A stretch of 64,000 bases of DNA, taken from the sequence record ON528726; one strand, written 5' to 3'. Every line of letters begins with the position of its first letter. Within the stretch, counting starts at the first letter, position 1. Below are positions 1 through 64,000 of this stretch, piece by piece. A program made the translations under genes and the position numbers. The notes under the pieces are model-generated. The model was not told the origin of the DNA. It did no database searches and saw only the letters and a list, made by a program, of their open reading frames with translations. Source of the DNA: Shigella phage ESh16.

Positions 1-44
1 ATGTTTCTTGATGAAATTATCGATCATAATACGAGAGTTTAAGT

Positions 45-239
45 ATGCTAACACGTGAACAGTTTGAAAAAATCATTAAATTAGCACGTGATATTGAAAT
101 AGATTCATATCAGTTGGCAGTTGAGCATTGTGAAGGATACTCATACGATGGTATAGAAGCAGCTAAAAAGGATTTGGATAAATCCAAAGCTAAGTTAGTT
201 CAATATCTTGAAATGATTAGGTGGAATAATGAAAACTGA
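45..239 (+). CDS. hypothetical protein (64 aa)
   Basis: ATG ORF in track, co-oriented and tightly packed with early genes; no motif recognised. Confidence 0.3.
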   Translation: MLTREQFEKIIKLARDIEIDSYQLAVEHCEGYSYDGIEAAKKDLDKSKAKLVQYLEMIRWNNEN

Positions 240-432
240 AAAGCAGATGTTTTTAATGAAGCTAATTGAAGAATATGCTAATGCAGTTTCTGACTATGAG
301 TATTCTGCTCGAGAAAGAGGTACAGCTTTCGCAAAGGAAGAAATGAAATTATGGTTGATGCTCACACAAAGCTTCAGAATTTTATTGAAAACGTCATTTA
401 ATGGTTTACAAGTTGGCAAGGTTATGATATAG
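229..432 (+). CDS. hypothetical protein (67 aa)
   Basis: ORF overlapping the previous stop; no motif recognised. Confidence 0.3.
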   Translation: MKTEKQMFLMKLIEEYANAVSDYEYSARERGTAFAKEEMKLWLMLTQSFRILLKTSFNGLQVGKVMI

Positions 433-614
433 TAATCTTGTCAACTGCCAAGGAGAAGAGAATGAAAGTTTTGTTTGTTGTGTATGTGATGATTCAATAT
501 AATTACCCAATGTTTACTTATAATCTGGTGAACAATATTATTGATATTATTCAAAGGAGTATGTAATGACAAGTGAACAAGCTTTTAAGTTAAGAGAATT
601 AATTGAAACTTTAA

Positions 615-893
615 TTGGTGAATAATGTGAGCTTTCCGAAATTAGAAGTAGGTGATTTAGTCTTAACAAAATTGTGGAATGGCGCTCAATCAGTAGAAAT
701 CTGTCAATATCGTGGAGCAACAGGTAATTTGATGTACACGATTTATAACCCAGAAATTTTGTTAGAGTGTCATTTGGAACGTTTTATAAAAGACACCGAT
801 AGTATGCCTTATAGTGTATCGATTGTACGTAAATCTGATACAAAGGAATACTCTAAAATTTTAAAACAAATTCGTGCCAATAAAAAGGATTAA
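615..893 (+). CDS. hypothetical protein (92 aa)
   Basis: ORF in track; stop TAA 891-893 just before next ATG. Confidence 0.35.
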   Translation: MVNNVSFPKLEVGDLVLTKLWNGAQSVEICQYRGATGNLMYTIYNPEILLECHLERFIKDTDSMPYSVSIVRKSDTKEYSKILKQIRANKKD

Positions 894-894
894 T

Positions 895-1428
895 ATGAAA
901 CGATTAGTACTAGAAGTTAGTTCACTTTTTGGTGAATTAGCTATAGAAAAAGTAAATAATATGTATCGTTTGACGCAAGAAGATGATATGATGTATTTTA
1001 CGCCTAGTGAAATCATTCATTTAACCCAAATTGAATATCCTTATACTGATAAAATAGTAAGCATTAATGATGAGAATAAAGTTCATTTTTATTCTTCATG
1101 CCCAGGATTTAATATTGAAAGCGAGTCAATGTGTTTATCAGTTATCCATTGGGATAGTTTTATAGATAAGATTAAATATTTTTATTATTCTAATGAAAGA
1201 AAACATAGTTTAAAATGGTTTAAAAATTGCAATGCTATTATTACTAACGCTTGCAATCAAAATGATGAAACTGTTTTAAACGTATCAAAATGCTATGAAG
1301 ATGGTGATGTCTTAACTATTCGTCAAATTGATGATTTTCGATCGCATATTGTCACATTTACCAAAGACGAAGCCATTGCGCTAAAGACTTATCTTGATTC
1401 TGTCATTCCAACTATGATTTCAAAGTGA
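895..1428 (+). CDS. hypothetical protein, tandem paralogue A1 (177 aa)
   Basis: Track ORF starts GTG 874; ATG at 895 directly after upstream stop. Shares GFNIE block and C-terminal motif with the next ORF. Confidence 0.5.
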   Translation: MKRLVLEVSSLFGELAIEKVNNMYRLTQEDDMMYFTPSEIIHLTQIEYPYTDKIVSINDENKVHFYSSCPGFNIESESMCLSVIHWDSFIDKIKYFYYSNERKHSLKWFKNCNAIITNACNQNDETVLNVSKCYEDGDVLTIRQIDDFRSHIVTFTKDEAIALKTYLDSVIPTMISK

Positions 1429-1434
1429 GGAAAT

Positions 1435-1956
1435 ATGTTTATTTCAAGTGGAAGTGGTTTAATTCGTGTTGAATTTAAAAATGACATCTTCCTTATTCAA
1501 GGAGATGATATTATTAAAATGAGTTATGACGAAATCAAGAAAATTTGTCATATTCTTGAAAGTCGTGGAAAAGGAAATGCTACTATCGATATAGGTGATT
1601 TATGGGTGACACTTTATGAAGTATCCGAAGGATTTAACATTGAAGATGAAAACAACATCTTAGCTATTGATAAAAGAAGCGATTTGTTTGATGTGTTAAA
1701 AGTTTATGAACAGTCAAACGGTGGAAGAAAAGCTGCATTGATTTATCAAAAACCACATTCATGCGGAACTGCTTCAATTATTTCAGATATTGAAGATGAA
1801 ACTGATACTTATATGTGTGTTTTAAAAGCTGGTGGTGACCGTCATCCGGATTTTATTTCTATTCGTCAAAACAATGGAGAAATTTCATTATCAAAATCAG
1901 AAGCTGAAGCTATGATTAAGTATTTAACAACTGTTACACCTTCAATGAAAGGATAA
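1435..1956 (+). CDS. hypothetical protein, tandem paralogue A2 (173 aa)
   Basis: C-terminus SKSEAEAMIKYLTTVTPSMKG parallels TKDEAIALKTYLDSVIPTMISK of the previous ORF. Confidence 0.5.
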   Translation: MFISSGSGLIRVEFKNDIFLIQGDDIIKMSYDEIKKICHILESRGKGNATIDIGDLWVTLYEVSEGFNIEDENNILAIDKRSDLFDVLKVYEQSNGGRKAALIYQKPHSCGTASIISDIEDETDTYMCVLKAGGDRHPDFISIRQNNGEISLSKSEAEAMIKYLTTVTPSMKG

Positions 1957-1958
1957 TT

Positions 1959-2420
1959 ATGATTATTAATGAAAACTCTTGGCACTATAAATTATTCAAA
2001 CTGTTTAATGATGAATGGAAACGACCTAAGACACTGTGTGCATACTTTTGGTCTATTGTTATCCCTACATTTTTCGTTTCTTTTTTCGGATGTACTATAC
2101 TCGCAGGTCTAACTATTATCTGTGCAGAAATCATGCAGAAATGGCTTATTTTTGGTAGTTTATGGACTCTTATTCCATCAGCATTTATACTTGCCATTTT
2201 GCTTGTTTTACTTATTATTGGTTCATTTGTTATTCCTGCACAACTGCATGAAAAATATAAAGATTATAAATGGAAAAAGGATTATGCTTTACATGTAGAA
2301 AATATTGATAGGGCGTATAAAGGTTTACCTCCTATTCAACCCAAGAAATCTATTATCGTCGAATTTTTAAAAGCGCGTAAAGCTAAAGTATGTCCTGTTA
2401 TTGAATATAAGGCTGAATGA
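1959..2420 (+). CDS. predicted membrane protein (153 aa)
   Basis: Several long hydrophobic stretches (FWSIVIPTFFVSFFGCTILAGLTIICA; LIPSAFILAILLVLLIIGSFVIP); stop overlaps next start. Confidence 0.45.
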   Translation: MIINENSWHYKLFKLFNDEWKRPKTLCAYFWSIVIPTFFVSFFGCTILAGLTIICAEIMQKWLIFGSLWTLIPSAFILAILLVLLIIGSFVIPAQLHEKYKDYKWKKDYALHVENIDRAYKGLPPIQPKKSIIVEFLKARKAKVCPVIEYKAE

Positions 2421-3430
2421 TGAAAACAGTAATGAAAAGCTATTTTGGTAGTCATCTTTATGGAACTTCTACTCCAGAATCTGATGTAGATTTTAAAGAA
2501 ATCTTTGTTCCTCCTGCTCGCGATATTCTTATTGGAAATGTTAAAGAGCATATGAGTAAAAACACTAACAACACATCATCTAAAAACACTAAAGATGATA
2601 TTGACCATGAACTATACAGTCTTAAGTATTTCTTTAAATTAGCAGCAGATGGTGAAACTGTAGCATTGGATATGCTCCACACTCCACCGGAACTAGTAGT
2701 TAAATCTGATTTGCCTGATGCATGGAAGTTTATTCAAGACAACCGTTCTCGTTTTTATACGACCAACATGAAATCCTACTTAGGATATGTTCGCAAGCAA
2801 GCTTCTAAATACGGTGTTAAGGGTTCTCGTTTGGCCGCATTACGTGATGTGTTGAAAGTAGTTAATCAAATCCCTGAGCAATGGGTTGATTACCAAGAAG
2901 ACGGTTCCATTAAGCAGCGTCGAACTAAAGTTGAAGATATTAAGCATCGTCTTCCAGAGAACGAATTCTGTGAATGGGTATTCCATAATCATGAGAAAAC
3001 AGGTCCACAAACGTTCTACACTGTGTTGGGTCGTAAATATCAAACAACGCTTTCTCTTATTGAGCTTAAGCAGTCTTTGAATAAACTTGATGCTGAATAC
3101 GGCGAACGTGCTCGTAAGGCTGAAGCGAATGAGGGCATTGACTGGAAAGCTCTGAGTCATGCTTGCCGTGGTGGACTCCAACTATTGGAAATTTACAAAA
3201 CTGGTGACTTAGTCTATCCACTTCAAGACGCTCCATTTATTCTCGACGTGAAGTTGGGTAAACATCCATTTAAAACTGTTCAAGAGTTTTTGGAAGATGT
3301 GGTCGATCAAGTAGAAGCAGCATCCATTGAAGCTTCTAAGAACGGTATGCAGCAAAAAGTAGACATGTGTTTTTGGGATGACTTCCTTGAGAGGGTTTAT
3401 CTTGAAAACCATCGAAGTTATTATAAATGA
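2417..3430 (+). CDS. nucleotidyltransferase-fold protein, MNT/pol-beta type (337 aa)
   Basis: N-terminal GSHLYGTSTPESDVDF fits the GS-x9-13-DxD motif of minimal nucleotidyltransferases; followed by a terminator hairpin. Confidence 0.55.
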   Translation: MMKTVMKSYFGSHLYGTSTPESDVDFKEIFVPPARDILIGNVKEHMSKNTNNTSSKNTKDDIDHELYSLKYFFKLAADGETVALDMLHTPPELVVKSDLPDAWKFIQDNRSRFYTTNMKSYLGYVRKQASKYGVKGSRLAALRDVLKVVNQIPEQWVDYQEDGSIKQRRTKVEDIKHRLPENEFCEWVFHNHEKTGPQTFYTVLGRKYQTTLSLIELKQSLNKLDAEYGERARKAEANEGIDWKALSHACRGGLQLLEIYKTGDLVYPLQDAPFILDVKLGKHPFKTVQEFLEDVVDQVEAASIEASKNGMQQKVDMCFWDDFLERVYLENHRSYYK

Positions 3431-3433
3431 TAG

Positions 3434-3457
3434 GGAGCCTTCGGGCTCCCTTTTTTT
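3434..3457 (+). terminator. rho-independent terminator (GGGAGCC-TTCG-GGCTCCC plus T7), 5' part of promoter cassette
   Basis: Perfect 7-bp stem, UUCG loop, TTTTTTT. Confidence 0.7.
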
Positions 3458-3462
3458 ATTTC

Positions 3463-3545
3463 AAAATTTTTTCACAAAACAGTTTACAAGCATAAAGCTT
3501 TATGGTACTATACAACTATCAACTGATACGGATTTGGAGAATAAA
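3463..3545 (+). promoter_or_regulatory. early promoter plus conserved leader (PeSL-like cassette copy)
   Basis: TTTTTCACAAAACAGTTTACA, TATGGTACTATACAACTATCAACTGATACGGATTTGGAGAAT, ATG 3546. Confidence 0.6.
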
Positions 3546-4514
3546 ATGAAAACTGTAACTATCAATAAGGGTATCTACTTCGGTAAAGAAATCTCTGGAA
3601 CTTTTGAGCTTTTAGGCGAATGGTTCCCAGATAATGCTCCGGTAGATGCACAAGGAGATGGTAAAGTTTTTGTTGAAATTGACGGTAAGCGTCGCGGTGT
3701 TTGGGTTTACAAATCAGATATTTCATATGATGGTGTAAAAGTTGAAGAAGTTAAAGAATCATATGAAGATATGAAAACCCGCATTAATAAAAGATTTAAT
3801 GTTATGGGAATGATGACGAATGGTATTATTAATGGAAATATTCGTTCATTGATTATCTCTGGCGCAGCAGGTATTGGTAAAACGTATTCTTTAGATAAAG
3901 CTTTAAATAAAGCAAATGATATTGGATACATTGAATATAAAAGCATTAATGGTAAAATCTCTGGTATTGGTCTTTATGAGCAGCTTTGGAATAATCGTGA
4001 AGAGAATTCTGTACTTTTGATTGATGATGTAGATGTTTTCTCTGATATGGACATTCTTAATCTTCTAAAAGCCGCTCTGGACACTGGAGAGACCCGTAAA
4101 GTCTGCTGGAGCACTGCGTCTTCTTACTTAGAAGAAAAAGGCATTGAGCGTGAGTTTGAATTTAAAGGAACGATTGTTTTTATCACAAACGTTGACATTG
4201 ACCGCGAATTAGACCGTGGTACTAAACTTGCTCCACATTTACAAGCATTAGTGTCCCGCTCAGTTTATTTAGATTTGGGTGTTCACACTAATGAAGAAAT
4301 TATGGTCAGGGTTGAAGATGTTATTCTTTCAACTGACATGATGCAAAAGCGCGGTCTTTCTGATGAAGAAACTTATAAAGCATTATCATGGATGAAAGTT
4401 AATGTTAATCGTTTACGCAATGTTTCACTGCGTACTGCTCTTTATCTTGCTGACTTTATTATGACCGACAAAAACGGTTGGGAAGAAATTGCTGAGGTTA
4501 CTCTTCTGAAATAA
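3546..4514 (+). CDS. P-loop (AAA-like) ATPase (323 aa)
   Basis: Walker A GAAGIGKT and Walker B LLIDDVD; true ATG at 3546 after promoter cassette (track ORF from 3378 reads through the promoter). Confidence 0.6.
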   Translation: MKTVTINKGIYFGKEISGTFELLGEWFPDNAPVDAQGDGKVFVEIDGKRRGVWVYKSDISYDGVKVEEVKESYEDMKTRINKRFNVMGMMTNGIINGNIRSLIISGAAGIGKTYSLDKALNKANDIGYIEYKSINGKISGIGLYEQLWNNREENSVLLIDDVDVFSDMDILNLLKAALDTGETRKVCWSTASSYLEEKGIEREFEFKGTIVFITNVDIDRELDRGTKLAPHLQALVSRSVYLDLGVHTNEEIMVRVEDVILSTDMMQKRGLSDEETYKALSWMKVNVNRLRNVSLRTALYLADFIMTDKNGWEEIAEVTLLK

Positions 4515-4612
4515 TTCATAAGAGGACTTCTATGACAAAAAGGCAGTTCAGAAATAGATTATATGGATTGCCATTAAAAAGATGACTAGAATTAAACTGG
4601 TGAATGGAGGTA

Positions 4613-4918
4613 ATGATGTTATACTCAAAGGCTCGTGAAATTTACGAAACTAAAATTAAAGAAGCAGTATTTAAGTTCGCAACGACAATGCGATGGACAA
4701 ATGACTGGGAGTATTCAAAAAATCATAAGAAGCCCATGGTGACAAGAAAGGCTCATATGTTAGTGTTAATAGACCGTGAGCAGATTAAAGCCCGAGAAGC
4801 CCTCCAGAATCATAAAAAGGCTGCCTTTGAATGGTTTATGGATAACACTGCTCCTGAGACTAAGAAAGCAGTGAGCGCCTGGTTCAGTGGAAAAAATTGT
4901 GAAAGAAGTTTCTTTTAG
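4613..4918 (+). CDS. hypothetical protein (about 101 aa)
   Basis: ORF with GGAGG at 4606-4610 ahead of in-frame ATGs at 4613/4616. Confidence 0.4.
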   Translation: MMLYSKAREIYETKIKEAVFKFATTMRWTNDWEYSKNHKKPMVTRKAHMLVLIDREQIKAREALQNHKKAAFEWFMDNTAPETKKAVSAWFSGKNCERSFF

Positions 4919-4978
4919 TGGTTTACAAGACTGTTCCTCTGTGGTACTATACAACTATCAACTACGGAGGAACAGAAA
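4911..4978 (+). promoter_or_regulatory. early promoter plus conserved leader (PeSL-like cassette copy)
   Basis: GTTTACAAGACTGTTCCTCTGTGGTACTATACAACTATCAACTACGGAGGAACAGAAA. Confidence 0.6.
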
Positions 4979-5506
4979 ATGAACGCTAAAGATATTTTCA
5001 ACTTGGTAAATTACAACGATGGTAAATTTAAATCTGAAGCACAAAGCAAGTTCTTTAATGACATCTCAATCGGAGGTGAAATCACTGTTGATGGAGGACA
5101 AATTTACAAATCCCGTTGGAATTGGATCGTTATTATTGATGAGATTGGTATTGTAGAAATTTACAAGAATACGAATAAAAATCGTACATTACACTGGTCT
5201 CGTGATACTAACGAACAGTACAAAAAGGATAAAGCATCTAAATTATCTCGTGTAACTCAAGAAGATATTGAGTTCATCAAGAAAGATATTTTAATGTATG
5301 ATAACTTAATTGCTGAAGAACAAGCTGTTATTGATAAATTTGACGAGATTAAAGCTTCTCGTGAAATTCCTGATTTTATGAAAGAATCGGTAAATGAACG
5401 ATACACTCTCATTTCAGAGCGTATTGAAACTTACAAAAAGCAAAGAGCTGAACGCCAAAATACTCTTCGGAAGTTTGAAGAACGGTTAAAGACGGTACTC
5501 GCATAA
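4979..5506 (+). CDS. hypothetical protein with C-terminal helical region (175 aa)
   Basis: ATG 4979 directly after promoter/leader cassette with GGAGG; charged helical C-terminus. Confidence 0.45.
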   Translation: MNAKDIFNLVNYNDGKFKSEAQSKFFNDISIGGEITVDGGQIYKSRWNWIVIIDEIGIVEIYKNTNKNRTLHWSRDTNEQYKKDKASKLSRVTQEDIEFIKKDILMYDNLIAEEQAVIDKFDEIKASREIPDFMKESVNERYTLISERIETYKKQRAERQNTLRKFEERLKTVLA

Positions 5507-5561
5507 CCGCTTTATACCAAGGATGGTATAATGGTTCTAAGCCCTTTTAATTGAGATTATT

Positions 5562-5969
5562 ATGAAACGGTTGATAATTAAAAGATTGAATTTATTGATA
5601 TGTTGTTTATGTGTAGTAGTTGCATATGGTTATTACGCAATTAATGATTATATGCATTATAAAGATTATGATGTTACTGTAGTTAATACCATTACAGGAA
5701 CACAAGGAAAAGGGTCTAGTTTATCGTTTATTGCCGTATATGAACTAAAAGACGGTTATAGATTTAGTGAATATATTTCCCCAGAGATGTATTCTTCAAT
5801 AGAAAAAGGTGATAATATTACTGTAAGTTTACGTCCTTTCGACGTAAAACAGACATTGTTTGATAATATTGTTTGGTTCTTTGGAATGGTATTAGTTCAA
5901 TCTGTGTGTGGTGCTTATATAGTCTGTTCCATCTTATTCTGTATATTTAGTAAAATTGAAATTGAGTGA
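5562..5969 (+). CDS. predicted membrane protein (135 aa)
   Basis: N-terminal (LLICCLCVVVAYGYYAI) and C-terminal (VWFFGMVLVQSVCGAYIVCSILFCIF) hydrophobic segments. Confidence 0.4.
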   Translation: MKRLIIKRLNLLICCLCVVVAYGYYAINDYMHYKDYDVTVVNTITGTQGKGSSLSFIAVYELKDGYRFSEYISPEMYSSIEKGDNITVSLRPFDVKQTLFDNIVWFFGMVLVQSVCGAYIVCSILFCIFSKIEIE

Positions 5970-5976
5970 GGAAAAT

Positions 5977-6867
5977 ATGTCAGTAGTAATTAATAATGTC
6001 AATGCAGTAATTAAATCTTTAGTTAATAAAAAAATGATGAATGAATGGACTGTATTTCGCCGTGCAGAGCCAGATAAATTTTTTCATAGATTTAACTCAA
6101 CTTTGGATTTGAATGTTATCGGCAGAGATGTTCATGCCGAAATTTTAGATAAGTTTAAAGTTGATATTGGATTTGGATTAGAAAAACATTTGCAGCGAAC
6201 AAATGGGTCTGGAATGAGTTTATCTAATCGCATTATGAAAGCTCTTAATAAAATTGGAGCATTGTCTCGTATTAACGCGAGTGAAATCCTTCGTAATTAT
6301 AATAAAGGATATGACCTTTATGGTCGACTAATGCCGAAATTATCATTCGATCAAATGATTGCGGATTTGTGGGAAAATCAACGACGATTATTAGCATTAG
6401 GCGCTCGATTAGCTAAAGGTCTAGATAAACAAATGATTTTTAAGACCAATAATACGGAAGACCTTAAATGCTTTAAATTTAGTACTCGTGGTATTGATTA
6501 TTATATCAGAGCTCACTCTACAGATTATGTCAATATGGGTCATCATCTCTGTTTAGCTTTTGAAGTTTTAAAAGAAGCTGGAACATTAGAATATTCATCT
6601 GGTGCAAAATGCCCTATTGGTTCAAGTTGTATTTTAATTTATCGCCCGGATGAATCCAGTTCAACTACATTGCCTACGAAACCTGTACCAGTTCGTAGTA
6701 ATGAAAAACATTCTGAACAAATTGATTATTTTAATAAGCAAATTGAAGAGCTGAATATTTCTATTCAACAATATGATGATGAAATTTTCAGACTATCTGG
6801 ACTGAGTAGTAAAGCTAAATCTGAGCGTGAAAAGTTAATTAAAATTGTCGATTTACTTAAATCTTAA
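5977..6867 (+). CDS. hypothetical protein with C-terminal coiled coil, possible family member P1 (296 aa)
   Basis: ATG 5977 after SD GAGGAAAA; C-terminal helical region similar in style to the next three ORFs. Confidence 0.45.
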   Translation: MSVVINNVNAVIKSLVNKKMMNEWTVFRRAEPDKFFHRFNSTLDLNVIGRDVHAEILDKFKVDIGFGLEKHLQRTNGSGMSLSNRIMKALNKIGALSRINASEILRNYNKGYDLYGRLMPKLSFDQMIADLWENQRRLLALGARLAKGLDKQMIFKTNNTEDLKCFKFSTRGIDYYIRAHSTDYVNMGHHLCLAFEVLKEAGTLEYSSGAKCPIGSSCILIYRPDESSSTTLPTKPVPVRSNEKHSEQIDYFNKQIEELNISIQQYDDEIFRLSGLSSKAKSEREKLIKIVDLLKS

Positions 6868-6875
6868 GGAATACC

Positions 6876-7898
6876 ATGAAAACTCGTTCTCAAATTGAAG
6901 ATATGGTTCGTACTGCCAGCGATACTCGTAATGTTATGACATTTTTGTGCGAAAATAATTTAGACCCTGATAAAGTTAATCGTGCTATTCATCACTTTAA
7001 ATATCTAAATAGCAGTGAATGGGTGAGTAATTTTAGTAAAGCGGGGTATATTACACAAATGACGGCTCGTGAGCAGCTTACCGATTTCTGTAAAACTATT
7101 GATTATAAAAATCCTCTATTTGTTCAAGGCGTTGGTCAAAGTAAGGTCGATTTATCATCTGGATTTTTCAATCCAAATCATTATCGTATTGAATGGAGAT
7201 TTATTGCTCTGTTCCGTAGACAATTAAAGCAAATTTTGTCGACTGCTAGTCGATTAAAAGGTTCTGACATTAACTTAAAGAACCTGAAATTTGATGGTTA
7301 TACTCTTCAGATGGAAGTAAGACCATTAAAAGAAAATAACAGAACTGCGCGAATTAGCTTTAAACCTAATACAAAAAATTCTCTTTCAATTTGCGAATGC
7401 CTTAAATCGCAGTTGACAGAAGCATTTAAGTATATGGATGTTGTTGCCACTGTTCAGTCTAAGATTTCACAGCATTTCGAACGATTTAAATTAGACACAA
7501 CAACATATGAACTTGATATGTTCGTTTCATTTAAATACGATTTTTTGAGAAAGGACGAAGTCCCGCAAGAGAAAAAGCAGGAAGTGCAAGATATCTTAAA
7601 TTTATCCAATTACTCATCAAACGATCCTAAATTTTGGATGTATAGCTCAAGCAATATAGATGCATGTAAACTTAATAAAGTGAGTTTTCTTCCTACTGAA
7701 AATTCAAATTTTAAACCTGTAGAAAAATGGCACGCTGACGCGATTGAGAAGTCTCTTAAGGCAGTAGATGATGAACTCGTTAAAGCGACCAATGAAGTGC
7801 TAGAAACTGAAAAGGTGTTAGAACAAGCTCAGTCAAGGGTTCAAAATCTGACAAAGCAACGTTCTAAACTGAACAATGCACTAAATGCACTAAACTAG
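6876..7898 (+). CDS. paralogue-family protein P2 (340 aa)
   Basis: N-terminus MKTRSQIED; block WRFIALFRRQLKQILSTASRLKGSD matches P3; C-terminal coiled coil. Confidence 0.55.
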   Translation: MKTRSQIEDMVRTASDTRNVMTFLCENNLDPDKVNRAIHHFKYLNSSEWVSNFSKAGYITQMTAREQLTDFCKTIDYKNPLFVQGVGQSKVDLSSGFFNPNHYRIEWRFIALFRRQLKQILSTASRLKGSDINLKNLKFDGYTLQMEVRPLKENNRTARISFKPNTKNSLSICECLKSQLTEAFKYMDVVATVQSKISQHFERFKLDTTTYELDMFVSFKYDFLRKDEVPQEKKQEVQDILNLSNYSSNDPKFWMYSSSNIDACKLNKVSFLPTENSNFKPVEKWHADAIEKSLKAVDDELVKATNEVLETEKVLEQAQSRVQNLTKQRSKLNNALNALN

Positions 7899-7927
7899 TT
7901 TACTTTGCCACAAGGATGTGGTATAAT
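7898..7927 (+). promoter_or_regulatory. early promoter (GTTTAC, TATAAT)
   Basis: GTTTACTTTGCCACAAGGATGTGGTATAAT; near-identical copy at 52118-52147. Confidence 0.6.
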
Positions 7928-7955
7928 GTTCTTACTTTCTACTGAGGAGATTAAT

Positions 7956-8957
7956 ATGACTCGTAACGAATATATCAAATCATTCAATAGCGTTATTGAT
8001 GATAAAGTTAAACCTGTGTCTAGTCAGAATAGCGTTATTTCCATTATCAATCAATGGCTCAATAATACTGATGCAAGTATTGTTTCTTCCAGCAAATTTA
8101 TTCATGAAGTTCATAAAATTTCTAGTCGCGAATATAAAGATGATATTAAGGAAACCTTTAAAGGGTCTCGTCTTCTTTCATATTTAGTTAACCAAGATAT
8201 TCTTGGTAAATTTGGGAAAGAAATTAAACGAACTAAAGATGTAGTAGGATATAATTGGTTCGGTGATGTTAATTCATATCATCTTAATATTAAAGAAGAT
8301 CCTGATAATATTTTTACTCGTCGTTGGATTAGTAATTTCAGACTTTTCAAAAAGCAAATTCTAAAATCAGCTTCTAAATTATGCTATGGCGATTATCGTC
8401 AAATTCATCCTTGGGCTTCTGATATGATTATCATAAAAGAATATGAACTTGATAAAAATAAAGCAGCTATTTTTGTGAATTATGAATTTTTTACACCAGA
8501 AGCTAATCAAAAGAACATCAATAAATTTTTCTCAATTGCTAGCGATATAACTCGTCAATTAGAGACTGCACTACTTTGTATGGAAACAGTAGAAAATATT
8601 CATACATATCCTTTCAAAAATATGTGTGGTTGGGAAGGATATAAAATTATAATTAGCCTTCGTGAAGTGAAATGTGCGTACTCACCGACTGATAAAGAAA
8701 TTTACCAACAAAAATGTGATGAAATTGCGAATACTCCTAAAGAAGAAACTACCCTTGAGGAACTAATGGAATGTCTTGATGATTCACCTGAACCGGTAGA
8801 AATTCGTCCAGAAGTTATTGCATTAGAAAAAGCTTATAAAGAAGCTCTAGAAATTTCTAATAAAGCGCAGAAAGAATATGAGCAGGCTAAAAGGATTTGG
8901 GAAGAATCTGTTAATCGCCTGGATCGTCTTGAACAAGCTTTACAGTTAATTAAGTAA
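7956..8957 (+). CDS. paralogue-family protein P3 (333 aa)
   Basis: ATG 7956 after early promoter at 7898-7927; block RRWISNFRLFKKQILKSASKLCYGD; C-terminal coiled coil. Confidence 0.55.
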   Translation: MTRNEYIKSFNSVIDDKVKPVSSQNSVISIINQWLNNTDASIVSSSKFIHEVHKISSREYKDDIKETFKGSRLLSYLVNQDILGKFGKEIKRTKDVVGYNWFGDVNSYHLNIKEDPDNIFTRRWISNFRLFKKQILKSASKLCYGDYRQIHPWASDMIIIKEYELDKNKAAIFVNYEFFTPEANQKNINKFFSIASDITRQLETALLCMETVENIHTYPFKNMCGWEGYKIIISLREVKCAYSPTDKEIYQQKCDEIANTPKEETTLEELMECLDDSPEPVEIRPEVIALEKAYKEALEISNKAQKEYEQAKRIWEESVNRLDRLEQALQLIK

Positions 8958-9009
8958 TTTAAAGCCAAGGATGGCTCGGAGTATAAATCATTAACCAAGT
9001 GAGAAGAAC

Positions 9010-9936
9010 ATGAAAACTCGTAAACATTATATTGATTATTTTGACAGCCTTATTACTAAACACCGTAATTATCAGATCGGACACAGAGCAGTAATCAATA
9101 ATATTCTTCGTGATTTTTTAGACTATATTGGATGGGAAAACCATATTTGTAAAGATACACAAAATGCATATTCACATTCTCTTGGTTCTTTGCTAGAGTG
9201 GTTCAAACGTTCCCGATTACTATCTTCTGTAGTAGCTGTTAATAATGTTAAAAAATTTATGTATCCAAGCTACATTGAGACTAATGTATCAAATGCTAAT
9301 GTTGTTACATTTAATATTATTAATGACGTGAAAAGAACTTATTTAGAAGAATGGTTTTCTAAAAATAGTAAAGAAAAATTCGCTAGTGAGTTTTCAGGTG
9401 AATTTAATGAGAACGTTAATATGCTTTTTAAGCATTCTCGTAGACTGTTTTGTCATGGTGATAATCGTACTATTAATGTGAATGTAAAAGACTGGGTTAC
9501 TGCTAAATTCACTCCATCATCCCAGAATGGACAATTTGAATTATCAATTATCATTTGTGCTCCGCACGAGATATATAAAAATCTTCCGTATATGAAACCG
9601 CACGAAGCTAATAAACACAATGAAACTATTAGTTCTTTGGCTTATAATTTGCGTGAGTTATTATCTAATATGGATGTAGTTAAATCCTTTGATGATAATA
9701 CGAATTATGGTCTTTCACTGTTTGAAACTAAATTTGTTATTAAGTTAAAGGACCCCAGCGAATTTAAACCTACACCAAAGCACAATCATGGGAATGATAC
9801 TATGAAAGAAGAACGTGAATATCTCAGTGCTCGTTTGATTGAAGTTGAAAAACAGATTGAAGAGCATACTAAAGTTCTTAAGGCTTTAACCGCCAAAGCA
9901 GATGGTTTACGTGATGCTATTGAGGTGCTGAAATGA
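9010..9936 (+). CDS. paralogue-family protein P4 (308 aa)
   Basis: N-terminus MKTRKHYIDYF; SRLLSSVVAVNN and RRLFCHGDNR resemble P3; C-terminal coiled coil. Confidence 0.55.
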   Translation: MKTRKHYIDYFDSLITKHRNYQIGHRAVINNILRDFLDYIGWENHICKDTQNAYSHSLGSLLEWFKRSRLLSSVVAVNNVKKFMYPSYIETNVSNANVVTFNIINDVKRTYLEEWFSKNSKEKFASEFSGEFNENVNMLFKHSRRLFCHGDNRTINVNVKDWVTAKFTPSSQNGQFELSIIICAPHEIYKNLPYMKPHEANKHNETISSLAYNLRELLSNMDVVKSFDDNTNYGLSLFETKFVIKLKDPSEFKPTPKHNHGNDTMKEEREYLSARLIEVEKQIEEHTKVLKALTAKADGLRDAIEVLK

Positions 9937-10250
9937 AAAAGCGTCTATTAGAAGATATTGCAGCTTCAAGTAATTCCAGTCTAATTAAAATTATTATGGC
10001 TGGTGAAGAAGACGATTTGGAAATGCGTGGAAAGATTCATGGTTGTGACGATTTAGATTTTAAACCTCCAGCTTGGGATGCCATTATGGCTATGGTTGAA
10101 CGTCGCGAAAGGGCTTCTAAAAACGTTCCTAATTGTCCTGAATGCGGTACTGAACAGGTACAATTAGTTCATTGGCAGACTAGTAATCTTCGTTATAAAT
10201 GTCGTCATTGTAAACACCGATTTGAGAGAGAAGAAAATGTCCAAGCGTAA
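9933..10250 (+). CDS. small zinc-ribbon protein (105 aa)
   Basis: C-terminal CPECG...CRHCKH four-cysteine pair. Confidence 0.45.
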
Positions 10251-10479
10251 AGAATATATGAAGACTGCTGAAATGGCAGTCCGCGAATTAGCAATAGCTT
10301 ATTATTATGAACATGGTAAATTTCCTGATAGATACAGCGTGCTTAAATCTGCTTTAACTCGTTCATATAAAAATATGCTATCAGAAGTAAGTGATATTAT
10401 ATACAAACATAAAGAACAAACGGGCCAAAGTCTTGATTACGACGAGACTTTTAAACAAGTACTAGGAATTAAGGAATAA
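10237..10479 (+). CDS. hypothetical protein (80 aa)
   Basis: ATG 10237 in-frame within track ORF 10222 (TTG start). Confidence 0.35.
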
Positions 10480-10480
10480 T

Positions 10481-10744
10481 ATGTTTAAAGTATATGGTTA
10501 TGATAGCAGTATCCATAAATGCGTGTATTGTGATAATGCAAAACGTCTTTTGACTGTGAAGAAACAGCCGTTTGAATTTATCAATATTATGCCGGAAAAA
10601 GGTGTTTTTGATGATGAGAAAATCGCTGAGCTTCTGACGAAACTAGGTCGTGATACTCAAATTGGTTTGACGATGCCACAAGTATTTGCTCCTGATGGAA
10701 GTCATATTGGTGGATTTGATCAATTGCGGGAATACTTTAAATGA
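10481..10744 (+). CDS. nrdC: NrdC thioredoxin/glutaredoxin (87 aa)
   Basis: CVYC redox motif; length and sequence as recalled for T4 NrdC; position upstream of gene 49 and nrdD. Confidence 0.8.
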   Translation: MFKVYGYDSSIHKCVYCDNAKRLLTVKKQPFEFINIMPEKGVFDDEKIAELLTKLGRDTQIGLTMPQVFAPDGSHIGGFDQLREYFK

Positions 10745-10956
10745 TGCTCGAAGGAACTGATTATATCCATGACTACCGCGGAAGCGCGGTATATGTAGGT
10801 GATGAGGTTGCAGTTTATTATGGATATGGAACTTTGATGACAGCAAAGGTTATTCAAATTAAAAATGGCCGCGCTAAACTCGAAGTTTATTATTCTAATG
10901 GTGAAAAGTCTATTTCTAAATGGAAATATGGCGATTGTATGGTCAAACTGGGGTAA
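10741..10956 (+). CDS. hypothetical protein (71 aa)
   Basis: ORF overlapping nrdC stop. Confidence 0.35.
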   Translation: MMLEGTDYIHDYRGSAVYVGDEVAVYYGYGTLMTAKVIQIKNGRAKLEVYYSNGEKSISKWKYGDCMVKLG

Positions 10957-10958
10957 AT

Positions 10959-11129
10959 ATGATTTACGATATTAGTGTATCAAGAGCTCCATCAATGGTT
11001 ACTATTCCAGCTGAAGAACTGGATCGTCTTCAGAAAATTGAAGAACTTCTTTGGGAAATTGAATCTGATTTGCCATCAGGACTAGAATCCTGGATTGATT
11101 ATGAAGAACTTAATAAATTGCGAAATTAA
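10959..11129 (+). CDS. hypothetical acidic protein (56 aa)
   Basis: ATG 10959 follows TAA of previous ORF. Confidence 0.3.
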   Translation: MIYDISVSRAPSMVTIPAEELDRLQKIEELLWEIESDLPSGLESWIDYEELNKLRN

Positions 11130-11139
11130 GCGGTGAAAA

Positions 11140-11460
11140 ATGAATATTGAAAATAAATTAGATGTTGATGCAGTTCTGAGTGAAATCATCGAAGACCATG
11201 ATGCATTTTCAGAAAATTATGATTTCGATTTTTCGGATTATCTTAAACCTATCGAAATAGAAGACTGGGTGCAAGATGGTAAATGCCAATATCGCCAGTG
11301 TGTTTATTTTAGTCCAAAACACAATGTACATGTTTCAGTAAATGAAACTCGCTCAGGTTCTTACCATTCTGACTGGTATTATGCAGTTCCGACTGTTGAA
11401 CTAGTCGAGCCCCGTGAACGTGTAGTAACTCAGACAGTACGAGAATGGATTACGCTATAA
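11140..11460 (+). CDS. hypothetical protein (106 aa)
   Basis: ORF with SD-like GGTGAAAAATG. Confidence 0.4.
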   Translation: MNIENKLDVDAVLSEIIEDHDAFSENYDFDFSDYLKPIEIEDWVQDGKCQYRQCVYFSPKHNVHVSVNETRSGSYHSDWYYAVPTVELVEPRERVVTQTVREWITL

Positions 11461-11583
11461 AACCTTGGTGGGCGGCTAGATGGGAAACTGTAGAGCCAGA
11501 GCCGGAAGAACCGGTTTACACTGATGAAGAAACAGTATATAATGAACCAACGATAAACGACTTAATTGATATGGAGATGGGAT

Positions 11584-12030
11584 ATGATTGCAGTAGATAA
11601 GTGGTTTAAAATTAATCGTGCTGATAAAGAGCTGTGTAATTACTGGCCGGAACTTGGTGCAGGTACTGTCTTTAAAGTTCGTGGACTTGTAAAAGAATGT
11701 GAAGATGATATAGAACCTGATACTGGAATTATTGAAATTGAACTTTCTGGTGGAAAGATTATTAACATCTACGATAAGCCAACTGCCTATTGGTGCTTAT
11801 GGAATACTGAATCAGTAGAAAATGGCGAAATTGAAGAAGTTGTAGAACGAACTAGTCAAGTTATTCAGAAGCCTGAAGCTGCTTTTCAAGGTGAACGCAT
11901 TTCATATGCATTAGCTAAATTAGCTGCACAAGAAAATAACGATGGTTATGAAGGAAATTTGATGCAAGCTGCGGCAGAATATATTGAATGGCTTGAAACT
12001 CAAAATTCTTTTTCTGACCGAGCGTTTTAA
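11584..12030 (+). CDS. hypothetical protein (148 aa)
   Basis: ATG 11584 after GGAGATGG; lies where T4 has pin, but identity not confirmed. Confidence 0.4.
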   Translation: MIAVDKWFKINRADKELCNYWPELGAGTVFKVRGLVKECEDDIEPDTGIIEIELSGGKIINIYDKPTAYWCLWNTESVENGEIEEVVERTSQVIQKPEAAFQGERISYALAKLAAQENNDGYEGNLMQAAAEYIEWLETQNSFSDRAF

Positions 12031-12206
12031 TGAAAACCGAATTAATTTATACTGAAAAGTTAAATGGTGGTAAGGTTTGGAAACTTTTTATTAAAGGAAG
12101 TCCTACCGACTCTAATATGACCACTTGTGTAGGAACTTATTCTCGTCCTACTAAAAAGATGATTCGGCAATATAAGCGATTGCATCGAATGTTTTACAAT
12201 ACTTGA
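12030..12206 (+). CDS. small hypothetical protein (58 aa)
   Basis: TAATG overlap with previous stop; ends before terminator-like hairpin; below track threshold. Confidence 0.3.
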   Translation: MKTELIYTEKLNGGKVWKLFIKGSPTDSNMTTCVGTYSRPTKKMIRQYKRLHRMFYNT

Positions 12207-12217
12207 AAATAATAAAT

Positions 12218-12245
12218 ACCCTTATCTATTCAAGGTAAGGGTTTT
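12218..12245 (+). terminator. hairpin (ACCCTTA / TAAGGGT) plus T-run
   Basis: 7-bp inverted repeat with 11-nt loop followed by TTTT just upstream of gene 49. Confidence 0.4.
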
Positions 12246-12248
12246 ATT

Positions 12249-12722
12249 ATGTTATTGACTGGCAAATTATACAAAGAAGAAAAACAGAAATTTTATAACG
12301 CACAAAACGGTAAATGCTTAATTTGCCAACGAGAACTAAATCCTGATGTTCAAGCTAATCACCTTGACCATGACCATGAATTAAATGGACCAAAAGCAGG
12401 AAAGGTACGTGGATTGCTCTGTAATCTCTGCAATGCAGCGGAAGGTCAAATGAAACACAAATTTAATCGTTCTGGCTTAAAGGGGCAAGGCGTTGATTAT
12501 CTTGAATGGTTAGAAAATTTACTTACTTATTTAAAATCCGATTACACCCAAAATAATATTCACCCTAACTTCGTTGGAGATAAATCAAAGGAATTTTCTC
12601 GTTTAGGAAAAGAGGAAATGATGGCTGAGATGCTTCAAAGAGGATTTGAATATAATGAATCTGACACTAAAACACAATTAATAGCTTCATTTAAGAAGCA
12701 GCTTAGAAAGAGTTTAAAATGA
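12249..12722 (+). CDS. 49: endonuclease VII, Holliday-junction resolvase (157 aa)
   Basis: Sequence from MLLTGKLYKEEKQKFY with zinc-binding cysteines, as recalled for T4 gp49; length 157 aa. Confidence 0.9.
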   Translation: MLLTGKLYKEEKQKFYNAQNGKCLICQRELNPDVQANHLDHDHELNGPKAGKVRGLLCNLCNAAEGQMKHKFNRSGLKGQGVDYLEWLENLLTYLKSDYTQNNIHPNFVGDKSKEFSRLGKEEMMAEMLQRGFEYNESDTKTQLIASFKKQLRKSLK

Positions 12723-14536
12723 CAATTGAAAAAGAAATTGAAGGATTGATTCATAAAACTAATAAAGACCTTTTGAACGAGAATGCTAATAAAGATTCTC
12801 GTGTTTTTCCAACTCAACGGGACCTTATGGCTGGTATTGTGTCTAAACACATTGCCAAAAATATGGTCCCGTCTTTTATTATGAAAGCGCATGAAAGCGG
12901 AATTATCCATTTCCATGATATTGATTATTCCCCTGCTCTTCCATTTACTAATTGCTGTTTAGTAGATTTAAAAGGAATGCTTGAAAACGGATTTAAGCTC
13001 GGTAATGCACAGATTGAAACTCCTAAATCAATCGGCGTTGCTACTGCAATTATGGCACAAATTACTGCACAGGTTGCTTCTCACCAATATGGTGGAACGA
13101 CTTTTGCGAATGTAGATAAAGTACTTTCTCCTTATGTTAAACGCACCTATGCAAAACATATTGAGGACGCAGAAAAATGGCAAATCGCTGATGCGTTGAA
13201 TTATGCTCAATCTAAAACAGAAAAAGACGTATACGATGCATTCCAAGCTTATGAATATGAAGTAAATACTCTTTTTAGTTCAAACGGACAAACGCCTTTT
13301 GTAACAATTACATTTGGTACGGGAACTGACTGGACTGAACGAATGATTCAGAAAGCAATTCTGAAAAATCGTATTAAAGGTCTTGGTCGCGATGGGATAA
13401 CTCCTATTTTCCCTAAGCTTGTTATGTTCGTTGAAGAAGGTGTTAATCTTTATAAAGATGATCCGAACTATGATATTAAGCAGCTTGCTCTAGAGTGTGC
13501 AAGCAAAAGAATGTATCCTGATATTATTTCAGCTAAGAACAATAAAGCTATCACTGGTTCATCTATTCCTGTTTCTCCAATGGGTTGCCGTAGTTTCTTA
13601 AGCGTATGGAAAGATTCGACTGGTAATGAAATTCTTGATGGACGTAATAATCTTGGTGTTGTAACACTGAATCTTCCTCGCATTGCGTTAGATTCTTATA
13701 TTGGAACACAGTTCAATGAACAAAAATTTGCCGAATTGTTCAATGAGCGAATGGATTTATGCTTTGAAGCTTTGATGTGTAGAATTAGTTCCTTAAAAGG
13801 AGTTAAAGCGACTGTTGCTCCTATTCTTTACCAAGAAGGTGCATTCGGGGTTCGTCTTAAACCTGATGACGACATAATTGAGTTATTTAAAAACGGTAGA
13901 AGTTCAGTGTCTTTGGGATACATTGGTATTCACGAATTGAATATTCTTGTCGGTCGTGATATTGGACAGGAAATTTTAACTAAAATGAATGCTCGTCTTA
14001 AGCAGTGGACTGAAAGAACCGGTTTTGCTTTTAGTTTGTATTCTACACCTGCTGAAAACCTTTGTTATCGCTTCTGTAAACTTGATACTGAAAAATATGG
14101 AAGTGTAAAAGATGTTACTGATAAAGGATGGTACACTAACAGTTTCCATGTTTCAGTAGAAGAAAATATCACTCCGTTTGAAAAGATTTCTCGCGAAGCA
14201 CCATATCATTTCATTGCGACAGGTGGTCACATTTCTTATGTTGAACTTCCTGATATGAAAAATAACCTAAAAGGTCTTGAGGCTGTATGGGATTATGCTG
14301 CACAACATTTAGATTATTTTGGTGTTAATATGCCAGTAGATAAATGTTTTACGTGTGGAAGTACTCATGAAATGACTCCTACTGAAAACGGATTTGTTTG
14401 TTCTATTTGTGGAGAAACTGATCCTAAAAAGATGAACACAATAAGAAGAACTTGTGGTTATTTGGGAAATCCGAACGAACGCGGATTTAATCTTGGAAAA
14501 AATAAAGAAATCATGCGTAGGGTTAAACACCAATGA
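12719..14536 (+). CDS. nrdD: anaerobic ribonucleotide reductase NrdD (605 aa), uninterrupted
   Basis: C-terminal glycyl-radical motif RRTCGYLG and four-Cys zinc site; length as recalled for T4 NrdD; no intron. Confidence 0.93.
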   Translation: MTIEKEIEGLIHKTNKDLLNENANKDSRVFPTQRDLMAGIVSKHIAKNMVPSFIMKAHESGIIHFHDIDYSPALPFTNCCLVDLKGMLENGFKLGNAQIETPKSIGVATAIMAQITAQVASHQYGGTTFANVDKVLSPYVKRTYAKHIEDAEKWQIADALNYAQSKTEKDVYDAFQAYEYEVNTLFSSNGQTPFVTITFGTGTDWTERMIQKAILKNRIKGLGRDGITPIFPKLVMFVEEGVNLYKDDPNYDIKQLALECASKRMYPDIISAKNNKAITGSSIPVSPMGCRSFLSVWKDSTGNEILDGRNNLGVVTLNLPRIALDSYIGTQFNEQKFAELFNERMDLCFEALMCRISSLKGVKATVAPILYQEGAFGVRLKPDDDIIELFKNGRSSVSLGYIGIHELNILVGRDIGQEILTKMNARLKQWTERTGFAFSLYSTPAENLCYRFCKLDTEKYGSVKDVTDKGWYTNSFHVSVEENITPFEKISREAPYHFIATGGHISYVELPDMKNNLKGLEAVWDYAAQHLDYFGVNMPVDKCFTCGSTHEMTPTENGFVCSICGETDPKKMNTIRRTCGYLGNPNERGFNLGKNKEIMRRVKHQ

Positions 14537-15003
14537 ATTATGATAGATTTTATCCTTGTGATTTTGTGAATGGCCCTGGATGCAGGGTCGTTCTTTTCGT
14601 CACAGGTTGTTTGCATAAATGCGAAGGGTGTTATAATAAATCAACATGGAATGCTAGAAATGGCGTTCCATTCACTGGTGAAACACTGGAACAATTAATT
14701 GAATGTTTGAATAATGATTATATAGAAGGATTGACTATAACTGGAGGAGACCCTCTCTATCCTGATAACCGAGATGTTATTCATTGCATTGTTCAAACAG
14801 TAAAAAATCTTTATCCAAATAAAAGCATTTGGTTGTGGACAGGATATAAGTTTGAGGATATTAAACAACTAGAAATGCTTAAATATGTTGATGTTATTAT
14901 TGATGGGAAGTATGAGAAAAATCTTCCGACTAAAAAGCTGTGGCGAGGATCAGATAATCAGCGACTTTGGTCAAATACCGATGGGGTGTGGAAACATGAT
15001 TAA
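14533..15003 (+). CDS. nrdG: anaerobic RNR activating enzyme NrdG, radical SAM (156 aa)
   Basis: CLHKCEGCYN cysteine cluster; overlaps nrdD stop. Confidence 0.9.
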   Translation: MNYDRFYPCDFVNGPGCRVVLFVTGCLHKCEGCYNKSTWNARNGVPFTGETLEQLIECLNNDYIEGLTITGGDPLYPDNRDVIHCIVQTVKNLYPNKSIWLWTGYKFEDIKQLEMLKYVDVIIDGKYEKNLPTKKLWRGSDNQRLWSNTDGVWKHD

Positions 15004-15118
15004 ATTGAATTATATTATGGACACTATAAATGATATGATTTTTCATTTTGGTCCAGAATTTTATTCGCAATATAGTTTAGTGCTTATCAATGCTTGGTTA
15101 ATCAATTAAGGGTAAAAT

Positions 15119-15331
15119 ATGTATAAATTTCGCAAAGGTTTAGCTGATTTTCTTACAACTGTAACATTCTTTCTGTTTATGGCAGTTGGAGCTATTTTCC
15201 TTATTCCTTTTATTGCTATATTTTTCGTGATTAGTTTGATTTCTCCAGAAAAAGGACTGTCTTCTAGCGAGTTCAATGAGCGTCTGGATAAAATTACTAA
15301 TAAGCTGAATGCTGCTCTTAGTAAGGAATAG
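15119..15331 (+). CDS. small membrane protein (70 aa)
   Basis: Long hydrophobic core FLTTVTFFLFMAVGAIFLIPFIAIFFVISLI. Confidence 0.35.
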   Translation: MYKFRKGLADFLTTVTFFLFMAVGAIFLIPFIAIFFVISLISPEKGLSSSEFNERLDKITNKLNAALSKE

Positions 15332-15333
15332 TT

Positions 15334-15642
15334 GTGAAACAGAACAAGATTGAAGTCTATGGAATTCCAGATGAAGTAGGTCGTTGTCCTGGATGTCAAT
15401 CAGTTACAAAACTTCTAAAGGAGCTCAATGCTCCTTTTACTTTCTATAAAGTTCTTACAAATAATGGTAAGATTGAGTATGATCGTCCACTGATTGTATC
15501 TCTTGCTAAACGCGCTGGATTCACATCTCTTAACATTCGTTATCCAGTCATTTTCATCAATGATTCTAGACAAAAGAACATTAAACACTTCAAAGAAACT
15601 CTCATTTCACTTGGATATGATAGAGATATCATAGAAGACTAA
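15334..15642 (+). CDS. nrdH: glutaredoxin-like protein NrdH (102 aa)
   Basis: CPGC redox motif; GTG start 7 nt after AAGGA; position between nrdG and gene 55 as in T4. Confidence 0.65.
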   Translation: MKQNKIEVYGIPDEVGRCPGCQSVTKLLKELNAPFTFYKVLTNNGKIEYDRPLIVSLAKRAGFTSLNIRYPVIFINDSRQKNIKHFKETLISLGYDRDIIED

Positions 15643-15644
15643 GA

Positions 15645-15665
15645 TGGGCCCTCTGGGCCTTTCTT
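15645..15665 (+). terminator. short GC hairpin (GGCCC tct GGGCC) with T-rich tail
   Basis: Inverted repeat right after nrdH stop. Confidence 0.35.
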
Positions 15666-15732
15666 TCTCACATTCTGTATATTACCATTCTAACTATCGT
15701 TCCCTTCTTATCATTCCCTAAAATAATTTTCA

Positions 15733-15775
15733 CAAAGTTGTTTACAAGAAGTTCAAACTGTGGTATTATTAACAC
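15733..15775 (+). promoter_or_regulatory. early-type promoter (GTTTAC -35, TGGTATTATTAAC -10)
   Basis: GTTTAC at 15740-15745 with extended -10 about 16 nt downstream. Confidence 0.5.
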
Positions 15776-15799
15776 ATGAATTGCCTTTGAGGAATTGAT

Positions 15800-15976
15800 A
15801 TGGTTGATAAAGAGATTAAAAGAGATCAGTATTATCGTGTTAACGGACATATTGTTATTGTTACAGCAGTAGATGATTTTGAGGTTCACTATACTTTACT
15901 TAAATGGAATAAACGCTTGATTTGTGATCGTGCTGTATTTAGTTCAGTTGCTAAGGAAATTAAACTCCATGGGTAA
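15800..15976 (+). CDS. small hypothetical protein (58 aa)
   Basis: ATG 15800 after SD GAGGAA; below track threshold. Confidence 0.3.
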   Translation: MVDKEIKRDQYYRVNGHIVIVTAVDDFEVHYTLLKWNKRLICDRAVFSSVAKEIKLHG

Positions 15977-16262
15977 AACGTATCGTCGTAAAGATTTAAA
16001 AGTGCGTGATTATGACTATTTTGGAAAGCGTAAAGCTCCTGATGGTGTAAGTCATAAAGATATGGTCGAAAACATTTTTCGCTCTGATAAATGGCGTAGA
16101 ATGAAAGGCATTGATTCAGAAGTTAAAGATGAGTTAAATCGCCAATTACGTGGTGAAGTAAGAAAGTTGAAAAAATCAGTTTACATTGACGATGATTTTG
16201 ATTACAATACTTCTCAACGAGTTGCTAAGCGTAAATCAAACGAGTGCTATCGTTACAGCTGA
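15969..16262 (+). CDS. basic hypothetical protein (97 aa)
   Basis: ATG 15969 overlapping previous stop; Lys/Arg-rich. Confidence 0.35.
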   Translation: MGKTYRRKDLKVRDYDYFGKRKAPDGVSHKDMVENIFRSDKWRRMKGIDSEVKDELNRQLRGEVRKLKKSVYIDDDFDYNTSQRVAKRKSNECYRYS

Positions 16263-16269
16263 GGAAAAT

Positions 16270-16401
16270 ATGAATATCAAACGCATGCTTTTTAAACAAG
16301 GATTATACACTTTAAATGTTGCTCCAAAAGGCGATACGACCAAGTGGTCAGTAAATGATTGGATTAAATTTATTGATGAAAATGGTAACTGGAAAATTTA
16401 A
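16270..16401 (+). CDS. small hypothetical protein (43 aa)
   Basis: ATG after GAGGAAAATATG. Confidence 0.3.
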   Translation: MNIKRMLFKQGLYTLNVAPKGDTTKWSVNDWIKFIDENGNWKI

Positions 16402-16602
16402 ATGAATCCTGAATCTAAATTATCACAACGAATTGCTGAAGCTCGTCGTCAGTTCTTTGAAAATATGATAGCCCAAGGTATTGATGACGAAGTTTTTCTG
16501 AACTGGTTTTGGAATCACAAATATTCAAAATGCGCAGGAGCAATATTAATATCAGTCGCAATGATGTACGAAGGCTGGAAGGGTGCCAAACAGTTTAGCT
16601 AA
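16402..16602 (+). CDS. hypothetical protein (66 aa)
   Basis: ORF followed by terminator hairpin. Confidence 0.3.
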   Translation: MNPESKLSQRIAEARRQFFENMIAQGIDDEVFLNWFWNHKYSKCAGAILISVAMMYEGWKGAKQFS

Positions 16603-16620
16603 GGGCTTCGGCCCTTTTTG
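16603..16620 (+). terminator. rho-independent terminator (GGGC-UUCG-GCCC plus T-run)
   Basis: GGGCTTCGGCCCTTTTT. Confidence 0.6.
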
Positions 16621-16654
16621 GATAATAAAATTTTAACGCAATTGAGGATAATGT

Positions 16655-16981
16655 ATGACTATTCAAATTAAAAACGCCATCAATTCTTATGCATATGATA
16701 AAGTAGTTTCTTTGCTAGAAAAAGGCGATATTGTAACTCCTCAAATTTTGGATAAATGGGAAAAAGAGCTTCATCAGACGATGAAACAGAATGATCAGAA
16801 GATTGGGCGCAATACTGTCCGTGAATTGTTGGTTCAATATATCTTGTCAGAATTTGATGTTAAAGCTTTTGGCGTAGAATCTAAAGCTTATCAAAAGCAT
16901 GAAATTTCCGATAAAACTATTCGTCGTATGAAAAATCAACGCAAGAAAAAATTTGCTGATCTGAAAATTGCTAAGGTATGA
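16655..16981 (+). CDS. hypothetical protein (108 aa)
   Basis: ORF with SD GAGGATAATG. Confidence 0.4.
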   Translation: MTIQIKNAINSYAYDKVVSLLEKGDIVTPQILDKWEKELHQTMKQNDQKIGRNTVRELLVQYILSEFDVKAFGVESKAYQKHEISDKTIRRMKNQRKKKFADLKIAKV

Positions 16982-17199
16982 ATATGAACGAAGCTCTTAT
17001 TAACGATTTACGTCTTGCCGGATATGAAGTAAATACAAATGGCATTGGTTTAACTCAAATTGAAGGAAATGGATTCATCCTTGAGTATGAATTTAGCCAA
17101 TGGTGGTTATACGCTAATTATGGCGAATTGATTGAATACGTTGACCAGTTTGATTCACTAGATGCAGCTCTTGAAGCGGCTAAGTTGATGAATGTATGA
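16978..17199 (+). CDS. hypothetical acidic protein (73 aa)
   Basis: ATGA overlap with previous stop. Confidence 0.4.
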   Translation: MNMNEALINDLRLAGYEVNTNGIGLTQIEGNGFILEYEFSQWWLYANYGELIEYVDQFDSLDAALEAAKLMNV

Positions 17200-17465
17200 A
17201 ATTAATTAATATTTCTATTGCTATTGAAAATTTTGGTATTTTCTATGTTGATCAATATATGAAAATTTCATTTTTCCCAAATAAGACTGGGGTTGGATAT
17301 TGGGAAAGCCATGTTTCTGAATTAAATGAAAGTGAATATGTTAGCACGCATGAAAAGTTTTTAGACTTTTTATATCACGCTGATTTAACTAGTCATTATA
17401 TAGATATTCATGAATTTAAAAAGATGATGGAGAAAGTGTTCCAAGCATACTGCTTACTTAGATAA
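17196..17465 (+). CDS. hypothetical protein (89 aa)
   Basis: ATGA overlap with previous stop. Confidence 0.4.
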   Translation: MKLINISIAIENFGIFYVDQYMKISFFPNKTGVGYWESHVSELNESEYVSTHEKFLDFLYHADLTSHYIDIHEFKKMMEKVFQAYCLLR

Positions 17466-17477
17466 TTGATATCCTCT

Positions 17478-17515
17478 ATGCTTTAAGATAGATATTCAAA
17501 TATTATGATATAATA
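17478..17515 (+). promoter_or_regulatory. candidate MotA-dependent middle promoter upstream of gene 55
   Basis: ATGCTTTA (MotA-box-like) followed about 12-15 nt later by TATTATGATATAAT. Confidence 0.35.
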
Positions 17516-17543
17516 GATCTATGAATTGAGCTAAGAGGTGAAA

Positions 17544-18101
17544 ATGTCAGAAACTAAGCCTAAATATAATTACGTAAACAATAAAGAGCTTTTACAAGCT
17601 ATTATTGATTGGAAAACAGAATTAGCAAATAATAAAGACCCAAATAAAGTAGTTCGTCAGAATGATACTATCGGATTAGCCATTATGCTTATTGCAGAAG
17701 GCTTATCTAAACGTTTCAACTTTTCAGGATACACCCAATCCTGGAAACAAGAAATGATTGCAGATGGTATAGAAGCTTCTATTAAGGGGCTTCATAATTT
17801 TGATGAAACGAAATATAAAAACCCACATGCATATATAACTCAAGCTTGTTTTAATGCATTCGTCCAACGTATTAAAAAAGAACGTAAGGAAGTTGCAAAG
17901 AAATACAGTTACTTCGTTCACAATGTCTATGACAGTCGTGACGACGATATGGTTGCGTTAGTAGATGAAACTTTTATTCAAGACATCTACGATAAAATGA
18001 CGCATTACGAAGAATCAACCTATAGAACACCGGGGGCTGAAAAGAAAAGTGTTGTAGACGATTCTCCTAGTTTGGATTTTTTATATGAGGCTAACGATTA
18101 A
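17544..18101 (+). CDS. 55: late sigma factor gp55 (185 aa)
   Basis: [23 protein letters not shown] as recalled for T4 gp55; track ORF begins 2 codons upstream at GTG. Confidence 0.92.
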
Positions 18102-18303
18102 CCTCTCCGGATTCTTGGAAGAAATACCTGAAGTTGAAGCTATTCCCTATTTACTTAAAATGTATCTCAGGGAAGTTTTAGCTCTTGACATTGATATTGA
18201 TCCAGAAAATCCGTATGATACCGCTTTTAAATCTAATGGTGTAGAATTAAACTATCGGTATCATTTAACAGATGATGATTTTTATTTTATATTAGAGAAA
18301 TAA
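18085..18303 (+). CDS. hypothetical protein (72 aa)
   Basis: ATG ORF overlapping end of gene 55. Confidence 0.35.
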
Positions 18304-18304
18304 T

Positions 18305-18622
18305 ATGACTGATAAACCCGAAATTAATGATGAAGTGGAAAAGCTTATTTCTTCTATTGAAGAAAAGAACCGTCTTGAAGCAGAAAGAAAAGCAAATAAG
18401 TTATTGTCTAAAAACAAACGCGAACTGAACCGTCTTTATAAGCACGCTCAGATTGCAGCTGAAAACAATAATTTCGCTCAATACGAATATGCTATCAAGA
18501 AAAGTCGGGATATTCTAAAACAGCCATATAACGATGAACTCATTAGTATTCTTTGGAAGACTACTAGATCGCAGATTGAGGATATGATTGATGCTTACAC
18601 ACGTAAAATTCAAGCGTCTTAA
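18305..18622 (+). CDS. hypothetical helical protein (105 aa)
   Basis: ORF; charged helical sequence. Confidence 0.4.
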   Translation: MTDKPEINDEVEKLISSIEEKNRLEAERKANKLLSKNKRELNRLYKHAQIAAENNNFAQYEYAIKKSRDILKQPYNDELISILWKTTRSQIEDMIDAYTRKIQAS

Positions 18623-18794
18623 AATTAATGCAGGATTTACTGAATCTTTGAATGGTCATCTTTGCGTGAAAATTTCTGAAAAAGAATACCATGATAGTTC
18701 AATTAAAGAAGTTAATCCTCCTATTGTAAGAGCAGACCCTAATATGAAAGTGTGGGTTGATTCCTATCAAGTCAAAAAATGGTGGCAACTGTGA
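18588..18794 (+). CDS. hypothetical protein (68 aa)
   Basis: ORF overlapping previous gene. Confidence 0.3.
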   Translation: MMLTHVKFKRLKINAGFTESLNGHLCVKISEKEYHDSSIKEVNPPIVRADPNMKVWVDSYQVKKWWQL

Positions 18795-18797
18795 AAG

Positions 18798-18971
18798 ATG
18801 AACACCCAGACTTCTGAAATAGATTATAATAAAATTCGTTCCTCTAAAGTAGAAATGATGAGACGCTTTAAAGAGTCTCATGATAAAGCTAAAGCAGAAG
18901 GAACTATAACACATAAACGTATAAAATTTAGAAGCTCTAATGAGCCTCTGTATGGTGTATTATGCGGATAG
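18798..18971 (+). CDS. small hypothetical protein (57 aa)
   Basis: ATG 18798; stop inside terminator hairpin; below track threshold. Confidence 0.3.
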   Translation: MNTQTSEIDYNKIRSSKVEMMRRFKESHDKAKAEGTITHKRIKFRSSNEPLYGVLCG

Positions 18972-18990
18972 GAGCTTCGGCTCCTATATT
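18970..18990 (+). terminator. UUCG-loop hairpin (AGGAGC-TTCG-GCTCCT)
   Basis: Inverted repeat with TTCG loop, T-rich tail. Confidence 0.5.
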
Positions 18991-19037
18991 GCTTTATAAA
19001 TTTTTGGTAAAATAAACCAAAACAATGAGGATATTAA

Positions 19038-20240
19038 ATGAAAGTATGCATTTTTATGGCTCGAGGTCTTGAAGGTTGCGGCGTAACTAAATTTTCTCTC
19101 GAGCAGCGTGATTGGTTTATTAAAAATGGTCATGAAGTAACTTTGGTTTATGCTAAAGATAAATCATTTACTCGTAATTGCGCGCATGATTATAAATCAT
19201 TTTCAATTCCGGTTTTATTGGCAAAAGAATACGATAAAACACTTAAGCTGGTAAATGATTGTGATATTCTAATTATCAATTCAGTTCCTGCTACTTCAGT
19301 CGAAGAAGACACTATTAATAACTATAAAAAAATTATTGATAACATTAAACCTTCGGTTCGTGTTGTAGTTTATCAACATGACCATTCTTCTCTTTCTTTG
19401 CGCCGAAATTTGGGATTAGAAGAAACTGTTCGTCGAGCTGATGTTATTTTTAGCCATTCTGATAATGGCGATTTTAATAAAGTTTTGATGAAAGAATGGT
19501 ATCCAGAAACAGTTTCTCTGTTTGATGATATTGAAGAAGCACCGACTGTATACAACTTTCAGCCTCCTATGGATATTGCGAAGGTTCGATCAACATACTG
19601 GAAAGATGTTTCTGAAATTAATATGAATGTCAACCGTTGGATTGGTCGTACGACTACATGGAAAGGTTTTTATCAGATGTTTGATTTTCACGAAAAACAT
19701 CTTAAACCTGCAGGACTAAGTACTATTATGGAAGGTCTGGAACGTTCTCCAGCGTTCATTCCTATTAAAGAAAAAGGAATTCCATATGAGTATTATCGTC
19801 TTCATCAAGTAGACCAAATTAAAATTGCTCCTAATTTGCCAACGCAAATTCTTGACCGTTATGTAAATAGCGAAATGCTTGAACGTATGAGTAAATCCGG
19901 ATTTGGTTATCAGTTGAGTAAGTTGGATAAAAAATATCTACAACGTTCTTTAGAATATACTCATCTCGAGCTTGGTGCGTGCGGAACAATTCCAGTATTT
20001 TGGAAATCTACTGGCGAAAATTTAAAATTCCGTGTTGATAATACTCCGTTAATTTCTCATGATAGCGGTATCGTTTGGTTTGATGAAAATGACATGGAAT
20101 CAACATTTGAGCGTATTAAAGAACTGTCATCTGACCGAACTCTTTATGACCGTGAACGCGAAAAAGCTTATGAATTTTTGTATCAGCATCAAGATTCAAG
20201 CTTCTGCTTTAAAGAACAGTTTGACATTATTACAAAATAA
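19038..20240 (+). CDS. a-gt: DNA alpha-glucosyltransferase (400 aa)
   Basis: CIFMARGLEGCGVTKFSLEQRDWFIKNGHEVTLVYAKDK as recalled for T4 alpha-gt; length 400 aa. Confidence 0.92.
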   Translation: MKVCIFMARGLEGCGVTKFSLEQRDWFIKNGHEVTLVYAKDKSFTRNCAHDYKSFSIPVLLAKEYDKTLKLVNDCDILIINSVPATSVEEDTINNYKKIIDNIKPSVRVVVYQHDHSSLSLRRNLGLEETVRRADVIFSHSDNGDFNKVLMKEWYPETVSLFDDIEEAPTVYNFQPPMDIAKVRSTYWKDVSEINMNVNRWIGRTTTWKGFYQMFDFHEKHLKPAGLSTIMEGLERSPAFIPIKEKGIPYEYYRLHQVDQIKIAPNLPTQILDRYVNSEMLERMSKSGFGYQLSKLDKKYLQRSLEYTHLELGACGTIPVFWKSTGENLKFRVDNTPLISHDSGIVWFDENDMESTFERIKELSSDRTLYDREREKAYEFLYQHQDSSFCFKEQFDIITK

Positions 20241-20241
20241 A

Positions 20242-20256
20242 GGGCTTCGGCCCTTT
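20242..20256 (+). terminator. rho-independent terminator (GGGC-UUCG-GCCC)
   Basis: GGGCTTCGGCCCTTT after alpha-gt stop. Confidence 0.55.
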
Positions 20257-20279
20257 AGCTTTATACGGAGTTTGATATA

Positions 20280-20420
20280 ATGACATTTCTTGGATATGTG
20301 ATACTTTTTCTCGCATTTTATCTATTCACTAGAGCATGTTGGATTGGGTTCTTTAGCACTCCAGATGGATTTATTTCAATAATTTTATTTTGCATTTCAA
20401 TGACGGTTCTTGATATATGA
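20280..20420 (+). CDS. small membrane protein (46 aa)
   Basis: Hydrophobic ORF; stop overlaps seg-like ATG (ATATGA); AT-rich. Confidence 0.25.
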   Translation: MTFLGYVILFLAFYLFTRACWIGFFSTPDGFISIILFCISMTVLDI

Positions 20421-20908
20421 AAAAATATATAACTTATTTAACAATATATAGTGGAGATAAACTTCCTCCTTTTTATATTGGATCTACGTCTTTAGATAGG
20501 CATTTAGCTGGATATCATGGTTCAGTTTTATCTAAAAAGTATAAGAAAATTTATAATAAAGAGCTTTCAGATAATCCTCACTTATTTGATTCATGCATTT
20601 TAGCTGAATTTGATACGCGTGAAGAAGCTATTAAATGCGAGTTATATTATCAACGATTGCATGATGCAGTTAAAAATCCATTATTCTTTAATATGTCATA
20701 TGCTGCTCCAAAAGGTTCATTTGGAAGAGATAATAAAGGACAAAATCATCCATTATATGGTTCTCATAATTGTAAAGGAAATATACATTCACATGATCCA
20801 TTAACAGGAAAATCTGCCTTTTTACCTTATATTCCAGAAGGTTATGTAAAAGGAAGGTCAAATAAATTTAAAGCTTCATCACATAATAAAGGTAAAAAAA
20901 TGGTATAA
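20417..20908 (+). CDS. GIY-YIG homing-endonuclease-like (seg-like) protein, apparently truncated by frameshift (163 aa)
   Basis: N-terminal KYITYLTIYSGDKLPPFYIGSTS resembles the GIY...YIG motif; AT-rich codons; A7 run at 20894-20900 and the +1 frame stays open to 21041. Confidence 0.5.
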   Translation: MKKYITYLTIYSGDKLPPFYIGSTSLDRHLAGYHGSVLSKKYKKIYNKELSDNPHLFDSCILAEFDTREEAIKCELYYQRLHDAVKNPLFFNMSYAAPKGSFGRDNKGQNHPLYGSHNCKGNIHSHDPLTGKSAFLPYIPEGYVKGRSNKFKASSHNKGKKMV

Positions 20909-21041
20909 TAACGGAGTTAAGCAAATGTTATGTCATGAACCTCCTGGTCCTGAATGGGCAAAAGGAAAAATTAAAGAACTGGTTTCAAAAGCAGCTAAAT
21001 TAGGATGGAAAAGACATCATGAAAATACTAAACTTGGGTGA
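20417..21041 (+). mobile_element. seg-like homing endonuclease gene cassette between alpha-gt and gene 47
   Basis: GIY-YIG-like ORF plus downstream +1-frame extension; T4 as I recall has no seg gene at this position. Confidence 0.4.
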
Positions 21042-22038
21042 TTGGCATTTAGGCGTTAAAGCTGATGATGAGTGGATTCGCGGTATTCAAATTGATGGAA
21101 TTAAGCAAGCGATAGAATATTCTAAGAAAAATGGAATTACGGTATGGATTCAATATGGTGATATTTTTGATGTGCGAAAAGCGATCACGCATAAAACAAT
21201 GGAGTTTGCCCGTGAAATAGTTCAAATGCTTGATGACGCTGGAATCACATTACATACTATTGTAGGAAATCACGATCTCCACTACAAAAATGTAATGCAT
21301 CCAAATGCTTCTACTGAGCTTTTGGCTAAATATCCTAATGTTAAAGTATATGATAAGCCTACTACAGTAGATTTTGACGGATGTTTGATTGATTTAATTC
21401 CTTGGATGTGTGAAGAAAATACTGGTGAAATTCTTGAACATATCAAAACTTCATCTGCTTCTTTTTGTGTTGGTCACTGGGAACTGAATGGATTTTATTT
21501 TTATAAAGGAATGAAATCTCACGGTCTTGAACCTGATTTCCTTAAGACTTATAAAGAGGTGTGGTCTGGTCACTTCCATACTATCTCTGAGGCTGCTAAT
21601 GTCAGATATATTGGGACACCATGGACACTAACTGCAGGTGACGAGAATGACCCTCGCGGGTTCTGGATGTTTGATACAGAAACAGAACGAATGGAATTTA
21701 TTCCAAACAACACTACCTGGCATCGTCGAATTCAATATCCATTTAAGGGAAAAATTGACTATAAAGATTTTACAAATCTATCAGTACGTGTTATAGTAAC
21801 TGAAGTAGACAAAAATCTAACGAAGTTCGAATCTGAACTAGAAAAAGTTGTGCATTCATTACGAGTTGTGTCAAAGATTGATAACTCTGTCGAGTCAGAT
21901 GATAGTGAAGAAGTTGAAGTTCAATCTCTTCAGACATTGATGGAAGAATACATTAATGCAATTCCAGACATCACTGATTCTGATCGCGAAGCACTTATTC
22001 AATATGCAAATCAGTTATATGTAGAGGCAACACAATGA
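21019..22038 (+). CDS. 47: recombination nuclease subunit gp47, Mre11/SbcD-like (339 aa)
   Basis: N-terminal LNLGDWHLG and GNHD phosphoesterase motifs; length as recalled for T4 gp47. Confidence 0.92.
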   Translation: MKILNLGDWHLGVKADDEWIRGIQIDGIKQAIEYSKKNGITVWIQYGDIFDVRKAITHKTMEFAREIVQMLDDAGITLHTIVGNHDLHYKNVMHPNASTELLAKYPNVKVYDKPTTVDFDGCLIDLIPWMCEENTGEILEHIKTSSASFCVGHWELNGFYFYKGMKSHGLEPDFLKTYKEVWSGHFHTISEAANVRYIGTPWTLTAGDENDPRGFWMFDTETERMEFIPNNTTWHRRIQYPFKGKIDYKDFTNLSVRVIVTEVDKNLTKFESELEKVVHSLRVVSKIDNSVESDDSEEVEVQSLQTLMEEYINAIPDITDSDREALIQYANQLYVEATQ

Positions 22039-22298
22039 CTTTTGATGAATTTAAAAATGTTATGATGAGTCAGCATTTTGAATGCGAAGTAAAAGATGAT
22101 ATTGGGCATAAAGAAATTATTGAATATTGGTTTGAACCGCTAGAGGTTGAAGATAATTGTATTAAAAAGGTTACGGTCTGCACTGACTGGGCTGTATCTT
22201 TTAACTTCAACATTTTAGATAATGACACACCTAAATCATTACAAGATATGGCTGTATCTTGTATTAAGGATGCATACTGTGAAGTTTTCGACATTTGA
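22035..22298 (+). CDS. hypothetical protein (87 aa)
   Basis: ATGA overlap with gene 47 stop. Confidence 0.35.
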   Translation: MTFDEFKNVMMSQHFECEVKDDIGHKEIIEYWFEPLEVEDNCIKKVTVCTDWAVSFNFNILDNDTPKSLQDMAVSCIKDAYCEVFDI

Positions 22299-22485
22299 CA
22301 TTAACGATGAATTCATAGCAAATATTGATTACACCGAAGAAGATTCTAGATATGTTGGAATAATTTATATCACATCAAAATCAGCACAAGGTGTTGTTTG
22401 CATGGCTGAATTTGATGAATACTTTTTAGATTATGATGATATGATAGAATGGTCTAAAAGATACATTAAAAGGAATCTTTTGTGA
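22222..22485 (+). CDS. hypothetical protein (87 aa)
   Basis: ORF overlapping neighbours; start uncertain. Confidence 0.3.
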   Translation: MTHLNHYKIWLYLVLRMHTVKFSTFDINDEFIANIDYTEEDSRYVGIIYITSKSAQGVVCMAEFDEYFLDYDDMIEWSKRYIKRNLL

Positions 22486-24164
22486 AGAATTTTAAACTAA
22501 ACCGAGTTAGGTATCAAAATATAATGTCAGTAGGTGGAAATCCTATTGACATTCAACTAGATAAGGTTCAAAAAACTCTTATTACTGGACGAAATGGTGG
22601 TGGTAAGTCTACTATGTTAGAAGCCATCACATTTGGGCTTTTTGGCAAGCCATTTCGTGATGTAAAGAAAGGTCAATTAATAAACAGCACAAATAAGAAA
22701 GAACTTTTAGTTGAACTGTGGATGGAATATGATGAGAAAAAGTACTATATCAAAAGAGGACAAAAACCAAACGTTTTCGAAATCACCGTTAACGGTACAC
22801 GTCTTAATGAATCTGCCAGCAGTAAAGATTTCCAAGCAGAATTTGAACAGCTTATCGGAATGTCATATGCCAGTTTCAAGCAGATTGTTGTCCTTGGTAC
22901 AGCAGGGTATACCCCTTTCATGGGTTTGTCGACCCCTGCACGAAGAAAGCTTGTGGAAGACCTGCTCGAGGTAGGAACATTAGCTGAAATGGATAAGCTT
23001 AATAAAGCACTAATACGTGAATTAAATTCACAAAACCAAGTGCTTGATGTTAAAAAAGATAGTATTATCCAACAAATTAAAATATATAATGATAACGTTG
23101 AACGCCAGAAAAAATTAACTGGTGATAACCTTACTCGTCTACAGAATATGTATGATGATTTGGCAAAAGAAGCTAGAACGCTAAAATCGGAAATAGAAGA
23201 AGCTAATGAAAGATTAGTTAATATTGTTTTGGATGAAGACCCGACTGATGCATTTAATAAAATCGGCCAAGAAGCATTTTTAATTAAATCAAAAATTGAC
23301 TCGTATAATAAAGTCATTAATATGTATCACGAAGGTGGATTATGTCCAACCTGTTTGTCACAATTAAGTTCCGGTGATAAAGTTGTTTCTAAAATTAAAG
23401 ATAAAGTTTCTGAATGCACGCATTCGTTTGAACAGCTTTCAACACATCGTGATAATTTAAAAGTTCTCGTTGATGAATACCGAGATAATATTAAAACCCA
23501 ACAGACGTTGGCAAATGATATTCGCAATAAAAAGCAATCTCTAATCACGACTGTAGATAAAGCTAAAAAAGTTAAAGCAGCTATAGAAAAAGCATCATCC
23601 GAGTTTATTGACCATGCTGATGAAATAGCACTGCTTCAAGAAGAACTTGATAAAATTGTTAAGACAAAAACTAATTTAGTAATGGAAAAATACCACAGAG
23701 GAATTTTGACTGATATGCTCAAAGATTCTGGTATTAAAGGTGCTATTATTAAAAAGTACATTCCATTATTTAATAAGCAGATTAACCATTATCTTAAAAT
23801 AATGGAAGCGGATTATGTGTTTACATTAGATGAAGAATTTAATGAGACAATTAAATCCCGTGGTCGTGAAGATTTTAGTTATGCTTCATTCAGTCAAGGC
23901 GAAAAAGCACGAATTGATATTGCTCTTCTATTTACTTGGCGTGATATTGCTGAAAAAGTTTCAGGTGTTAAAATAAACACACTAATTCTCGATGAAGTTT
24001 TTGATTCAGCAACTGATGTTGAAGGTGTAAAAGCTATTTCAACTATTTTAGATAGTTTAAAAAATACTAATGTTTTTGTTATTTCACATAGAGACCACGA
24101 CCCGCAAGCATATGGTCAGCATCTTCAAATGAAGAAAGTTGGTCGATTTACTGTAATGGTTTAA
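22482..24164 (+). CDS. 46: recombination nuclease subunit gp46, Rad50/SbcC-like ATPase (560 aa)
   Basis: GTG start; Walker A GRNGGGKST; central coiled coil with CPTC zinc hook; C-terminal LILDEVFD Walker B. Confidence 0.92.
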   Translation: MKNFKLNRVRYQNIMSVGGNPIDIQLDKVQKTLITGRNGGGKSTMLEAITFGLFGKPFRDVKKGQLINSTNKKELLVELWMEYDEKKYYIKRGQKPNVFEITVNGTRLNESASSKDFQAEFEQLIGMSYASFKQIVVLGTAGYTPFMGLSTPARRKLVEDLLEVGTLAEMDKLNKALIRELNSQNQVLDVKKDSIIQQIKIYNDNVERQKKLTGDNLTRLQNMYDDLAKEARTLKSEIEEANERLVNIVLDEDPTDAFNKIGQEAFLIKSKIDSYNKVINMYHEGGLCPTCLSQLSSGDKVVSKIKDKVSECTHSFEQLSTHRDNLKVLVDEYRDNIKTQQTLANDIRNKKQSLITTVDKAKKVKAAIEKASSEFIDHADEIALLQEELDKIVKTKTNLVMEKYHRGILTDMLKDSGIKGAIIKKYIPLFNKQINHYLKIMEADYVFTLDEEFNETIKSRGREDFSYASFSQGEKARIDIALLFTWRDIAEKVSGVKINTLILDEVFDSATDVEGVKAISTILDSLKNTNVFVISHRDHDPQAYGQHLQMKKVGRFTVMV

Positions 24165-24219
24165 TTTATAAGAGATTATGCTTTAATTTATTAGAGTATA
24201 ATCTCTATGGAGGAAAAAC

Positions 24220-24408
24220 ATGGAATATTCAACTGGACAGCATCTATTAACTATTCCTGAAATAAAACGATATATTCTGAGAAATAATTTTTCTAATGAA
24301 GAGCATATAGTTACTGAATCTATGCTTAAGAATGCATTTAAAGCAGAATATACGAAAATAATGTCCAACAGAAATGAAGCTTGGACTGTTACTGATTATT
24401 ATGACTAA
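24220..24408 (+). CDS. hypothetical protein (62 aa)
   Basis: ORF with SD GGAGGAAAAACATG. Confidence 0.35.
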   Translation: MEYSTGQHLLTIPEIKRYILRNNFSNEEHIVTESMLKNAFKAEYTKIMSNRNEAWTVTDYYD

Positions 24409-24417
24409 AGGTGTATT

Positions 24418-24807
24418 ATGACTAAAATTACTGTGAATTATACTGTTGATGTAAAAGATATTCAGCCAAAACACGTGCGTTCTGATTCAAATCCACAAAA
24501 CCAAAATAAAATTCGTCGAGCATGGGTTTTGTCTCTTTCTGATAACGCAATGGAAGTTATTCAGAATAAAATTAAATCTGCACCTGCTCGTCATGCGTAT
24601 TATGAAGCTATCGATCGTGAAGTAAGTAATAAATGGATTGAACTAATGCGCAAACATACGACAGAATCTTTAAATGCTGGTGCTAAATTTATTATGACTT
24701 CATGTGGTGAACGCCTTGAAGATGATTATTGCGGTAATGCAGATGAACGTCTAATTGTTGCTGCTCAAATTGTTGCGGAAACAATTGCTTCTGATTTTAA
24801 TCGTTAA
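24418..24807 (+). CDS. rpbA: RNA polymerase-binding protein RpbA (129 aa)
   Basis: Length and position between 46 and 45 as recalled for T4 rpbA. Confidence 0.7.
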
Positions 24808-24862
24808 TTGCTTTATTAAATTAGTTATAAAATTAAATCTCATTTGAATTGAAGGAAATTAC

Positions 24863-25549
24863 ATGAAACTGTCTAAAGATACTACTGCTCTGCTTAAAAA
24901 TTTCGCTACTATTAACTCTGGTATTATGCTTAAATCTGGTCAATTTATTATGACTCGCGCAGTTAATGGTACAACTTATGCGGAAGCAAATATTTCTGAC
25001 ACTATTGATTTTGATGTAGCAATTTACGATTTGAACGGTTTTCTCGGTATTCTGTCCCTAGTTAATGACGATGCAGAAATTTCCCAGTCAGAAGATGGAA
25101 ATATTAAAATTGCTGATGCTCGTTCAACAATTTTTTGGCCAGCAGCTGATCCGAGCACAGTAGTGGCTCCTAATAAACCAATTCCATTCCCGGTAGCATC
25201 TGTTGTTACTGAAATTAAAGCTGAAGACCTTCAACAACTGTTGCGTGTATCTCGTGGTCTGCAGATTGATACAATTGCTATCACAATAAAAGAAGGTAAA
25301 ATCGTAATTAACGGTTTTAATAAAGTAGAAGATTCTGCTTTGACCCGTGTTAAATATTCTTTGACTCTTGGTGATTATGACGGTGAAAATACATTTAATT
25401 TCATTATCAATATGGCAAATATGAAAATGCAACCAGGAAATTATAAACTTCTGCTCTGGGCAAAAGGTAAACAAGGTGCTGCTAAATTTGAAGGTGAACA
25501 CGCGAATTATGTAGTAGCTCTTGAAGCTGATTCTACCCACGATTTTTAA
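24863..25549 (+). CDS. 45: sliding clamp gp45 (228 aa)
   Basis: MKLSKDTTALLKNFATINSGIMLKSGQFIMTRAVNGTTYAEANISD as recalled for T4 gp45. Confidence 0.95.
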   Translation: MKLSKDTTALLKNFATINSGIMLKSGQFIMTRAVNGTTYAEANISDTIDFDVAIYDLNGFLGILSLVNDDAEISQSEDGNIKIADARSTIFWPAADPSTVVAPNKPIPFPVASVVTEIKAEDLQQLLRVSRGLQIDTIAITIKEGKIVINGFNKVEDSALTRVKYSLTLGDYDGENTFNFIINMANMKMQPGNYKLLLWAKGKQGAAKFEGEHANYVVALEADSTHDF

Positions 25550-25553
25550 TAAA

Positions 25554-25566
25554 GGGCTTCGGCCCT
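25554..25566 (+). terminator. UUCG-loop hairpin GGGC-TTCG-GCCC
   Basis: Hairpin after gene 45; T-run weak. Confidence 0.4.
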
Positions 25567-25598
25567 TAAATTTACACTAAAACTTGAATGAGGAAATT

Positions 25599-26558
25599 AT
25601 GATTACTGTAAATGAAAAAGAACACATTCTTGAACAGAAATATCGTCCATCTACTATCGATGAATGTATTCTTCCCGCCTTTGATAAAGAAACCTTTAAA
25701 TCTATTACAAGTAAAGGTAAAATTCCACATATTATTCTTCATTCTCCTTCTCCAGGAACAGGTAAAACAACTGTAGCAAAAGCATTGTGTCATGATGTAA
25801 ATGCTGATATGATGTTTGTGAATGGGTCAGATTGTAAAATTGATTTCGTTCGTGGTCCTTTGACTAATTTTGCTAGTGCAGCTTCATTTGATGGTCGTCA
25901 AAAAGTAATTGTTATTGATGAATTTGACCGTTCAGGATTAGCAGAGTCTCAGCGGCATCTTCGTTCCTTTATGGAAGCTTATAGTTCAAACTGCAGTATT
26001 ATTATTACTGCTAACAATATTGATGGTATTATTAAACCGCTTCAGTCACGCTGCCGAGTTATTACGTTCGGTCAACCGACCGATGAAGATAAAATTGAAA
26101 TGATGAAGCAGATGATTCGTCGGTTGACTGAAATCTGTAAGCATGAAGGAATTGCTATAGCTGATATGAAAGTTGTAGCAGCTTTGGTTAAAAAGAATTT
26201 TCCTGATTTTCGTAAAACTATTGGTGAGCTCGATAGTTATTCATCTAAAGGTGTTTTGGATGCTGGTATTTTATCACTGGTTACTAACGATCGTGGTGCT
26301 ATTGATGATGTTCTTGAGTCTCTCAAAAATAAAGATGTTAAACAACTCAGAGCTTTAGCACCAAAATATGCAGCTGATTATTCGTGGTTCGTTGGTAAGC
26401 TTGCCGAAGAAATCTATACACGCGTAACTCCGCAAAGTATTATTCGTATGTATGAAATTGTTGGTGAAAATAACCAGTATCATGGAATTGCGGCTAATAC
26501 GGAATTACATTTAGCATATCTTTTCATTCAATTAGCATGCGAAATGCAGTGGAAGTGA
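25599..26558 (+). CDS. 44: clamp loader large subunit gp44 (319 aa)
   Basis: [26 protein letters not shown] and Walker [11 protein letters not shown]; ATG 25599 (track ORF starts at upstream TTG). Confidence 0.95.
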
Positions 26559-26559
26559 T

Positions 26560-27123
26560 ATGAGCTTATTTGAAGATGATATTCAATTAAACGAGCATCA
26601 AGTTGCTTGGTATTCAAAAGATTGGACAGCTGTCCAATCTGCTGCTGATTCTTTTAAGGAAAAAGCTGAAAATGAATTTTTTGAAATAATTGGAGCTATT
26701 AATAATAAAACTAAATGCTCTATTGCTCAAAAAGATTATTCAAAATACATGGTTGAGAATGCATTATCACAATTTCCTGAATGCATGCCAGCTGTATATG
26801 CTATGAATTTAATTGGATCAGGTTTAAGCGATGAAGCCCATTTTAATTATCTGATGGCTGCTGTTCCTCGTGGTAAAAGATATGGTAAATGGGCAAAACT
26901 GGTTGAAGATTCTACTGAAGTATTGATTATTAAGTTACTTGCTAAGCGGTATCAAGTTAATACAAATGATGCAATTAACTATAAATCAATTCTTGCTAAA
27001 AATGGAAAACTTCCTTTAGTATTAAAAGAACTAAAAGGTTTAGTCACGGATGATTTTTTGAAAGAAGTGACTAAGAATGTAAAAGAACAGAAACAACTCA
27101 AAAAACTAGCATTGGAATGGTAA
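26560..27123 (+). CDS. 62: clamp loader small subunit gp62 (187 aa)
   Basis: Follows gp44 with 1-nt spacing; length as recalled for T4 gp62. Confidence 0.9.
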
Positions 27124-27124
27124 A

Positions 27125-27493
27125 ATGATTGAAATTACTCTTAAAAAACCTGAAGATTTTCTGAAAGTAAAAGAAACTTTGACTCGTATGGGAATTGCTA
27201 ATAATAAAGATAAAGTTCTGTATCAGTCCTGTCATATTCTTCAGAAAAAAGGACTATACTATATCGTTCATTTTAAAGAAATGCTTCGTATGGATGGCCG
27301 TCAGGTTGAAATGACAGAAGAAGATGAAGTTCGTCGTGATTCGATTGCGTGGCTGTTAGAAGATTGGGGACTGATTGAAATCGTTCCTGGTCAAAGAACT
27401 TTTATGAAAGATTTAACTAATAACTTCCGAGTTATTTCTTTTAAACAAAAACATGAATGGAAACTCGTTCCAAAATATACGATTGGTAATTAA
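27125..27493 (+). CDS. regA: translational repressor RegA (122 aa)
   Basis: MIEITLKKPEDFLKVKETLTRMGIANNKDKVLYQSCHILQKKGLYYIVHFKEM as recalled for T4 RegA. Confidence 0.95.
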   Translation: MIEITLKKPEDFLKVKETLTRMGIANNKDKVLYQSCHILQKKGLYYIVHFKEMLRMDGRQVEMTEEDEVRRDSIAWLLEDWGLIEIVPGQRTFMKDLTNNFRVISFKQKHEWKLVPKYTIGN

Positions 27494-27496
27494 GCA

Positions 27497-27513
27497 AGGG
27501 GCTTCGGCCCCTT
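27497..27513 (+). terminator. rho-independent terminator (GGGGC-UUCG-GCCCC)
   Basis: AGGGGCTTCGGCCCCTTATTT after regA. Confidence 0.55.
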
Positions 27514-27534
27514 ATTTGGAGTATAATATATCAA

Positions 27535-27571
27535 GAGCCTAATAACTCGGGCTATAAACTAAGGAATATCT
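27535..27571 (+). promoter_or_regulatory. gene 43 translational operator (hairpin with AAUAACUC loop plus SD)
   Basis: GAGCC-TAATAACT-CGGGCT hairpin then AAGGA SD and ATG 27572; matches the T4 gp43 autoregulatory operator as I recall it. Confidence 0.7.
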
Positions 27572-30268
27572 ATGAAAGAATTTTATATCTCTATCGAAAC
27601 AGTCGGAAATAATATTGTTGAGCGTTATATTGATGAAAATGGAAAGGAACGTACTCGTGAAGTAGAATATCTTCCGACTATGTTTAGGCATTGTAAGGAA
27701 GAGTCAAAGTACAAAGACATTTATGGTAAAAATTGCGCTCCTCAAAAATTTCCATCAATGAAAGATGCACGAGACTGGATGAAACGAATGGAAGACATTG
27801 GTCTCGAAGCTCTCGGTATGAACGATTTTAAACTCGCTTATATCAGTGATACATATGGTTCAGAAATTGTTTATGACCGAAAATTTGTTCGTGTAGCTAA
27901 CTGTGACATTGAGGTTACTGGTGATAAATTTCCTGACCCAATGAAAGCAGAATATGAAATTGATGCTATCACTCATTATGATTCAATTGACGATCGTTTT
28001 TACGTCTTTGATTTGTTGAATTCAATGTACGGTTCAGTATCAAAATGGGATGCAAAGTTAGCTGCTAAGCTTGACTGTGAAGGTGGTGATGAAGTTCCTC
28101 AAGAAATTCTTGATCGAGTAATTTATATGCCATTTGATAATGAGCGTGATATGCTCATGGAATATATTAATCTCTGGGAACAGAAACGACCTGCTATTTT
28201 TACTGGTTGGAATATTGAGGGATTTGACGTTCCGTATATCATGAATCGCGTTAAAATGGTTCTCGGTGAACGTAGTATGAAACGCTTCTCTCCAATCGGT
28301 CGAGTAAAATCTAAACTAATTCAAAATATGTACGGTAGCAAAGAAATTTATTCTATTGATGGCGTATCTATTCTTGATTATTTAGATTTGTACAAGAAAT
28401 TCGCATTTACTAATTTGCCATCGTTCTCTTTGGAATCAGTTGCTCAACATGAAACCAAAAAAGGTAAATTGCCGTACGATGGTCCTATTAATAAACTTCG
28501 TGAGACTAATCATCAACGATACATTAGTTATAACATCATTGACGTAGAATCAGTTCAAGCAATTGATAAAATTCGTGGGTTTATCGATCTAGTTTTAAGT
28601 ATGTCTTATTACGCTAAAATGCCTTTTTCTGGTGTAATGAGTCCTATTAAAACTTGGGATGCTATTATTTTTAACTCACTGAAAGGTGAACATAAGGTTA
28701 TTCCTCAACAAGGTTCGCACGTTAAACAGAGTTTTCCAGGTGCATTTGTGTTTGAACCTAAACCGATTGCTCGTCGATACATTATGAGTTTTGACTTGAC
28801 GTCTCTGTATCCTAGCATTATTCGTCAGGTTAACATTAGTCCTGAGACTATTCGTGGGCAGTTTAAAGTTCATCCAATTCATGAATATATCGCAGGAACA
28901 GCTCCTAAGCCAAGTGATGAATATTCTTGCTCTCCGAATGGATGGATGTATGATAAGCACCAAGAAGGTATCATTCCAAAGGAAATCGCTAAAGTATTTT
29001 TCCAGCGTAAAGATTGGAAAAAGAAAATGTTCGCGGAAGAAATGAATGCCGAAGCTATTAAAAAGATTATTATGAAAGGTGCAGGGTCTTGTTCAACTAA
29101 ACCAGAAGTTGAACGATATGTTAAGTTCAGTGATGATTTCTTAAACGAATTATCGAATTACACTGAATCTGTTCTTAATAGTCTGATCGAAGAATGTGAA
29201 AAAGCAGCTACGCTTGCTAACACAAATCAGTTGAACCGTAAAATTCTTATTAACAGTCTTTATGGTGCTCTTGGTAATATTCATTTCCGTTACTATGATT
29301 TGCGAAATGCTACTGCTATCACAATTTTCGGTCAAGTCGGTATTCAGTGGATTGCTCGCAAAATTAATGAATATCTAAATAAAGTGTGTGGAACTAATGG
29401 TGAAGATTTCATCGCAGCAGGTGATACTGATTCGGTATACGTTTGTGTAGATAAAGTTATTGAAAAAGTAGGTCTTGATCGCTTTAAAGAACAAAATGAT
29501 TTAGTTGAATTCATGAATCAGTTTGGTAAGAAAAAGATGGAACCTATGATTGATGTTGCATATCGTGAGTTATGTGACTATATGAATAACCGCGAGCATC
29601 TGATGCATATGGACCGTGAAGCTATTTCTTGCCCTCCGCTTGGTTCAAAGGGTGTTGGTGGATTTTGGAAAGCGAAAAAACGTTATGCTCTGAACGTTTA
29701 TGATATGGAAGATAAGCGATTTGCTGAACCGCATCTAAAAATCATGGGTATGGAAACTCAGCAAAGTTCAACACCAAAAGCAGTACAAGAAGCTCTCGAA
29801 GAAAGTATTCGTCGTATTCTTCAGGAAGGTGAAGAGTCTGTCCAAGAATACTACAAGAACTTTGAGAAAGAATATCGTCAACTTGACTATAAAGTTATTG
29901 CTGAAGTAAAAACTGCGAATGATATAGCGAAATATGATGATAAAGGTTGGCCAGGATTTAAATGTCCGTTCCATATTCGTGGTGTGCTAACTTATCGTCG
30001 AGCTGTTAGCGGTTTAGGTGTAGCTCCAATTTTGGATGGAAATAAGGTAATGGTTCTTCCATTACGTGAAGGAAATCCATTTGGTGATAAGTGCATTGCT
30101 TGGCCATCGGGTACGGAACTTCCAAAAGAAATTCGTTCTGACGTACTGTCTTGGATTGACTACTCAACTTTGTTCCAAAAATCGTTTGTTAAACCGCTTG
30201 CGGGCATGTGTGAATCGGCAGGTATGGACTATGAGGAAAAAGCTTCGTTAGACTTCCTGTTTGGCTGA
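27572..30268 (+). CDS. 43: DNA polymerase gp43, family B (898 aa)
   Basis: Exo motifs (FDIE, YNIIDV), pol motifs DTDS and KKRY; length as recalled for T4 gp43. Confidence 0.97.
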   Translation: MKEFYISIETVGNNIVERYIDENGKERTREVEYLPTMFRHCKEESKYKDIYGKNCAPQKFPSMKDARDWMKRMEDIGLEALGMNDFKLAYISDTYGSEIVYDRKFVRVANCDIEVTGDKFPDPMKAEYEIDAITHYDSIDDRFYVFDLLNSMYGSVSKWDAKLAAKLDCEGGDEVPQEILDRVIYMPFDNERDMLMEYINLWEQKRPAIFTGWNIEGFDVPYIMNRVKMVLGERSMKRFSPIGRVKSKLIQNMYGSKEIYSIDGVSILDYLDLYKKFAFTNLPSFSLESVAQHETKKGKLPYDGPINKLRETNHQRYISYNIIDVESVQAIDKIRGFIDLVLSMSYYAKMPFSGVMSPIKTWDAIIFNSLKGEHKVIPQQGSHVKQSFPGAFVFEPKPIARRYIMSFDLTSLYPSIIRQVNISPETIRGQFKVHPIHEYIAGTAPKPSDEYSCSPNGWMYDKHQEGIIPKEIAKVFFQRKDWKKKMFAEEMNAEAIKKIIMKGAGSCSTKPEVERYVKFSDDFLNELSNYTESVLNSLIEECEKAATLANTNQLNRKILINSLYGALGNIHFRYYDLRNATAITIFGQVGIQWIARKINEYLNKVCGTNGEDFIAAGDTDSVYVCVDKVIEKVGLDRFKEQNDLVEFMNQFGKKKMEPMIDVAYRELCDYMNNREHLMHMDREAISCPPLGSKGVGGFWKAKKRYALNVYDMEDKRFAEPHLKIMGMETQQSSTPKAVQEALEESIRRILQEGEESVQEYYKNFEKEYRQLDYKVIAEVKTANDIAKYDDKGWPGFKCPFHIRGVLTYRRAVSGLGVAPILDGNKVMVLPLREGNPFGDKCIAWPSGTELPKEIRSDVLSWIDYSTLFQKSFVKPLAGMCESAGMDYEEKASLDFLFG

Positions 30269-30281
30269 TAGAATAAATCTA

Positions 30282-30303
30282 GGGACCTCCGGGTCCCTTT
30301 TTC
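30282..30303 (+). terminator. terminator hairpin (GGGACC-tcc-GGGTCCC plus T-run), 5' part of promoter cassette
   Basis: Inverted repeat followed by TTTTTC. Confidence 0.55.
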
Positions 30304-30372
30304 ATACAAGTAATATAAATCTATACTTAGGAAAAATAGATGATTCTGGACCTTTGGAATTCATTAAAAAAT

Positions 30373-30449
30373 TTTTCACAAAACGGTTTACAAGACTGTT
30401 CCTCTGTGGTACTATACAACTATCAACTGATACGGATTTGGAGAATGAA
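30373..30449 (+). promoter_or_regulatory. early promoter plus conserved leader (PeSL-like cassette copy)
   Basis: TTTTTCACAAAACGGTTTACA, GTGGTACTATACAACTATCAACTGATACGGATTTGGAGAAT; near-identical to 3463-3545. Confidence 0.6.
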
Positions 30450-30830
30450 ATGAAAATCGCTATTTTGGTTATTGTATTGGGTCTTACTGGTTGTGTAGCT
30501 CAAGGACCGGTAGTAAATCAATCTGATGTAGGAAAAATTGTAAACTGTTCAAGCAAATTTTATAATCCTAATGTTAAATGTTATAAAGAAGCTCCAAAAC
30601 AGACAGTAGAACAAATGCAGGCGAATTTTGACGAAGCTATTCGTCCAGATGAATCTGCTCAAGCATATCGTAATTCAGATGTAATTACACGCGAAGAAAA
30701 AATTGAAAACTACTGTGCTGAACTTTGGGCTAATTGGGCTAATAATTACCAATGGCGTACTGGTAAAAATGCTCCGATGGAGTATGTAGTGAATTCTTAT
30801 AATTCATGTGTAAAAAATTTGACTAAGTGA
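30450..30830 (+). CDS. predicted lipoprotein (126 aa)
   Basis: Signal peptide with lipobox LTGC (MKIAILVIVLGLTGCVAQ); ATG 30450 after cassette leader. Confidence 0.5.
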   Translation: MKIAILVIVLGLTGCVAQGPVVNQSDVGKIVNCSSKFYNPNVKCYKEAPKQTVEQMQANFDEAIRPDESAQAYRNSDVITREEKIENYCAELWANWANNYQWRTGKNAPMEYVVNSYNSCVKNLTK

Positions 30831-30837
30831 GGAAAAC

Positions 30838-31089
30838 ATGGAAACTTTAGTAGCAGGTTCAATTTTTATGGTTTTAGTTTCAGGCGTGTTGGCTATTATT
30901 ATATACATGCTTCCGTGGTTCATCGCCTTGATGCGCGGGTCAAAATCGACAGTAGGAATCTTTTTCACATCTTTACTGTTTAACTGGTCAATTATTGGTT
31001 GGTTTATTACCTTTATTTGGTCAATTGCTGGTGAAACTAAAAAATCTGCACAGCAAAATCAAGTAATTATCATCAGAGAGAAGGAATGA
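30838..31089 (+). CDS. imm: immunity (superinfection exclusion) membrane protein Imm (83 aa)
   Basis: Two hydrophobic helices; length and position between 43 and 42 as recalled for T4 imm. Confidence 0.75.
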   Translation: METLVAGSIFMVLVSGVLAIIIYMLPWFIALMRGSKSTVGIFFTSLLFNWSIIGWFITFIWSIAGETKKSAQQNQVIIIREKE

Positions 31090-31235
31090 AAAGCAAAATT
31101 TTAGCAGTATTGCTTTTAATCTTGATGATTATAATAAGTATATACTATAGCGTAACGGTTCCTTGTATGATTCCGACACTTATTATAGGTTGGGGTTTAT
31201 TACTGTTACAAGTTAAATATGAATGCATCAATTGA
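31086..31235 (+). CDS. small membrane protein (49 aa)
   Basis: Hydrophobic ORF overlapping imm stop; below track threshold. Confidence 0.3.
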   Translation: MKSKILAVLLLILMIIISIYYSVTVPCMIPTLIIGWGLLLLQVKYECIN

Positions 31236-31242
31236 GGTTTAA

Positions 31243-31983
31243 ATGATTAATGACTCTTTGACAGTTGAAGAAACTCGTCTTCATTTGGGAATTGCGTTAA
31301 AGGAAAAAGATTTCGTAATTGATAAAACTGGTGTTAAAACTATTGAAATTATTGGCGCATCATTTGTAGCAGATGAACCTTTTATTTTTGGCGCTCTTAA
31401 TGATGAATACATTCAGCGTGAACTTGAATGGTATAAATCTAAAAGTTTGTTTGTTAAAGATATTCCGGGTGAAACACCGAAGATTTGGCAACAGGTAGCA
31501 TCTTCTAAAGGCGAAATTAACTCGAATTATGGTTGGGCCATCTGGTCAGAAGATAACTATGCCCAGTATGATATGTGTTTAGCTGAACTTGGTCAAAATC
31601 CTGATTCTCGACGCGGTATCATGATTTATACTCGTCCATCCATGCAGTTTGACTACAATAAAGATGGTATGTCAGATTTCATGTGTACGAATACAGTACA
31701 GTATCTGATTCGTGATAAGAAAGTCAATGCAGTAGTAAGCATGCGTTCAAATGACGTGGTTTTCGGATTCCGTAATGATTATGCATGGCAAAAATACGTA
31801 CTAGATAAATTAGTATCTGATTTGAATGCAGGTGATTCAACTCGTCAGTATAAAGCAGGTTCCATTATATGGAATGTCGGGAGCCTTCACGTGTATTCCC
31901 GTCATTTTTATTTGGTTGACCATTGGTGGAAAACTGGCGAAACTCATATTGCGAAAAAAGATTATAACGGTGAGTGGAAATGA
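31243..31983 (+). CDS. 42: dCMP hydroxymethylase gp42 (246 aa)
   Basis: Thymidylate-synthase-like fold; length and sequence as recalled for T4 gp42. Confidence 0.93.
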   Translation: MINDSLTVEETRLHLGIALKEKDFVIDKTGVKTIEIIGASFVADEPFIFGALNDEYIQRELEWYKSKSLFVKDIPGETPKIWQQVASSKGEINSNYGWAIWSEDNYAQYDMCLAELGQNPDSRRGIMIYTRPSMQFDYNKDGMSDFMCTNTVQYLIRDKKVNAVVSMRSNDVVFGFRNDYAWQKYVLDKLVSDLNAGDSTRQYKAGSIIWNVGSLHVYSRHFYLVDHWWKTGETHIAKKDYNGEWK

Positions 31984-32822
31984 TTCAATTCGTAATTCCA
32001 AGCTATCAACGCGTAGGGGCAGTTTCTGCCCTTGATATGTTTCCGACTGATTATGAACCTCATATTGTAGTGCGTGAACACGAAGAAAAAGCTTATTATG
32101 ACGCTTACGGGTCTAGAGCCAAAATTATAACTATTCCTGATGATGTTAATGGAATTGCTGGCACTCGCAAAGCAATTACTGAAATGTATGCAGGTCAACG
32201 AATTTGGATGATTGATGATGATACTACTATTCGTATGAGTTCAATGCGAAAGAAAGATGATCGTCGCTGCGTAGATAAAATTAATCAGTTAACTCGTGAA
32301 CAGTTCTATGAATTGATTCAATACGTTGAAGATGCCATGGATTGCGGGTATTATCATGGTCATGCTCGTTTACCAATTTTTAAAATTACTTCATCTTGGG
32401 GTAATTATCGTGAAAATTCATATGGATTCACGAATACTTGGTATGACCTTGGAAAACTTACAACAGAACAAATTGGGTATGGAAAAATTGATTTATGCGA
32501 AGATATGTATGCATTTCTCAATTTAATTAATCAAGGTTATCCGCATTTGGCCTTGTTCAAATATCTGGTTGTATCTGGAAAAGCGCAAGCTCCTGGCGGA
32601 TGTAGTTCAATTCGTAGTAATTCAAAACATAATAGAGCTCTTGAGCAAATCAATAGAGAGTTTCCAGAGCAAGCTCGTTGGAAAACATCGAATATTGAAA
32701 AGAGAAAATCGTTAGGTGAAGAAGACGAGCCATTAAAGGTTCTTCGCATGTGTGTTTCGCGCAAAGAAAAATCAGAAGCGTTTCATAAGTTTAATGCTAT
32801 TCATCCAATAGCAGTCGATTAA
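31980..32822 (+). CDS. glycosyltransferase in the beta-gt slot, likely beta-glucosyl-HMC alpha-glucosyltransferase (280 aa)
   Basis: ATGA overlap with gene 42 stop; DDD (DxD-like) motif; too short and unlike the 351-aa T4 beta-gt as I recall it. Confidence 0.55.
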   Translation: MIQFVIPSYQRVGAVSALDMFPTDYEPHIVVREHEEKAYYDAYGSRAKIITIPDDVNGIAGTRKAITEMYAGQRIWMIDDDTTIRMSSMRKKDDRRCVDKINQLTREQFYELIQYVEDAMDCGYYHGHARLPIFKITSSWGNYRENSYGFTNTWYDLGKLTTEQIGYGKIDLCEDMYAFLNLINQGYPHLALFKYLVVSGKAQAPGGCSSIRSNSKHNRALEQINREFPEQARWKTSNIEKRKSLGEEDEPLKVLRMCVSRKEKSEAFHKFNAIHPIAVD

Positions 32823-32899
32823 TGCCTAAATTTATTGTGTTATAATTACTTTATCTTTAACCAGTGATGAAAATATAATGTTGCCTATGGAAAAAATGA

Positions 32900-34081
32900 A
32901 TGTCTATTGCAGATTTAAAATCCCGTTTGATTAAAGCTTCCACTTCTAAAATGACTGCTGAACTGACTACATCTAAATTCTTTAATGAAAAGGATGTAAT
33001 CCGTACAAAAATCCCAATGCTTAATATCGCTATTTCTGGTGCGATTGATGGTGGTATGCAGTCTGGTTTAACCATTTTTGCAGGTCCTTCTAAACACTTT
33101 AAATCAAATATGTCTTTGACTATGGTTGCGGCGTATTTGAACAAATATCCTGACGCGGTATGTCTATTCTATGATAGCGAATTTGGTATTACTCCTGCTT
33201 ATTTGCGATCCATGGGAGTTGACCCGGAACGAGTAATTCATACACCAATTCAGTCAGTTGAACAGCTGAAAATTGATATGGTGAATCAGCTTGAAGCTAT
33301 TGAGCGTGGTGAAAAAGTTATTGTATTCATCGACTCAATCGGTAATATGGCTTCTAAGAAAGAAACGGAAGATGCCTTGAATGAAAAATCTGTGGCAGAT
33401 ATGACTCGTGCTAAATCACTGAAGTCATTATTCCGTATTGTTACTCCTTATTTTAGTATTAAAAATATTCCATGTGTTGCGGTTAACCATACAATTGAAA
33501 CAATTGAAATGTTTAGTAAAACCGTGATGACAGGTGGTACAGGCGTAATGTATTCGGCTGATACTGTATTCATTATCGGTAAGCGCCAGATTAAAGATGG
33601 TTCTGATCTTCAGGGGTATCAATTTGTTCTAAATGTAGAAAAATCTCGTACTGTTAAAGAAAAAAGTAAATTCTTTATTGATGTTAAATTTGACGGTGGT
33701 ATCGATCCTTATTCTGGATTGTTAGATATGGCTTTAGAATTAGGATTTGTGGTAAAACCTAAAAATGGCTGGTATGCTCGTGAATTTCTTGACGAAGAAA
33801 CCGGCGAGATGATTCGCGAAGAAAAATCTTGGCGTGCAAAAGATACTAATTGCACTACATTCTGGGGTCCTTTATTTAAGCATCAACCGTTCCGAGATGC
33901 TATTAAACGTGCTTATCAGTTAGGTGCTATTGATAGTAATGAAATTGTTGAAGCTGAAGTTGATGAATTGATTAACTCAAAGGTTGAAAAATTTAAATCT
34001 CCAGAAAGTAAAAGTAAATCAGCAGCTGATTTAGAAACTGACCTAGATCAGTTAAGTGATATGGAAGAATTTAATGAATAA
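32900..34081 (+). CDS. uvsX: recombinase UvsX, RecA-like (393 aa)
   Basis: Walker A GPSKHFKS and N-terminal MSIADLKSRLIKASTSK as recalled for T4 UvsX. Confidence 0.95.
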   Translation: MSIADLKSRLIKASTSKMTAELTTSKFFNEKDVIRTKIPMLNIAISGAIDGGMQSGLTIFAGPSKHFKSNMSLTMVAAYLNKYPDAVCLFYDSEFGITPAYLRSMGVDPERVIHTPIQSVEQLKIDMVNQLEAIERGEKVIVFIDSIGNMASKKETEDALNEKSVADMTRAKSLKSLFRIVTPYFSIKNIPCVAVNHTIETIEMFSKTVMTGGTGVMYSADTVFIIGKRQIKDGSDLQGYQFVLNVEKSRTVKEKSKFFIDVKFDGGIDPYSGLLDMALELGFVVKPKNGWYAREFLDEETGEMIREEKSWRAKDTNCTTFWGPLFKHQPFRDAIKRAYQLGAIDSNEIVEAEVDELINSKVEKFKSPESKSKSAADLETDLDQLSDMEEFNE

Positions 34082-34418
34082 AGATGATTTAGATTTAGAT
34101 CTAGAAATTATCGATGAACCCCCCTCTTCGGAGGGGGAAGAAGAAAGAAAAGAACGTCTTTTTAATGAATCTCTTAAGATAATTAAATCTGCCATGGAAA
34201 ATGTTATCCAGGAGATTGTCATTAAACTAGAAGACGGTTCTACACACATTGTGTATGTGACAAAATTAGATTGGGTTGATGGAAAAGTCGTAATGGACTT
34301 TGCTGTTCTTGACCAAGAAAGAAAAGCTGAGTTAGCTCCTCATGTAGAAAAATGTATTACAATGCAACTACAAGATGCATTTAATAAAAGGTCAAAGAAA
34401 AAATTTAAATTCTTTTAA
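34074..34418 (+). CDS. 40: gp40 head vertex assembly chaperone (114 aa)
   Basis: ATG 34074 overlapping uvsX stop; acidic N-terminus; size and position as in T4. Confidence 0.7.
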   Translation: MNKDDLDLDLEIIDEPPSSEGEEERKERLFNESLKIIKSAMENVIQEIVIKLEDGSTHIVYVTKLDWVDGKVVMDFAVLDQERKAELAPHVEKCITMQLQDAFNKRSKKKFKFF

Positions 34419-34427
34419 GGAGTAAGT

Positions 34428-35855
34428 GTGGTAGAAATTATTCTTTCTCATCTCATATTTGATCAAGCTTATTTTTCAAAAGTTTGGCCATATATGGATT
34501 CAGAATATTTTGAAAGTGGTCCAGCTAAAAATACATTCAAATTAATTAAATCTCATGTTAATGAGTACCATAGCGTTCCATCTATTAATGCGTTAAATGT
34601 TGCATTAGAAAATAGTTCATTTACTGAAACAGAATATTCTGGTGTAAAAACACTTATTTCGAAACTAGCCGATTCTCCAGAAGACCACAGCTGGTTAGTA
34701 AAAGAAACAGAAAAATATGTTCAGCAAAGGGCGATGTTTAATGCTACGTCTAAAATAATTGAAATTCAAACTAATGCTGAGCTTCCTCCGGAAAAACGAA
34801 ATAAGAAAATGCCGGATGTTGGTGCTATTCCTGACATCATGCGCCAAGCATTATCAATTTCATTTGATAGTTACGTTGGTCATGATTGGATGGATGACTA
34901 CGAAGCACGTTGGCTATCTTATATGAATAAAGCTCGTAAGGTTCCATTTAAACTCAAAATTCTAAATAAAATTACTAAAGGCGGAGCTGAAACTGGAACA
35001 CTGAACGTTTTAATGGCTGGTGTTAACGTCGGTAAGTCATTAGGTCTGTGTTCATTGGCAGCAGATTATTTGCAGCTCGGACATAATGTTCTTTACATTT
35101 CCATGGAAATGGCAGAAGAAGTCTGTGCTAAGCGTATTGATGCTAATATGCTTGATGTTTCTCTTGATGACATTGATGATGGGCATATTTCTTACGCTGA
35201 ATATAAAGGAAAAATGGAAAAATGGCGTGAGAAATCTACTCTCGGCCGTTTAATCGTTAAACAGTATCCTACTGGTGGAGCAGACGCTAATACATTTCGG
35301 TCGCTTTTAAATGAATTAAAGCTCAAGAAGAATTTTGTTCCAACAATCATTATTGTTGACTATCTAGGTATTTGTAAATCTTGCCGCATCAGAGTTTATT
35401 CAGAAAATAGTTACACAACTGTTAAAGCTATCGCAGAGGAATTGCGTGCTCTGGCTGTTGAAACCGAAACTGTTCTTTGGACCGCAGCACAGGTTGGTAA
35501 GCAAGCTTGGGATTCTTCTGATGTTAACATGAGCGATATTGCAGAATCTGCCGGTCTTCCAGCAACAGCTGATTTTATGCTTGCGGTCATTGAAACCGAG
35601 GAGTTAGCAGCTGCTGAACAACAACTCATTAAGCAAATCAAATCACGATACGGTGATAAGAATAAATGGAATAAGTTTTTAATGGGTGTTCAAAAAGGAA
35701 ATCAGAAATGGGTAGAAATTGAACAAGATTCTACTCCAACTGAAGTGAACGAAGTAGCAGGTTCACAGCAGATTCAGGCTGAACAGAATCGCTATCAAAG
35801 AAACGAATCTGCTCGAGCCCAGTTAGATGCTTTGGCGAATGAATTAAAATTTTAG
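34428..35855 (+). CDS. 41: replicative DNA helicase gp41 (475 aa)
   Basis: GTG start (VEIILSHLIFDQAYFSK); Walker A GVNVGKS; DnaB-like; length as recalled. Confidence 0.95.
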   Translation: MVEIILSHLIFDQAYFSKVWPYMDSEYFESGPAKNTFKLIKSHVNEYHSVPSINALNVALENSSFTETEYSGVKTLISKLADSPEDHSWLVKETEKYVQQRAMFNATSKIIEIQTNAELPPEKRNKKMPDVGAIPDIMRQALSISFDSYVGHDWMDDYEARWLSYMNKARKVPFKLKILNKITKGGAETGTLNVLMAGVNVGKSLGLCSLAADYLQLGHNVLYISMEMAEEVCAKRIDANMLDVSLDDIDDGHISYAEYKGKMEKWREKSTLGRLIVKQYPTGGADANTFRSLLNELKLKKNFVPTIIIVDYLGICKSCRIRVYSENSYTTVKAIAEELRALAVETETVLWTAAQVGKQAWDSSDVNMSDIAESAGLPATADFMLAVIETEELAAAEQQLIKQIKSRYGDKNKWNKFLMGVQKGNQKWVEIEQDSTPTEVNEVAGSQQIQAEQNRYQRNESARAQLDALANELKF

Positions 35856-35890
35856 TTTACAAGCTGACAAGACTATGGTATAGTAGTCTT
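35855..35890 (+). promoter_or_regulatory. early promoter upstream of dmd
   Basis: GTTTAC at 35855-35860, TATGGTATAGTAG about 15 nt downstream. Confidence 0.5.
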
Positions 35891-35913
35891 GTTGGTTAAA
35901 TGAGGAGATTGTT

Positions 35914-36096
35914 ATGGAATTGGTAAAGGTAGTTTTTATGGGGTGGTTTAAGAATGAAAGCATGTTTACTAAAGAAATCACAATGATGAAAGATGACGTT
36001 CAATGGGCTACTACTCAATATGCTGAAGTTAATAAAGCGCTAGTTAAAGCTTTCATTGATGACAAGAAAGTATGTGAAGTGGATTGCCGAGGATAA
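35914..36096 (+). CDS. dmd: Dmd antitoxin, discriminator of mRNA degradation (60 aa)
   Basis: MELVKVVFMGWFKNESMFTKEITMMKDDVQWATTQYAEV as recalled for T4 Dmd; adjacent to gene 41. Confidence 0.85.
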   Translation: MELVKVVFMGWFKNESMFTKEITMMKDDVQWATTQYAEVNKALVKAFIDDKKVCEVDCRG

Positions 36097-36097
36097 T

Positions 36098-36355
36098 ATG
36101 CATATTGTTTTATTTAAACCTACTCCGTATAACGTCAGAAAAAATACTCAATTCAAAGCACTTATTGCAGATACGTGGGAATTAGTATTAGATATTCCAG
36201 CAGAAGAAAGTCCTCCATTTGGTCGAGTGGAATTTATTAAGTTTGCTGTGCGCCCTACGAAGCGACAGATTCGTCAATGCAAAAGATACTTTCGTAAAAT
36301 CGTCAAGTTAGAGAAACAGTTTGTAACATGTGATTATGCAGAAGTTTTAAAATAA
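36098..36355 (+). CDS. hypothetical basic protein (85 aa), T4 61.4 position
   Basis: ATG 36098 right after dmd stop with SD GAGGA; in-frame part of track ORF 36056. Confidence 0.4.
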   Translation: MHIVLFKPTPYNVRKNTQFKALIADTWELVLDIPAEESPPFGRVEFIKFAVRPTKRQIRQCKRYFRKIVKLEKQFVTCDYAEVLK

Positions 36356-36357
36356 CT

Positions 36358-36392
36358 GTTTACTTTTATTGGAAATTGAGATACTATATAAA
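36358..36392 (+). promoter_or_regulatory. early promoter upstream of sp
   Basis: GTTTAC at 36358-36363, GATACTATATAA -10. Confidence 0.5.
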
Positions 36393-36415
36393 CATAAACT
36401 ACTGAGGAGATTATC

Positions 36416-36709
36416 ATGAAAAAATTTATCTTTGCTACAATTTTTGCTTTATCTTCTTGTGCTGCTCAGCCTGCTATGGCGGGTTATGACAAAGATTTGT
36501 GTGAATGGTCTATGACTGCAGATCAGACTGAAGTTGAAACTCAAATTGAAGCAGATATTATGAATATCGTTGAGCGTGATCGTCCTGAAATGAAAGCTGA
36601 AGTGCAAAAACAACTTAAGTCTGGTGGTGTAATGCAGTATAATTATGTTCTGTATTGCGATAAAAACTTTAATAATAAAAATATCATCGCTGAAGTGGTA
36701 GGTGAATAA
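36416..36709 (+). CDS. sp: Spackle (Sp) periplasmic superinfection-exclusion protein (97 aa)
   Basis: Signal peptide MKKFIFATIFALSSCAAQPAMA; 97 aa; position between dmd and 61. Confidence 0.65.
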   Translation: MKKFIFATIFALSSCAAQPAMAGYDKDLCEWSMTADQTEVETQIEADIMNIVERDRPEMKAEVQKQLKSGGVMQYNYVLYCDKNFNNKNIIAEVVGE

Positions 36710-37335
36710 TGCTCTATCAAATGCACAAGTGCAAAGATACATACAAATATAAAGGTGCCAAGTGTTATATCATTAATCGTGAAAACGCGGGTCCAGGTCA
36801 TTCACATCAATCACGGTTTGTATTCGTTAAAAACAATGAAATTATAGCAGTTGCTAATTACATGCTTGTGACTAATGATGTTAATCCGGTGCCTTTTACA
36901 TATTATAATCTAATGGATTTGGCGTACGATTATAATTGGTTTAATCGTAATACTTTGGCTCATATTGAAGGTGTAGGATTTGACATCTCTTATTCTAGTT
37001 ACTCGTTGTGTCCTATGAGCCGAGCTCATAAAGAGCCTGAATATTTTTCATTTCGTCGGCGTGTAGACTTTAAACGCAGCACAGAGTATATCGGTGGAAT
37101 CTTTGTTAAAGATAATCGAATTACTCGCATTATTTATCCTTTGGGCTGTGGTCAAAAAGATATTGATGTTGATTTAGACTTTACTGAAAACATCATTAAT
37201 CATATTGCTTCTGTGTATTTTGATATTGATCACAAAATTGTAATATGTGGATATGAATTACCATCAGAAAAACAGTCTAAAGTAAATGTTTCTATTGATG
37301 ACCAAATTTTTAATGCTTTTATGAATAGAGGTTAA
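36709..37335 (+). CDS. hypothetical protein (208 aa), T4 61.2 position
   Basis: Size and synteny match T4 61.2; sequence not independently recognised. Confidence 0.45.
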   Translation: MLYQMHKCKDTYKYKGAKCYIINRENAGPGHSHQSRFVFVKNNEIIAVANYMLVTNDVNPVPFTYYNLMDLAYDYNWFNRNTLAHIEGVGFDISYSSYSLCPMSRAHKEPEYFSFRRRVDFKRSTEYIGGIFVKDNRITRIIYPLGCGQKDIDVDLDFTENIINHIASVYFDIDHKIVICGYELPSEKQSKVNVSIDDQIFNAFMNRG

Positions 37336-37336
37336 T

Positions 37337-37501
37337 ATGAAAACATATAAAGAATTTATCAAAGAAGATATGGTAGCTGGAGATTCAGGTGGTAATCCTG
37401 AAAATATCTCCACTGGAACAACGTCAGGCGCTGTAGTAAATAAAGGTCCTGAACAGATTCCTAAAAAGAAAAAAGAGGAATCTAAAGAAAAAGAAGAGTA
37501 A
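37337..37501 (+). CDS. small hypothetical protein (54 aa)
   Basis: ATG 37337 after previous stop; Lys/Glu-rich tail; below track threshold. Confidence 0.3.
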   Translation: MKTYKEFIKEDMVAGDSGGNPENISTGTTSGAVVNKGPEQIPKKKKEESKEKEE

Positions 37502-37503
37502 AA

Positions 37504-38532
37504 ATGTCATCAATACCTTGGATTGATAATGAGTTTGCATACCGTGCATTAGCTCATTTACCTAAATTCGCACAAGTAAATAATAGTTCAACTTTTAAAT
37601 TACGGTTTAGATGTCCTGTTTGTGGAGATTCAAAAACCGATCAAAATAAAGCCCGTGGATGGTATTATGGCGATAATAATGAAGGAAATATTCATTGTTA
37701 TAACTGTAACTATCATGCACCAATCGGAATATATTTAAAGGAGTTTGAACCTGATTTATATCGTGAGTATATCTTTGAAATAAGAAAAGAAAAAGGTAAA
37801 AGTCGTCCAGTAGAAAAACCTAAAGAACTTTCTAAACAACCTGAGAAGAAAATAATTAAATCTCTTCCGTCATGCATTAGACTAGATAAACTGGCGGAAG
37901 ACCATCCAATTATAAAATATGTAAAAGCTCGTTGTATTCCAAAGGATAAATGGAAATATCTTTGGTTTACAACCGAATGGCCTAAATTAGTTAATAGTAT
38001 AGCGCCAGGAACATATAAAAAGGAAATGCCCGAGCCTCGTCTTGTTATTCCAATTTATAATGCTAACGGAAAAGCCGAGTCTTTTCAAGGACGTGCATTA
38101 AAGAAAGATGCTCCTCAAAAATATATCACCATCAAAGCTTATCCTGAGGCAACAAAAATCTATGGAGTTGAACGAGTCAAAGATGGTGATGTATATGTTC
38201 TAGAAGGACCTATAGATTCACTTTTTATTGAAAATGGTATAGCTATTACGGGTGGTCAATTAGACCTAGAAATTGTTCCATTTAAAGATAGACGTGTGTG
38301 GGTTTTAGATAATGAACCTCGTCACCCTGACACTATTAAACGAATGACTAAATTAGTTGATGCAGGAGAAAGGGTTATGTTTTGGGATAAATCTCCCTGG
38401 AAATCAAAAGATGTTAATGATATGATTAGAAAGGAAGGTGCAACCCCTGAACAAATTATGGAATATATGAAAAATAATATTGCCCAAGGGTTGATGGCTA
38501 AAATGCGGCTATCTAAATATGCTAAGATTTAA
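37504..38532 (+). CDS. 61: DNA primase gp61 (342 aa)
   Basis: Zinc ribbon CPVCGDS...CYNCNYH and TOPRIM-type acidic motifs; length as recalled for T4 gp61. Confidence 0.93.
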   Translation: MSSIPWIDNEFAYRALAHLPKFAQVNNSSTFKLRFRCPVCGDSKTDQNKARGWYYGDNNEGNIHCYNCNYHAPIGIYLKEFEPDLYREYIFEIRKEKGKSRPVEKPKELSKQPEKKIIKSLPSCIRLDKLAEDHPIIKYVKARCIPKDKWKYLWFTTEWPKLVNSIAPGTYKKEMPEPRLVIPIYNANGKAESFQGRALKKDAPQKYITIKAYPEATKIYGVERVKDGDVYVLEGPIDSLFIENGIAITGGQLDLEIVPFKDRRVWVLDNEPRHPDTIKRMTKLVDAGERVMFWDKSPWKSKDVNDMIRKEGATPEQIMEYMKNNIAQGLMAKMRLSKYAKI

Positions 38533-38729
38533 ATTAACCCAACCAAAGCAAATGCTAAATCTACGAATGTATCAAGAGTAATTACTGGAATATTAACACC
38601 ATGAGCAATAGCAATTGGTGATAAAACAAAATTCCAGAGTAAAATTCCTACCATAGCAGAAATAGTAAAAGCTATACGTTTTTTATTACCTTTTATGGCA
38701 TTAACAAGTGCCATTAATTTTTGTACCAT
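38529..38729 (-). CDS. small hydrophobic membrane protein on opposite strand (66 aa)
   Basis: ATG (complement 38727-38729) 5 nt after a perfect AAGGAGG SD (complement of 38734-38740); two hydrophobic helices; stop overlaps gene 61 stop. Confidence 0.4.
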   Translation of the reverse strand: MVQKLMALVNAIKGNKKRIAFTISAMVGILLWNFVLSPIAIAHGVNIPVITLDTFVDLAFALVGLI

Positions 38730-38741
38730 ATGTCCTCCTTA

Positions 38742-38766
38742 TTGCTTTATATATTTATTGTATAAT
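38742..38766 (+). promoter_or_regulatory. candidate MotA-dependent middle promoter for gene 56
   Basis: TTGCTTTA MotA-box-like at 38742-38749, 11 nt spacer, TATAAT at 38761-38766. Confidence 0.45.
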
Positions 38767-38800
38767 TAATCTACTAACCCATGAATTGAAAGGAAAAATA

Positions 38801-39319
38801 ATGGCTTACTTTAATGAATGTAGTCAACTGATTGAAGGCGCTGATAAAGCTCAAAATGAATACTGGGATATTCTCGGTGATGAAAAAGATCCGTTGCAAG
38901 TTATGCTTGATATGCAGAAATCTCTGCAGGTTCGTTTAGCTAAAGATAAACCTGAATATAACCGTCATCCTGATGATTTGGCTACTGCAGGTGAAGTTGT
39001 TGATTGGCTGCGTAATCAGAAAGATTATATTGATGATGAATTCCGCGAACTTCTGACTTCTCTTGGTGGTATGAGCAATGGCGAAAAAGATGCATCTGCT
39101 GTATGGAAGCCTTGGAAGTCGCAACACGGTGAACGTCGTGAAACTCTGATTACTGACTTATCTCCACAAGACCAGTTGGAAATTAAATTCGAAATGATTG
39201 ATATTCTTCATTTCGTTCTGAACATGTTCCAAGGTCTCGGTCTTACGGCTGAAGAAATCTTTAAACTTTATTATCTGAAAAATGCTGAAAACTTCGCTCG
39301 TCAAGACCGAGGTTATTGA
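38801..39319 (+). CDS. 56: dCTPase/dUTPase gp56 (172 aa)
   Basis: ATG 38801 after SD GGAAAAATA; MazG-like NTP-pyrophosphatase sequence as recalled for T4 gp56 (track ORF extends upstream). Confidence 0.8.
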   Translation: MAYFNECSQLIEGADKAQNEYWDILGDEKDPLQVMLDMQKSLQVRLAKDKPEYNRHPDDLATAGEVVDWLRNQKDYIDDEFRELLTSLGGMSNGEKDASAVWKPWKSQHGERRETLITDLSPQDQLEIKFEMIDILHFVLNMFQGLGLTAEEIFKLYYLKNAENFARQDRGY

Positions 39320-39322
39320 TGA

Positions 39323-39330
39323 TATAAATA
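39323..39330 (+). promoter_or_regulatory. late promoter TATAAATA upstream of soc
   Basis: Exact TATAAATA about 30 nt before soc ATG. Confidence 0.6.
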
Positions 39331-39361
39331 CACCTGTAATTAAACAATAAAGGAGTTTATT

Positions 39362-39598
39362 ATGGGTGGTTTCGTTAACATCAAGACCTTTACTCATCCA
39401 GCAGGTGAAGGCAAAGAAGTTAAAGGTATGGAAGTTTCTGTTCCGTTTGAAATTTATTCTAACGAGCATCGTATCGCAGATTCTCATTATCAGATCTTTC
39501 CTTCTGAAAAGGCAGCATATTCTACCGTAGTTTCTGATGCAGCTGATTGGAAAACTAAGAATGCTGCAATGTTTACCCCTACAGAAATAGGTGGTTAA
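39362..39598 (+). CDS. soc: small outer capsid protein Soc (78 aa)
   Basis: VNIKTF...HYQIFPSEKAAYSTV matches T4 Soc as recalled. Confidence 0.85.
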   Translation: MGGFVNIKTFTHPAGEGKEVKGMEVSVPFEIYSNEHRIADSHYQIFPSEKAAYSTVVSDAADWKTKNAAMFTPTEIGG

Positions 39599-39605
39599 TA
39601 ATTTA

Positions 39606-39629
39606 AGGACTCCTTCGGGAGTCCTTTTT
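39606..39629 (+). terminator. rho-independent terminator (GGACTCC-TTCG-GGAGTCC plus T6)
   Basis: Perfect 7-bp stem with UUCG loop followed by TTTTTT. Confidence 0.7.
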
Positions 39630-39640
39630 TCATTTTACTG

Positions 39641-39670
39641 GTTTACTTTCCAAAATGAGTATGGTATAAT
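39641..39670 (+). promoter_or_regulatory. early promoter (GTTTAC, TATAAT)
   Basis: GTTTAC 39641-39646, TGGTATAAT 39662-39670. Confidence 0.55.
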
Positions 39671-39696
39671 AGAATTATCTTATAGAGGAGAGCACT

Positions 39697-39909
39697 ATGT
39701 TAAATCGTTGGATTAAACCAAATGAAGACCTCCAGAAGGTTCTTGATAAAGCTATCTCTGATAAATGGGGTATGAAAAGCTGGGATTGTGATATCGTCAC
39801 GCATTCATTCATGATGCATGCAGATGGTTCAGTCGAGTTCAATGCTGAAATGCGATACACTGACTGGGGTGGATTTCAAAGAGTCGAATTTCAAAGAGGC
39901 TTTTTGTAA
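39697..39909 (+). CDS. hypothetical protein (70 aa)
   Basis: ORF with SD GAGGAGAG. Confidence 0.35.
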   Translation: MLNRWIKPNEDLQKVLDKAISDKWGMKSWDCDIVTHSFMMHADGSVEFNAEMRYTDWGGFQRVEFQRGFL

Positions 39910-40247
39910 TGTTTATCTTTAATTGGTTTAAAAGTTTCTTTACGGATTTTTTCTCTACAACTCCCGGAGAAGGTGTAGTTCCTATTTCAAATGACTACCT
40001 TCCTTTAACTGTAGTTGAATATGTTTATATGGGAGATGGAACAGTAGAAGCAGTTACTATGACTTATGAAGAAGCCCAAGAATATTATAAAAATCCTTGG
40101 CGCTGGTCAACACCTACATCATCTAATACGCAGAATACACAGTCTAGTTCTGATTCATATGATACTAATGTTCCTGTTCATGTATGGACGGGCGATTCAT
40201 GTGGAAGTTCTTGTGATTCTAGTTGTTCATCTACATCTTGTGATTGA
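39909..40247 (+). CDS. hypothetical protein with Ser/Cys-rich C-terminal tail (112 aa)
   Basis: C-terminus [18 protein letters not shown]. Confidence 0.4.
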
Positions 40248-40741
40248 GGAAAATTATGGAAGCGATTTTGTTTGAAATGTATATTAGCAGTAATAGTTTG
40301 TCGTTTGCTAAAGACGTTCCAATTACCGTAGCGGTAATGATTGATAAGGGTTATTGTGACCCAATGTATCTCGTAGAAAATTTTGTTTCAATGCCAGTTC
40401 CAGAAGATGCTGAAATAAAACTTAAAAAGATTGGTATTATTGAAACTGTACCAAATATTCCGTTTAGAGCAATTGAAGCATTTATTAAATCCGAATACAT
40501 TAATGTTAGCGCAGAACAATATAATGATAAACCTTTATCTTTTTATTCGTATGATTCAGTATATAGTTGGAAAATAGATAAAGGAAATAAATTTATAATT
40601 GCAAGTGAAGATGCTTTATCATACTTTATTTCTTCTGTATGGAATAGTTTACATCCAAATTTGCTAAAAATTCATGAATTTGATGATGCTCCTACTGTTA
40701 TTTTAGGTAAAACAAATGAGAGTTCTGAAGAAAATGCTTGA
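40244..40741 (+). CDS. hypothetical protein (165 aa)
   Basis: ORF; position roughly where T4 has mrh, not verified. Confidence 0.4.
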
Positions 40742-40919
40742 ATGGTTCAATAGACCAAACTCAATGTATATTGACGATGGTTGGGTTGAACAAGCAAATA
40801 AAGAAATGCAGAACGAATCGGAAGAATGGATGAAATCAATGATTAGTGCTGAGAAAGAAAAGAAATTAGAACGCTCAGCGCTTAAATTGATGAGAGACAT
40901 CTATGGGGATAAATCGTGA
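40716..40919 (+). CDS. hypothetical protein (67 aa)
   Basis: ORF overlapping previous; start uncertain. Confidence 0.25.
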
Positions 40920-41072
40920 ACAGAGATATGACATTAGAAGAGGCTAAAGCTAAAGCAAATGAAGCAATGGATTTGCTTCTTAAAATTGGCAGTAAAATGA
41001 TGGAAGAAAATGAGAAATATATCCAGGAAAACAAAATTCCTGACGGTCCATTAGTAGGCAAAAGGAAATCAC

Positions 41073-41543
41073 ATGATTGAAGTAGCAAAACGATATTCAA
41101 TAGAATTTATGTCTAAAGAAGGTAAATCAGTAAATACACTTGATAAAAAGTGTTCATTAATTATTCCTTTAGCAGAAAATCCGGATCTTTTAATTAAAGA
41201 TATAAAAGAAAGAAAATATCCAGAAAATGTTATTCTAATTATAAAGCATACTGAAGATATTTTACAGAATACTGATTCACCGTTTTCTTCTTCTGAAGCT
41301 TTAACTATTAAAGGCTATAAAAGAGCTCATGAATATGGTCTTTTTGACCTGTTTGAAGACGATAAAGTTAAATTAGCTAGTCAACCTTATAAAAGTAAAA
41401 CATTCATTATTGAAGATATTAAAGATATAAATGCATTTGTTAAGATGGTCTGGGCTCATTTTGATGTTGGACTACGCTGGAGAATGTCCGAAGAAGAAAG
41501 AAAGATTATTGAAGCTAATCGTCATTTTGGTTTTTATCGCTAG
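41073..41543 (+). CDS. hypothetical protein (156 aa)
   Basis: ORF in track. Confidence 0.4.
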
Positions 41544-41551
41544 GAATTAAT

Positions 41552-41734
41552 ATGGATTTATTTGAGATGTTAGAAGATAATCATTCTACGAATATCCAGA
41601 ATGATTCTAGTGATTATAAGAAAGAGTACCGTATAGTATTACAGAATTATGGAATTGAAGCCCCAGATGCTCTTCTAGAAGAACTAGCTTCATACCATCT
41701 TGACCCTCCGCCCTGGGCTCCCTGGGCAAAATAA
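41552..41734 (+). CDS. hypothetical acidic protein (60 aa)
   Basis: ORF in track. Confidence 0.3.
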   Translation: MDLFEMLEDNHSTNIQNDSSDYKKEYRIVLQNYGIEAPDALLEELASYHLDPPPWAPWAK

Positions 41735-41746
41735 TTCAAAAAAGTT

Positions 41747-41780
41747 GTTTACTTTCCTTCCTAACAATGATATGATAGCT
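41747..41780 (+). promoter_or_regulatory. early promoter upstream of modA
   Basis: GTTTAC 41747-41752, TGATATGATAGC extended -10. Confidence 0.5.
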
Positions 41781-41802
41781 TCTGAAGTATACGGAGGCTA
41801 TC

Positions 41803-42426
41803 ATGATTATTAATCTTGCAGATGTTGAACAGTTATCTATAAAAGCTGAAAGTGTCGATTTTCAATATGATATGTATAAAAAGGTCTGTGAAAAATTTAC
41901 TGACTTTGAACAGTCAGTTCTTTGGCAATGTATGGAAGCCAAAAAGAATGAAGCTCTTCATCGGCAGTTGAATAAAATCATTAAAAAGCATTTAACTAAA
42001 TCGCCTTATCAGCTATATCGTGGTATATCAAAATCGACAAAAGAACTCATTAAAGATTTGCAAGTTGGAGAAGTGTTTTCAACGAACAGAGTAGATTCAT
42101 TTACTACTAGTTTGCACACAGCATGTGGTTTTTCTTATGTTGAATATTCCACTGAAATAATATTTCGCTTAAAAACTGATAAAGCTTTTAATTATTCTGA
42201 CCATATCAGTGATATTATACTTTCTTCTCCTAATACTGAGTTTAAGTATACATATGAAGATACTGATGGATTAGATTCAGAACGTACTGATAACTTAATG
42301 ATGATTGTGCGTGAACAAGAATGGATGATTCCAATTGGAAAGTATAAAATAACTTCTATTTCAAAAGAAAAATTACACGATTCATTTGGAACATTTAAAG
42401 TGTATGATATTGAGGTAGTTGAATGA
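41803..42426 (+). CDS. modA: ADP-ribosyltransferase ModA-like (207 aa)
   Basis: R-S-E signature (LYRG, STN, EQEWMIP); first of two tandem paralogues; modA vs modB assigned by synteny only. Confidence 0.6.
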   Translation: MIINLADVEQLSIKAESVDFQYDMYKKVCEKFTDFEQSVLWQCMEAKKNEALHRQLNKIIKKHLTKSPYQLYRGISKSTKELIKDLQVGEVFSTNRVDSFTTSLHTACGFSYVEYSTEIIFRLKTDKAFNYSDHISDIILSSPNTEFKYTYEDTDGLDSERTDNLMMIVREQEWMIPIGKYKITSISKEKLHDSFGTFKVYDIEVVE

Positions 42427-43025
42427 AATATTCAGCAATGCAATTAAAAGATTTTAAAATCAAATCAATGGATGCATCGGTGCGTGCTTCTATTCGTGAA
42501 GAATTACTTTCTGAAGGATTTAATTTATCCGAAATTGAACTTTTAATTCATTGTATTACTAATAAGCCAGACGATCATTCTTGGTTAAATGAAATAATCA
42601 AATCTCGTTTGGTTCCAAACGATAAACCTCTTTGGAGAGGTGTTCCAGTTGAGACTAAGCAGGTGTTAAATCAAGGAATTGATATTATTACATTTGATAA
42701 AGTAGTATCAGCTTCATATGATAAAAATATAGCTCTGCATTTTGCTTCTGGATTAGAATACAACACGCAAGTTATTTTTGAATTCAAAGCTCCTATGGTG
42801 TTTAATTTCCAGGAGTATGCTATAAAAGCTTTACGTTGTAAAGAATATAGTCCGAGTTTTAAGTTTCCAGATAGCCATCGCTATCGTAATATGGAATTAG
42901 TTTCAGATGAACAAGAAGTAATGATACCGGCTGGAAGTGTATTTAGAATTGCGGATAGATATGAGTATAAAAAGTATTCAACATACACTGTCTATACTCT
43001 TGATTTTGAAGGATTTAATCTATAA
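42423..43025 (+). CDS. modB: ADP-ribosyltransferase ModB-like (200 aa)
   Basis: R-S-E signature (LWRG, SAS, EQEVMIP); ATGA overlap with previous. Confidence 0.6.
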   Translation: MKYSAMQLKDFKIKSMDASVRASIREELLSEGFNLSEIELLIHCITNKPDDHSWLNEIIKSRLVPNDKPLWRGVPVETKQVLNQGIDIITFDKVVSASYDKNIALHFASGLEYNTQVIFEFKAPMVFNFQEYAIKALRCKEYSPSFKFPDSHRYRNMELVSDEQEVMIPAGSVFRIADRYEYKKYSTYTVYTLDFEGFNL

Positions 43026-43081
43026 TGGAAGGACTTAGATTCATTATACCATGAAAGTTTTAAAGCATTTTTCATAAAGTT

Positions 43082-43116
43082 GTTTACAAGCTGAAGTAAA
43101 AATGTTATAGTATAAG
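43082..43116 (+). promoter_or_regulatory. early promoter upstream of srd
   Basis: GTTTAC 43082-43087, GTTATAGTATAAG -10. Confidence 0.5.
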
Positions 43117-43141
43117 TAGTTAACCCGTCCGTGAGAAAAAT

Positions 43142-43888
43142 ATGAAACTGTCTAAAAATCAAATTCGTAAAATTACACGTCGTCTAGAGCATACCCAGGC
43201 ATCTGCTAAAAGACGTTCTAAAGATTTTAACTTAGACTTCAATTACATTAAGAACATTTTAGATCAGAAAGTTTGCGCTTACTCAGGAGAACCTTTTGAT
43301 AATCGTATTGAAGGAGAGAAATTATCATTAGAACGTTTTGATAATAACGTTGGATACATTAAAGGGAATGTTATTGCAGTAAAGAAAAAGTACAATACAT
43401 TTCGTTCTGATTATACTTTAGAAGAGTTGATTGAAAAGCGTGATTTATTTGCTTTGCGAATTGGTCGTTCATCTGCGAAAAAGGTTCATAAACTAAATTT
43501 AGATGAAAAGAAATGGGCTAAAATCAAAAAGACTTATAATCAAATTAAAGCTATACAGAAAAAACGTGAAAACCGAATTGAACACATTTCTCAGCTTTCT
43601 AAATCAAAACAAACCTCAGACATTAAGCTAACGATTGTAGCACTCAAAGCTCGTATTGATGGTTCTCGTATAGCAGAAGGCACTGAAGTTGTTAAATTGA
43701 ACGTTCTTCTTAAAGGCTCTGATTGGAAAACTGTGAAAAAGTTGTCAGAAGCAGAAATGCAATATGATATGTGTGATAAAATTATTCAAGGTGTAGAGCG
43801 GTATCAAAACTTGTCTTTTATTGATAAACTTAAACTAAAAAGAGGATACCCGCTAAATTGTTCAATTTTTAAACTTATCCGAGGATAA
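43142..43888 (+). CDS. srd: Srd-like protein (248 aa)
   Basis: Size and position between modB and dda as in T4; basic helical protein. Confidence 0.55.
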   Translation: MKLSKNQIRKITRRLEHTQASAKRRSKDFNLDFNYIKNILDQKVCAYSGEPFDNRIEGEKLSLERFDNNVGYIKGNVIAVKKKYNTFRSDYTLEELIEKRDLFALRIGRSSAKKVHKLNLDEKKWAKIKKTYNQIKAIQKKRENRIEHISQLSKSKQTSDIKLTIVALKARIDGSRIAEGTEVVKLNVLLKGSDWKTVKKLSEAEMQYDMCDKIIQGVERYQNLSFIDKLKLKRGYPLNCSIFKLIRG

Positions 43889-43889
43889 T

Positions 43890-44201
43890 ATGTTTTATGT
43901 ATATGCGATAGTGTATAGAGACAAAGATGGATTTGCAGTGCCTGTTCCTCTTGATGAACACCGCCCTGCTGTATTTTTTGAAAGGGAGATTGCTGATAAA
44001 GTATTTACCACTCTTAAAGATCAGTATCGACTAGCTTTAGGTATGGGAATTCCGAGATTAGTTGAGACTCCACGCAAGTTTTGGTTTAATAAAATAGAAG
44101 TTAAACATGTTAAGCCTGATGTAGACACACAAAGATTATATCGGCGAATTTTAGATACTGGGCGTATTGTTAGTATACCAATTGCAGGGAATTTACGATG
44201 A
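43890..44201 (+). CDS. hypothetical protein (103 aa), dda.1 position
   Basis: ORF overlapping dda start. Confidence 0.4.
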   Translation: MFYVYAIVYRDKDGFAVPVPLDEHRPAVFFEREIADKVFTTLKDQYRLALGMGIPRLVETPRKFWFNKIEVKHVKPDVDTQRLYRRILDTGRIVSIPIAGNLR

Positions 44202-45517
44202 CATTTGATGATTTGACCGAAGGCCAGAAAAATGCCTTTAACATCGTTATGAGGGCTATTAAAGAAAAGAAACATCATGTAACTATTAATGGACCTGCTG
44301 GTACTGGTAAGACTACTCTTACTAAGTTCATCATTGAAGCCTTAATATCTACGGGCGAAACTGGCATTATTTTAGCAGCTCCTACTCATGCAGCTAAAAA
44401 GATTCTTTCTAAACTGTCAGGGAAAGAAGCGAGTACTATTCACAGTATTCTCAAAATTAACCCGGTAACATATGAAGAAAACGTTCTTTTTGAACAAAAA
44501 GAAGTACCGGATTTAGCTAAATGCAGAGTATTAATCTGCGACGAAGTGTCAATGTATGATAGAAAGCTATTTAAAATTCTGCTTTCAACTATCCCGCCGT
44601 GGTGTACTATAATTGGAATAGGCGATAATAAGCAAATTAGACCTGTTGACCCAGGAGAAAACACTGCTTATATCAGTCCGTTCTTTACACATAAAGATTT
44701 TTATCAGTGTGAACTCACTGAAGTTAAACGCAGTAATGCTCCTATTATTGATGTAGCTACTGATGTTCGCAACGGTAAGTGGATTTATGATAAAGTTGTT
44801 GACGGGCATGGAGTACGTGGATTTACTGGTGATACCGCTTTACGCGATTTTATGGTAAATTATTTTTCAATCGTAAAATCATTAGATGATTTGTTTGAAA
44901 ATCGCGTAATGGCATTTACGAATAAATCTGTTGACAAGTTAAATAACATTATTCGTAAAAAGATTTTTGAAACTGATAAAGATTTTATCGTTGGTGAAAT
45001 TATTGTAATGCAGGAACCATTAATTAAAACATATAAAATTGATGGAAAGCCTGTGTCAGAAATTATTTTTAATAACGGACAATTAGTTCGTATTATAGAA
45101 GCAGAGTATACATCAACATTTGTTAAAGCTCGTGGTGTTTCTGGAGAATATCTAATTCGTCATTGGGATTTAACAGTAGAAACTTACGGCGATGATGAAT
45201 ATTATCGTGAAAAGATTAAAATAATTTCATCTGATGAAGAGCTGTATAAGTTTAACTTATTTTTAGGTAAAACGGCAGAAACGTATAAAAATTGGAATAA
45301 AGGTGGAAAAGCTCCTTGGAGTGATTTTTGGGATGCTAAATCGCAGTTTAGTAAAGTGAAAGCACTTCCTGCATCAACATTCCACAAAGCTCAGGGCATG
45401 TCTGTAGATCGTGCTTTCATCTACACACCTTGTATTCATTATGCAGATGCTGAATTGGCTCAGCAGCTTCTTTATGTTGGTGTCACTCGTGGTCGTTATG
45501 ATGTGTTTTATGTGTGA
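44198..45517 (+). CDS. dda: Dda DNA helicase, SF1B (439 aa)
   Basis: Walker A GPAGTGKTT and MTFDDLTEGQKNAFNIV as recalled for T4 Dda; 439 aa. Confidence 0.95.
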   Translation: MTFDDLTEGQKNAFNIVMRAIKEKKHHVTINGPAGTGKTTLTKFIIEALISTGETGIILAAPTHAAKKILSKLSGKEASTIHSILKINPVTYEENVLFEQKEVPDLAKCRVLICDEVSMYDRKLFKILLSTIPPWCTIIGIGDNKQIRPVDPGENTAYISPFFTHKDFYQCELTEVKRSNAPIIDVATDVRNGKWIYDKVVDGHGVRGFTGDTALRDFMVNYFSIVKSLDDLFENRVMAFTNKSVDKLNNIIRKKIFETDKDFIVGEIIVMQEPLIKTYKIDGKPVSEIIFNNGQLVRIIEAEYTSTFVKARGVSGEYLIRHWDLTVETYGDDEYYREKIKIISSDEELYKFNLFLGKTAETYKNWNKGGKAPWSDFWDAKSQFSKVKALPASTFHKAQGMSVDRAFIYTPCIHYADAELAQQLLYVGVTRGRYDVFYV

Positions 45518-45523
45518 GGATAT

Positions 45524-45784
45524 ATGATTAACATCAATTCAAAATATTTAAATCGTCTAATAGATGGTATAAAGAAGCACACTGATAAGCAAGATAACCT
45601 CAGTGTTATGGTAACAGGAGCTGAGCTCCTTTATAAGCTTAATCTTATAAGTGATACTATACTAGCAATTAAACGAATTGAAAAACAATCATATCACAGT
45701 AATACAGACACGGTAATTACGCTAGATGAAAGTGTCTGTAAGCTGCTGATTAAATTTGAGGAAGCTATTCGTGGAAATAACTAA
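45524..45784 (+). CDS. hypothetical protein (86 aa)
   Basis: ORF in track. Confidence 0.35.
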   Translation: MININSKYLNRLIDGIKKHTDKQDNLSVMVTGAELLYKLNLISDTILAIKRIEKQSYHSNTDTVITLDESVCKLLIKFEEAIRGNN

Positions 45785-46016
45785 AGACCAGTTTTATCTG
45801 CTTCAAGATAAAGTGAGCGAAATTTATGAAATAGCTTATAGTAAAAATCGCAAAAACGTGAAAATTGAATCAGGCAAGTTAATGCTTCAATTGGAAGAAA
45901 TTGAACGAGATTTGATTGCGTTAGAATTCTTTTGCGGCGAAGTGAAAACTGTTACAATCAGTGATTATGTTTTAGGTGAAATTAGCCATCTTTATAAGGC
46001 GGTTATTAATGATTGA
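45771..46016 (+). CDS. hypothetical protein, tandem paralogue (about 81 aa)
   Basis: Probable GTG start 45771; LEEIERDL and ISDYVLGEI blocks match the next ORF. Confidence 0.35.
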   Translation: MEITKDQFYLLQDKVSEIYEIAYSKNRKNVKIESGKLMLQLEEIERDLIALEFFCGEVKTVTISDYVLGEISHLYKAVIND

Positions 46017-46251
46017 ATTAAGTTTGCAGCAGTTTAAATCTCTTATGACAAATGTTAAAGCTGTCATCCAAGAAAATTCAGGACCTGATAATGTTACTAT
46101 TCGCGAAAAAGCTTTAAAGATAGTATACAGTCTTGAAGAGATACAAAAAGATATTGAATCTATGGCAAAATTTATTGATGAGCCTATTAATAAAGTTTAT
46201 ATCCAAGATTATACTGTAGGTCAAATTCGCGATTTAGCGAGGAAAATTTAA
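46009..46251 (+). CDS. hypothetical protein, tandem paralogue (80 aa)
   Basis: ATG 46009 overlapping previous stop (ATGATTGA); LEEIQKDI and IQDYTVGQI blocks. Confidence 0.35.
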   Translation: MIELSLQQFKSLMTNVKAVIQENSGPDNVTIREKALKIVYSLEEIQKDIESMAKFIDEPINKVYIQDYTVGQIRDLARKI

Positions 46252-46934
46252 TGTTTGATTTTATTATAGATTTTGAAACAATGGGAAGCGGTGAAAAGGC
46301 AGCTGTTATTGATTTGGCTGTTATTGCCTTTGACCCTAATCCAGAAGTAGTTGAAACGTTTGATGAATTAGTTTCACGCGGCATTAAAATCAAGTTTGAT
46401 TTAAAAAGCCAAAAAGGACATCGTCTTTTTACTAAAAGCACTATCGAATGGTGGAAAAACCAATCTCCAGAAGCTCGAAAAAATATTGCACCATCAGATG
46501 AAGATGTAAGCACCATCGATGGTATTGCAAAATTTAATGATTACATCAATGCACATAACATCGATCCTTGGAAATCTCAAGGCTGGTGCCGTGGAATGTC
46601 GTTTGATTTTCCAATTTTAGTTGATCTCATTCGCGATATTCAACGTCTTAATGGCGTTTCCGAGAATGAGCTTGATACGTTTAAGTTAGAACCTTGTAAA
46701 TTCTGGAATCAACGTGATATTCGTACCAGAATTGAAGCACTTCTGCTTGTTCGTGATATGACTACATGTCCTCTTCCAAAGGGAACTTTAGATGGATTCG
46801 TTGCACATGATTCTATTCATGACTGTGCGAAAGACATCCTGATGATGAAGTATGCTTTGCGGTATGCTATGGGTCTTGAAGATGCTCCGTCAGAGGAAGA
46901 GTGCGATCCTCTATCTCTTCCAACAAAACGATAA
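46251..46934 (+). CDS. dexA: exonuclease A DexA, DEDD 3'-5' exonuclease (227 aa)
   Basis: MFDFIIDFETMGSGEKAAVIDLAVIAF as recalled for T4 DexA. Confidence 0.9.
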   Translation: MFDFIIDFETMGSGEKAAVIDLAVIAFDPNPEVVETFDELVSRGIKIKFDLKSQKGHRLFTKSTIEWWKNQSPEARKNIAPSDEDVSTIDGIAKFNDYINAHNIDPWKSQGWCRGMSFDFPILVDLIRDIQRLNGVSENELDTFKLEPCKFWNQRDIRTRIEALLLVRDMTTCPLPKGTLDGFVAHDSIHDCAKDILMMKYALRYAMGLEDAPSEEECDPLSLPTKR

Positions 46935-46940
46935 AAAGTT

Positions 46941-46973
46941 GTTTACTTCCTCGGTTAGTTGTGGTATTATAAC
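46941..46973 (+). promoter_or_regulatory. early promoter
   Basis: GTTTAC 46941-46946, GTGGTATTATAAC -10. Confidence 0.5.
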
Positions 46974-46997
46974 ACCATAGCTACTGAGGATAATAAA

Positions 46998-47498
46998 ATG
47001 AAAATTTATCGTGTTGAATCATCGTTTAGCATTCTTGATTATGAAGATGCTATAACAATGCGTCGAAATCTTTGTGTTCAAATAACACCATACAGGAGTA
47101 TAATAGATTCATGGAGCGAAGAGTGGCTATTACGTGTAGGTTATAGTAGACCTAATTTTATGCATCATAGTGATGATAATAAAAGAATTCCTTTACCACA
47201 CGAAGATAAACTATTAGTTAAAAACGCTAATATAGTAATTAATACTAAGTTCAAGAAAGATTATGTTGGAGTAGAATATCATATTCCTGGATGGTTTATA
47301 GCTCTTTATCATTTTGCTTTCGCTAGTGAATATGATATGATGAGATGGTTCACACGAGAAGAGCGTGAAGAATTATCTTCTAAAGGATTTTATCTTGCTG
47401 TATATGAAGTGCCAAATGACCAAGTTATCATTGGCGGGCACCAAGTAATGTTCCGCAAATCGCATGCTGAACTCGTAGATTTTATTGAAATGAGATAA
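46998..47498 (+). CDS. hypothetical protein (166 aa)
   Basis: ATG 46998 after SD GAGGATAA (track ORF starts upstream inside promoter). Confidence 0.4.
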   Translation: MKIYRVESSFSILDYEDAITMRRNLCVQITPYRSIIDSWSEEWLLRVGYSRPNFMHHSDDNKRIPLPHEDKLLVKNANIVINTKFKKDYVGVEYHIPGWFIALYHFAFASEYDMMRWFTREEREELSSKGFYLAVYEVPNDQVIIGGHQVMFRKSHAELVDFIEMR

Positions 47499-47500
47499 TT

Positions 47501-48040
47501 ATGAAATTTAATTATAATCCTGAATACACACCAAATCCGGTAGCTAAACTGATTGATTTTGATGTTGTAAGCACTTATGTATGCCCTGTTAAACCACTGG
47601 AAATTAAGGAACCTACTATGACTACCGCTATTGAAATCGGCAAAACCTACAAACTGGTTGAAACTGAAATTAAAACTACTGAACTAAGTTTGGGTTATAA
47701 AGCATTGACCAGTGTTTTGGGTGAAGGCGAGTTTGTGGTTAAAAGTTTTTCAAAAAGTAATTGGCATGATAAGAATAAAGCTTATGTGATTCGAGCACAA
47801 CGCTTAGATAATGATGAAGTAATTAAAACTATAGTCTTTGAAGCAGAGCTTATCCTCTTCCAAGAATGCGATCCTACTGACCTTCTAACTCGTGCTGTAG
47901 CTATCAAGACCCCATTTATTTCGGTCTGTGGTTGGGTAACAGACCAGTGGATTGAAGATGGTGTTGAACTTCTGAACGTTGTTCATGCAGGTGATTTTAG
48001 TGTAGTACCTCGTAGTGCAGTGGTAGCTATTTTGAATTAA
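47501..48040 (+). CDS. hypothetical protein, MotB-family paralogue (179 aa)
   Basis: C-terminal CGWVTDQWIEDGVELLNVV matches CAYITDQWVEDGVKLYNVV of the next ORF. Confidence 0.45.
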   Translation: MKFNYNPEYTPNPVAKLIDFDVVSTYVCPVKPLEIKEPTMTTAIEIGKTYKLVETEIKTTELSLGYKALTSVLGEGEFVVKSFSKSNWHDKNKAYVIRAQRLDNDEVIKTIVFEAELILFQECDPTDLLTRAVAIKTPFISVCGWVTDQWIEDGVELLNVVHAGDFSVVPRSAVVAILN

Positions 48041-48043
48041 TAG

Positions 48044-48072
48044 TTTACAAACTCTTGGGACCAGAGTATAAT
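48044..48072 (+). promoter_or_regulatory. early promoter
   Basis: GTTTAC 48044-48049, GAGTATAAT 48064-48072. Confidence 0.5.
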
Positions 48073-48116
48073 GGTCCTGTGGAGTATAAAATCTTTTTAA
48101 CAAGTGAGAGATAACT

Positions 48117-48605
48117 ATGATTATTAATATTGGTGAAATTGCTCGTGTATCTGATAAATCCCGTTCTAAAGCAGCAGGAAAATTGGTCGAAATTGTAAGC
48201 ATTCAGCTTAAACACGGCGTTAAAGATGAAGATTCTGAAGTAAAAGTGCGTATCATTCCTAAAGATGGAAAGTCTAAACCCCAGTTTGGCTATGTTCGTG
48301 CGAAATTTCTTGAGTCTGCGTTTTTGAAAGCTGTTCCTGCTAAAGGAATTGAAACGATTGATACTTCGCATGTAGGTGTAGACTTTAAGTGGAAACTCGG
48401 TCAGGCTATTAAGTTCATTGCTCCTTGTGAATTTAAATTTATCAAAGATGATGGTGCGGCTGTTTATACTCGTGCTATGTGCGCATACATTACCGATCAG
48501 TGGGTAGAAGACGGTGTTAAGCTGTATAATGTGGTATTTTTAGGAACATACAAAGTCATTCCTGAAAGCTGGATTAAACACTATAGCAAAGCTCTCTATG
48601 CATAA
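48117..48605 (+). CDS. motB: MotB-like protein (162 aa)
   Basis: Length equals T4 MotB as recalled; position between dexA and cef; identity by synteny. Confidence 0.45.
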   Translation: MIINIGEIARVSDKSRSKAAGKLVEIVSIQLKHGVKDEDSEVKVRIIPKDGKSKPQFGYVRAKFLESAFLKAVPAKGIETIDTSHVGVDFKWKLGQAIKFIAPCEFKFIKDDGAAVYTRAMCAYITDQWVEDGVKLYNVVFLGTYKVIPESWIKHYSKALYA

Positions 48606-48610
48606 AGTTT

Positions 48611-48702
48611 AAAATTTTTTCATAAAACTATATACATCAGTAGTTGATTATGGTACTATATCAATATCAACTACTGATACAGAAAACAACTTGGAGAATA
48701 AA
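48611..48702 (+). promoter_or_regulatory. degenerate promoter/leader cassette with 13-bp perfect inverted repeat flanking the -10 region
   Basis: ATCAGTAGTTGAT (48635-48647) and ATCAACTACTGAT (48665-48677) around TATGGTACTATATCAAT; leader ends TTGGAGAATAAAATG. Confidence 0.45.
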
Positions 48703-48777
48703 ATGGAAAATTTGCCAAAGGTGCTACTACTCTTCTGAAACACATCGCTCCAATGTTCAATTAATGAGGAAATTGTA

Positions 48778-48993
48778 ATGAAACGTAAAATTGTTCAAAA
48801 TTGCACCAGCGACGAATTTGAAGATGTATTATTCGATCCAGATTTGGTAGTAGTTCAAAAGGAACACACTGCTAAGTTTACTCACTTGACTTCGGTTTAT
48901 GTGTATGAAAAGGTTGGTGATAAACAACCAATTTACGGTGTATTCCGTGAAATCACTGAAGACGGTACAACTTACTGGAAGGAAATTTATTAA
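48778..48993 (+). CDS. cef: Cef-like protein (71 aa)
   Basis: Length and position before goF as in T4. Confidence 0.5.
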
Positions 48994-49412
48994 TGGCTAT
49001 TAGATTTGAAGTTAATAAATGGTATCAATTTAAAAATAAACAAGCTCAAGAAAATTTTATTAAAGACCATACTGATAACGGAATCTATGCGCGCCGTTTA
49101 GGTATGCATCCTTTTAAAATTTTAGATGCTGACCATCTTGGTCGTCCTACTAAAATTATGTCATTTACTGGCACAATTGGATATGCAAAACATGGTGATA
49201 TCCTTGATGAAAACTTTATCTGGCTTTCTACTAACGAAGCTGAGTTCTTTGATGAAGTTGAAAATCCATATCAGGCATCTGAAGAGCAAGAGCAGGAAGA
49301 GCAAGAACAAGTAGAAGATTTCACAGAATTCCCGGTCATGAAAGTTACTATTGAAAATAATGAACAGGCATGGTCCTTGTATCAGATGTTGAAAGCTCAC
49401 TTTAAGGAATAA
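48993..49412 (+). CDS. goF: GoF-like protein (139 aa)
   Basis: Size and position before gene 39 region; acidic [10 protein letters not shown] tract. Confidence 0.5.
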
Positions 49413-49414
49413 TT

Positions 49415-49591
49415 ATGCCGCTTTATGATTATAAATGCCAATCCAAAGACTGTGCAAAAGAATACGAAAAAATCAAGAAAATTTCTGAAAGGGATACTGA
49501 TGTATGTCCTGATTGTCATCGGATTGCTATTCGGTTAGTTTCCGCTCCTAAGCATGTGAATGGTGGATTTTACGACTTACTTAAAGGGTAA
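49415..49591 (+). CDS. small zinc-ribbon protein (58 aa)
   Basis: MPLYDYKCQSKDC...CPDCH two CxxC pairs; below track threshold. Confidence 0.35.
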   Translation: MPLYDYKCQSKDCAKEYEKIKKISERDTDVCPDCHRIAIRLVSAPKHVNGGFYDLLKG

Positions 49592-49593
49592 TT

Positions 49594-49965
49594 ATGTTTA
49601 AAATTGGTAAGAAATATCGCATTCGCGAAGGTGAAGAAAAGAAATATCTACTTTCTTCTATTTATAGGAATGGTTCTATTAATGCCGTAATATCTACAAG
49701 CGAATTTATCGTTGAAGATATGAAAGGTAATAATGTTACAATGATTAGTACAGCATCTGGAAATGATGGAAAAATTCTTCACAGTTTTCAGAGTAATGTT
49801 CTAATTTATGATGAAGAATTTGACTTCTTCGAAGAAGTTCCCGAAGGTTTTGATTTTGAATGTACTATCACTATGAAATCTGGTGACCCTCTTTCTTTTA
49901 CAGTTAAAGATGAAAGAAGTCGCTTGAGAATTATTAGTCTTCTTCAAGCCATTAAATTTGAGTGA
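49594..49965 (+). CDS. hypothetical protein (123 aa)
   Basis: ORF in track. Confidence 0.4.
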   Translation: MFKIGKKYRIREGEEKKYLLSSIYRNGSINAVISTSEFIVEDMKGNNVTMISTASGNDGKILHSFQSNVLIYDEEFDFFEEVPEGFDFECTITMKSGDPLSFTVKDERSRLRIISLLQAIKFE

Positions 49966-49970
49966 AAATT

Positions 49971-50231
49971 ATGAAATATATTAATCGTTCTATCGCAGCA
50001 TTAGTATTAGCAGTGTCTTTAGCAGGATGTACTGATGCTGATAATGCAACCAAAGTTTTGTCTTCAAGTGGTTTTACTAATATTGAAATCACTGGATATA
50101 ACTGGTTCGGTTGCTCTGAAAATGATTTCCAACATACTGGATTTCGTGCTATTGGACCTACCGGGCAGAAAGTAGAAGGAACCGTATGTTCTGGTCTATT
50201 CTTCAAGGATTCGACTATCCGTTTTAAATAA
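49971..50231 (+). CDS. predicted lipoprotein (86 aa)
   Basis: Signal peptide with lipobox LAGC (MKYINRSIAALVLAVSLAGC). Confidence 0.45.
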   Translation: MKYINRSIAALVLAVSLAGCTDADNATKVLSSSGFTNIEITGYNWFGCSENDFQHTGFRAIGPTGQKVEGTVCSGLFFKDSTIRFK

Positions 50232-50233
50232 AA

Positions 50234-50248
50234 GGCCTTCGGGCCTTT
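50234..50248 (+). terminator. UUCG-loop hairpin GGCC-TTCG-GGCC
   Basis: AAGGCCTTCGGGCCTTT. Confidence 0.5.
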
Positions 50249-50300
50249 AGCTTTATGATTACCGGAGTATAATATTCCCGAAACCAAACGAGGATAAGTG

Positions 50301-52118
50301 ATGATTAAGAATGAAATTAAAATTCTGAGCGATATTGAACATATCAAAAAGCGTAGCGGCATGTACATTGGTTCTTCTGCTAATGAAATGCATGAGCGCT
50401 TTCTGTTTGGTAAATGGGAAAGTGTTCAGTATGTACCTGGTCTTGTTAAGCTTATTGATGAAATTATCGATAACTCAGTAGATGAAGGTATTCGTACTAA
50501 GTTTAAATTCGCAAATAAAATTAATGTTACTATCAAAAACAACCAAGTAACAGTTGAAGATAACGGTCGTGGTATTCCACAGGCAATGGTTAAAACACCT
50601 ACCGGTGAAGAAATTCCTGGTCCTGTTGCTGCCTGGACTATTCCAAAAGCAGGTGGTAACTTCGGTGATGATAAAGAACGTGTCACTGGCGGTATGAACG
50701 GTGTTGGTTCTAGTTTAACTAACATTTTTTCTGTGATGTTTGTCGGTGAAACTGGCGACGGTCAAAATAATATTGTAGTTCGTTGTTCAAATGGCATGGA
50801 AAATAAATCATGGGAAACTATTCCTGGAAAATGGAAAGGAACTCGTGTTACTTTCATTCCTGATTTTATGTCATTTGAAACTAATGAGCTATCTCAGGTT
50901 TATCTTGACATTACACTAGATCGTCTCCAGACACTTGCAGTAGTTTATCCTGATATTCAATTTACCTTTAACGGTAAAAAGGTTCAGGGTAATTTTAAGA
51001 AATATGCACGCCAATATGATGAGCATGCTATTGTTCAAGAACAAGAAAATTGTTCTATTGCGGTTGGTCGTTCACCGGATGGTTTTCGTCAATTAACATA
51101 CGTTAATAACATTCATACTAAGAATGGTGGTCATCACATTGACTGTGTTATGGATGATATTTGTGAAGACCTTATTCCACAAATCAAACGTAAGTTCAAA
51201 ATTGATGTAACTAAAGCACGTGTTAAAGAATGTTTGACTATCGTTATGTTTGTTCGTGATATGAAAAACATGCGATTTGATTCTCAGACTAAAGAGCGTT
51301 TGACTTCTCCATTTGGTGAAATTCGTAGTCATATTCAGCTTGATGCTAAAAAGATTTCACGCGCTATTTTAAACAATGAAGCAATTTTAATGCCAATTAT
51401 TGAAGCTGCCTTGGCTCGTAAATTGGCGGCAGAAAAAGCAGCAGAAACTAAAGCAGCTAAAAAGGCTTCTAAAGCTAAGGTTCATAAACATATTAAAGCG
51501 AATCTTTGCGGTAAAGACGCTGACACTACTCTTTTCTTGACTGAGGGTGATTCTGCTATCGGATATCTTATTGATGTTCGTGATAAAGAACTTCATGGCG
51601 GTTATCCATTACGTGGTAAAGTTCTCAACAGTTGGGGTATGTCATATGCTGATATGCTTAAAAACAAAGAACTGTTTGATATTTGCGCAATCACTGGATT
51701 AGTTCTTGGTGAAAAAGCCGAAAACTTGAATTATCATAATATTGCTATTATGACCGATGCTGACCATGATGGTCTAGGAAGCATTTATCCTTCTCTGCTC
51801 GGATTTTTTAGTAATTGGCCAGAACTGTTTGAACAAGGAAGAATTCGCTTCGTCAAAACTCCTGTAATCATCGCTCAGGTCGGTAAAAAACAAGAATGGT
51901 TTTATACAGTCGCTGAATATGAGAGTGCCAAGGATGCTCTACCTAAACATAGCATCCGTTATATTAAGGGACTTGGCTCTTTGGAAAAATCTGAATATCG
52001 TGAGATGATTCAAAACCCAGTATATGATGTTGTTAAACTTCCTGAGAATTGGAAAGAGCTTTTTGAAATGCTCATGGGAGATAATGCTGACCTTCGTAAA
52101 GAATGGATGAGCCAATAG
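50301..52118 (+). CDS. 39: DNA topoisomerase II large subunit gp39, unsplit (605 aa)
   Basis: GHKL ATPase N-terminus plus TOPRIM (LTEGDSA, DADHDG) in one ORF, i.e. T4 gp39 and gp60 parts contiguous. Confidence 0.93.
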   Translation: MIKNEIKILSDIEHIKKRSGMYIGSSANEMHERFLFGKWESVQYVPGLVKLIDEIIDNSVDEGIRTKFKFANKINVTIKNNQVTVEDNGRGIPQAMVKTPTGEEIPGPVAAWTIPKAGGNFGDDKERVTGGMNGVGSSLTNIFSVMFVGETGDGQNNIVVRCSNGMENKSWETIPGKWKGTRVTFIPDFMSFETNELSQVYLDITLDRLQTLAVVYPDIQFTFNGKKVQGNFKKYARQYDEHAIVQEQENCSIAVGRSPDGFRQLTYVNNIHTKNGGHHIDCVMDDICEDLIPQIKRKFKIDVTKARVKECLTIVMFVRDMKNMRFDSQTKERLTSPFGEIRSHIQLDAKKISRAILNNEAILMPIIEAALARKLAAEKAAETKAAKKASKAKVHKHIKANLCGKDADTTLFLTEGDSAIGYLIDVRDKELHGGYPLRGKVLNSWGMSYADMLKNKELFDICAITGLVLGEKAENLNYHNIAIMTDADHDGLGSIYPSLLGFFSNWPELFEQGRIRFVKTPVIIAQVGKKQEWFYTVAEYESAKDALPKHSIRYIKGLGSLEKSEYREMIQNPVYDVVKLPENWKELFEMLMGDNADLRKEWMSQ

Positions 52119-52147
52119 TTTACTTTACCACAAGGATGTGGTATAAT
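52118..52147 (+). promoter_or_regulatory. early promoter (GTTTAC, TATAAT), near-identical to 7898-7927
   Basis: GTTTACTTTACCACAAGGATGTGGTATAAT. Confidence 0.6.
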
Positions 52148-52172
52148 TAATTGGGCAAATGAGGATATTGAA

Positions 52173-52376
52173 ATGAAATCATATAAAGTAAATTTAGAAC
52201 TTTTTGATAAAGCAGTTCATCGAGAATATAGAATCATTCAACGCTTTTTCGATATGGGAGAAGCTGAAGAGTTTAAAAACCGCTTTAAGGATATTAGAGA
52301 TAAAATTCAATCCGACACTGCAACTAAAGATGAACTACTAGAAGTTGCTGAAGTTATTAAACGCAATATGAATTAA
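52173..52376 (+). CDS. hypothetical protein (67 aa), rIIA.1 position
   Basis: ORF between gene 39 and rIIA. Confidence 0.4.
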
Positions 52377-52386
52377 TGAGGAAATT

Positions 52387-54564
52387 ATGATTATCACCAC
52401 TGAAAAAGAAACAATTCTTGGTAATGGTTCTAAATCAAAAGCATTTAGCATCACAGCATCTCCTAAAGTATTCAAAATTCTGTCATCTGATTTGTATACA
52501 AACAAGATTCGCGCAGTAGTCCGTGAATTGATTACCAACATGATTGATGCCCATGCTCTCAATGGAAATCCTGAAAAATTTATCATTCAAGTTCCAGGAC
52601 GATTAGATCCGCGATTTGTTTGTCGAGATTTTGGTCCAGGTATGAGCGATTTTGATATTCAGGGTGATGATAATTCTCCTGGATTGTATAATTCATACTT
52701 CAGTTCATCTAAGGCTGAATCTAACGATTTCATTGGCGGATTTGGTTTAGGTTCTAAATCTCCGTTTAGCTATACTGATACGTTTAGTATCACTTCATAT
52801 CATAAAGGTGAAATTCGTGGTTATGTAGCTTACATGGATGGTGATGGTCCGCAGATTAAACCTACGTTCGTAAAAGAAATGGGTCCAGACGATAAAACTG
52901 GTATTGAAATCGTAGTTCCAGTTGAAGAAAAGGACTTTAGAAACTTTGCTTATGAAGTTTCTTATATCATGCGACCATTCAAAGATTTGGCTATCATTAA
53001 TGGTCTTGACCGTGAAATTGATTATTTTCCGGATTTTGATGACTATTACGGTGTAAATCCAGAAAGATATTGGCCAGATCGTGGTGGATTGTATGCTATC
53101 TATGGTGGTATTGTTTATCCTATCGATGGTGTTATTAGAGACCGTAACTGGTTAAGCATCCGTAATGAAGTGAATTACATTAAGTTTCCAATGGGTTCAC
53201 TTGATATTGCTCCATCACGCGAAGCTCTTTCATTAGATGATCGTACTCGTAAAAATATTATTGAGCGTGTTAAAGAGCTTAGTGAGAAGGCATTCAATGA
53301 AGATGTAAAACGATTTAAAGAATCTACATCTCCTCGTCATACATACCGTGAATTGATGAAGATGGGATATTCTGCTCGAGATTATATGATTAGTAATTCA
53401 GTCAAATTTACGACTAAAAATCTGTCATATAAGAAGATGCAAAGCATGTTTGAACCAGATAGTAAGCTATGCAATGCAGGAGTTGTGTATGAAGTAAATC
53501 TTGACCCTCGACTGAAACGCATTAAGCAAAGTCATGAAACTTCAGCCGTTGCATCAAGTTATCGTCTGTTCGGTATTAATACAACAAAAATTAATATCGT
53601 TATTGATAATATTAAAAATCGCGTTAATATTGTCCGTGGATTAGCGCATGCGTTAGATGATAAAGAATTTAATAACACTTTGAATATTCATCATAATGAG
53701 CGTCTTTTGTTTATTAATCCGGAAGTAGAATCGCAGATTGATTTACTCCCTGATATTATGGCAATGTTTGAAAGTGATGAAGTTAACATTCATTATTTGT
53801 CAGAAATTGAAGCTTTAGTTAAAAGTTATATTCCGAAGGCAGTTAAAAGTAAAGCTCCTCGTCCTAAAGCTGCTACTGCGTTTAAGTTTGAAATTAAAGA
53901 CGGGCGCTGGGAAAAAGAGGAACTGTTTACACTTACGTCAGAAGCAGATGAAATTACTGGTTATGTAGCATACATGCATCGTTCTGATATTTTCTCTATG
54001 GATGGTACTACATCGCTCTGTAATCCGTCTACGAGTATTTTGACTCGTATGGCTAATCTTATTGGCATTAATGAATTTTATGTTATTCGTCCACTTTTGC
54101 AGAAAAAGGTAAAAGAACTTGGTCAGTGCCAATGTATTTTTGAAACTCTACGTGATTTATATGTAGATGCTTTTGATGATGTAGATTATGATAAGTATGT
54201 AGGTTATTCAAGTTCAGCTAAACGATATATTGATAAAATTATCAAGTATCCTGAGTTAGATTTTATGATGAAGTACTTCAGTGTAGATGAAGTTTCCGAA
54301 GAATATACACGACTCGCTAATATGGTTAGTTCATTACAGGGTGTATATTTCAACGGTGGAAAAGATACCATCGGTCATGACATCTGGACAGTAACTAATC
54401 TTTTTGATGTATTATCAAACAATGCTTCAAAAAACAGTGATAAAATGGTTACTGAGTTTACTAAGAAATTCCGTATTGTTTCCGACTTCATCGGTTATCG
54501 CAACTCTTTAAGTGATGATGAAGTTTCCCAAATCGCTAAAACTATGAAGGCCCTTGCGGCCTAA
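52387..54564 (+). CDS. rIIA: rIIA protein (725 aa)
   Basis: 725 aa with GHKL-like N-terminus; followed by rIIB. Confidence 0.95.
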
Positions 54565-54575
54565 TAAGGAAAATT

Positions 54576-55514
54576 ATGTACAATATTAAATGCCTGACCA
54601 AAAACGAACAATCTGAAATTGTCAAACTGTATTCAAGTGGTAATTACACCCAACAGGAATTGGCTGATTGGCAAGGTGTATCGGTGGACACAATCCGTCG
54701 TGTTTTGAAAAATGCTGAAGAAGCTGAGCGCTCCAAAGTTACTATTAGCGGTGATATTACAGTTAAAGTTAATAGCGATGCAGTTATTGCTCCAGTTGCT
54801 AAATCTGACATTATTTGGAATGCATCTAAAAAATTCATTTCAATTACTGTTGACGGTGTAACTTATAACGCAACTCCTAATACTCATTCAAACTTCCAGG
54901 AAATTCTTAATCTGCTTGTTGCAGATAAATTGGAAGAAGCGGCACAAAAAATTAATGTTCGCCGCGCTGTTGAAAAATATATTTCCGGTGATGTTCGAAT
55001 TGAAGGTGGAAGCTTGTTCTATCAAAATATTGAATTGCGGTCTGGTTTAGTTGATCGTATTCTCGATTCGATGGAAAAAGGTGAAAACTTTGAATTTTAT
55101 TTTCCGTTCTTGGAAAATCTGTTGGAAAACCCGAGCCAAAAAGCGGTATCTCGACTCTTTGATTTCTTGGTAGCAAACGATATTGAAATTACAGAAGATG
55201 GTTACTTCTATGCTTGGAAAGTAGTTCGCAGTAATTACTTTGACTGCCATTCAAATACTTTTGATAACAGTCCTGGTAAAGTAGTTAAAATGCCACGCAC
55301 TCGTGTGAATGACGATGATACACAAACTTGTTCTCGTGGTCTGCATGTGTGTTCTAAATCTTATATTCGTCACTTTGGCAGTTCAACCAGTCGAGTTGTA
55401 AAAGTTAAAGTACATCCTCGCGATGTAGTATCAATTCCGATTGATTACAATGATGCTAAAATGCGTACCTGCCAATACGAAGTAGTTGAAGACGTTACTG
55501 AACAATTTAAATAA
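54576..55514 (+). CDS. rIIB: rIIB protein (312 aa)
   Basis: Initiation region AAGGAAAATTATGTACAATATTAAATGC and MYNIKCLTKNEQ N-terminus as recalled for T4 rIIB; 312 aa. Confidence 0.95.
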   Translation: MYNIKCLTKNEQSEIVKLYSSGNYTQQELADWQGVSVDTIRRVLKNAEEAERSKVTISGDITVKVNSDAVIAPVAKSDIIWNASKKFISITVDGVTYNATPNTHSNFQEILNLLVADKLEEAAQKINVRRAVEKYISGDVRIEGGSLFYQNIELRSGLVDRILDSMEKGENFEFYFPFLENLLENPSQKAVSRLFDFLVANDIEITEDGYFYAWKVVRSNYFDCHSNTFDNSPGKVVKMPRTRVNDDDTQTCSRGLHVCSKSYIRHFGSSTSRVVKVKVHPRDVVSIPIDYNDAKMRTCQYEVVEDVTEQFK

Positions 55515-55528
55515 GGGCTTCGGCCCTT
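55515..55528 (+). terminator. UUCG-loop hairpin GGGC-TTCG-GCCC
   Basis: AAGGGCTTCGGCCCTT after rIIB. Confidence 0.5.
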
Positions 55529-55542
55529 AACTAAGGAAAATT

Positions 55543-55737
55543 ATGTTAGGTTATCAAGCACGAGTAAAAGAAGAATACGATCAATTAATGCTCAAAATTA
55601 ATGCACTGAGCAAATTTTTAGAAAGCACAAAGTTTCTAACGATTAATGAAGTTGAGCAAGAATTACTGCTTTCACAGTTCATCTCAATGAAATCTTACGC
55701 AGATTGTTTAGAAAAAAGAATTGCACAATTCAAATAA
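55543..55737 (+). CDS. hypothetical protein (64 aa)
   Basis: ORF between two terminator hairpins. Confidence 0.35.
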   Translation: MLGYQARVKEEYDQLMLKINALSKFLESTKFLTINEVEQELLLSQFISMKSYADCLEKRIAQFK

Positions 55738-55742
55738 AATAA

Positions 55743-55762
55743 GGGGCTTCGGCCCTTTTGTT
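55743..55762 (+). terminator. rho-independent terminator (GGGGC-TTCG-GCCC plus T-run)
   Basis: AAGGGGCTTCGGCCCTTTTGTTTT. Confidence 0.6.
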
Positions 55763-55775
55763 TTAAGGAAAAATT

Positions 55776-56105
55776 ATGATTTATTGTATGAATATCGGTG
55801 ATTCCGACATAAAAGAGATTAAACTGCACGGAAATCATCATGCTAATATTGTGTACTGCAATAAATTTGAGTTTGGTCACGAAAAACTTGGGTTTCTTTA
55901 CTGCAATGATATTATAGTCATGGATAAAAAGGAACTCGATGAACTTGACCGTGAGTCTTTAGATGAAAATGACCGAATTTATTACGGCACTCTTAAAGTA
56001 TATAACGCTTATCTCAGCGGTAAAAAGGAAAGTCTAAATGCAGAAAACGAATCCGGGTTTACAGAGACTATTTCAGATTCCGACATTTACCCTATCGAAC
56101 AGTGA
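55776..56105 (+). CDS. hypothetical protein (109 aa)
   Basis: ORF; overlaps denB start by 68 nt. Confidence 0.3.
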   Translation: MIYCMNIGDSDIKEIKLHGNHHANIVYCNKFEFGHEKLGFLYCNDIIVMDKKELDELDRESLDENDRIYYGTLKVYNAYLSGKKESLNAENESGFTETISDSDIYPIEQ

Positions 56106-56595
56106 CTTGACTAGTGAAATGAAGGTCAAAATTGCTGATACAGCAAGATACTCTTTAAAACAAAATCCTAATCAGGATAAAGCAGAAGTTATCGAAAGAT
56201 GCCGTATCGCGGTGTACGCAGAGTTTTTTGTAGCAGATTGGCTAAGCGGGCATGTTAACAAAGGCCAAGAGGATGTTAATGACCCGTATACATACGCATG
56301 GGATGTATTAGCGCATCCAAGATATTGCGGGCTTCGTGTAGAAGTTAAGACACATCAAACTGACTCGCGTTGGATTTCTGTAACAACAGGATGCAGCGGA
56401 GAGTATCCATATGGTTCTGGAATAAATCTAGGGCCCATTCTGAATCATCAGGTCGCTGACTGTATAATTATATTCAACACTAAAGAAATTCATCCAGGTG
56501 TCATCCAGTATACTCCGAAGTTCATCGGTGATAGAGAAGACCTTCGTAAGGTTGTAAGAAAAAGCAACTACAACGGATGGTATCTTTCCATTTAA
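56038..56595 (+). CDS. denB: endonuclease IV DenB (185 aa)
   Basis: Length 185 aa and position after rIIB as in T4; sequence not independently recognised. Confidence 0.6.
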   Translation: MQKTNPGLQRLFQIPTFTLSNSDLTSEMKVKIADTARYSLKQNPNQDKAEVIERCRIAVYAEFFVADWLSGHVNKGQEDVNDPYTYAWDVLAHPRYCGLRVEVKTHQTDSRWISVTTGCSGEYPYGSGINLGPILNHQVADCIIIFNTKEIHPGVIQYTPKFIGDREDLRKVVRKSNYNGWYLSI

Positions 56596-56596
56596 A

Positions 56597-56668
56597 AATT
56601 TTCACAAAATGGTTTACATACCACAAGGAATGTGGTACTATATAACTATCAGCTACGGAGGAGCAAAA
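56597..56668 (+). promoter_or_regulatory. early promoter plus leader (PeSL-like cassette copy)
   Basis: TTTTCACAAAATGGTTTACATACCACAAGGAATGTGGTACTATATAACTATCAGCTACGGAGGAGC. Confidence 0.55.
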
Positions 56669-56932
56669 ATGAAATTTAAATTTTATTACGCTAAACATAA
56701 AATAACTGATGAGTTTGTGTCAGTTGAATATTCTAGCGATGATGAAGGTATGATTTATACTCGCTTGGGTCTATCGCATTGGGAGTCTGATACGCCTTAT
56801 TTTTCCACTCCCGAAGAAATTACACGCTTAGTTAATGGTCATATGAATGACCACTGGAATGTAATTCTTTCAGATAGTCTTAAAGCGGCTATTAATAGTA
56901 ATGAAATGAAAATCGCTGAGATTGAACTATGA
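56669..56932 (+). CDS. hypothetical protein (87 aa)
   Basis: ATG 56669 directly after cassette leader. Confidence 0.35.
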   Translation: MKFKFYYAKHKITDEFVSVEYSSDDEGMIYTRLGLSHWESDTPYFSTPEEITRLVNGHMNDHWNVILSDSLKAAINSNEMKIAEIEL

Positions 56933-57107
56933 GTTCATTGTGGTGGTGTTTTGTTTGGTTAATTAGTATTCCATTAATTTGTTTAACATTTACTTTTGTA
57001 ATGAGGTTATTATGAAAATTTTGAATTCTGTGCTTATTGCTTGTGCGTGGTGGGTTGCACAAGTTTCGGCAGTGGTGATTGGTATTCACATTTATTACGA
57101 ATATTTT

Positions 57108-57175
57108 TAAAAAAGTTGTTTACAAGACTGTTCCTCTGTGGTATTATTACCCTATCAACTACGGAGGAACAGAAA
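57108..57175 (+). promoter_or_regulatory. early promoter plus leader (PeSL-like cassette copy)
   Basis: GTTTACAAGACTGTTCCTCTGTGGTATTATTACCCTATCAACTACGGAGGAACAGAAA; leader identical to 4953-4978. Confidence 0.55.
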
Positions 57176-57289
57176 ATGAAAAAGATTGTTAAAGCTATAT
57201 GGAATGTAGTTATAATACTAGTAGTTTTGAGTATATTCCCAATCGTTTTAATGATTGATGTATTAAACGCTTACTTTGGATTTATGTGA
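57176..57289 (+). CDS. small membrane protein (37 aa)
   Basis: ATG after cassette leader; hydrophobic. Confidence 0.3.
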   Translation: MKKIVKAIWNVVIILVVLSIFPIVLMIDVLNAYFGFM

Positions 57290-57296
57290 GGAAAAT

Positions 57297-57470
57297 ATGA
57301 AGCGTAAACGCAGTGCTTTTACATTTATTGAATGGTTTTTCGATAATATTTTTCCGGCTTTATTCATTTTCATGCTGATTTTTGCCTTAGGTTCAGTTGT
57401 AGTTGGAATTTATTTGATGGCGGTTGTCGGAATGGACATTCATCAAAATGGCTTAAAAATCTGTTGTTGA
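57297..57470 (+). CDS. small membrane protein (57 aa)
   Basis: ATG 57297 after GAGGAAAATATG; hydrophobic core. Confidence 0.3.
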   Translation: MKRKRSAFTFIEWFFDNIFPALFIFMLIFALGSVVVGIYLMAVVGMDIHQNGLKICC

Positions 57471-57610
57471 AACAATTTGGAATGGTGTAAAATAATGAAT
57501 TTACTAAGCATTTGGTTTTATATTTTCATGTTTTACGTTGGTGCAAATTTTCCGTATTGGATGGGATGGTCAACAACTGCATTTGGATTTTATACTCCCT
57601 GAGGTGAATT

Positions 57611-57826
57611 ATGAAAATTTTTAAAGATGTAAAAGTTGGCGAAATTTTTTGCTTGGATAGTGGTGATCAGTTAATTCGTATTTCACCTCTTAAGAGCACT
57701 AGCGATAAAATGACAGTTAATGCTACTTTAGCAAATAACAGTAATGAACGTTTCTGTATTGAAAACGATACTGAAACTTATACTGTAGAAGAGTTCTGGG
57801 AATTGAGCGTCGACTGCGACGATTAA
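57611..57826 (+). CDS. hypothetical protein (71 aa)
   Basis: ORF with SD GAGGTGAATTATG. Confidence 0.35.
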   Translation: MKIFKDVKVGEIFCLDSGDQLIRISPLKSTSDKMTVNATLANNSNERFCIENDTETYTVEEFWELSVDCDD

Positions 57827-57885
57827 TTTATCGGCCGTGTGTATTCATGCGGCCTTGGAGTAGAAAATAATTAGAGGAAATTAAT

Positions 57886-58341
57886 ATGAAATACATGACT
57901 GTTACTGATCTGAATAATGCAGGTGCTACTGTTATTGGTACAATCAAGGGCGGTGAATGGGTTTTTGGAACTCCGCATAAAGACATTTTGTCTAACCCTG
58001 GATTTTACTTTTTAGTGAGCAAATTTGGTGGTCCATTTAGTAGTCCATGCGTATCTGCACGATTTTATGTAGGTAATCAGCGTTCTAAGCAAGGGTTCAG
58101 TGCAGTTCTAAGTCATATTCGTCAGCGTCGGTCTCAGCTTGCGCGTACTATTGCAAATAACAATGTTCCATACACAGTATTTTATCTTCCTGCTTCTAAG
58201 ATGAAACCTTTGACGACAGGATTTGGAAAAGGTCAGTTAGCTTTGGCGTTTACTCGTAATCATCATTCTGAGTATCAAACACTTGAAGAAATGAACCGTA
58301 TGTTAGCTGATAACTTTAAATTTGTTTTGCAGGCATATTAA
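57886..58341 (+). CDS. ndd: nucleoid disruption protein Ndd (151 aa)
   Basis: [25 protein letters not shown] as recalled for T4 Ndd; 151 aa. Confidence 0.85.
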
Positions 58342-58421
58342 TGAGTAATTTCCACAACGAACATGTGATGCAGTTCTATCGTAACAATCTTAAAACCAAA
58401 GGCGTCTTCGGACGCCAGTGA
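58341..58421 (+). CDS. stp: Stp peptide, activator of host PrrC anticodon nuclease (26 aa)
   Basis: [26 protein letters not shown] matches T4 Stp as recalled; TAATG overlap with ndd; below track threshold. Confidence 0.75.
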
Positions 58422-58428
58422 GGAAAAT

Positions 58429-58587
58429 ATGAATATCGCAAAATTATTAGGAGTTATTTCATTTATTTGTTGGATAGTAGCATGTGTTTTAACTATCTGT
58501 ATCGATGCTAGCAGTGTGTTTTCACAAGCTTTAGCCCAGGGTATGTGTGCATATTTAACATTTGTGTTGTTATCTACTAATGATTAA
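58429..58587 (+). CDS. ac: small membrane protein, ac-like (52 aa)
   Basis: Hydrophobic ORF after SD GAGGAAAATATG; position between stp and 52 as for T4 ac; identity by synteny. Confidence 0.4.
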   Translation: MNIAKLLGVISFICWIVACVLTICIDASSVFSQALAQGMCAYLTFVLLSTND

Positions 58588-58720
58588 GAAAATCTTGGGC
58601 TATTCATTAGCCCTTGCTACTTTATTGGTAGCACTATATTATGGAGTAATGTTCGGATTAATTCAAGTCGTGCTTTTCATTTCTGATGTTATTATGGCAC
58701 TACATTCACTAGTATGGTAA
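58580..58720 (+). CDS. small membrane protein (46 aa)
   Basis: ATG overlapping previous stop; hydrophobic. Confidence 0.3.
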   Translation: MIKKILGYSLALATLLVALYYGVMFGLIQVVLFISDVIMALHSLVW

Positions 58721-58724
58721 ATTT

Positions 58725-60053
58725 ATGCAACTGAATAATCGCGATTTAAAAAGTATCATTGATAATGAAGCATTGGCTTATGCTATGTACACGGTTGAAA
58801 ATCGTGCTATCCCAAATATGATTGATGGATTTAAGCCAGTTCAACGATTTGTTATTGCTCGAGCTCTTGATTTGGCACGAGGAAATAAAGATAAGTTTCA
58901 CAAACTCGCATCTATTGCAGGTGGTGTAGCAGACCTTGGATATCATCATGGTGAAAACTCTGCACAAGATGCTGGGGCTTTGATGGCTAATACTTGGAAT
59001 AATAACTTTCCTTTGTTAGATGGTCAAGGAAACTTTGGTTCTCGTACCGTTCAAAAAGCAGCGGCAAGTCGTTATATTTTTGCTCGTGTAAGTAAAAATT
59101 TCTATAATGTATATAAAGATACTGAATATGCTCCGGTACATCAAGATAAAGAACACATTCCGCCTGCTTTCTATTTGCCTATTATTCCTACTGTTCTTCT
59201 TAACGGTGTTTCCGGTATTGCAACTGGTTATGCAACTTACATTCTTCCTCATAGCGTTTCTTCTGTCAAGAAAGCTGTACTGCAAGCTCTTCAAGGAAAG
59301 AAAGTAACTAAACCGAAGGTAGAATTCCCAGAATTTCGCGGTGAAGTCGTTGAAATTGACGGTCAATATGAAATTCGTGGAACATATAAGTTTACTTCAC
59401 GAACTCAAATGAATATCACTGAGATTCCGTATAAGTATGATCGTGAAACTTATGTGAGTAAAATCTTAGACCCGCTTGAAGATAAAGGTTTCATTACGTG
59501 GGATGATGCTTGCGGTGAGCATGGTTTTGGCTTTAAAGTTAAATTCCGTAAAGAATACTCTTTGAGTGATAACGAAGAAGAACGTCATGCAAAAATTATG
59601 AAAGACTTCGGGTTGATTGAGCGTCGTTCCCAGAATATTACCGTTATTAATGAGAAAGGAAAACTACAAGTTTACGATAACGTAGTTGATTTAATCAAAG
59701 ACTTCGTTGAAGTTCGTAAAACTTATGTCCAAAAACGAATTGATAACAAAATCAAAGAAACTGAATCAGCATTTCGTTTAGCCTTTGCCAAGGCACATTT
59801 CATTAAGAAAGTAATTTCAGGTGAAATTGTTGTACAAGGTAAAACTCGTAAAGAACTGACCGAAGAACTTTCTAAAATTGATATGTATTCTTCTTATGTT
59901 GATAAACTAGTTGGAATGAACATTTTTCATATGACTTCCGACGAAGCAAAGAAACTTGCTGAAGAAGCTAAAGCTAAAAAAGAAGAAAACGAATATTGGA
60001 AAACTACTGATGTAGTTACCGAATATACTAAAGATTTAGAGGAAATCAAATGA
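58725..60053 (+). CDS. 52: DNA topoisomerase II medium subunit gp52, GyrA-like (442 aa)
   Basis: N-terminal DGFKPVQRF GyrA/ParC signature; 442 aa. Confidence 0.95.
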   Translation: MQLNNRDLKSIIDNEALAYAMYTVENRAIPNMIDGFKPVQRFVIARALDLARGNKDKFHKLASIAGGVADLGYHHGENSAQDAGALMANTWNNNFPLLDGQGNFGSRTVQKAAASRYIFARVSKNFYNVYKDTEYAPVHQDKEHIPPAFYLPIIPTVLLNGVSGIATGYATYILPHSVSSVKKAVLQALQGKKVTKPKVEFPEFRGEVVEIDGQYEIRGTYKFTSRTQMNITEIPYKYDRETYVSKILDPLEDKGFITWDDACGEHGFGFKVKFRKEYSLSDNEEERHAKIMKDFGLIERRSQNITVINEKGKLQVYDNVVDLIKDFVEVRKTYVQKRIDNKIKETESAFRLAFAKAHFIKKVISGEIVVQGKTRKELTEELSKIDMYSSYVDKLVGMNIFHMTSDEAKKLAEEAKAKKEENEYWKTTDVVTEYTKDLEEIK

Positions 60054-60199
60054 GTCCATTCATTGGTATTACAAGCGCTGCATTAGTATCTGGTGGCATT
60101 TTACTGGCGGGTTTAGGTGTTGTTCCAGCCGTAGCAGGAGGTCTTCTTGCGTTCGGAATTCAACGCGTTATCATGACAGTTATCACAGTCATGCAGTAA
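60050..60199 (+). CDS. small membrane protein (49 aa)
   Basis: ATGA overlap with gene 52 stop; Gly/Ala-rich hydrophobic. Confidence 0.3.
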   Translation: MSPFIGITSAALVSGGILLAGLGVVPAVAGGLLAFGIQRVIMTVITVMQ

Positions 60200-60204
60200 T
60201 TTTA

Positions 60205-60230
60205 GGGAGAGCCGAGGCTCTCCCTTTTTA
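60205..60230 (+). terminator. rho-independent terminator (GGGAGAGCC-gag-GCTCTCCC plus T-run)
   Basis: Inverted repeat followed by TTTTTATTT; 5' part of promoter cassette. Confidence 0.65.
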
Positions 60231-60235
60231 TTTCA

Positions 60236-60324
60236 AAAATTTTTCACAAAACGGTTTACAACCAAAGCATACTGTGGTACTATACAACTATCAACTACTG
60301 ATACAGAATTACGGAGATTAGAAA
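60236..60324 (+). promoter_or_regulatory. early promoter plus leader (PeSL-like cassette copy) upstream of motA
   Basis: TTTTTCACAAAACGGTTTACA, GTGGTACTATACAACTATCAACTACTGATACAG. Confidence 0.6.
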
Positions 60325-60960
60325 ATGTCTAAAGTAACTTACATCATCAAAGCTTCTAACGATGTTCTGAATGAAAAAACTGCTGCGATTTTAATTACCA
60401 TTGCTAAGAAAGATTTCATTACAGCTGCAGAAGTTCGTGAGGTGCATCCAGATTTAGGTAATGCAGTAGTTAATAGTAATATTGGGGTATTGATTAAAAA
60501 AGGCCTGGTAGAGAAATCTGGTGATGGATTAATCATTACTGGTGAAGCTCAGGATATTATTTCAAATGCGGCAACTTTATATGCACAGGAAAATGCTCCT
60601 GAACTGCTGAAAAAACGAGCAACTCGTAAAGCTCGTGAGATTACTTCCGATATGGAAGAAGATAAAGACTTCATGTTAAAACTTTTAGATGAAAATGGAT
60701 TTATTCTTAAAAAGGTTGAAACTTACCGCAGTAATTATCTTGCTATTTTAGAAAAACGCACTCACGGAATTCGCAATTTTGAAATTAACAACAATGGAAA
60801 TATGCGAATTTTTGGATACAAAATGATGGAACACCATATTCAGAAATTTACTGATATCGGAATGTCATGTAAAATCGCTAAAAACGGTAATGTGTATCTT
60901 GACATTAAACGCTCGGCAGAAAACATTGAAGCAGTAATCACCGTAGCATCTGAACTGTGA
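60325..60960 (+). CDS. motA: MotA middle-transcription activator (211 aa)
   Basis: MSKVTYIIKASNDVLNEKTAAILITIAKKDFITAAEVREVHPDLGNAVVNSNIGVLIKKG as recalled for T4 MotA; 211 aa. Confidence 0.93.
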   Translation: MSKVTYIIKASNDVLNEKTAAILITIAKKDFITAAEVREVHPDLGNAVVNSNIGVLIKKGLVEKSGDGLIITGEAQDIISNAATLYAQENAPELLKKRATRKAREITSDMEEDKDFMLKLLDENGFILKKVETYRSNYLAILEKRTHGIRNFEINNNGNMRIFGYKMMEHHIQKFTDIGMSCKIAKNGNVYLDIKRSAENIEAVITVASEL

Positions 60961-60970
60961 GGAATAAATA

Positions 60971-61300
60971 ATGAACAAGTTAGAAATTGTTAATGAACTT
61001 CGTCGTTGTGCAGAACCCACTCAAGAGGGGTGGGACATCTGGTACCATGGAGCTTATCTTGGAACTATCGTAAAGATTAAGACTGGTAAATACATGATTA
61101 TTCGTGAAAGTAAAGATGCTCCAGTAGGTATTCGCAATAATTTTATGGCGGCGATAAGTTCATTTACGGATGCAGCTTACGAAATTTACCTTGCTGATTA
61201 TAAAGAATTCCAGGAATCTCAACCAGTTATTCGCTCAATTGGTGTTAATAAAGCTCAACAGAAAAATTTGTGGCAGCGTATTAAAGGATGGTTTAAATGA
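60971..61300 (+). CDS. hypothetical protein (109 aa)
   Basis: ORF in accessory block between motA and t. Confidence 0.4.
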
Positions 61301-61758
61301 ACCCATTTATTAATCGTTTAAAAATGCTGAATGTGCCTTTATCTCGTGAAACTCCAGAAAGTCTTGTTGAAAAATTTAAAGCGCATGGTTATAAATGCAC
61401 AGAAGAAGATATTCTTACAGAAGTTCCTGAAATCTGTTGGCAGACTGCGTATTGGGACGAAAACCAAAAATATCAACGACGAATTGTTTGCGCAGCCAAC
61501 CGTTTTAAATTAAAAGATGGACGAACTCTTGTTATTCCGGGTGCTCGTCATTATTCTAAAGATATGGCAGAAGTTTTAGATGTAGTTAAACCTCAATTAG
61601 TTACTCAACAAGTTTGTGATGATGACCAAGGGTTTATTGACCAATATAGTAATTATTGGACACGTGAAGAAGCAATGATTATTGCAACTTACGCCGGACA
61701 AGTACGTATTGAACGCGGTGGTAGTGAAAAAGAACTTTACTCTGAGGACCTTTACTAA
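61297..61758 (+). CDS. hypothetical protein (153 aa)
   Basis: ATGA overlap with previous; no motif recognised. Confidence 0.4.
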
Positions 61759-62054
61759 TGAATATTAAAAAGTTTCAAATTGATGGAATTAAGAATCAAA
61801 TCCAGGCACTAGAATATGCCAATAAAATGATGTCAACTAATTGGGGAATTTATGCCAATGAACCGGCATTTCAGTTCTGTGACATGGAATTAACTAAAAA
61901 GCTCGTAGGAAAAGATTATGTGTGCCCATTTAGTTCTCCAGTAAATGGAATGCTAAAACCTGCTTTACGCGATCTTTATATTGCGATGAACGAAGAAATG
62001 ATAAAAGAACTAAAACGTCAACTAAAGGTTATTCAATTTGGCCAGGGAAATTAA
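61758..62054 (+). CDS. hypothetical protein (98 aa)
   Basis: TAATG overlap with previous. Confidence 0.4.
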   Translation: MNIKKFQIDGIKNQIQALEYANKMMSTNWGIYANEPAFQFCDMELTKKLVGKDYVCPFSSPVNGMLKPALRDLYIAMNEEMIKELKRQLKVIQFGQGN

Positions 62055-62256
62055 TTCAAAATCCGATTATTTTAATTCTCTCAATGATAAAGATAAAAAT
62101 TTAATAAGACATTTTATCGTTGAGATGGGATATACTGACACACGCGATTTAAGAGAACATATATTTGAATGTGGTGTAGCTAAAAAGTTTTCATTCACAT
62201 GCAAATGTTTAAGAGAGGTAATTCAGCACTATGAACAATTTAGTCGCAAAACATAA
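62038..62256 (+). CDS. hypothetical protein (72 aa)
   Basis: ORF overlapping previous by 17 nt. Confidence 0.35.
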   Translation: MAREINSKSDYFNSLNDKDKNLIRHFIVEMGYTDTRDLREHIFECGVAKKFSFTCKCLREVIQHYEQFSRKT

Positions 62257-62339
62257 TTTTAATAAAGCTTCTGTCCATAAGGATAAGAAGAAAGCGTTTA
62301 AAGAATCTAATCGCAAACAGAAACATAAGGGGAAGGTCT

Positions 62340-62618
62340 ATGATTATTGATTCTCAGTCTGTGGTTCAATACACAATCAAAATTGATATTCTAGAAAAGC
62401 TATACAAGTTACTACCAAATTTATACCACTCAATTGTTAATGAATTAGTTGAAGAACTACATCTCGAGAATAATGATTTCTTGGTTGGAACTTATAAAGA
62501 TAATTCAAAGGCGGGATATTTTTACGTAATTCCAGCTCCAGGAAAAAGTATTGATGATGTATTAAAAACTATAATGATTTATGTCCATGATTATGAAATT
62601 GAAGATTATTTCGAATGA
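62340..62618 (+). CDS. hypothetical protein (92 aa)
   Basis: ORF with SD AAGGGGAAGG. Confidence 0.4.
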   Translation: MIIDSQSVVQYTIKIDILEKLYKLLPNLYHSIVNELVEELHLENNDFLVGTYKDNSKAGYFYVIPAPGKSIDDVLKTIMIYVHDYEIEDYFE

Positions 62619-62767
62619 GTCATAATCTTGAAAAGGTAATCGAGCATAATGCAGCTCAGGAACGTAAGTCGTTCAAGGAATTCGTAGAAAAAATTTTTGA
62701 AGAAAATACCACAGACCAGTTTACAAATCAAGCGTCTGATGATATTATAGTAAAGTCAACTAATTGA
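62615..62767 (+). CDS. small hypothetical protein (50 aa)
   Basis: ATGA overlap with previous; below track threshold. Confidence 0.3.
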   Translation: MSHNLEKVIEHNAAQERKSFKEFVEKIFEENTTDQFTNQASDDIIVKSTN

Positions 62768-62779
62768 GTGGTATAGTTA

Positions 62780-63052
62780 ATGAATAAAAATATTGATACA
62801 GTTCGTGAAATTATTACTGTTGCGTCTATTTTGATTAAATTTTCCCGAGAAGATATTGTTGAGAATCGTGCTAATTTTATTGCATTTCTGACTGAGATTG
62901 GAGTAACGCATGAAGGTAGAAAGTTAAATCAGAATTCATTCCGTAAAATTGTTTCTGAATTAACTCAAGAAGATAAGAAAACCCTCATCGACGAATTCAA
63001 CGAGGGTTTTGAGGGTGTATATCGATATCTAGAGATGTATACAAACAAATAA
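62780..63052 (+). CDS. hypothetical protein (90 aa)
   Basis: Last + strand ORF before convergent holin. Confidence 0.4.
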   Translation: MNKNIDTVREIITVASILIKFSREDIVENRANFIAFLTEIGVTHEGRKLNQNSFRKIVSELTQEDKKTLIDEFNEGFEGVYRYLEMYTNK

Positions 63053-63709
63053 TTATTTAGCCCTTCCTAATATTCTGGCCGCCTGAGCACATATTGATTC
63101 AAGGCGGTCATTACTTATATGATCATTTCTATACCAGTACATGGTTATTGTTCCAGCATAGATATTATCCAAATTGAAATATGGACAACTGTACATGTAA
63201 TTTATTTCGGGAGTAGGCTTTTTAGTCGGTAAAAAAGCAAATTTTGAGTTGGAATAATAATGACGTCCATTTAAATGAACTGCATATTCATCCATAGTTT
63301 TATCAACAGGATATCCTCCAAGCGATTTTTCACTTATTGTTGAAGGTAATTTTCCTTCATATGCTATAATATCAACAAAATAGTTTAAGTTTTTAGGGCG
63401 GAAAGAATACACCGCACTAAAGTCTGCCTCAGATGATATATGAACTATCTGGAGTTGTTCCAGGGCGACAGATTCAAAGCGTGCATTTCTTTCCTTTTCA
63501 ATAATTTCACTGTATGTTTCATACTTTGATTGCTTATAGTACTCAAAGAAACTATCTCCCCTATACCAAACAATCGCCATTATAAACAAAAGAATTACGA
63601 CAGCTACCCGGGAAGCAAGAACTTTCCCGGTAGCGTTATCTTTGAACAAGCGATCTAGAACACCAAACAGAATATCAGAGGGCGAAAATGATATTCTAGG
63701 TGCTGCCAT
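63053..63709 (-). CDS. t: holin T (218 aa)
   Basis: MAAPRISFSPSDILFGVLDRLFKDNATGKVLASRVAVVILLFIMAIVWY, single TM plus large periplasmic domain, as recalled for T4 holin; 218 aa. Confidence 0.93.
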   Translation of the reverse strand: MAAPRISFSPSDILFGVLDRLFKDNATGKVLASRVAVVILLFIMAIVWYRGDSFFEYYKQSKYETYSEIIEKERNARFESVALEQLQIVHISSEADFSAVYSFRPKNLNYFVDIIAYEGKLPSTISEKSLGGYPVDKTMDEYAVHLNGRHYYSNSKFAFLPTKKPTPEINYMYSCPYFNLDNIYAGTITMYWYRNDHISNDRLESICAQAARILGRAK

Positions 63710-63739
63710 AGACCCTCCTTTTAAGGATATTTATTCAAA

Positions 63740-64000
<261 letters not shown>

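Follow-up and report, generated by a model that had tools for sequence, protein, structure and literature searches.

Gene content and transcription of the gene 41–gene 61 interval

The interval between the helicase gene 41 (34428-35855, product 99.6% identical to T4 gp41) and the primase gene 61 (37504-38532, product 97.7% identical to that of T4) of Shigella phage ESh16 harbors five small genes, all on the plus strand of the 64,000 nt stretch that we analyzed (hereafter, the window). A preliminary description of this DNA had listed five small genes here, and each was recovered as an open reading frame with matching coordinates and length. In order, they are dmd (35914-36096, 60 aa), tifA or 61.4 (36098-36355, 85 aa from its ATG), sp or 61.3, encoding Spackle (36416-36709, 97 aa), adfA or 61.2 (36709-37335, 208 aa) and 61.1 (37337-37501, 54 aa). 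A single nucleotide separates dmd from tifA and adfA from 61.1, two nucleotides separate 61.1 from gene 61, and sp and adfA overlap as TAATG. Only two intergenic gaps, of 58 and 60 nt, are left in the interval, and promoter-like sites were found in both. Minus-strand open reading frames in the same region (e.g. 36449-36742, 97 aa) were discarded as artefacts, being mirror frames of conserved genes on the plus strand.

The stretch is Tequatrovirus DNA. It is 100% identical in this region to Shigella phage ESh34, and the island matches approximately 390 Tequatrovirus records at 95-99% nucleotide identity. The five encoded proteins are, in gene order, 100, 98.8, 97.9, 95.2 and 96.3% identical to their T4 counterparts.

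The gap upstream of dmd contains an early promoter of the dmd-tifA operon on the plus strand (35856..35884, TTTACA-17-TATAGT with an extended -10 TG), which scored 10/12 with TG in the promoter scan. Its hexamers are the same as in T4, with a single substitution further downstream. A second promoter-like site on the plus strand, 5' of sp (36359..36393, GTTTAC-N17-TACTAT), was read directly from the sequence; it was absent from the promoter-scan list because it reaches only 8/12 relative to the sigma-70 consensus. The intergenic region in which it lies is 70/71 identical to T4. The expectation that dmd and sp each have a promoter of their own agrees with the promoter-like sites scoring 10/12 and 8/12, and both promoters have been reported for T4, where an early promoter drives dmd-61.4 and another promoter is mentioned downstream of tifA (PMC9391042). 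In T4, dmd, tifA, sp and adfA fall in the early class at both RNA and protein level (PMC9697503 supplement). The RNA of T4 61.1 is also classified as early, and gp61.1 is not among the quantified proteins of the time-course proteome (PMC9697503). No late-promoter TATAAATA was found within 34000-38600. A first unit would run from the early promoter through dmd and tifA, with both products predicted to neutralize host toxin-antitoxin RNases, and a second would run from the sp promoter through sp, adfA and 61.1 into gene 61.

Overall, the interval is very probably a standard T4-type early-gene cluster with two early transcription units and T4-like alleles. This assignment is based on identity to T4, diagnostic residues and the architecture of genes and promoters, while the activities given below are carried over by identity from experiments performed with T4 and RB69.

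Dmd, TifA, AdfA and Spackle

The first gene of the island, already named dmd in the preliminary description, encodes a protein identical to T4 Dmd at 60/60 positions. It matches Pfam PF17587 over residues 1-60 of 60 (156.9 bits, cutoff 27) and the PDB chain 5hy3_B, 'Antitoxin Dmd' (E 1.8e-37), and a solved Dmd-RnlA structure exists. Dmd would act as a surrogate antitoxin that binds and inhibits endoribonuclease toxins of the RnlA/LsoA type; given the 100% identity to T4, we infer that it neutralizes them during infection.

The second product was described as a basic protein at the 61.4 position and, tentatively, as the ToxN inhibitor TifA. Both attributions hold: its pI is 9.8, it differs from T4 TifA only by I83V (84/85 identical), it matches Pfam DUF7279 (72.7 bits, cutoff 24.5), and 61.4 is tifA in the literature (PMC9391042). 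The gene lies directly 3' of dmd in the same operon. The mechanism of TifA and the central basic cluster with which it binds RNA have been described (PMC10853763); the RNA-binding residues K55, R56 and R59 are invariant across our alignment with T4 and RB69. Residue 41 is Phe, as in the T4-type, weaker ToxN binder (alignment; PMC10853763). TifA would bind ToxN and RNA, chiefly 16S rRNA, and so sequester ToxN from phage transcripts. T4-type TifA overcomes toxIN at the chromosomal level only, not toxIN carried on a plasmid (PMC9391042).

The 208-aa product had likewise been tentatively linked to the anti-DarT factor AdfA, in agreement with published work (PMC9391042, PMC11257639). It is 198/208 identical to T4 gp61.2, some of the 10 substitutions being clustered at residues 80-84, and it matches the Pfam AdfA family PF23813 over residues 1-208 (443.7 bits, cutoff 27, E 1e-133). 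The protein comparison that the preliminary description had proposed as a check on 61.4 and 61.2, with a lack of similarity counting against these names, was therefore positive for both. AdfA is predicted to bind the DNA ADP-ribosyltransferase toxin DarT1. Its His165 aligns to R164 of RB69, a site at which His permits DarT1 binding and neutralization (PMC11257639). Deletion of adfA from T4 nevertheless gave no phenotype on DarTG1 (PMC11257639), because AdfN (gene 30.3, outside the window) does that job.

Spackle is 95/97 identical to the T4 protein (changes A13S and K53E) and matches Pfam T4_Spackle (PF25676, 152 bits); PDB entry 6x6o covers its full length. The signal peptide noted earlier is supported, since the solved mature chain (7cn6) begins at residue 23, after ...AMA. 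Spackle would be exported to the periplasm and block the gp5 tail lysozyme of later-arriving phage. Inhibiting the tail lysozyme of a superinfecting phage is a matter of phage-versus-phage exclusion, and Spackle is a superinfection-exclusion factor, outside the counter-defence label.

The T4-like alleles, namely Phe41 of TifA and the His of AdfA at the RB69-164 position, lead us to predict T4-like phenotypes. We predict that the phage is resistant to RnlAB/LsoAB and that it escapes toxIN at chromosomal but not at plasmid level. Its AdfA would be able to bind DarT1, and AdfN probably makes it redundant. The allele states thus permit host-range predictions for this phage.

Relation to known loci and to the anti-TA island

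The locus is the dmd-tifA-sp-adfA-61.1 locus of T4, with the same order, strand, spacing and promoters and with proteins that are 95-100% identical, including F41, K55, R56 and R59 of TifA and the His of AdfA. It differs from T4 by 15 amino-acid substitutions over the five proteins, 10 of the 15 in AdfA, and by no structural change. The 41-61 interval of RB69 (Mosigvirus) contains the same five genes in the same order but also has two additional open reading frames before dmd, the genes imm.1 and imm inserted between tifA and sp, and two more open reading frames after adfA. Of this last pair, ORF032c is in fact the N-terminal part of 61.1, split off as a separate frame. The TifA of RB69 shares 57% identity, ends 15 residues earlier at its C-terminus and carries H41, the stronger ToxN inhibitor, whereas RB69 AdfA is 69% identical and has R164, the non-neutralizing state.

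The preliminary description had proposed that the five genes form an anti-defence micro-island. This is true of dmd, tifA and adfA, which lie within 1.4 kb of each other in a variable region of the genome; the content of the 41-61 interval differs among T2, RB69, CC31, Potts1 and AS4. It does not extend to every member, as Spackle acts in superinfection exclusion and 61.1 adjoins the primase gene in each T4-like genome examined. The island finding is already known, since Srikant et al. 2022 (eLife 11:e79549, PMC9391042) explicitly described this region as a possible 'anti-TA island' and flagged the other genes there as candidates. The finding re-identifies a well-studied T4 locus, with Dmd, TifA, AdfA, Spackle and the island character all published, and its stakes are correspondingly low. 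Its practical value lies in annotation: most GenBank records of such phages call tifA and adfA 'hypothetical protein'.

gp61.1 starts with a CTS-like decapeptide and resembles part of gp23

The last gene of the island encodes a protein 52/54 identical to T4 gp61.1 that matches phrog_1823. [quoted passage not shown] Positions 4 and 7 of the CTS are important for targeting and positions 8 and 10 for processing (PMC9026906), and gp61.1 keeps Y4, F7, I8 and E10. Among 1639 Met-started decapeptides in the window, that of gp61.1 alone reached at least 6/10 CTS identity, and none did so in 20 shuffles.

Residues 2-38 of gp61.1 are homologous to gp23 residues 57-93 (BLASTP E 1e-8), with E10 aligned to E65, the P1 residue of the gp23 maturation cleavage; the P1' residue is Asp, not Ala. 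When the gp61.1 family profile was searched against PDB, gp23 was the sole match (E 2e-6). The homology to gp23 also received a probability of 94% from hhalign. Residues 50-102 of T4 gp23 comprise the end of the propeptide, the E65/A66 cleavage site and the N-arm/N-fist of gp23*. In contrast to gp23, gp61.1 is without the entire HK97-fold body and ends in its Lys/Glu-rich tail. The T4 proteins IPII/IPIII bear a CTS, are processed by the prohead protease gp21 and are injected, and gp61.1 has the same I-x-E cleavage motif. Unlike them, it has a predicted mature part of only 44 residues that is conserved, not hypervariable, and gp23 N-arm-like, and its RNA is classified as early only.

The T4-type gp61.1 is a shortened version of a family of approximately 155 aa (298 clusters), and almost all of the homologues that we inspected, short and long, carry a hydrophobic-x-E motif ahead of the conserved core. 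The 35-residue core is conserved across genera at the amino-acid level (tblastn, 1396 phage records, 45-100% identity), and some of its Gly, Asp and Pro residues are invariant. In the long form, the N-terminal domain is one that occurs in approximately 1,800 representative phage protein clusters, usually at the N-terminus of proteins whose C-termini are unrelated. The neighbors of relatives of this domain in marine viral contigs include TubZ, an ATP-grasp protein, a gp5 OB domain and HNH endonucleases, which is uninformative for head association. In scans up to E = 10, neither gp61.1 nor its long relatives matched a Pfam or NCBIfam family. A literature search for gp61.1 function returned nothing relevant, the term '61.1' being swamped by numerical matches, and the protein is not mentioned in Petrov 2010 or in the T4/SPN3US head mass-spectrometry paper.

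In six of six other T4-like genomes (T2, RB69, CC31, Klebsiella Potts1, Aeromonas AS4 and Acinetobacter Ac42), 61.1 adjoins the primase gene. This constancy in all examined genomes makes it look unlike variable counter-defence cargo. The ribosome-binding region of gene 61 lies inside the 3' end of 61.1.

Possible roles of gp61.1

Judging from these likenesses, gp61.1 may be a head protein and not a counter-defence factor, an account that we consider possible rather than probable: its CTS-like N-terminus would bring it into the prohead core, gp21 would cut after Glu10, and the 44-residue peptide would be kept in the capsid and may exit along with the DNA, as the internal proteins IPI-III do. 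Such a cut would create the N-terminus of the semi-tryptic peptide DMVAGDSGGNPENIS(T/I)GTTSGAVVNK. The decapeptide is consistent with this account in conserving all targeting and processing positions and in standing alone in the window, as is the alignment of E10 with the gp23 cleavage site and the recurrence of hydrophobic-x-E before the core in nearly all homologues inspected. Moreover, the gp23 segment in question is believed to point toward the scaffolding core before the prohead expands (PMC9546572). On the other hand, T4 61.1 RNA is classified as early and the interval offers no late-promoter TATAAATA, Asp takes the place of Ala at P1', and the mature part is highly conserved whereas the internal proteins are hypervariable. 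Our literature search turned up no paper that places gp61.1 in T4 heads, and a synteny with the primase gene this strict could instead indicate a role linked to replication. That same synteny, with 61.1 always directly upstream of gene 61 in the genomes examined and its stop codon 2 nt from the ATG of gene 61, around a ribosome-binding region embedded in 61.1, would also suit a gene serving mainly as a translational-coupling leader or a remnant. The T4-type protein, shorter than its family of approximately 155 aa, would then be a truncated relic of an ancestral gene of that length, with little function of its own. We find this unlikely, as the conservation of the core across genera and its invariant Gly, Asp and Pro argue for selection on the gp61.1 peptide itself.

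The location of 61.1 within the published anti-TA island, where Srikant et al. flagged the other genes of the region, raises a further interpretation, that gp61.1 is another counter-defence factor. Made early as a decoy for the N-terminal part of gp23 or for gp21 cleavage sites, it would weaken the sensing of capsid protein or of prohead-protease activity by the host. It mimics a gp23 segment and bears an I-x-E gp21 site, and among known host systems Lit/Gol senses gp23 and CBASS senses gp21 protease activity (PMC12991175). However, we consider a decoy very improbable. Conservation over phages of Acinetobacter, Aeromonas and Klebsiella argues against a host-specific arms-race gene. The Gol determinant of gp23, the trigger of Lit, presumably lies C-terminal to the segment matched by gp61.1, which also speaks against a decoy; an overlap of gp61.1 with the Gol peptide was set aside solely because of this presumed position.

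Returning to the head, a more inclusive formulation covers the relatives as well: gp61.1 would be an unrecognised head-internal peptide that enters the head by a CTS-like sequence or, in most relatives, by a propeptide domain of approximately 100 residues, and that is cut by gp21 at the conserved hydrophobic-x-E site and then retained or ejected. We regard it as possible but less likely than not. As far as we could find, the idea of a capsid-targeted, gp23-like gp61.1 is new in the literature, unlike the island itself. If it is true, gp61.1 is an added conserved component of the T4 head. The distribution of the long-form N-terminal domain is what a widespread module that delivers diverse cargo to capsids would show, and gp61.1 might then define a general propeptide module by which phages load cargo into their capsids.

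Five small genes between the helicase and primase genes

All five small genes that the preliminary description had placed between the DnaB-type helicase gene 41 (34428-35855, 475 aa) and the primase gene 61 (37504-38532, 342 aa) were found as plus-strand ORFs: dmd (35914-36096, 60 aa), tifA or 61.4 (36098-36355, 85 aa counted from the ATG, the mechanical ORF beginning earlier at a TTG), sp, encoding Spackle (36416-36709, 97 aa), adfA or 61.2 (36709-37335, 208 aa) and 61.1 (37337-37501, 54 aa). Pfam scores were far over the curated cutoffs for Dmd (156.9 bits), TifA (DUF7279, 72.7 bits), Spackle (T4_Spackle, 152 bits) and AdfA (AdfA, 443.7 bits). PHROGs assignments were consistent with these, and 61.1 fell in phrog_1823 (unknown function). 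Gene-by-gene protein alignment with the annotated T4 locus showed Dmd to be unchanged (60/60), with near identity for TifA (84/85, I83V), Spackle (95/97, A13S and K53E), AdfA (198/208, some of the 10 substitutions clustered at 80-84) and gp61.1 (52/54, F4Y and I26T), as well as for the flanking gp41 (99.6%) and gp61 (97.7%). Structures have been solved for Dmd (5hy3, chain labelled 'Antitoxin Dmd') and for Spackle (6x6o, 7cn6), whose mature chain starts at residue 23, bearing out the proposed signal peptide. A PDB match search found none for TifA or AdfA.

The genes form two units, each preceded by a gap of approximately 60 nt. The first consists of dmd and tifA, separated by 1 nt; the second of sp, adfA, 61.1 and 61, in which sp and adfA overlap at TAATG, 1 nt separates adfA from 61.1 and 2 nt separate 61.1 from 61. 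Upstream of dmd, a promoter scan detected TTTACA-17-TATAGT with an extended -10, the hexamers being the same as in T4. The gap before sp (70/71 identical to T4) contains GTTTAC-N17-TACTAT, which the scan passed over because it matches the sigma-70 consensus at only 8 of 12 positions. The T4 genes dmd, 61.4, sp and 61.2 belong to the early class for both RNA and protein (PMC9697503 supplement).

Relatives and genomic surroundings

When 35800-37600 was compared by megablast with 50,697 phage genomes, 653 records matched, nearly all of them Tequatrovirus phages that infect Escherichia, Shigella or Yersinia; the window is therefore evidently from a T4-type phage, in the opposite orientation to the T4 map. 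Only Shigella phage ESh34, whose record has no feature annotated under this stretch, is 100% identical, while 392 records fall at 95-99%. Among the matches listed, tifA and adfA are still named 'hypothetical protein' in most deposited Tequatrovirus genomes. The island of Escherichia phage vB_Eco_TB37 (OZ035850.1, 17168-19326) matched in two pieces over 2,159 bp for a query of 1,801 bp, an insertion of approximately 360 bp relative to the window and possibly an extra small gene. A TifA identical to that of the window was also found under the name Pseudomonas phage vB_PSGBLB0006; the host of that record looks misassigned, or the sequence a contaminant.

Downstream, a 66-aa hydrophobic ORF (phrog_2024; 38529-38729, minus strand) converges on gene 61, with a 4-nt overlap at the gene 61 stop codon. 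T2 has a conserved copy, RB69 (ORF029w) and Klebsiella phage Potts1 have ORFs of equal size in the corresponding place, and T4 carries an intact, unannotated copy in the 61-dam gap. By tblastn, no homologues of T4 dam, segA or beta-glucosyltransferase were detectable in the whole 64-kb window, and gene 56 comes almost directly after gene 61 (38533-39319); near the island, this phage thus differs from T4 in its cargo of DNA-modification and homing-endonuclease genes.

Anti-defence functions of the island

The preliminary description had linked the 61.2 position to an anti-DarT factor and, possibly, the 61.4 position to a ToxN inhibitor. Both assignments held, given the identities to T4 and, for AdfA, the Pfam score (PMC9391042, PMC11257639). 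Srikant et al. 2022, who renamed 61.4 as tifA, traced ToxN neutralisation to the encoded protein rather than to the RNA, found that an early promoter ahead of dmd drives a transcript shared by dmd and tifA, and reported that native levels overcome chromosomal but not plasmid toxIN (PMC9391042). TifA forms a large RNP in which it binds ToxN as well as RNA, mostly 16S rRNA; RNA binding requires K55, R56 and R59, and residue 41 sets ToxN binding, which is weak with F (T4) and stronger with S or H (Guegler et al. 2023, PMC10853763). The window's TifA aligns with F41, K55, R56, R59 and the T4-type C-terminal extension. AdfA with His at RB69 position 164 binds and neutralises DarT1, whereas RB69's Arg does not; deletion of adfA from T4 gives no DarTG1 phenotype, since gene 30.3 (AdfN) does that job (PMC11257639). 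Here His165 aligns with RB69 R164. From these alleles we predict T4-like phenotypes for this phage.

The proposal of an anti-defence micro-island stands for dmd, tifA and adfA, three of five genes, which are validated anti-toxin factors, and the interval is plastic: an 118-aa ORF replaces adfA in T2, imm.1, imm and four more ORFs are inserted in RB69, CC31 and Potts1 carry other small ORFs, and Aeromonas phage AS4 has 61.1 only. It does not extend to Spackle, which acts in superinfection exclusion, or to gp61.1, which behaves differently. The observation is thus confirmed and its interpretation supported, but the finding is already known, as the island idea has been published. T2 is reputed to be without adfA; the ORF in that slot (phrog_4122; 3643-3999 of the T2 locus) matches window 37033-37332 by tblastn (34% identity, E 1e-6) and phrog_3781 (E 1.5e-6), and is distantly homologous to AdfA over the C-terminal half of that protein.

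gp61.1 resembles the gp23 cleavage junction and the capsid-targeting sequence

By tblastn, gp61.1 matched 1,396 phage records, including Klebsiella, Acinetobacter and Aeromonas phages, compared with 519 for AdfA and 675 for TifA, and it lies directly upstream of the primase gene in all 6 other T4-like genomes examined. Automatic annotation labels some orthologues 'major capsid domain-containing protein', and one match is located within gene 23 of Acinetobacter phage 133. BLASTP aligned gp61.1 residues 2-38 with T4 gp23 residues 57-93 (43% identity, E 1e-8) and gp61.1 with phage 133 gp23 (45%, E 6e-11). A profile of 34 long 61.1 homologues, searched against the whole PDB sequence set, matched gp23 alone (residues 50-102, E 2e-6), and hhalign gave a probability of 94%. 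By these alignments, residues 2-38 are homologous with the gp21 cleavage junction and N-arm of gp23. Glu10 lines up with Glu65 of gp23, which occupies P1 in the maturation cleavage by gp21; PDB gp23* chains are 456 residues long, so mature gp23* begins at A66.

The first ten residues, MKTYKEFIKE, are identical at 8 positions to the T4 IPII/IPIII capsid-targeting sequence (CTS) MKTYQEFIAE, which we checked by translating the T4 genes (25/30 nt identical in DNA). All four positions reported as critical, 4 and 7 for targeting and 8 and 10 for processing (PMC9026906), are kept. Six-frame translation of the window gave 1,639 decapeptides starting with Met, of which only that of gp61.1 reached a CTS identity of at least 6/10; none did in twenty shuffles.

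The commonest 61.1 form is approximately 155 aa (298 clusters), with a conserved helical N-domain of about 100 residues, a hydrophobic-x-E motif, a conserved core, M(V/I)AGDxGGxxxNIAxGTTTGAxxNxGP, and a basic tail. T4-type gp61.1 is thus a shortened derivative, with a 10-residue CTS-like tag in place of the N-domain. An AlphaFold model of the long form was moderately confident for the N-domain (pLDDT 72-84) and disordered in the gp23-like core, in agreement with the gp23* N-terminus, which is disordered in unexpanded proheads and thought to touch the scaffolding core (PMC9546572). Exhaustive profile searching placed the N-domain module (phrog_2086 / phrog_18642) in 1,796 representative clusters, and most of the 150 matches listed (P0138-P0286) involved the N-domain alone, lying N-terminally in proteins of 160-470 aa. 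The C-termini of ten checked were unrelated and without convincing Pfam match. The N-domain is a widespread, unnamed phage module. One protein (P0147, 251 aa) has the complete 61.1 core plus an additional domain of approximately 100 residues. In RB69 (3318-3784 of its locus, minus strand), gp61.1 as annotated (92 aa) and RB69ORF032c upstream of it (63 aa, 96% identical to the N-terminus of JM10 61.1, P0033) jointly correspond to one intact 61.1 of approximately 155 aa in relatives such as phage JM10, the break being a frameshift, sequencing error or genuine split.

Possible roles of gp61.1

T-even internal proteins are diverse defence proteins with only the CTS in common (Rao and Black, PMC3012670). 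Our best reading, held tentatively, is that gp61.1 may be a prohead-targeted, gp21-processed peptide. Against packaging, T4 61.1 RNA is classed early and the protein was not quantified (PMC9697503 supplement), there is no late promoter near 61.1, and we found no report in the literature of gp61.1 in heads. Rival readings would make gp61.1 a translational-coupling remnant for gene 61 or a decoy for defences that sense capsid or protease. A prohead-targeted gp61.1 is a modest but directly testable lead.

Follow-up and report, generated by a model that had tools for sequence, protein, structure and literature searches.

The 66-codon reading frame on the minus strand between gene 61 and gene 56 (38529..38729, with an ATG start and a TAA stop) is, judging from sequence comparisons, a genuine and vertically conserved gene of T-even phages. 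It is a member of phrog_2024, the RB32ORF030w / RB69ORF029w family, and hence an already catalogued hypothetical gene. It is not a substitute for dam, which behaves as part of an optional cassette. We consider it likely that this gene encodes a small inner-membrane protein and that it is expressed late. The assignment draws on the match to phrog_2024, coding constraint, hydropathy and the helices of an AF2 model.

Position and distribution of the antisense gene

The window, that is, the whole 64,000-nt stretch of DNA analysed, is from a Tequatrovirus. The nearest complete genome is that of ESh34, to which the window is related as a mosaic of blocks with 94-100% identity, and no record is identical to it; around the locus itself, the window and ESh34 agree at 100% identity over 2 kb (37400-39400). 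Gene 61, encoding the DNA primase, is on the plus strand at 37504..38532 and its product shares 97.7% amino acid identity with T4 gp61. Gene 56, encoding the dCTPase/dUTPase, follows on the plus strand at 38801..39319 and was recognised from the list of open reading frames and from the 73% amino acid identity of its product to T4 gp56. The antisense ORF and gene 61 are convergent, and the tail-to-tail overlap of their stop codons proposed in the original prediction is present: four nucleotides (TTAA) are shared and gene 61 ends at 38532. The predicted Shine-Dalgarno sequence AAGGAGG is also in place on the minus strand (38734..38740), but the spacer before the ATG is 4 nt long (ACAT) rather than the 5 nt given originally. 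A GGAGG-like Shine-Dalgarno sequence is kept upstream of the ORF in all lineages compared. The central proposal, that a small antisense gene for a putative membrane protein with a strong Shine-Dalgarno sequence lies between genes 61 and 56, was thus borne out, and the gene is conserved.

Against the phrog_2024 HMM, the ORF protein scored E = 5.4e-31, with residues 2-66 aligned to profile positions 1-65 of 65. The protein of the window is identical to those of records labelled RB32ORF030w or 'hypothetical protein', and nothing of substance distinguishes it from the family, which is classed as 'unknown function'. By tblastn, the ORF was found at an identity of at least 80% in 502 phage records of the Tequatrovirus type, nearly always at full length and adjoining the primase gene, and at least 80% of the frame is retained in 686 of the 692 matching records. 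More divergent copies occupy the same place in other phages. The RB69ORF029w-type genes of Mosigvirus, which lie between the primase and gp56 genes and are 51% identical to the window ORF, share its position, its strand and its overlap with the primase stop codon. Copies of the Gaprivervirus/Dhakavirus type between the same two genes are about 49% identical, and identity drops to about 37% in the syntenic copies of PEi20/Kosakonia-type phages and to about 31% in those of the Klebsiella JD18 type. All of these divergent syntenic copies match phrog_2024, with E values from 4e-13 to 7e-27, and all are on the opposite strand with the primase gene (61) on one side and the dCTPase gene (56) on the other. 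Furthermore, a tandem paralog is present in one of the loci compared (L015), and Gaprivervirus-type loci carry a second paralog between the ORF and the primase gene.

Other searches were less informative. Neither the ORF nor two divergent homologues matched any Pfam or NCBIfam model, a profile search against 1.8 billion representative proteins returned only close relatives within this small family of phage proteins and one spurious long protein, and Foldseek comparison of the AF2 model with BFVD returned family members and noise. Literature searches covering RB32ORF030w/RB69ORF029w, Ribo-seq and start-site mapping in T4, and proteogenomics turned up no mention of the ORF and no evidence for it from transcripts, ribosome profiling or peptides, and the texts on HIDEN-SEQ and CRISPRi-ART contained nothing usable on the locus.

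The predicted membrane protein and its possible functions

The genes of phrog_2024 are predicted to encode an inner-membrane protein of 61-66 amino acids. In the AF2 model of the window protein, which is of moderate confidence (mean pLDDT 73, pTM 0.41) and was built on a shallow alignment, helices span residues 2-13, 16-42 and 52-63. The product had been described as a two-helix hydrophobic protein. One full transmembrane helix (about residues 16-42) agrees with this description, but the second is only a short hydrophobic helix at the C-terminus (52-63), and there is in addition an amphipathic helix at the N-terminus. The charge is +5 on the N-terminal side of the transmembrane helix and -2 on the C-terminal side, and the hydropathy fits a single span with the N-terminus inside. 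The product is therefore predicted to be an N-in bitopic inner-membrane protein, with its topology assigned by the positive-inside rule alone. In such an arrangement, the short amphipathic helix and the basic cluster KGNKKR that follows it would be on the cytoplasmic side, the single transmembrane helix would carry an invariant Trp-Asn in mid-membrane and then a Pro, and an invariant G-x3-P turn would lead to the short C-terminal helix, acidic and hydrophobic, on the periplasmic side. Since the Asn would be buried in the membrane, it suggests helix-helix association, either between copies of the protein or with another membrane protein as partner.

As a guess, we favour a role at the inner membrane late in infection, for example in the timing of envelope or lysis events, in exclusion, or in assembly associated with the membrane. 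More specifically, and only tentatively, the ORF may encode an overlooked late inner-membrane microprotein whose Trp-Asn…Pro segment binds to a membrane protein of the host or of the phage, with a late role at the envelope in lysis timing or inhibition, superinfection exclusion, or evasion of a membrane-based defence. Small inner-membrane proteins of T4 such as Imm, Ac and RI resemble the ORF product in size, helical anchoring, T-even origin and non-enzymatic character. Unlike for these proteins, late and not early expression is suggested by the orientation and promoter type of the ORF. A search of the ESh34 genome for a paralog of the ORF yielded none below E = 0.4, so that no relationship in sequence to such proteins was detected.

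Phage holins (classes I-III and pinholins) are, like the ORF product, small, membrane-spanning and probably late, and UniRef/BFVD gives the name 'Holin' to the family member of phage vB_EcoM_OE5505. We nevertheless regard a holin, pinholin or antiholin-like lysis protein as unlikely. The product is predicted to have at least one transmembrane domain, as a holin should, but it lacks a charged hydrophilic C-terminal tail: its C-terminus is hydrophobic (…FALVGLI) and its basic residues are N-terminal. The gene is also outside any lysis cassette, its neighbours being the primase and dCTPase genes with no endolysin or spanin gene. The 'Holin' label was rejected on these C-terminal and gene-context criteria. 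The phrog_2024 HMM is classed as 'unknown function', and every other source names the protein 'hypothetical protein'; the Klebsiella-type copy does match a holin PHROG, but very weakly and at chance level (E = 0.34). Moreover, the holin (T), antiholins (RI and RIII) and spanins of T4 are well characterised and are encoded elsewhere in its genome.

Putative promoters and coding constraint

T4-type late promoters are defined by TATAAATA at positions -13 to -6 and do not need a -35 element. On the minus strand upstream of the ORF, the late-promoter-like element AATAAATA (38752..38759) matches this sequence at seven of the eight positions, the exception being an A at -13. A at -13 is common among the late promoters of T4 (PMC2988020, PMC1524935), being present at 9 of 50 sites (PMC2988020). 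The predicted start from AATAAATA is near 38746, which gives a leader of about 17 nt. ATAAATA is scarce in the window (seven copies, with about 40 expected), and one of these copies lies 22 nt upstream of the ATG of the ORF. In every lineage, NATAAATA is found 12-22 nt upstream of the ATG, while the flanking intergenic DNA has diverged. Position -13 is occupied by A, G or C across lineages and never by the T of TATAAATA; the G or C seen in other lineages is a rarer deviation from TATAAATA than A. At the locus of the Klebsiella type, there are two heptamers, one just 12 nt from the ATG and one 33 nt upstream. Because a start from the nearer heptamer would clip the Shine-Dalgarno sequence, the one at 33 nt is the better candidate. 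Most likely the ORF has a promoter of its own in the gp55-type variant AATAAATA, from which it would be transcribed in the 'late' (clockwise) direction and then translated from the strong Shine-Dalgarno sequence on the short leader. A scan for sigma-70 promoters gave matches at the level expected from shuffled sequence, and the sole minus-strand candidate upstream of the ORF agreed at 9 of 12 positions; an early sigma-70 promoter for the ORF was therefore dropped.

On the other strand, a MotA-type middle promoter for gene 56 had been predicted immediately beyond the ORF. This promoter (38741..38766, plus strand) consists of ATTGCTT at 38741-38747, a spacer of 13 nt, and TATAAT at 38761-38766, and it aligns with the annotated mot-box and -10 element of P(M)16.53 of T4, in keeping with the prediction. 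At the level of sequence, TATTGCTTTA fits the pattern of MotA promoters, namely (a/t)(a/t)TGCTT(t/c)A centred near -30 and a sigma-70 -10 element about 11-14 nt downstream. It is homologous to P(M)16.53, the oriA primer promoter, in the alignment of the T4 segment from the end of dam to the start of 56 (X01416). The late-promoter-like element of the ORF is within the spacer of this gene 56 promoter, so that a late promoter and a MotA-dependent promoter would be placed back to back.

A late minus-strand transcript converging on gene 61 might itself be the functional product: it would overlap the early read-through from 61 to 56 and, late in infection, shut down primase or early messages as an antisense RNA, with the ORF being incidental. 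Downstream of the ORF, no terminator-like site was found on the minus strand, which would allow read-through into gene 61, and late T4 transcripts of either polarity are on record, several sites being transcribed on both strands at different times (PMC2988020). Against this, such read-through is not conserved, since a stable GC hairpin lies between the ORF and the primase gene in Klebsiella-type phages and the second paralog occupies this place in Gaprivervirus-type loci. The minus-strand fold is no more stable than that of shuffled sequence (z = -0.29), and an Rfam scan of the minus-strand transcript found no RNA family. The strong Shine-Dalgarno sequence is conserved and the tandem paralog keeps the invariant residues. 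The ORF shows clear purifying selection at the protein level and codon periodicity. Within lineages its dN/dS is 0.09-0.39; in comparisons between lineages, where dS reaches saturation, it is about 0.2-0.3. The variable sites of the ORF fall at codon positions 1, 2 and 3 in the ratio 25/4/36 (chi-square p = 5e-6). Seven residues (M1, W32, N33, P38, G44, P48, and G64) are invariant, the tandem paralog of L015 included. Altogether, an antisense RNA as the main product seems improbable, and a protein-coding gene is the reading that we retain.

The length of the ORF is not unusual by itself in AT-rich DNA, and the window contains other antisense ORFs that are as long or longer (such as 36449-36742 and 39158-39487, both minus strand); what sets this ORF beyond chance is its conservation. 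A chance origin, as an open frame in AT-rich spacer DNA that gene finders call for its Shine-Dalgarno-like sequence, is very hard to believe, as the sequence evidence argues strongly against it: length, strand, position and the seven invariant residues are kept across several genera down to about 30% identity, dN/dS is far under 1, and codon position 2 is nearly invariant (4 of the 65 variable sites).

The T4 copy and the dam cassette

According to the original prediction, the ORF takes the place that dam and gene 69 have in T4. The T4 genome, however, contains this ORF as well, between gene 61 and dam, at 17738-17938 on the plus strand of NC_000866 (4239-4439 of locus L002), with 62 of the 66 residues identical (94%). 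This copy is located in a 309-bp unannotated gap from gene 61 to dam and carries no annotation in either AF158101 or NC_000866. It shares with the window ORF the frame of 66 codons, the stop overlap with gene 61 at TTAA and, upstream, AAAGGAGG and GATAAATA. What separates the ORF from gene 56 in T4 is dam together with a 28-codon frameshifted remnant of a 186-aa gene, whereas in the window the upstream region of the ORF directly abuts the gene 56 promoter. Since T4 carries both the ORF and dam, the two coexist and the ORF is ruled out as a replacement for dam. Gene 69 does not belong to this interval either. In X01416 (1984), 'gene 69' runs from the start of the present gene 56 to the end of segF, and 69* is segF; a separate gene 69 between 61 and 56 is ruled out, because it equals 56 plus segF.

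The absence of dam from the 61/56 junction was correctly predicted: no T4-type Dam was found in the window or in ESh34, where the best tblastn matches to T4 Dam stayed above E = 6 and E = 1, respectively. For the roughly 100 kb of the genome outside the window, this result is that of ESh34 as the nearest relative. The notion that dam had been lost was not supported. In Tequatrovirus most junctions lack dam, and in the other genera no other arrangement was seen; T4-type Dam at an identity of at least 90% was found in 182 records only, compared with the 502 that have the ORF. The arrangement 61 / ORF / 56 without dam is the ancestral and commonest one. Because the junction without dam is the commonest, dam is best described as an optional cassette, and this phage has not undergone an unusual loss. 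In a minority of phages, the cassette consists of a gene for a 186-aa nuclease-like protein with a restriction-endonuclease fold of the PD-(D/E)xK type together with dam; T4 retains dam and the remnant of the nuclease gene, and the same anatomy recurs in divergent contigs. Alignments with the two T4 flanks and with locus L014 put the insertion point at 38741..38760 (no strand), which is empty in the window. In the phages that carry it, the cassette lies between the promoter of the ORF and that of gene 56.

The T4 reference records AF158101 and NC_000866 therefore omit a gene that is under purifying selection and conserved in at least five T-even lineages. Genome-wide studies built on the T4 annotation have probably skipped it, and adding it to the annotation would be a cheap fix; since the CRISPRi-ART screen was aimed only at annotated coding sequences, the ORF was probably never tested there. 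With 66 codons it is a tractable target, and a deletion or amber mutant could easily be made. The absence of dam at this junction is not in itself remarkable. As dam behaves as an optional cassette, phage-directed methylation of GATC should be missing from many natural T-even phages.

A conserved opposite-strand gene between genes 61 and 56

The window comes from a Tequatrovirus. Across positions 37400-39400 it shares 100% identity with Shigella phage ESh34 and 97-99% with hundreds of T4-like phages. As the original prediction described, the gap between the primase gene 61 (37504-38532, + strand) and the dCTPase/dUTPase gene 56 (38801-39319, + strand, start at 38801) holds a 66-aa ORF on the opposite strand (38529-38729, - strand), and the stops of the small ORF and gene 61 share 4 nt (TTAA). 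The perfect AAGGAGG Shine-Dalgarno sequence (38734-38740, - strand) is also present, at 4 nt ahead of the ATG and not the 5 nt first counted. Between the small ORF and gene 56, ATTGCTT (38741-38747) is followed after 13 nt by TATAAT (38761-38766). This is the MotA-box/-10 promoter predicted for gene 56, and it aligns with P(M)16.53, the mot-box/-10 promoter of oriA in T4, where oriA is marked at the 5' end of gene 56.

In AT-rich DNA the length of an ORF is by itself little proof of a gene, and longer antisense ORFs lie nearby, so conservation has to decide. The small ORF matched 692 phage records (tblastn, E ≤0.01), 686 of them over at least 80% of the frame and 502 with at least 80% identity. 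Divergent copies were found in Mosigvirus PhAPEC2 (51% identity; its annotation notes similarity to RB69ORF029w), in the Gaprivervirus/Dhakavirus-type phages VR26, JS98, and Bp7 (about 49%), in PEi20/Kosakonia-305-type phages (about 37%), and in Klebsiella JD18-type phages (about 31%). They are all syntenic, on the opposite strand with the primase on one side and gp56 on the other. The window protein matched the PHROG family phrog_2024 ('unknown function') with E = 5e-31, and the divergent copies matched it with E = 4e-13 to 7e-27. In eleven within-lineage pairs dN/dS was 0.09-0.39 (Nei-Gojobori), and it was about 0.2-0.3 in comparisons across lineages, for which synonymous sites have reached saturation. 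Variable sites within lineages numbered 25/4/36 at codon positions 1, 2, and 3 (chi-square p = 5e-6). Furthermore, VR26-type Gaprivervirus loci carry a second, tandem 66-aa paralog (2701-2901, + strand, in locus L015; likewise in L016 and L019), which takes up the space separating the first copy from the primase and keeps the W-N…P…G…P…G pattern and the 4-nt stop overlap. M1, W32, N33, P38, G44, P48, and G64 are invariant, also in this tandem copy. The minus-strand RNA was no more stable than shuffled sequence (z = -0.29), and an Rfam search with it matched no family. Judged by these sequence comparisons, the small ORF encodes a protein and is under purifying selection. It is an unexceptional member of a T-even gene family that has been catalogued before but is functionally uncharacterised.

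Downstream, soc (39362-39598, + strand) directly follows gene 56, with a perfect TATAAATA ahead of it (39323-39330, + strand). The interval between gene 56 and soc has neither segF, which T4 has, nor the soc.1/soc.2-type ORF of other relatives. The gp56 of the window is only 73% identical to that of T4, compared with 97.7% for the adjoining gp61 (37504-38532), and Tequatrovirus loci that are otherwise almost the same carry one of two gp56 allele classes (about 71% vs about 99% identity to the window). Such differences would fit gene 56 as the target of SegF homing and marker exclusion.

The T4 counterpart and the optional dam cassette

In T4 (NC_000866), gene 61 is followed by a gap of 309 bp without annotation and then by dam, 56, segF, and soc. 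The gap holds the same 66-codon ORF (record positions 17738-17938, + strand), with 62 of 66 residues identical to the window, the same overlap with the gene 61 stop, and AAAGGAGG as its Shine-Dalgarno sequence. T4 thus has the small ORF beside dam, and the ORF is no replacement for dam. The reading as a novel antisense gene in the place of dam was rejected, since the family is catalogued and T4 carries both genes. The original prediction also placed gene 69, together with dam, between 61 and 56 of T4. For dam this is correct, but in the 1984 sequence X01416 'gene 69' starts where gene 56 starts today and ends with segF, and therefore lies from gene 56 onward; the length of 69* is exactly that of segF.

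T4-type Dam (at least 90% identity) was found in 182 records, vs 502 with the Tequatrovirus-type small ORF. When the junction was compared across T-even lineages, all Mosigvirus, VR/JS98-type, PEi20-type, and Klebsiella-type loci had the ORF followed by 56 with no Dam between, so the dam-less state is not peculiar to this phage. Thus, dam is an optional cassette that is absent from the 61/56 junction of the window; its absence there was correctly predicted, a special loss was not. T4 Dam as the tblastn query matched neither the window nor the complete genome of ESh34, the closest relative, which stood in for the remainder of the phage genome. The window had no exact match among the records and is a mosaic relative to ESh34, with blocks of 100%, 99.8%, 99.1%, 93.9%, and 97.8% identity and breaks near 4495-4531, 24787-24853, 55781-56024, and 56651-56904, so that beyond the window we can only infer the absence of Dam from ESh34. 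GATC is rare in the dam-less window (75 observed vs about 200 expected from base composition) and also in the dam-carrying T4 segment (9 vs 27 expected from shuffles); therefore GATC avoidance does not track dam.

In dam-carrying Tequatroviruses, dam is usually accompanied by an upstream 186-aa gene (phrog_8706) that abuts its start, the TAA stop of this gene and the dam ATG overlapping by one base. In the cassette locus L014 the 186-aa gene is at 1841-2401 (- strand) and dam at 1062-1841 (- strand). The 186-aa protein was covered by at least 80% in 155 records. T4 retains only its last 28 codons, frameshifted (about 4127-4215 in the T4 locus L002); the remainder was removed by a deletion of about 550 bp between two ATCACAAA copies of the intact cassette. 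The same pair occurs at the same place in divergent T-even contigs (cassettes at L024 3501-4843 and L025 1480-2829), which have a 186-aa protein of 55-63% identity. phrog_8706 has an invariant FDIVI…(I/V/L)EIKHQ motif that resembles the PD-(D/E)xK signature, and the protein gave a sub-threshold match to the Pfam DpnII (GATC) restriction endonuclease (E = 0.0045). PDB matches of its AlphaFold2 model (pLDDT 78, pTM 0.79) had low TM-scores of 0.3-0.46 and were mostly PD-(D/E)xK nucleases, namely the R2 restriction-like endonuclease domain, AF1548, Bax1, Can2/Card1, McrC, Mus81/Hef, and Hjc. The 186-aa gene and dam therefore look like a restriction-modification-like module, and T4 dam may be the methylase half of such a module whose nuclease gene was lost by the laboratory T4 strain.

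A predicted late promoter

The T4 late-promoter core ATAAATA occurs 7 times on both strands of the window (12212, 37131, 38752, 39324, 49659, 60964, 63728), vs about 40 expected from shuffles, an about six-fold depletion; the full TATAAATA occurs 2 times vs 10.5 expected. The depletion is as expected if stray late promoters are selected against in an early-gene region. One of the seven (38752-38758, - strand) lies 22 nt 5' of the small-ORF ATG; its sequence including position -13 is AATAAATA. Every other lineage has NATAAATA 12-22 nt 5' of the ATG on the ORF strand, in a diverged spacer, while their 5-kb loci contain only 1-3 such heptamers on that strand. T4 late promoters have A at -13 in 9 of 50 sites, and active variant promoters are known (PMC2988020, review); -13 is poorly conserved in T4 relatives (PMC1524935, comparative study). 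From the conserved heptamer, the depletion, and the A(-13) variants we infer that the small ORF is transcribed late from a gp55-type promoter. The gp55-dependent transcript would start near 38746, and its leader of about 17 nt would bear the Shine-Dalgarno sequence. In the window, the late-promoter-like element falls within the spacer of the MotA-type gene 56 promoter, so that the promoters would overlap back-to-back.

No terminator-like site was found 3' of the small ORF on the minus strand of this region, so that transcription could in part continue into gene 61 as antisense. In Tequatrovirus and Mosigvirus the stop codons of the small ORF and the primase overlap, whereas Klebsiella-type loci have a GC hairpin between the two convergent genes; in Klebsiella phage RCIP0102 (L004 2663-2680) it is a perfect, GC-rich stem closed by a UUCG loop (AAGGGGCTTCGGCCCCTT). 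Given this hairpin and the second paralog at the same place in VR26-type phages, read-through into the primase is not a conserved feature. On the plus strand, a weak hairpin with a T-run after it (38695-38714) resembles a terminator and lies about 165 nt past the gene 61 stop, within the antisense ORF. It could end part of the gene 61 transcripts, although sites of this kind are about as numerous here as expected from shuffles.

The predicted membrane protein and its place in T4

In the hydropathy profile of the small-ORF protein, the N-terminal segment is basic (K4, K13, K16, K17, R18), a hydrophobic core extends from about residue 19 to 42-50, and the C-terminal end is short and hydrophobic with D53 and D57. 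AlphaFold2, run on a five-sequence alignment, placed helices at 2-13, 16-42, and 52-63 (mean pLDDT 73, pTM 0.41). By the positive-inside rule, the N-terminus is predicted to be cytoplasmic and the C-terminal third periplasmic or interfacial. Three features mark the family: an invariant Trp-Asn midway along the membrane helix, a Pro five residues on, and a G-x3-P turn. A buried Asn commonly drives association of transmembrane helices, suggesting that the protein might self-associate or bind a partner. Pfam, NCBIfam, and BFVD gave no functional homolog, nor did a profile search across 1.8 billion proteins. UniProt labels one family member 'Holin'; this reading was rejected, as the protein has no charged C-terminal tail and the gene no lysis-cassette context.

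The small ORF is annotated in neither NC_000866.4 nor AF158101.6, and the exact T4 protein had no NCBI protein accession in a large protein collection. It is annotated elsewhere, as RB32ORF030w and in the T4 mutant genome OL964735, and all names in its protein cluster are 'hypothetical' or 'uncharacterized'. The guides of the CRISPRi-ART screen were designed against annotated CDSs only, and the small ORF was probably not tested there. The T4 reference annotation thus omits a conserved, probably late, membrane microprotein.

Follow-up and report, generated by a model that had tools for sequence, protein, structure and literature searches.

The motA-to-t interval of Shigella phage ESh16 is the arn.4-to-asiA gene cluster of T4

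Between motA and the holin gene t, the reference genome of phage T4 (NC_000866) lists seven genes: arn.4, arn.3, arn.2, arn.1, arn, asiA.1, and asiA. They have been part of the catalogued T4 map for decades, and two of them, asiA and arn, are textbook examples whose products have solved structures. AsiA binds sigma-70 region 4 and co-activates MotA-dependent promoters (Hinton 2010, PMC2988021). Arn of T4 also inhibits the PUA-Cal-HAD defence system, an activity that is abolished by the substitution N70S (PMC12871103). In phage T2, an "arn operon" has been described as a five-gene transcript (arn.4>arn.3>arn.2>arn.1>arn). The host sRNA ArcZ pairs with positions +285 to +294 of arn.2 in this transcript, shielding it from RNase E, and a GCAUU motif for this enzyme was proposed 11 nt ahead of the ATG annotated for arn.1 (Collins et al. 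2026, bioRxiv 10.64898/2026.06.19.733364).

The DNA analyzed here, referred to as the window, is a stretch of 64,000 nt from Shigella phage ESh16 (ON528726). An initial annotation had described its motA-t interval as an accessory block of seven tightly packed, overlapping small ORFs (109, 153, 98, 72, 92, 50, and 90 aa), filling a place where T4 was thought to have a single small gene. All seven listed plus-strand ORFs were confirmed at exactly the coordinates given there, and the flanking genes, motA and the convergent t, were both confirmed by Pfam (Table 1). The count itself was one short, since an ORF of 39 aa had been overlooked and eight are present. The comparison with T4 was mistaken, as NC_000866 annotates seven genes in this interval.

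Table 1. Genes and candidate regulatory sites in and around the motA-t interval (positions in the window)
Feature	Position	Strand	Description
Promoter-like site	60255..60283	+	Sigma-70-type, TTTACA-17-TACTAT, TG extended; upstream of motA
motA	60325..60960	+	211 aa; Pfam MotA_activ and MotCF; 205/211 identical to T4 MotA; activator of middle transcription
arn.4	60971..61300	+	109 aa, full-length form
arn.3	61297..61758	+	153 aa; conserved C-terminal domain of ~95 aa
arn.2	61758..62054	+	98 aa; phrog_1844
arn.1, long form	62038..62256	+	72 aa, TTG start; phrog_4452
ArcZ pairing site	62042..62051	+	CCAGGGAAAT; +285 to +294 of arn.2, arn.1 codons 2-5
ACAUU at proposed RNase E motif position	62109..62113	+	11 nt upstream of internal arn.1 ATG
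DUF7230 gene	62231..62350	+	39-aa Lys/Arg-rich peptide, pI 10.2; PF23876, phrog_1359
arn	62340..62618	+	92 aa; DNA-mimic McrBC inhibitor by homology; Pfam DM_Arn, PDB 3wx4
asiA.1	62615..62767	+	50 aa; phrog_3762
Promoter-like site	62720..62748	+	Sigma-70, TTTACA-17-TATTAT, TG; inside asiA.1, 32 nt upstream of asiA
asiA	62780..63052	+	90 aa; predicted 10-kDa anti-sigma-70 factor and middle-transcription co-activator; Pfam AsiA
t	63053..63709	-	Holin; Pfam Phage_holin_T, 391 bits; 99% identical to T4 t

The ORFs of the window match their T4 namesakes one-to-one, in the same order and orientation and with 92-99% amino-acid identity. Identical residues number 67/68 in Arn.4, 149/153 in Arn.3, 94/98 in Arn.2, 42/42 in Arn.1, 87/92 in Arn, 46/50 in AsiA.1, and 89/90 in AsiA. 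The genes stand close together, with junctions of +10, -4, -1, -17, -4, and +12 nt, and the convergent asiA and t have their stop codons back-to-back, in the window and T4 alike. Since T4 has the same cluster at the same locus, the block is not a new acquisition. It is the long-catalogued arn.4-to-asiA cluster of T4 and was already known. The proposal of a horizontally acquired accessory block filling a gap of T4 therefore fails: the same genes stand in the same order at the same locus in T4, where two of them (AsiA and Arn) have assigned functions.

The ORFs of the window are real genes rather than open by chance. In arn.4, arn.3, arn.2, arn.1, the 39-aa gene, arn, and asiA, synonymous changes prevail in the ORF frame and in neither of the other two. 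Scans of all eight products with NCBIfam and PADLOC gave sub-threshold noise only. The 39-aa ORF, which overlaps the 3' end of arn.1 and the 5' end of arn, matches Pfam DUF7230 (44.9 bits, cut-off 27) and has a synonymous fraction of 0.56 compared to 0.06 and 0.05. The DNA of T4 encodes an identical peptide that the T4 reference does not annotate; the gene is annotated in ime09 and G3F9. It was also found in all five other genera, and the homologues in four of them match DUF7230 as well. When a profile of the peptide was searched at E<=10, nothing was found among PDB sequences and DUF7230 was the only Pfam hit. The idea that this Lys-rich peptide resembles the ribosome-rescue factor ArfA was unsupported and was rejected.

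None of the ORFs had been credited with a recognizable motif, but Pfam identifies both AsiA and Arn. Residues 2-81 of AsiA align with positions 1-85 of the PF09010 profile (140.9 bits, cut-off 25), the protein matches PDB entries 1jr5_A (E 6.6e-54) and 6k4y_I (E 1.4e-53), and its sole difference from T4 AsiA is N38T. This similarity suggests that the AsiA of the window binds sigma-70 region 4 and acts as a co-activator with MotA, by the mechanism known from the literature. Arn scores 174.1 bits against DM_Arn (PF22134, cut-off 26) and matches PDB 3wx4_A (E 1.1e-53). Its pI of 4.5 and its 16 Asp and Glu versus 7 Lys and Arg, which describe composition only, fit DNA mimicry. We infer that the Arn of the window is an McrBC inhibitor, again by a mechanism taken from published work. 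Compared to T4 Arn, it carries the substitutions F13I, F24L, I49V, L55N, and N70S. Ser70 is shared with T2 Arn, in contrast to the Asn70 of T4. With Ser70 in place, not every activity of T4 Arn can be assumed for the window protein, and inhibition of PUA-Cal-HAD is probably absent from it. The earlier suggestion that small effectors accumulate in the block holds in part: arn is an anti-defence effector, but AsiA is a core middle-transcription co-activator and not an accessory protein.

Candidate signals for transcription were found at both ends of the unit. The promoter-like site upstream of motA is preceded by a terminator-like hairpin (60204-60225) that follows motA.1, and it is a probable early promoter for motA and, through read-through, for the downstream block. 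No terminator-like site was found on the plus strand between motA and asiA. The site inside asiA.1 is the best promoter-like site of the region, with 10/12 matches, and is a probable early promoter of asiA. Promoter-like sites, counted by consensus matches, are no commoner in the region than in shuffles (13 vs 16.9), and the transcription architecture is put forward as a prediction. A MotA-box match (TGCTTTA, 61961-61967) inside arn.2 was considered as a middle promoter. In T4 middle promoters, the expected spacing from the MotA box is about 11-13 nt, and since the nearest TAnnnT lies only 9 nt from this box, the candidate was rejected.

Arn.4 is longer in the window than in the T4 annotation. 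Over residues 42-109 it matches T4 Arn.4 at 67/68 positions, and a tblastn search of T4 DNA extended the match to all 109 codons at 98%, with ATA as the start codon in the T4 reference compared to ATG in the window. Because of this ATG, the 109-aa form is directly readable in the window. The synonymous fraction over codons 1-41 is 0.73 compared to 0.13 and 0.07 in the other frames, residues 1-40 belong to the fold of the AF2 model with pLDDT >90, and nearly all Arn.4 homologues are 107-119 aa in length. The 109-aa Arn.4 is the conserved form, and the shorter T4 annotation appears truncated. The gene begins 10 nt after motA in the window and several relatives, and it lies downstream of motA in all six genera examined, with at most one small ORF between them.

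Arn.3 belongs to phrog_839, and 149 of 153 alignment columns, one gap included, are identical to the 152-aa T4 protein. The newer Pfam family PF26092 is present in all homologues, and residues R61, R69, R84, H85, Q111, D115, Y120, R123, and Q135 are invariant. A structure prediction, which the initial annotation had called for, gave an AF2 model with a pLDDT of 87, but for Arn.3 and Arn.4 alike the confident models led to no informative structural relatives. Foldseek returned weak matches of Arn.3 to proteins labeled "large polyvalent protein associated domain" (E 4e-3 to 0.1). A profile search with Arn.3 reached 3,423 representative clusters. No Pfam domain was found in the ten longest fusion proteins and no meaningful Pfam match in 45 homologues; thus, domain fusions offer no functional clue. 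Both arn.4 and arn.3 are under strong purifying selection.

The T4 annotation of arn.1 covers 62125-62256 only, in window numbering, and gives a protein of 43 aa. The 29-codon extension upstream of it has a synonymous fraction of 0.72 compared to 0.25 and 0.08, and seven Tequatrovirus sequences, with 3-7 nucleotide differences in this stretch, all encode the same amino acids. A full 72-aa Arn.1 is found in Mosigvirus (74% identity) and in Kanagawavirus (62%), with an ATG start in both and, in Kanagawavirus, Leu at the annotated Met of T4. The phrog_4452 profile also spans 72 positions. The 72-aa, TTG-initiated Arn.1 looks to be the conserved form, and the short T4 annotation appears truncated. 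Whereas Collins et al. (2026) treated the 70 nt from arn.2 to arn.1 as intergenic, this stretch behaves in the window as Arn.1 coding sequence. Given the long form of arn.1, the published ArcZ pairing site falls within the coding sequence, at codons 2-5.

The pairing site in the window, CCAGGGAAAT, is complementary to AUUUCCCUGG of E. coli ArcZ, whose identity was checked by Rfam (RF00081), and it is conserved among the arn-type Tequatrovirus sequences checked, seven of seven. It is the top predicted ArcZ duplex site in the block. As independent evidence, however, the duplex energy is not significant, since 28/200 shuffles equal it. The proposed RNase E motif is not present as GCAUU in the window, which has ACAUU together with ESh36; GCAUU is found in T4, ime09, G3F9, UTI-E2, and SF2-1. 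In the long arn.1 frame, the change relative to T4 is a synonymous Arg codon (CGG to AGA). No Rfam family matched the region above threshold, and RNA at the arn.2-arn.1 junction folded no better than shuffles (z -1.2). A tentative reading, which we consider possible but still well short of an even chance, is that the arn.2-arn.1 "spacer" belongs to the 5' end of the coding sequence for a 72-aa Arn.1, translated from a conserved TTG inside arn.2, and that Arn.4 and Arn.3, being conserved and having no informative structural relatives, would be uncharacterized core takeover proteins. If this is true, ArcZ pairs on arn.1 codons 2-5 and the proposed RNase E site lies within a translated ORF. ArcZ might then control arn.1 translation and ribosome occupancy, rather than shield an untranslated spacer.

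Taken as a whole, the region reads as a standard Tequatrovirus (T4/T2-type) prereplicative cluster that serves as a transcription unit for host takeover and counter-defence, a reading to which we assign a probability of about 95%; no observation spoke against the identification of the genes. Gene identity, synteny, coding constraint, and the presence of the ArcZ site were established directly in the window, and what is said of the ArcZ mechanism comes from the literature. Transcription would run rightward from the early promoter of motA without meeting a terminator on the way, and asiA would additionally be served by the second promoter just upstream of it. Overlapping stop and start codons would couple the genes translationally. 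AsiA is expected to bind region 4 of the host sigma-70 and, together with MotA from the head of the unit, to turn RNA polymerase toward the middle promoters of the phage. As an acidic mimic of DNA, Arn would block restriction by McrBC, and the arn.4-to-arn mRNA bears the site where the host sRNA ArcZ would pair. Any role for the remaining products is a matter of inference; Arn.4, Arn.3, Arn.2, Arn.1, the 39-aa peptide, and AsiA.1 are most likely early modifiers of host processes.

The view that the region is instead a phage-specific, horizontally acquired island of novel effectors in a plasticity zone is extremely improbable. The block does sit at a strand switch beside genes 38 and t, and one of its members, arn, is an anti-defence effector. 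In addition, the middle section differs between genera, and UTI-E2 and IME08 have an additional ORF between arn.4 and arn.3. However, the seven annotated T4 genes are the same, at the same locus, and the GC content of the block (0.29-0.39) is continuous with its flanks. An accessory region would be expected to vary in gene content among close relatives and to hold genes absent from T4. Instead, 483 phage records carry 80% or more of the block at a DNA identity of 92% or higher, which shows that it is conserved and not plastic within the genus, and all of its genes, including the unannotated 39-aa ORF, are present in T4. Gene order is maintained in Mosig-, Dhaka-, Kanagawa-, Marfa-, and Winklervirus, and six T4-like genera share conserved arn.4, arn.3, and asiA. 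Variation between genera is limited to the arn.1-arn-asiA.1 middle part, and the middle segment of Tequatrovirus slur14 is of the Mosigvirus type. The Mosigvirus gene at the arn position, a candidate distant homologue of Arn, has a weak match to phrog_8202 and, in a single pairwise BLASTP comparison, matched Arn over 38 residues (24% identity, E 6e-4). Plasticity is thus limited and localized, and there is none in the window relative to T4. The middle segment includes asiA.1, for which it is unlikely, though by a smaller measure, that the ORF is a non-coding spacer that bears the asiA promoter and is open by chance. No signature of purifying selection was found in asiA.1: 4 synonymous and 22 non-synonymous codon differences were counted, no better than in the other frames, and 10/15 variable sites fall on the first or second codon position. 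Moreover, the promoter-like site lies within it, and the ORF is absent from most other genera. Against this, the ORF is intact in seven of seven sequences checked, with ATGA coupling its start to the stop of arn. A separate PHROG exists for it, and longer ORFs that occupy this position in IME08 and Gravdalen share its "MSHNLE..." N-terminus. The three alleles seen at each of codons 32 and 46 could equally mean diversifying selection.

Within the cluster, two further explanations differ on what the uncharacterized products do. Collins et al. (bioRxiv 10.64898/2026.06.19.733364) suggested that the genes co-transcribed with arn and jointly regulated through ArcZ may, like arn, act in counter-defence. 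The arn.4-to-arn genes would then form a dedicated counter-defence operon, with each uncharacterized product directed against a different immunity system, as Arn is against McrBC. We regard this as doubtful. The products are small and early-expressed, the Arn.3 fold is very widespread in phages, as seen in the number of clusters reached, and its weak Foldseek matches point in the same direction, but PADLOC, Pfam, and NCBIfam gave no significant support. Furthermore, conservation of arn.4 and arn.3 over the six genera is mostly stronger than that of MotA and, together with their strong purifying selection, is a pattern seen more in core functions than in arms-race effectors. Among the genera compared, arn is confined to Tequatrovirus, whereas arn.4 and arn.3 are not; arn.2 falls to 33-58% identity in other genera. 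The second explanation makes Arn.4 and Arn.3 core takeover factors, partners of MotA and AsiA in transcription or nucleoid remodelling rather than agents of counter-defence. Arn.4 is 69-83% identical in four of five other genera, compared to 51-56% for MotA, its gene stays close behind motA in all six, and the unit starts with motA and finishes with asiA. This explanation is less likely still than a counter-defence operon. Arn.4 and Arn.3 are reasonable targets for function-finding among the conserved uncharacterized genes of T4.

The practical value of the comparison is in annotation. The T4 reference carries apparently truncated forms of arn.4 and arn.1 and lacks the 39-aa DUF7230 gene, and this under-annotation has propagated into the current ArcZ/RNase E model, in which probable coding sequence was taken as an intergenic spacer. 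The nearest record to the window is Shigella phage ESh36 (ON528746), with 99.9-100% DNA identity across the block and flanks; the 39-aa ORF is missing from its annotation, which gives arn.1 in the short form, but the record is otherwise essentially the same. Compared to the T4 cluster (NC_000866, 160878-162833), genes, order, overlaps, and lengths are alike, and asiA lies downstream of motA as in the AsiA/MotA sigma appropriation system of T4. Compared to the arn operon of T2, the ArcZ pairing sequence is unchanged and at the same position in arn.2, and one base of the proposed RNase E motif is altered in the window.

The block between motA and the convergent holin gene t is the well-known T4-type arn-asiA cluster and is, as such, already known. 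All seven ORFs proposed in the initial annotation were found on the + strand of the window with the positions and lengths listed in the table. That annotation assumed that only one small gene separates motA from t in T4, which is wrong; seven genes, arn.4, arn.3, arn.2, arn.1, arn, asiA.1, and asiA, are annotated in this interval of NC_000866. It had also named the presence of the same seven ORFs at this locus in T4 as the finding that would refute it, and the window ORFs do match the T4 genes one to one in unchanged order. The block seemed novel because the T4 map had been misstated. What the analysis yields in addition are corrections to the annotation and perhaps a new reading of the site targeted by ArcZ. 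The 90-aa product matched Pfam AsiA (140.9 bits) and PDB entries 1jr5 and 6k4y (E about 1e-53), and the 92-aa product matched Pfam DM_Arn (174.1 bits) and PDB entry 3wx4 (E 1e-53). Pfam also confirmed motA and t as the flanking genes. The seven ORFs form a compact array whose junctions measure +10, -4, -1, -17, -4, and +12 nt, and the stop codon of asiA abuts that of t. The GC content of the block (0.29-0.39) is continuous with its flanks. The closest public genome is that of Shigella phage ESh36, with 99.9-100% DNA identity.

Features of the motA-t interval of ESh16 and its upstream flank
Feature	Coordinates	Strand	Remarks
Strong terminator-like hairpin, 9 bp, 6 GC	60204-60225		After motA.1, ahead of the motA promoter-like site
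Promoter-like site	60255-60283	+	After the terminator-like hairpin that follows motA.1
motA	60325-60960	+	Flanking gene
109-aa ORF	60971-61300	+	T4 arn.4, 67/68 identical residues
153-aa ORF	61297-61758	+	T4 arn.3, 149/153 identical residues
98-aa ORF	61758-62054	+	T4 arn.2, 94/98 identical residues
72-aa ORF, TTG start	62038-62256	+	T4 arn.1, 42/42 identical residues
39-aa ORF	62231-62350	+	Lys/Arg-rich peptide, pI 10.2; Pfam DUF7230; eighth gene, missed in the initial annotation
92-aa ORF	62340-62618	+	T4 arn, 87/92 identical residues
50-aa ORF	62615-62767	+	T4 asiA.1, 46/50 identical residues
Region's best promoter-like site	62720-62748	+	Within asiA.1, just upstream of asiA
90-aa ORF	62780-63052	+	T4 asiA, 89/90 identical residues
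t (holin)	63053-63709	-	Convergent flanking gene

Coding was assessed by scoring codon differences between the window and 5-10 relatives as synonymous or not in all three frames. For arn.4, arn.3, arn.2, arn.1, arn, and asiA, the synonymous fraction was 0.52-0.73 in the ORF frame and 0.02-0.25 in the other two. The exception was asiA.1, which, unlike every neighbouring gene, lacks a signature of purifying selection: its fraction was 0.15 (4 synonymous and 22 non-synonymous differences) compared to 0.38 and 0.31 in the other frames. Of its 15 variable sites, 10 affect the first or second codon position, and three alleles occur at each of codons 32 and 46. This gene may be evolving fast, or it may be weakly constrained.

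Two of the T4 gene models differ from those of the window. T4 arn.4 is annotated as 68 aa and the window form has 109 aa, yet T4 has an open frame across the 41 upstream codons (3835-3957 of the T4 locus, L001; window 60971-61093), where it departs from the window only at third positions and in the start codon. That codon reads ATA in T4 and ATG in all 10 other genomes checked. Nearly all homologues of Arn.4 are 107-119 aa long. Residues 1-41 hold 15 of the 20 invariant columns, making the part absent from the T4 annotation the most conserved one, and in the AlphaFold model they make up the first helix and the greater part of the sheet, with pLDDT above 90. Therefore, the 109-aa form of arn.4 is the real gene. 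Its codons 1-41 gave a synonymous fraction of 0.73 versus 0.13 and 0.07 in the other frames. For the T4 reference strain, this leaves two options: production of little or truncated Arn.4, or initiation at AUA. Likewise, T4 arn.1 is annotated as 43 aa from an internal ATG, in contrast to the 72 aa read from TTG in the window. Across seven Tequatrovirus sequences, the amino acids of the 29-residue extension are identical even though each sequence has 3-7 nucleotide differences, and the full 72-aa form is kept, with an ATG start, in Mosigvirus (74%) and Kanagawavirus (62%). In Mosigvirus, arn.1 overlaps arn.2 by 17 nt, as in the window, and Entb_45 has Leu at the position of the annotated T4 start Met. 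The 72-aa call of the initial annotation is therefore better than that of T4. The synonymous fraction of the extension was 0.72 versus 0.25 and 0.08, and 62038-62124, regarded in T4 and T2 as an intergenic spacer of 70 nt between arn.2 and arn.1, behaves as part of the coding sequence of the long, TTG-initiated arn.1.

The 39-aa ORF shares 26 nt with the end of arn.1 and 11 nt with the start of arn, and its non-overlapping part gave a synonymous fraction of 0.56 versus 0.06 and 0.05. T4 DNA encodes an identical peptide that the T4 reference leaves unannotated. The ORF was found in each of the five other T4-like genera examined and is more widely conserved than arn. An ArfA-like identity for the peptide was considered and is unsupported.

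At least 80% of the block is present in 483 phage records at 92-100% identity, and the order motA, arn.4, arn.3, (arn.2), small ORFs, asiA, t is kept in Mosigvirus, Dhakavirus, Kanagawavirus, Marfavirus, and Winklervirus. Cross-genus identity is 69-83% for Arn.4 in four genera (45% in Winklervirus), 53-78% for Arn.3, and 50-56% for MotA. Compared to these five genera, arn and asiA.1 are essentially specific to Tequatrovirus. An additional ORF lies between arn.4 and arn.3 in UTI-E2 (51 aa; L010 1127-1282) and in IME08 (115 aa; L005 2818-3165), and in the Tequatrovirus slur14 the arn/asiA.1 segment is replaced by a Mosigvirus-type pair resembling RB69 ORF259c/258c (L011 2155-2605). Within the genus, the block is not a plasticity zone. 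The proposal that small effectors accumulate here at a plastic site is borne out to a small extent for the variable arn.1-asiA.1 segment and for the anti-defence function of arn, but not for the window relative to T4.

The genes of the block are co-oriented and coupled, and no + strand terminator-like site was found between motA and asiA. The early proteins MotA and AsiA jointly steer host RNA polymerase to middle promoters, AsiA by remodelling sigma-70 region 4, and T4 RegB was reported to cleave motA mRNA in the motif GGAG (Hinton 2010, PMC2988021). The Shine-Dalgarno sequence of motA in the window (60312-60315) contains GGAG. A MotA-box-like TGCTTTA in arn.2 (61961-61982, + strand) is followed by TATATT only 9 nt on, a spacing apparently shorter than canonical middle promoters allow. 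On the - strand, a 14-bp terminator-like hairpin (62978-63010) lies just after the holin stop codon, within asiA at the 3' end of its coding sequence, and may keep late t transcripts from extending antisense into asiA.

The products other than AsiA and Arn could act in counter-defence, a role suggested for arn-operon products by a 2026 preprint on T2 (bioRxiv 10.64898/2026.06.19.733364), or in core host takeover. NCBIfam and PADLOC scans of all eight products gave no significant match. The C-terminal domain of Arn.3, about 95 residues long, is well conserved and includes invariant R, H, Q, D, and Y residues, and the protein has a confident predicted model (pLDDT 87). Against BFVD, this model retrieved only uncharacterised phage proteins and weak matches to large-polyvalent-protein-associated domains. 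A profile search gave 3,423 representative clusters, most of them of proteins that stand alone and have about 95 aa, and no Pfam domains were found in the fusion partners of Arn.3 homologues.

According to the same preprint, arn.4 through arn (arn.4>arn.3>arn.2>arn.1>arn) form one transcript in T2, which the host sRNA ArcZ stabilises against RNase E by pairing at +285 to +294 of arn.2 (bioRxiv 10.64898/2026.06.19.733364). The exact site, CCAGGGAAAT, is present in the window at 62042-62051. With the ArcZ sequence verified at its E. coli locus by Rfam RF00081, this site gave the best predicted duplex of the whole block, though its energy alone is not significant (matched by 28 of 200 shuffles). 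The proposed RNase E motif, GCAUU, is ACAUU in the window (62109-62113) and in ESh36; in the long arn.1 frame, this difference is synonymous and leaves the encoded Arg unchanged. If the TTG start of arn.1 is real, the 70-nt intergenic region of the preprint would be coding, with the RNase E motif inside an ORF, and ArcZ would pair on arn.1 codons 2-5. Such pairing would suggest a translation-linked mechanism.

Arn acts as a DNA mimic and inhibits McrBC. For T4 Arn, a 2026 preprint (PMC12871103) also reported inhibition of the PUA-Cal-HAD defence system, which T2 Arn, with S70, did not show and which the N70S change abolished. Relative to T4 Arn, the window protein carries F13I, F24L, I49V, L55N, and N70S, so that residue 70 (62547-62549) is the T2-type Ser. 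Given the reported effect of N70S, ESh16 Arn is therefore predicted to lack PUA-Cal-HAD inhibition.

The gene after t (63740-63934, - strand) encodes a glycine-rich gp38. Matching genes in ESh36 and in ime09, another relative, are annotated as tail fibre or host-specificity protein. We take the window gp38 to be a T2-type adhesin and not the assembly-chaperone gp38 of T4; ESh16 would therefore be T2-like for its host-range genes.
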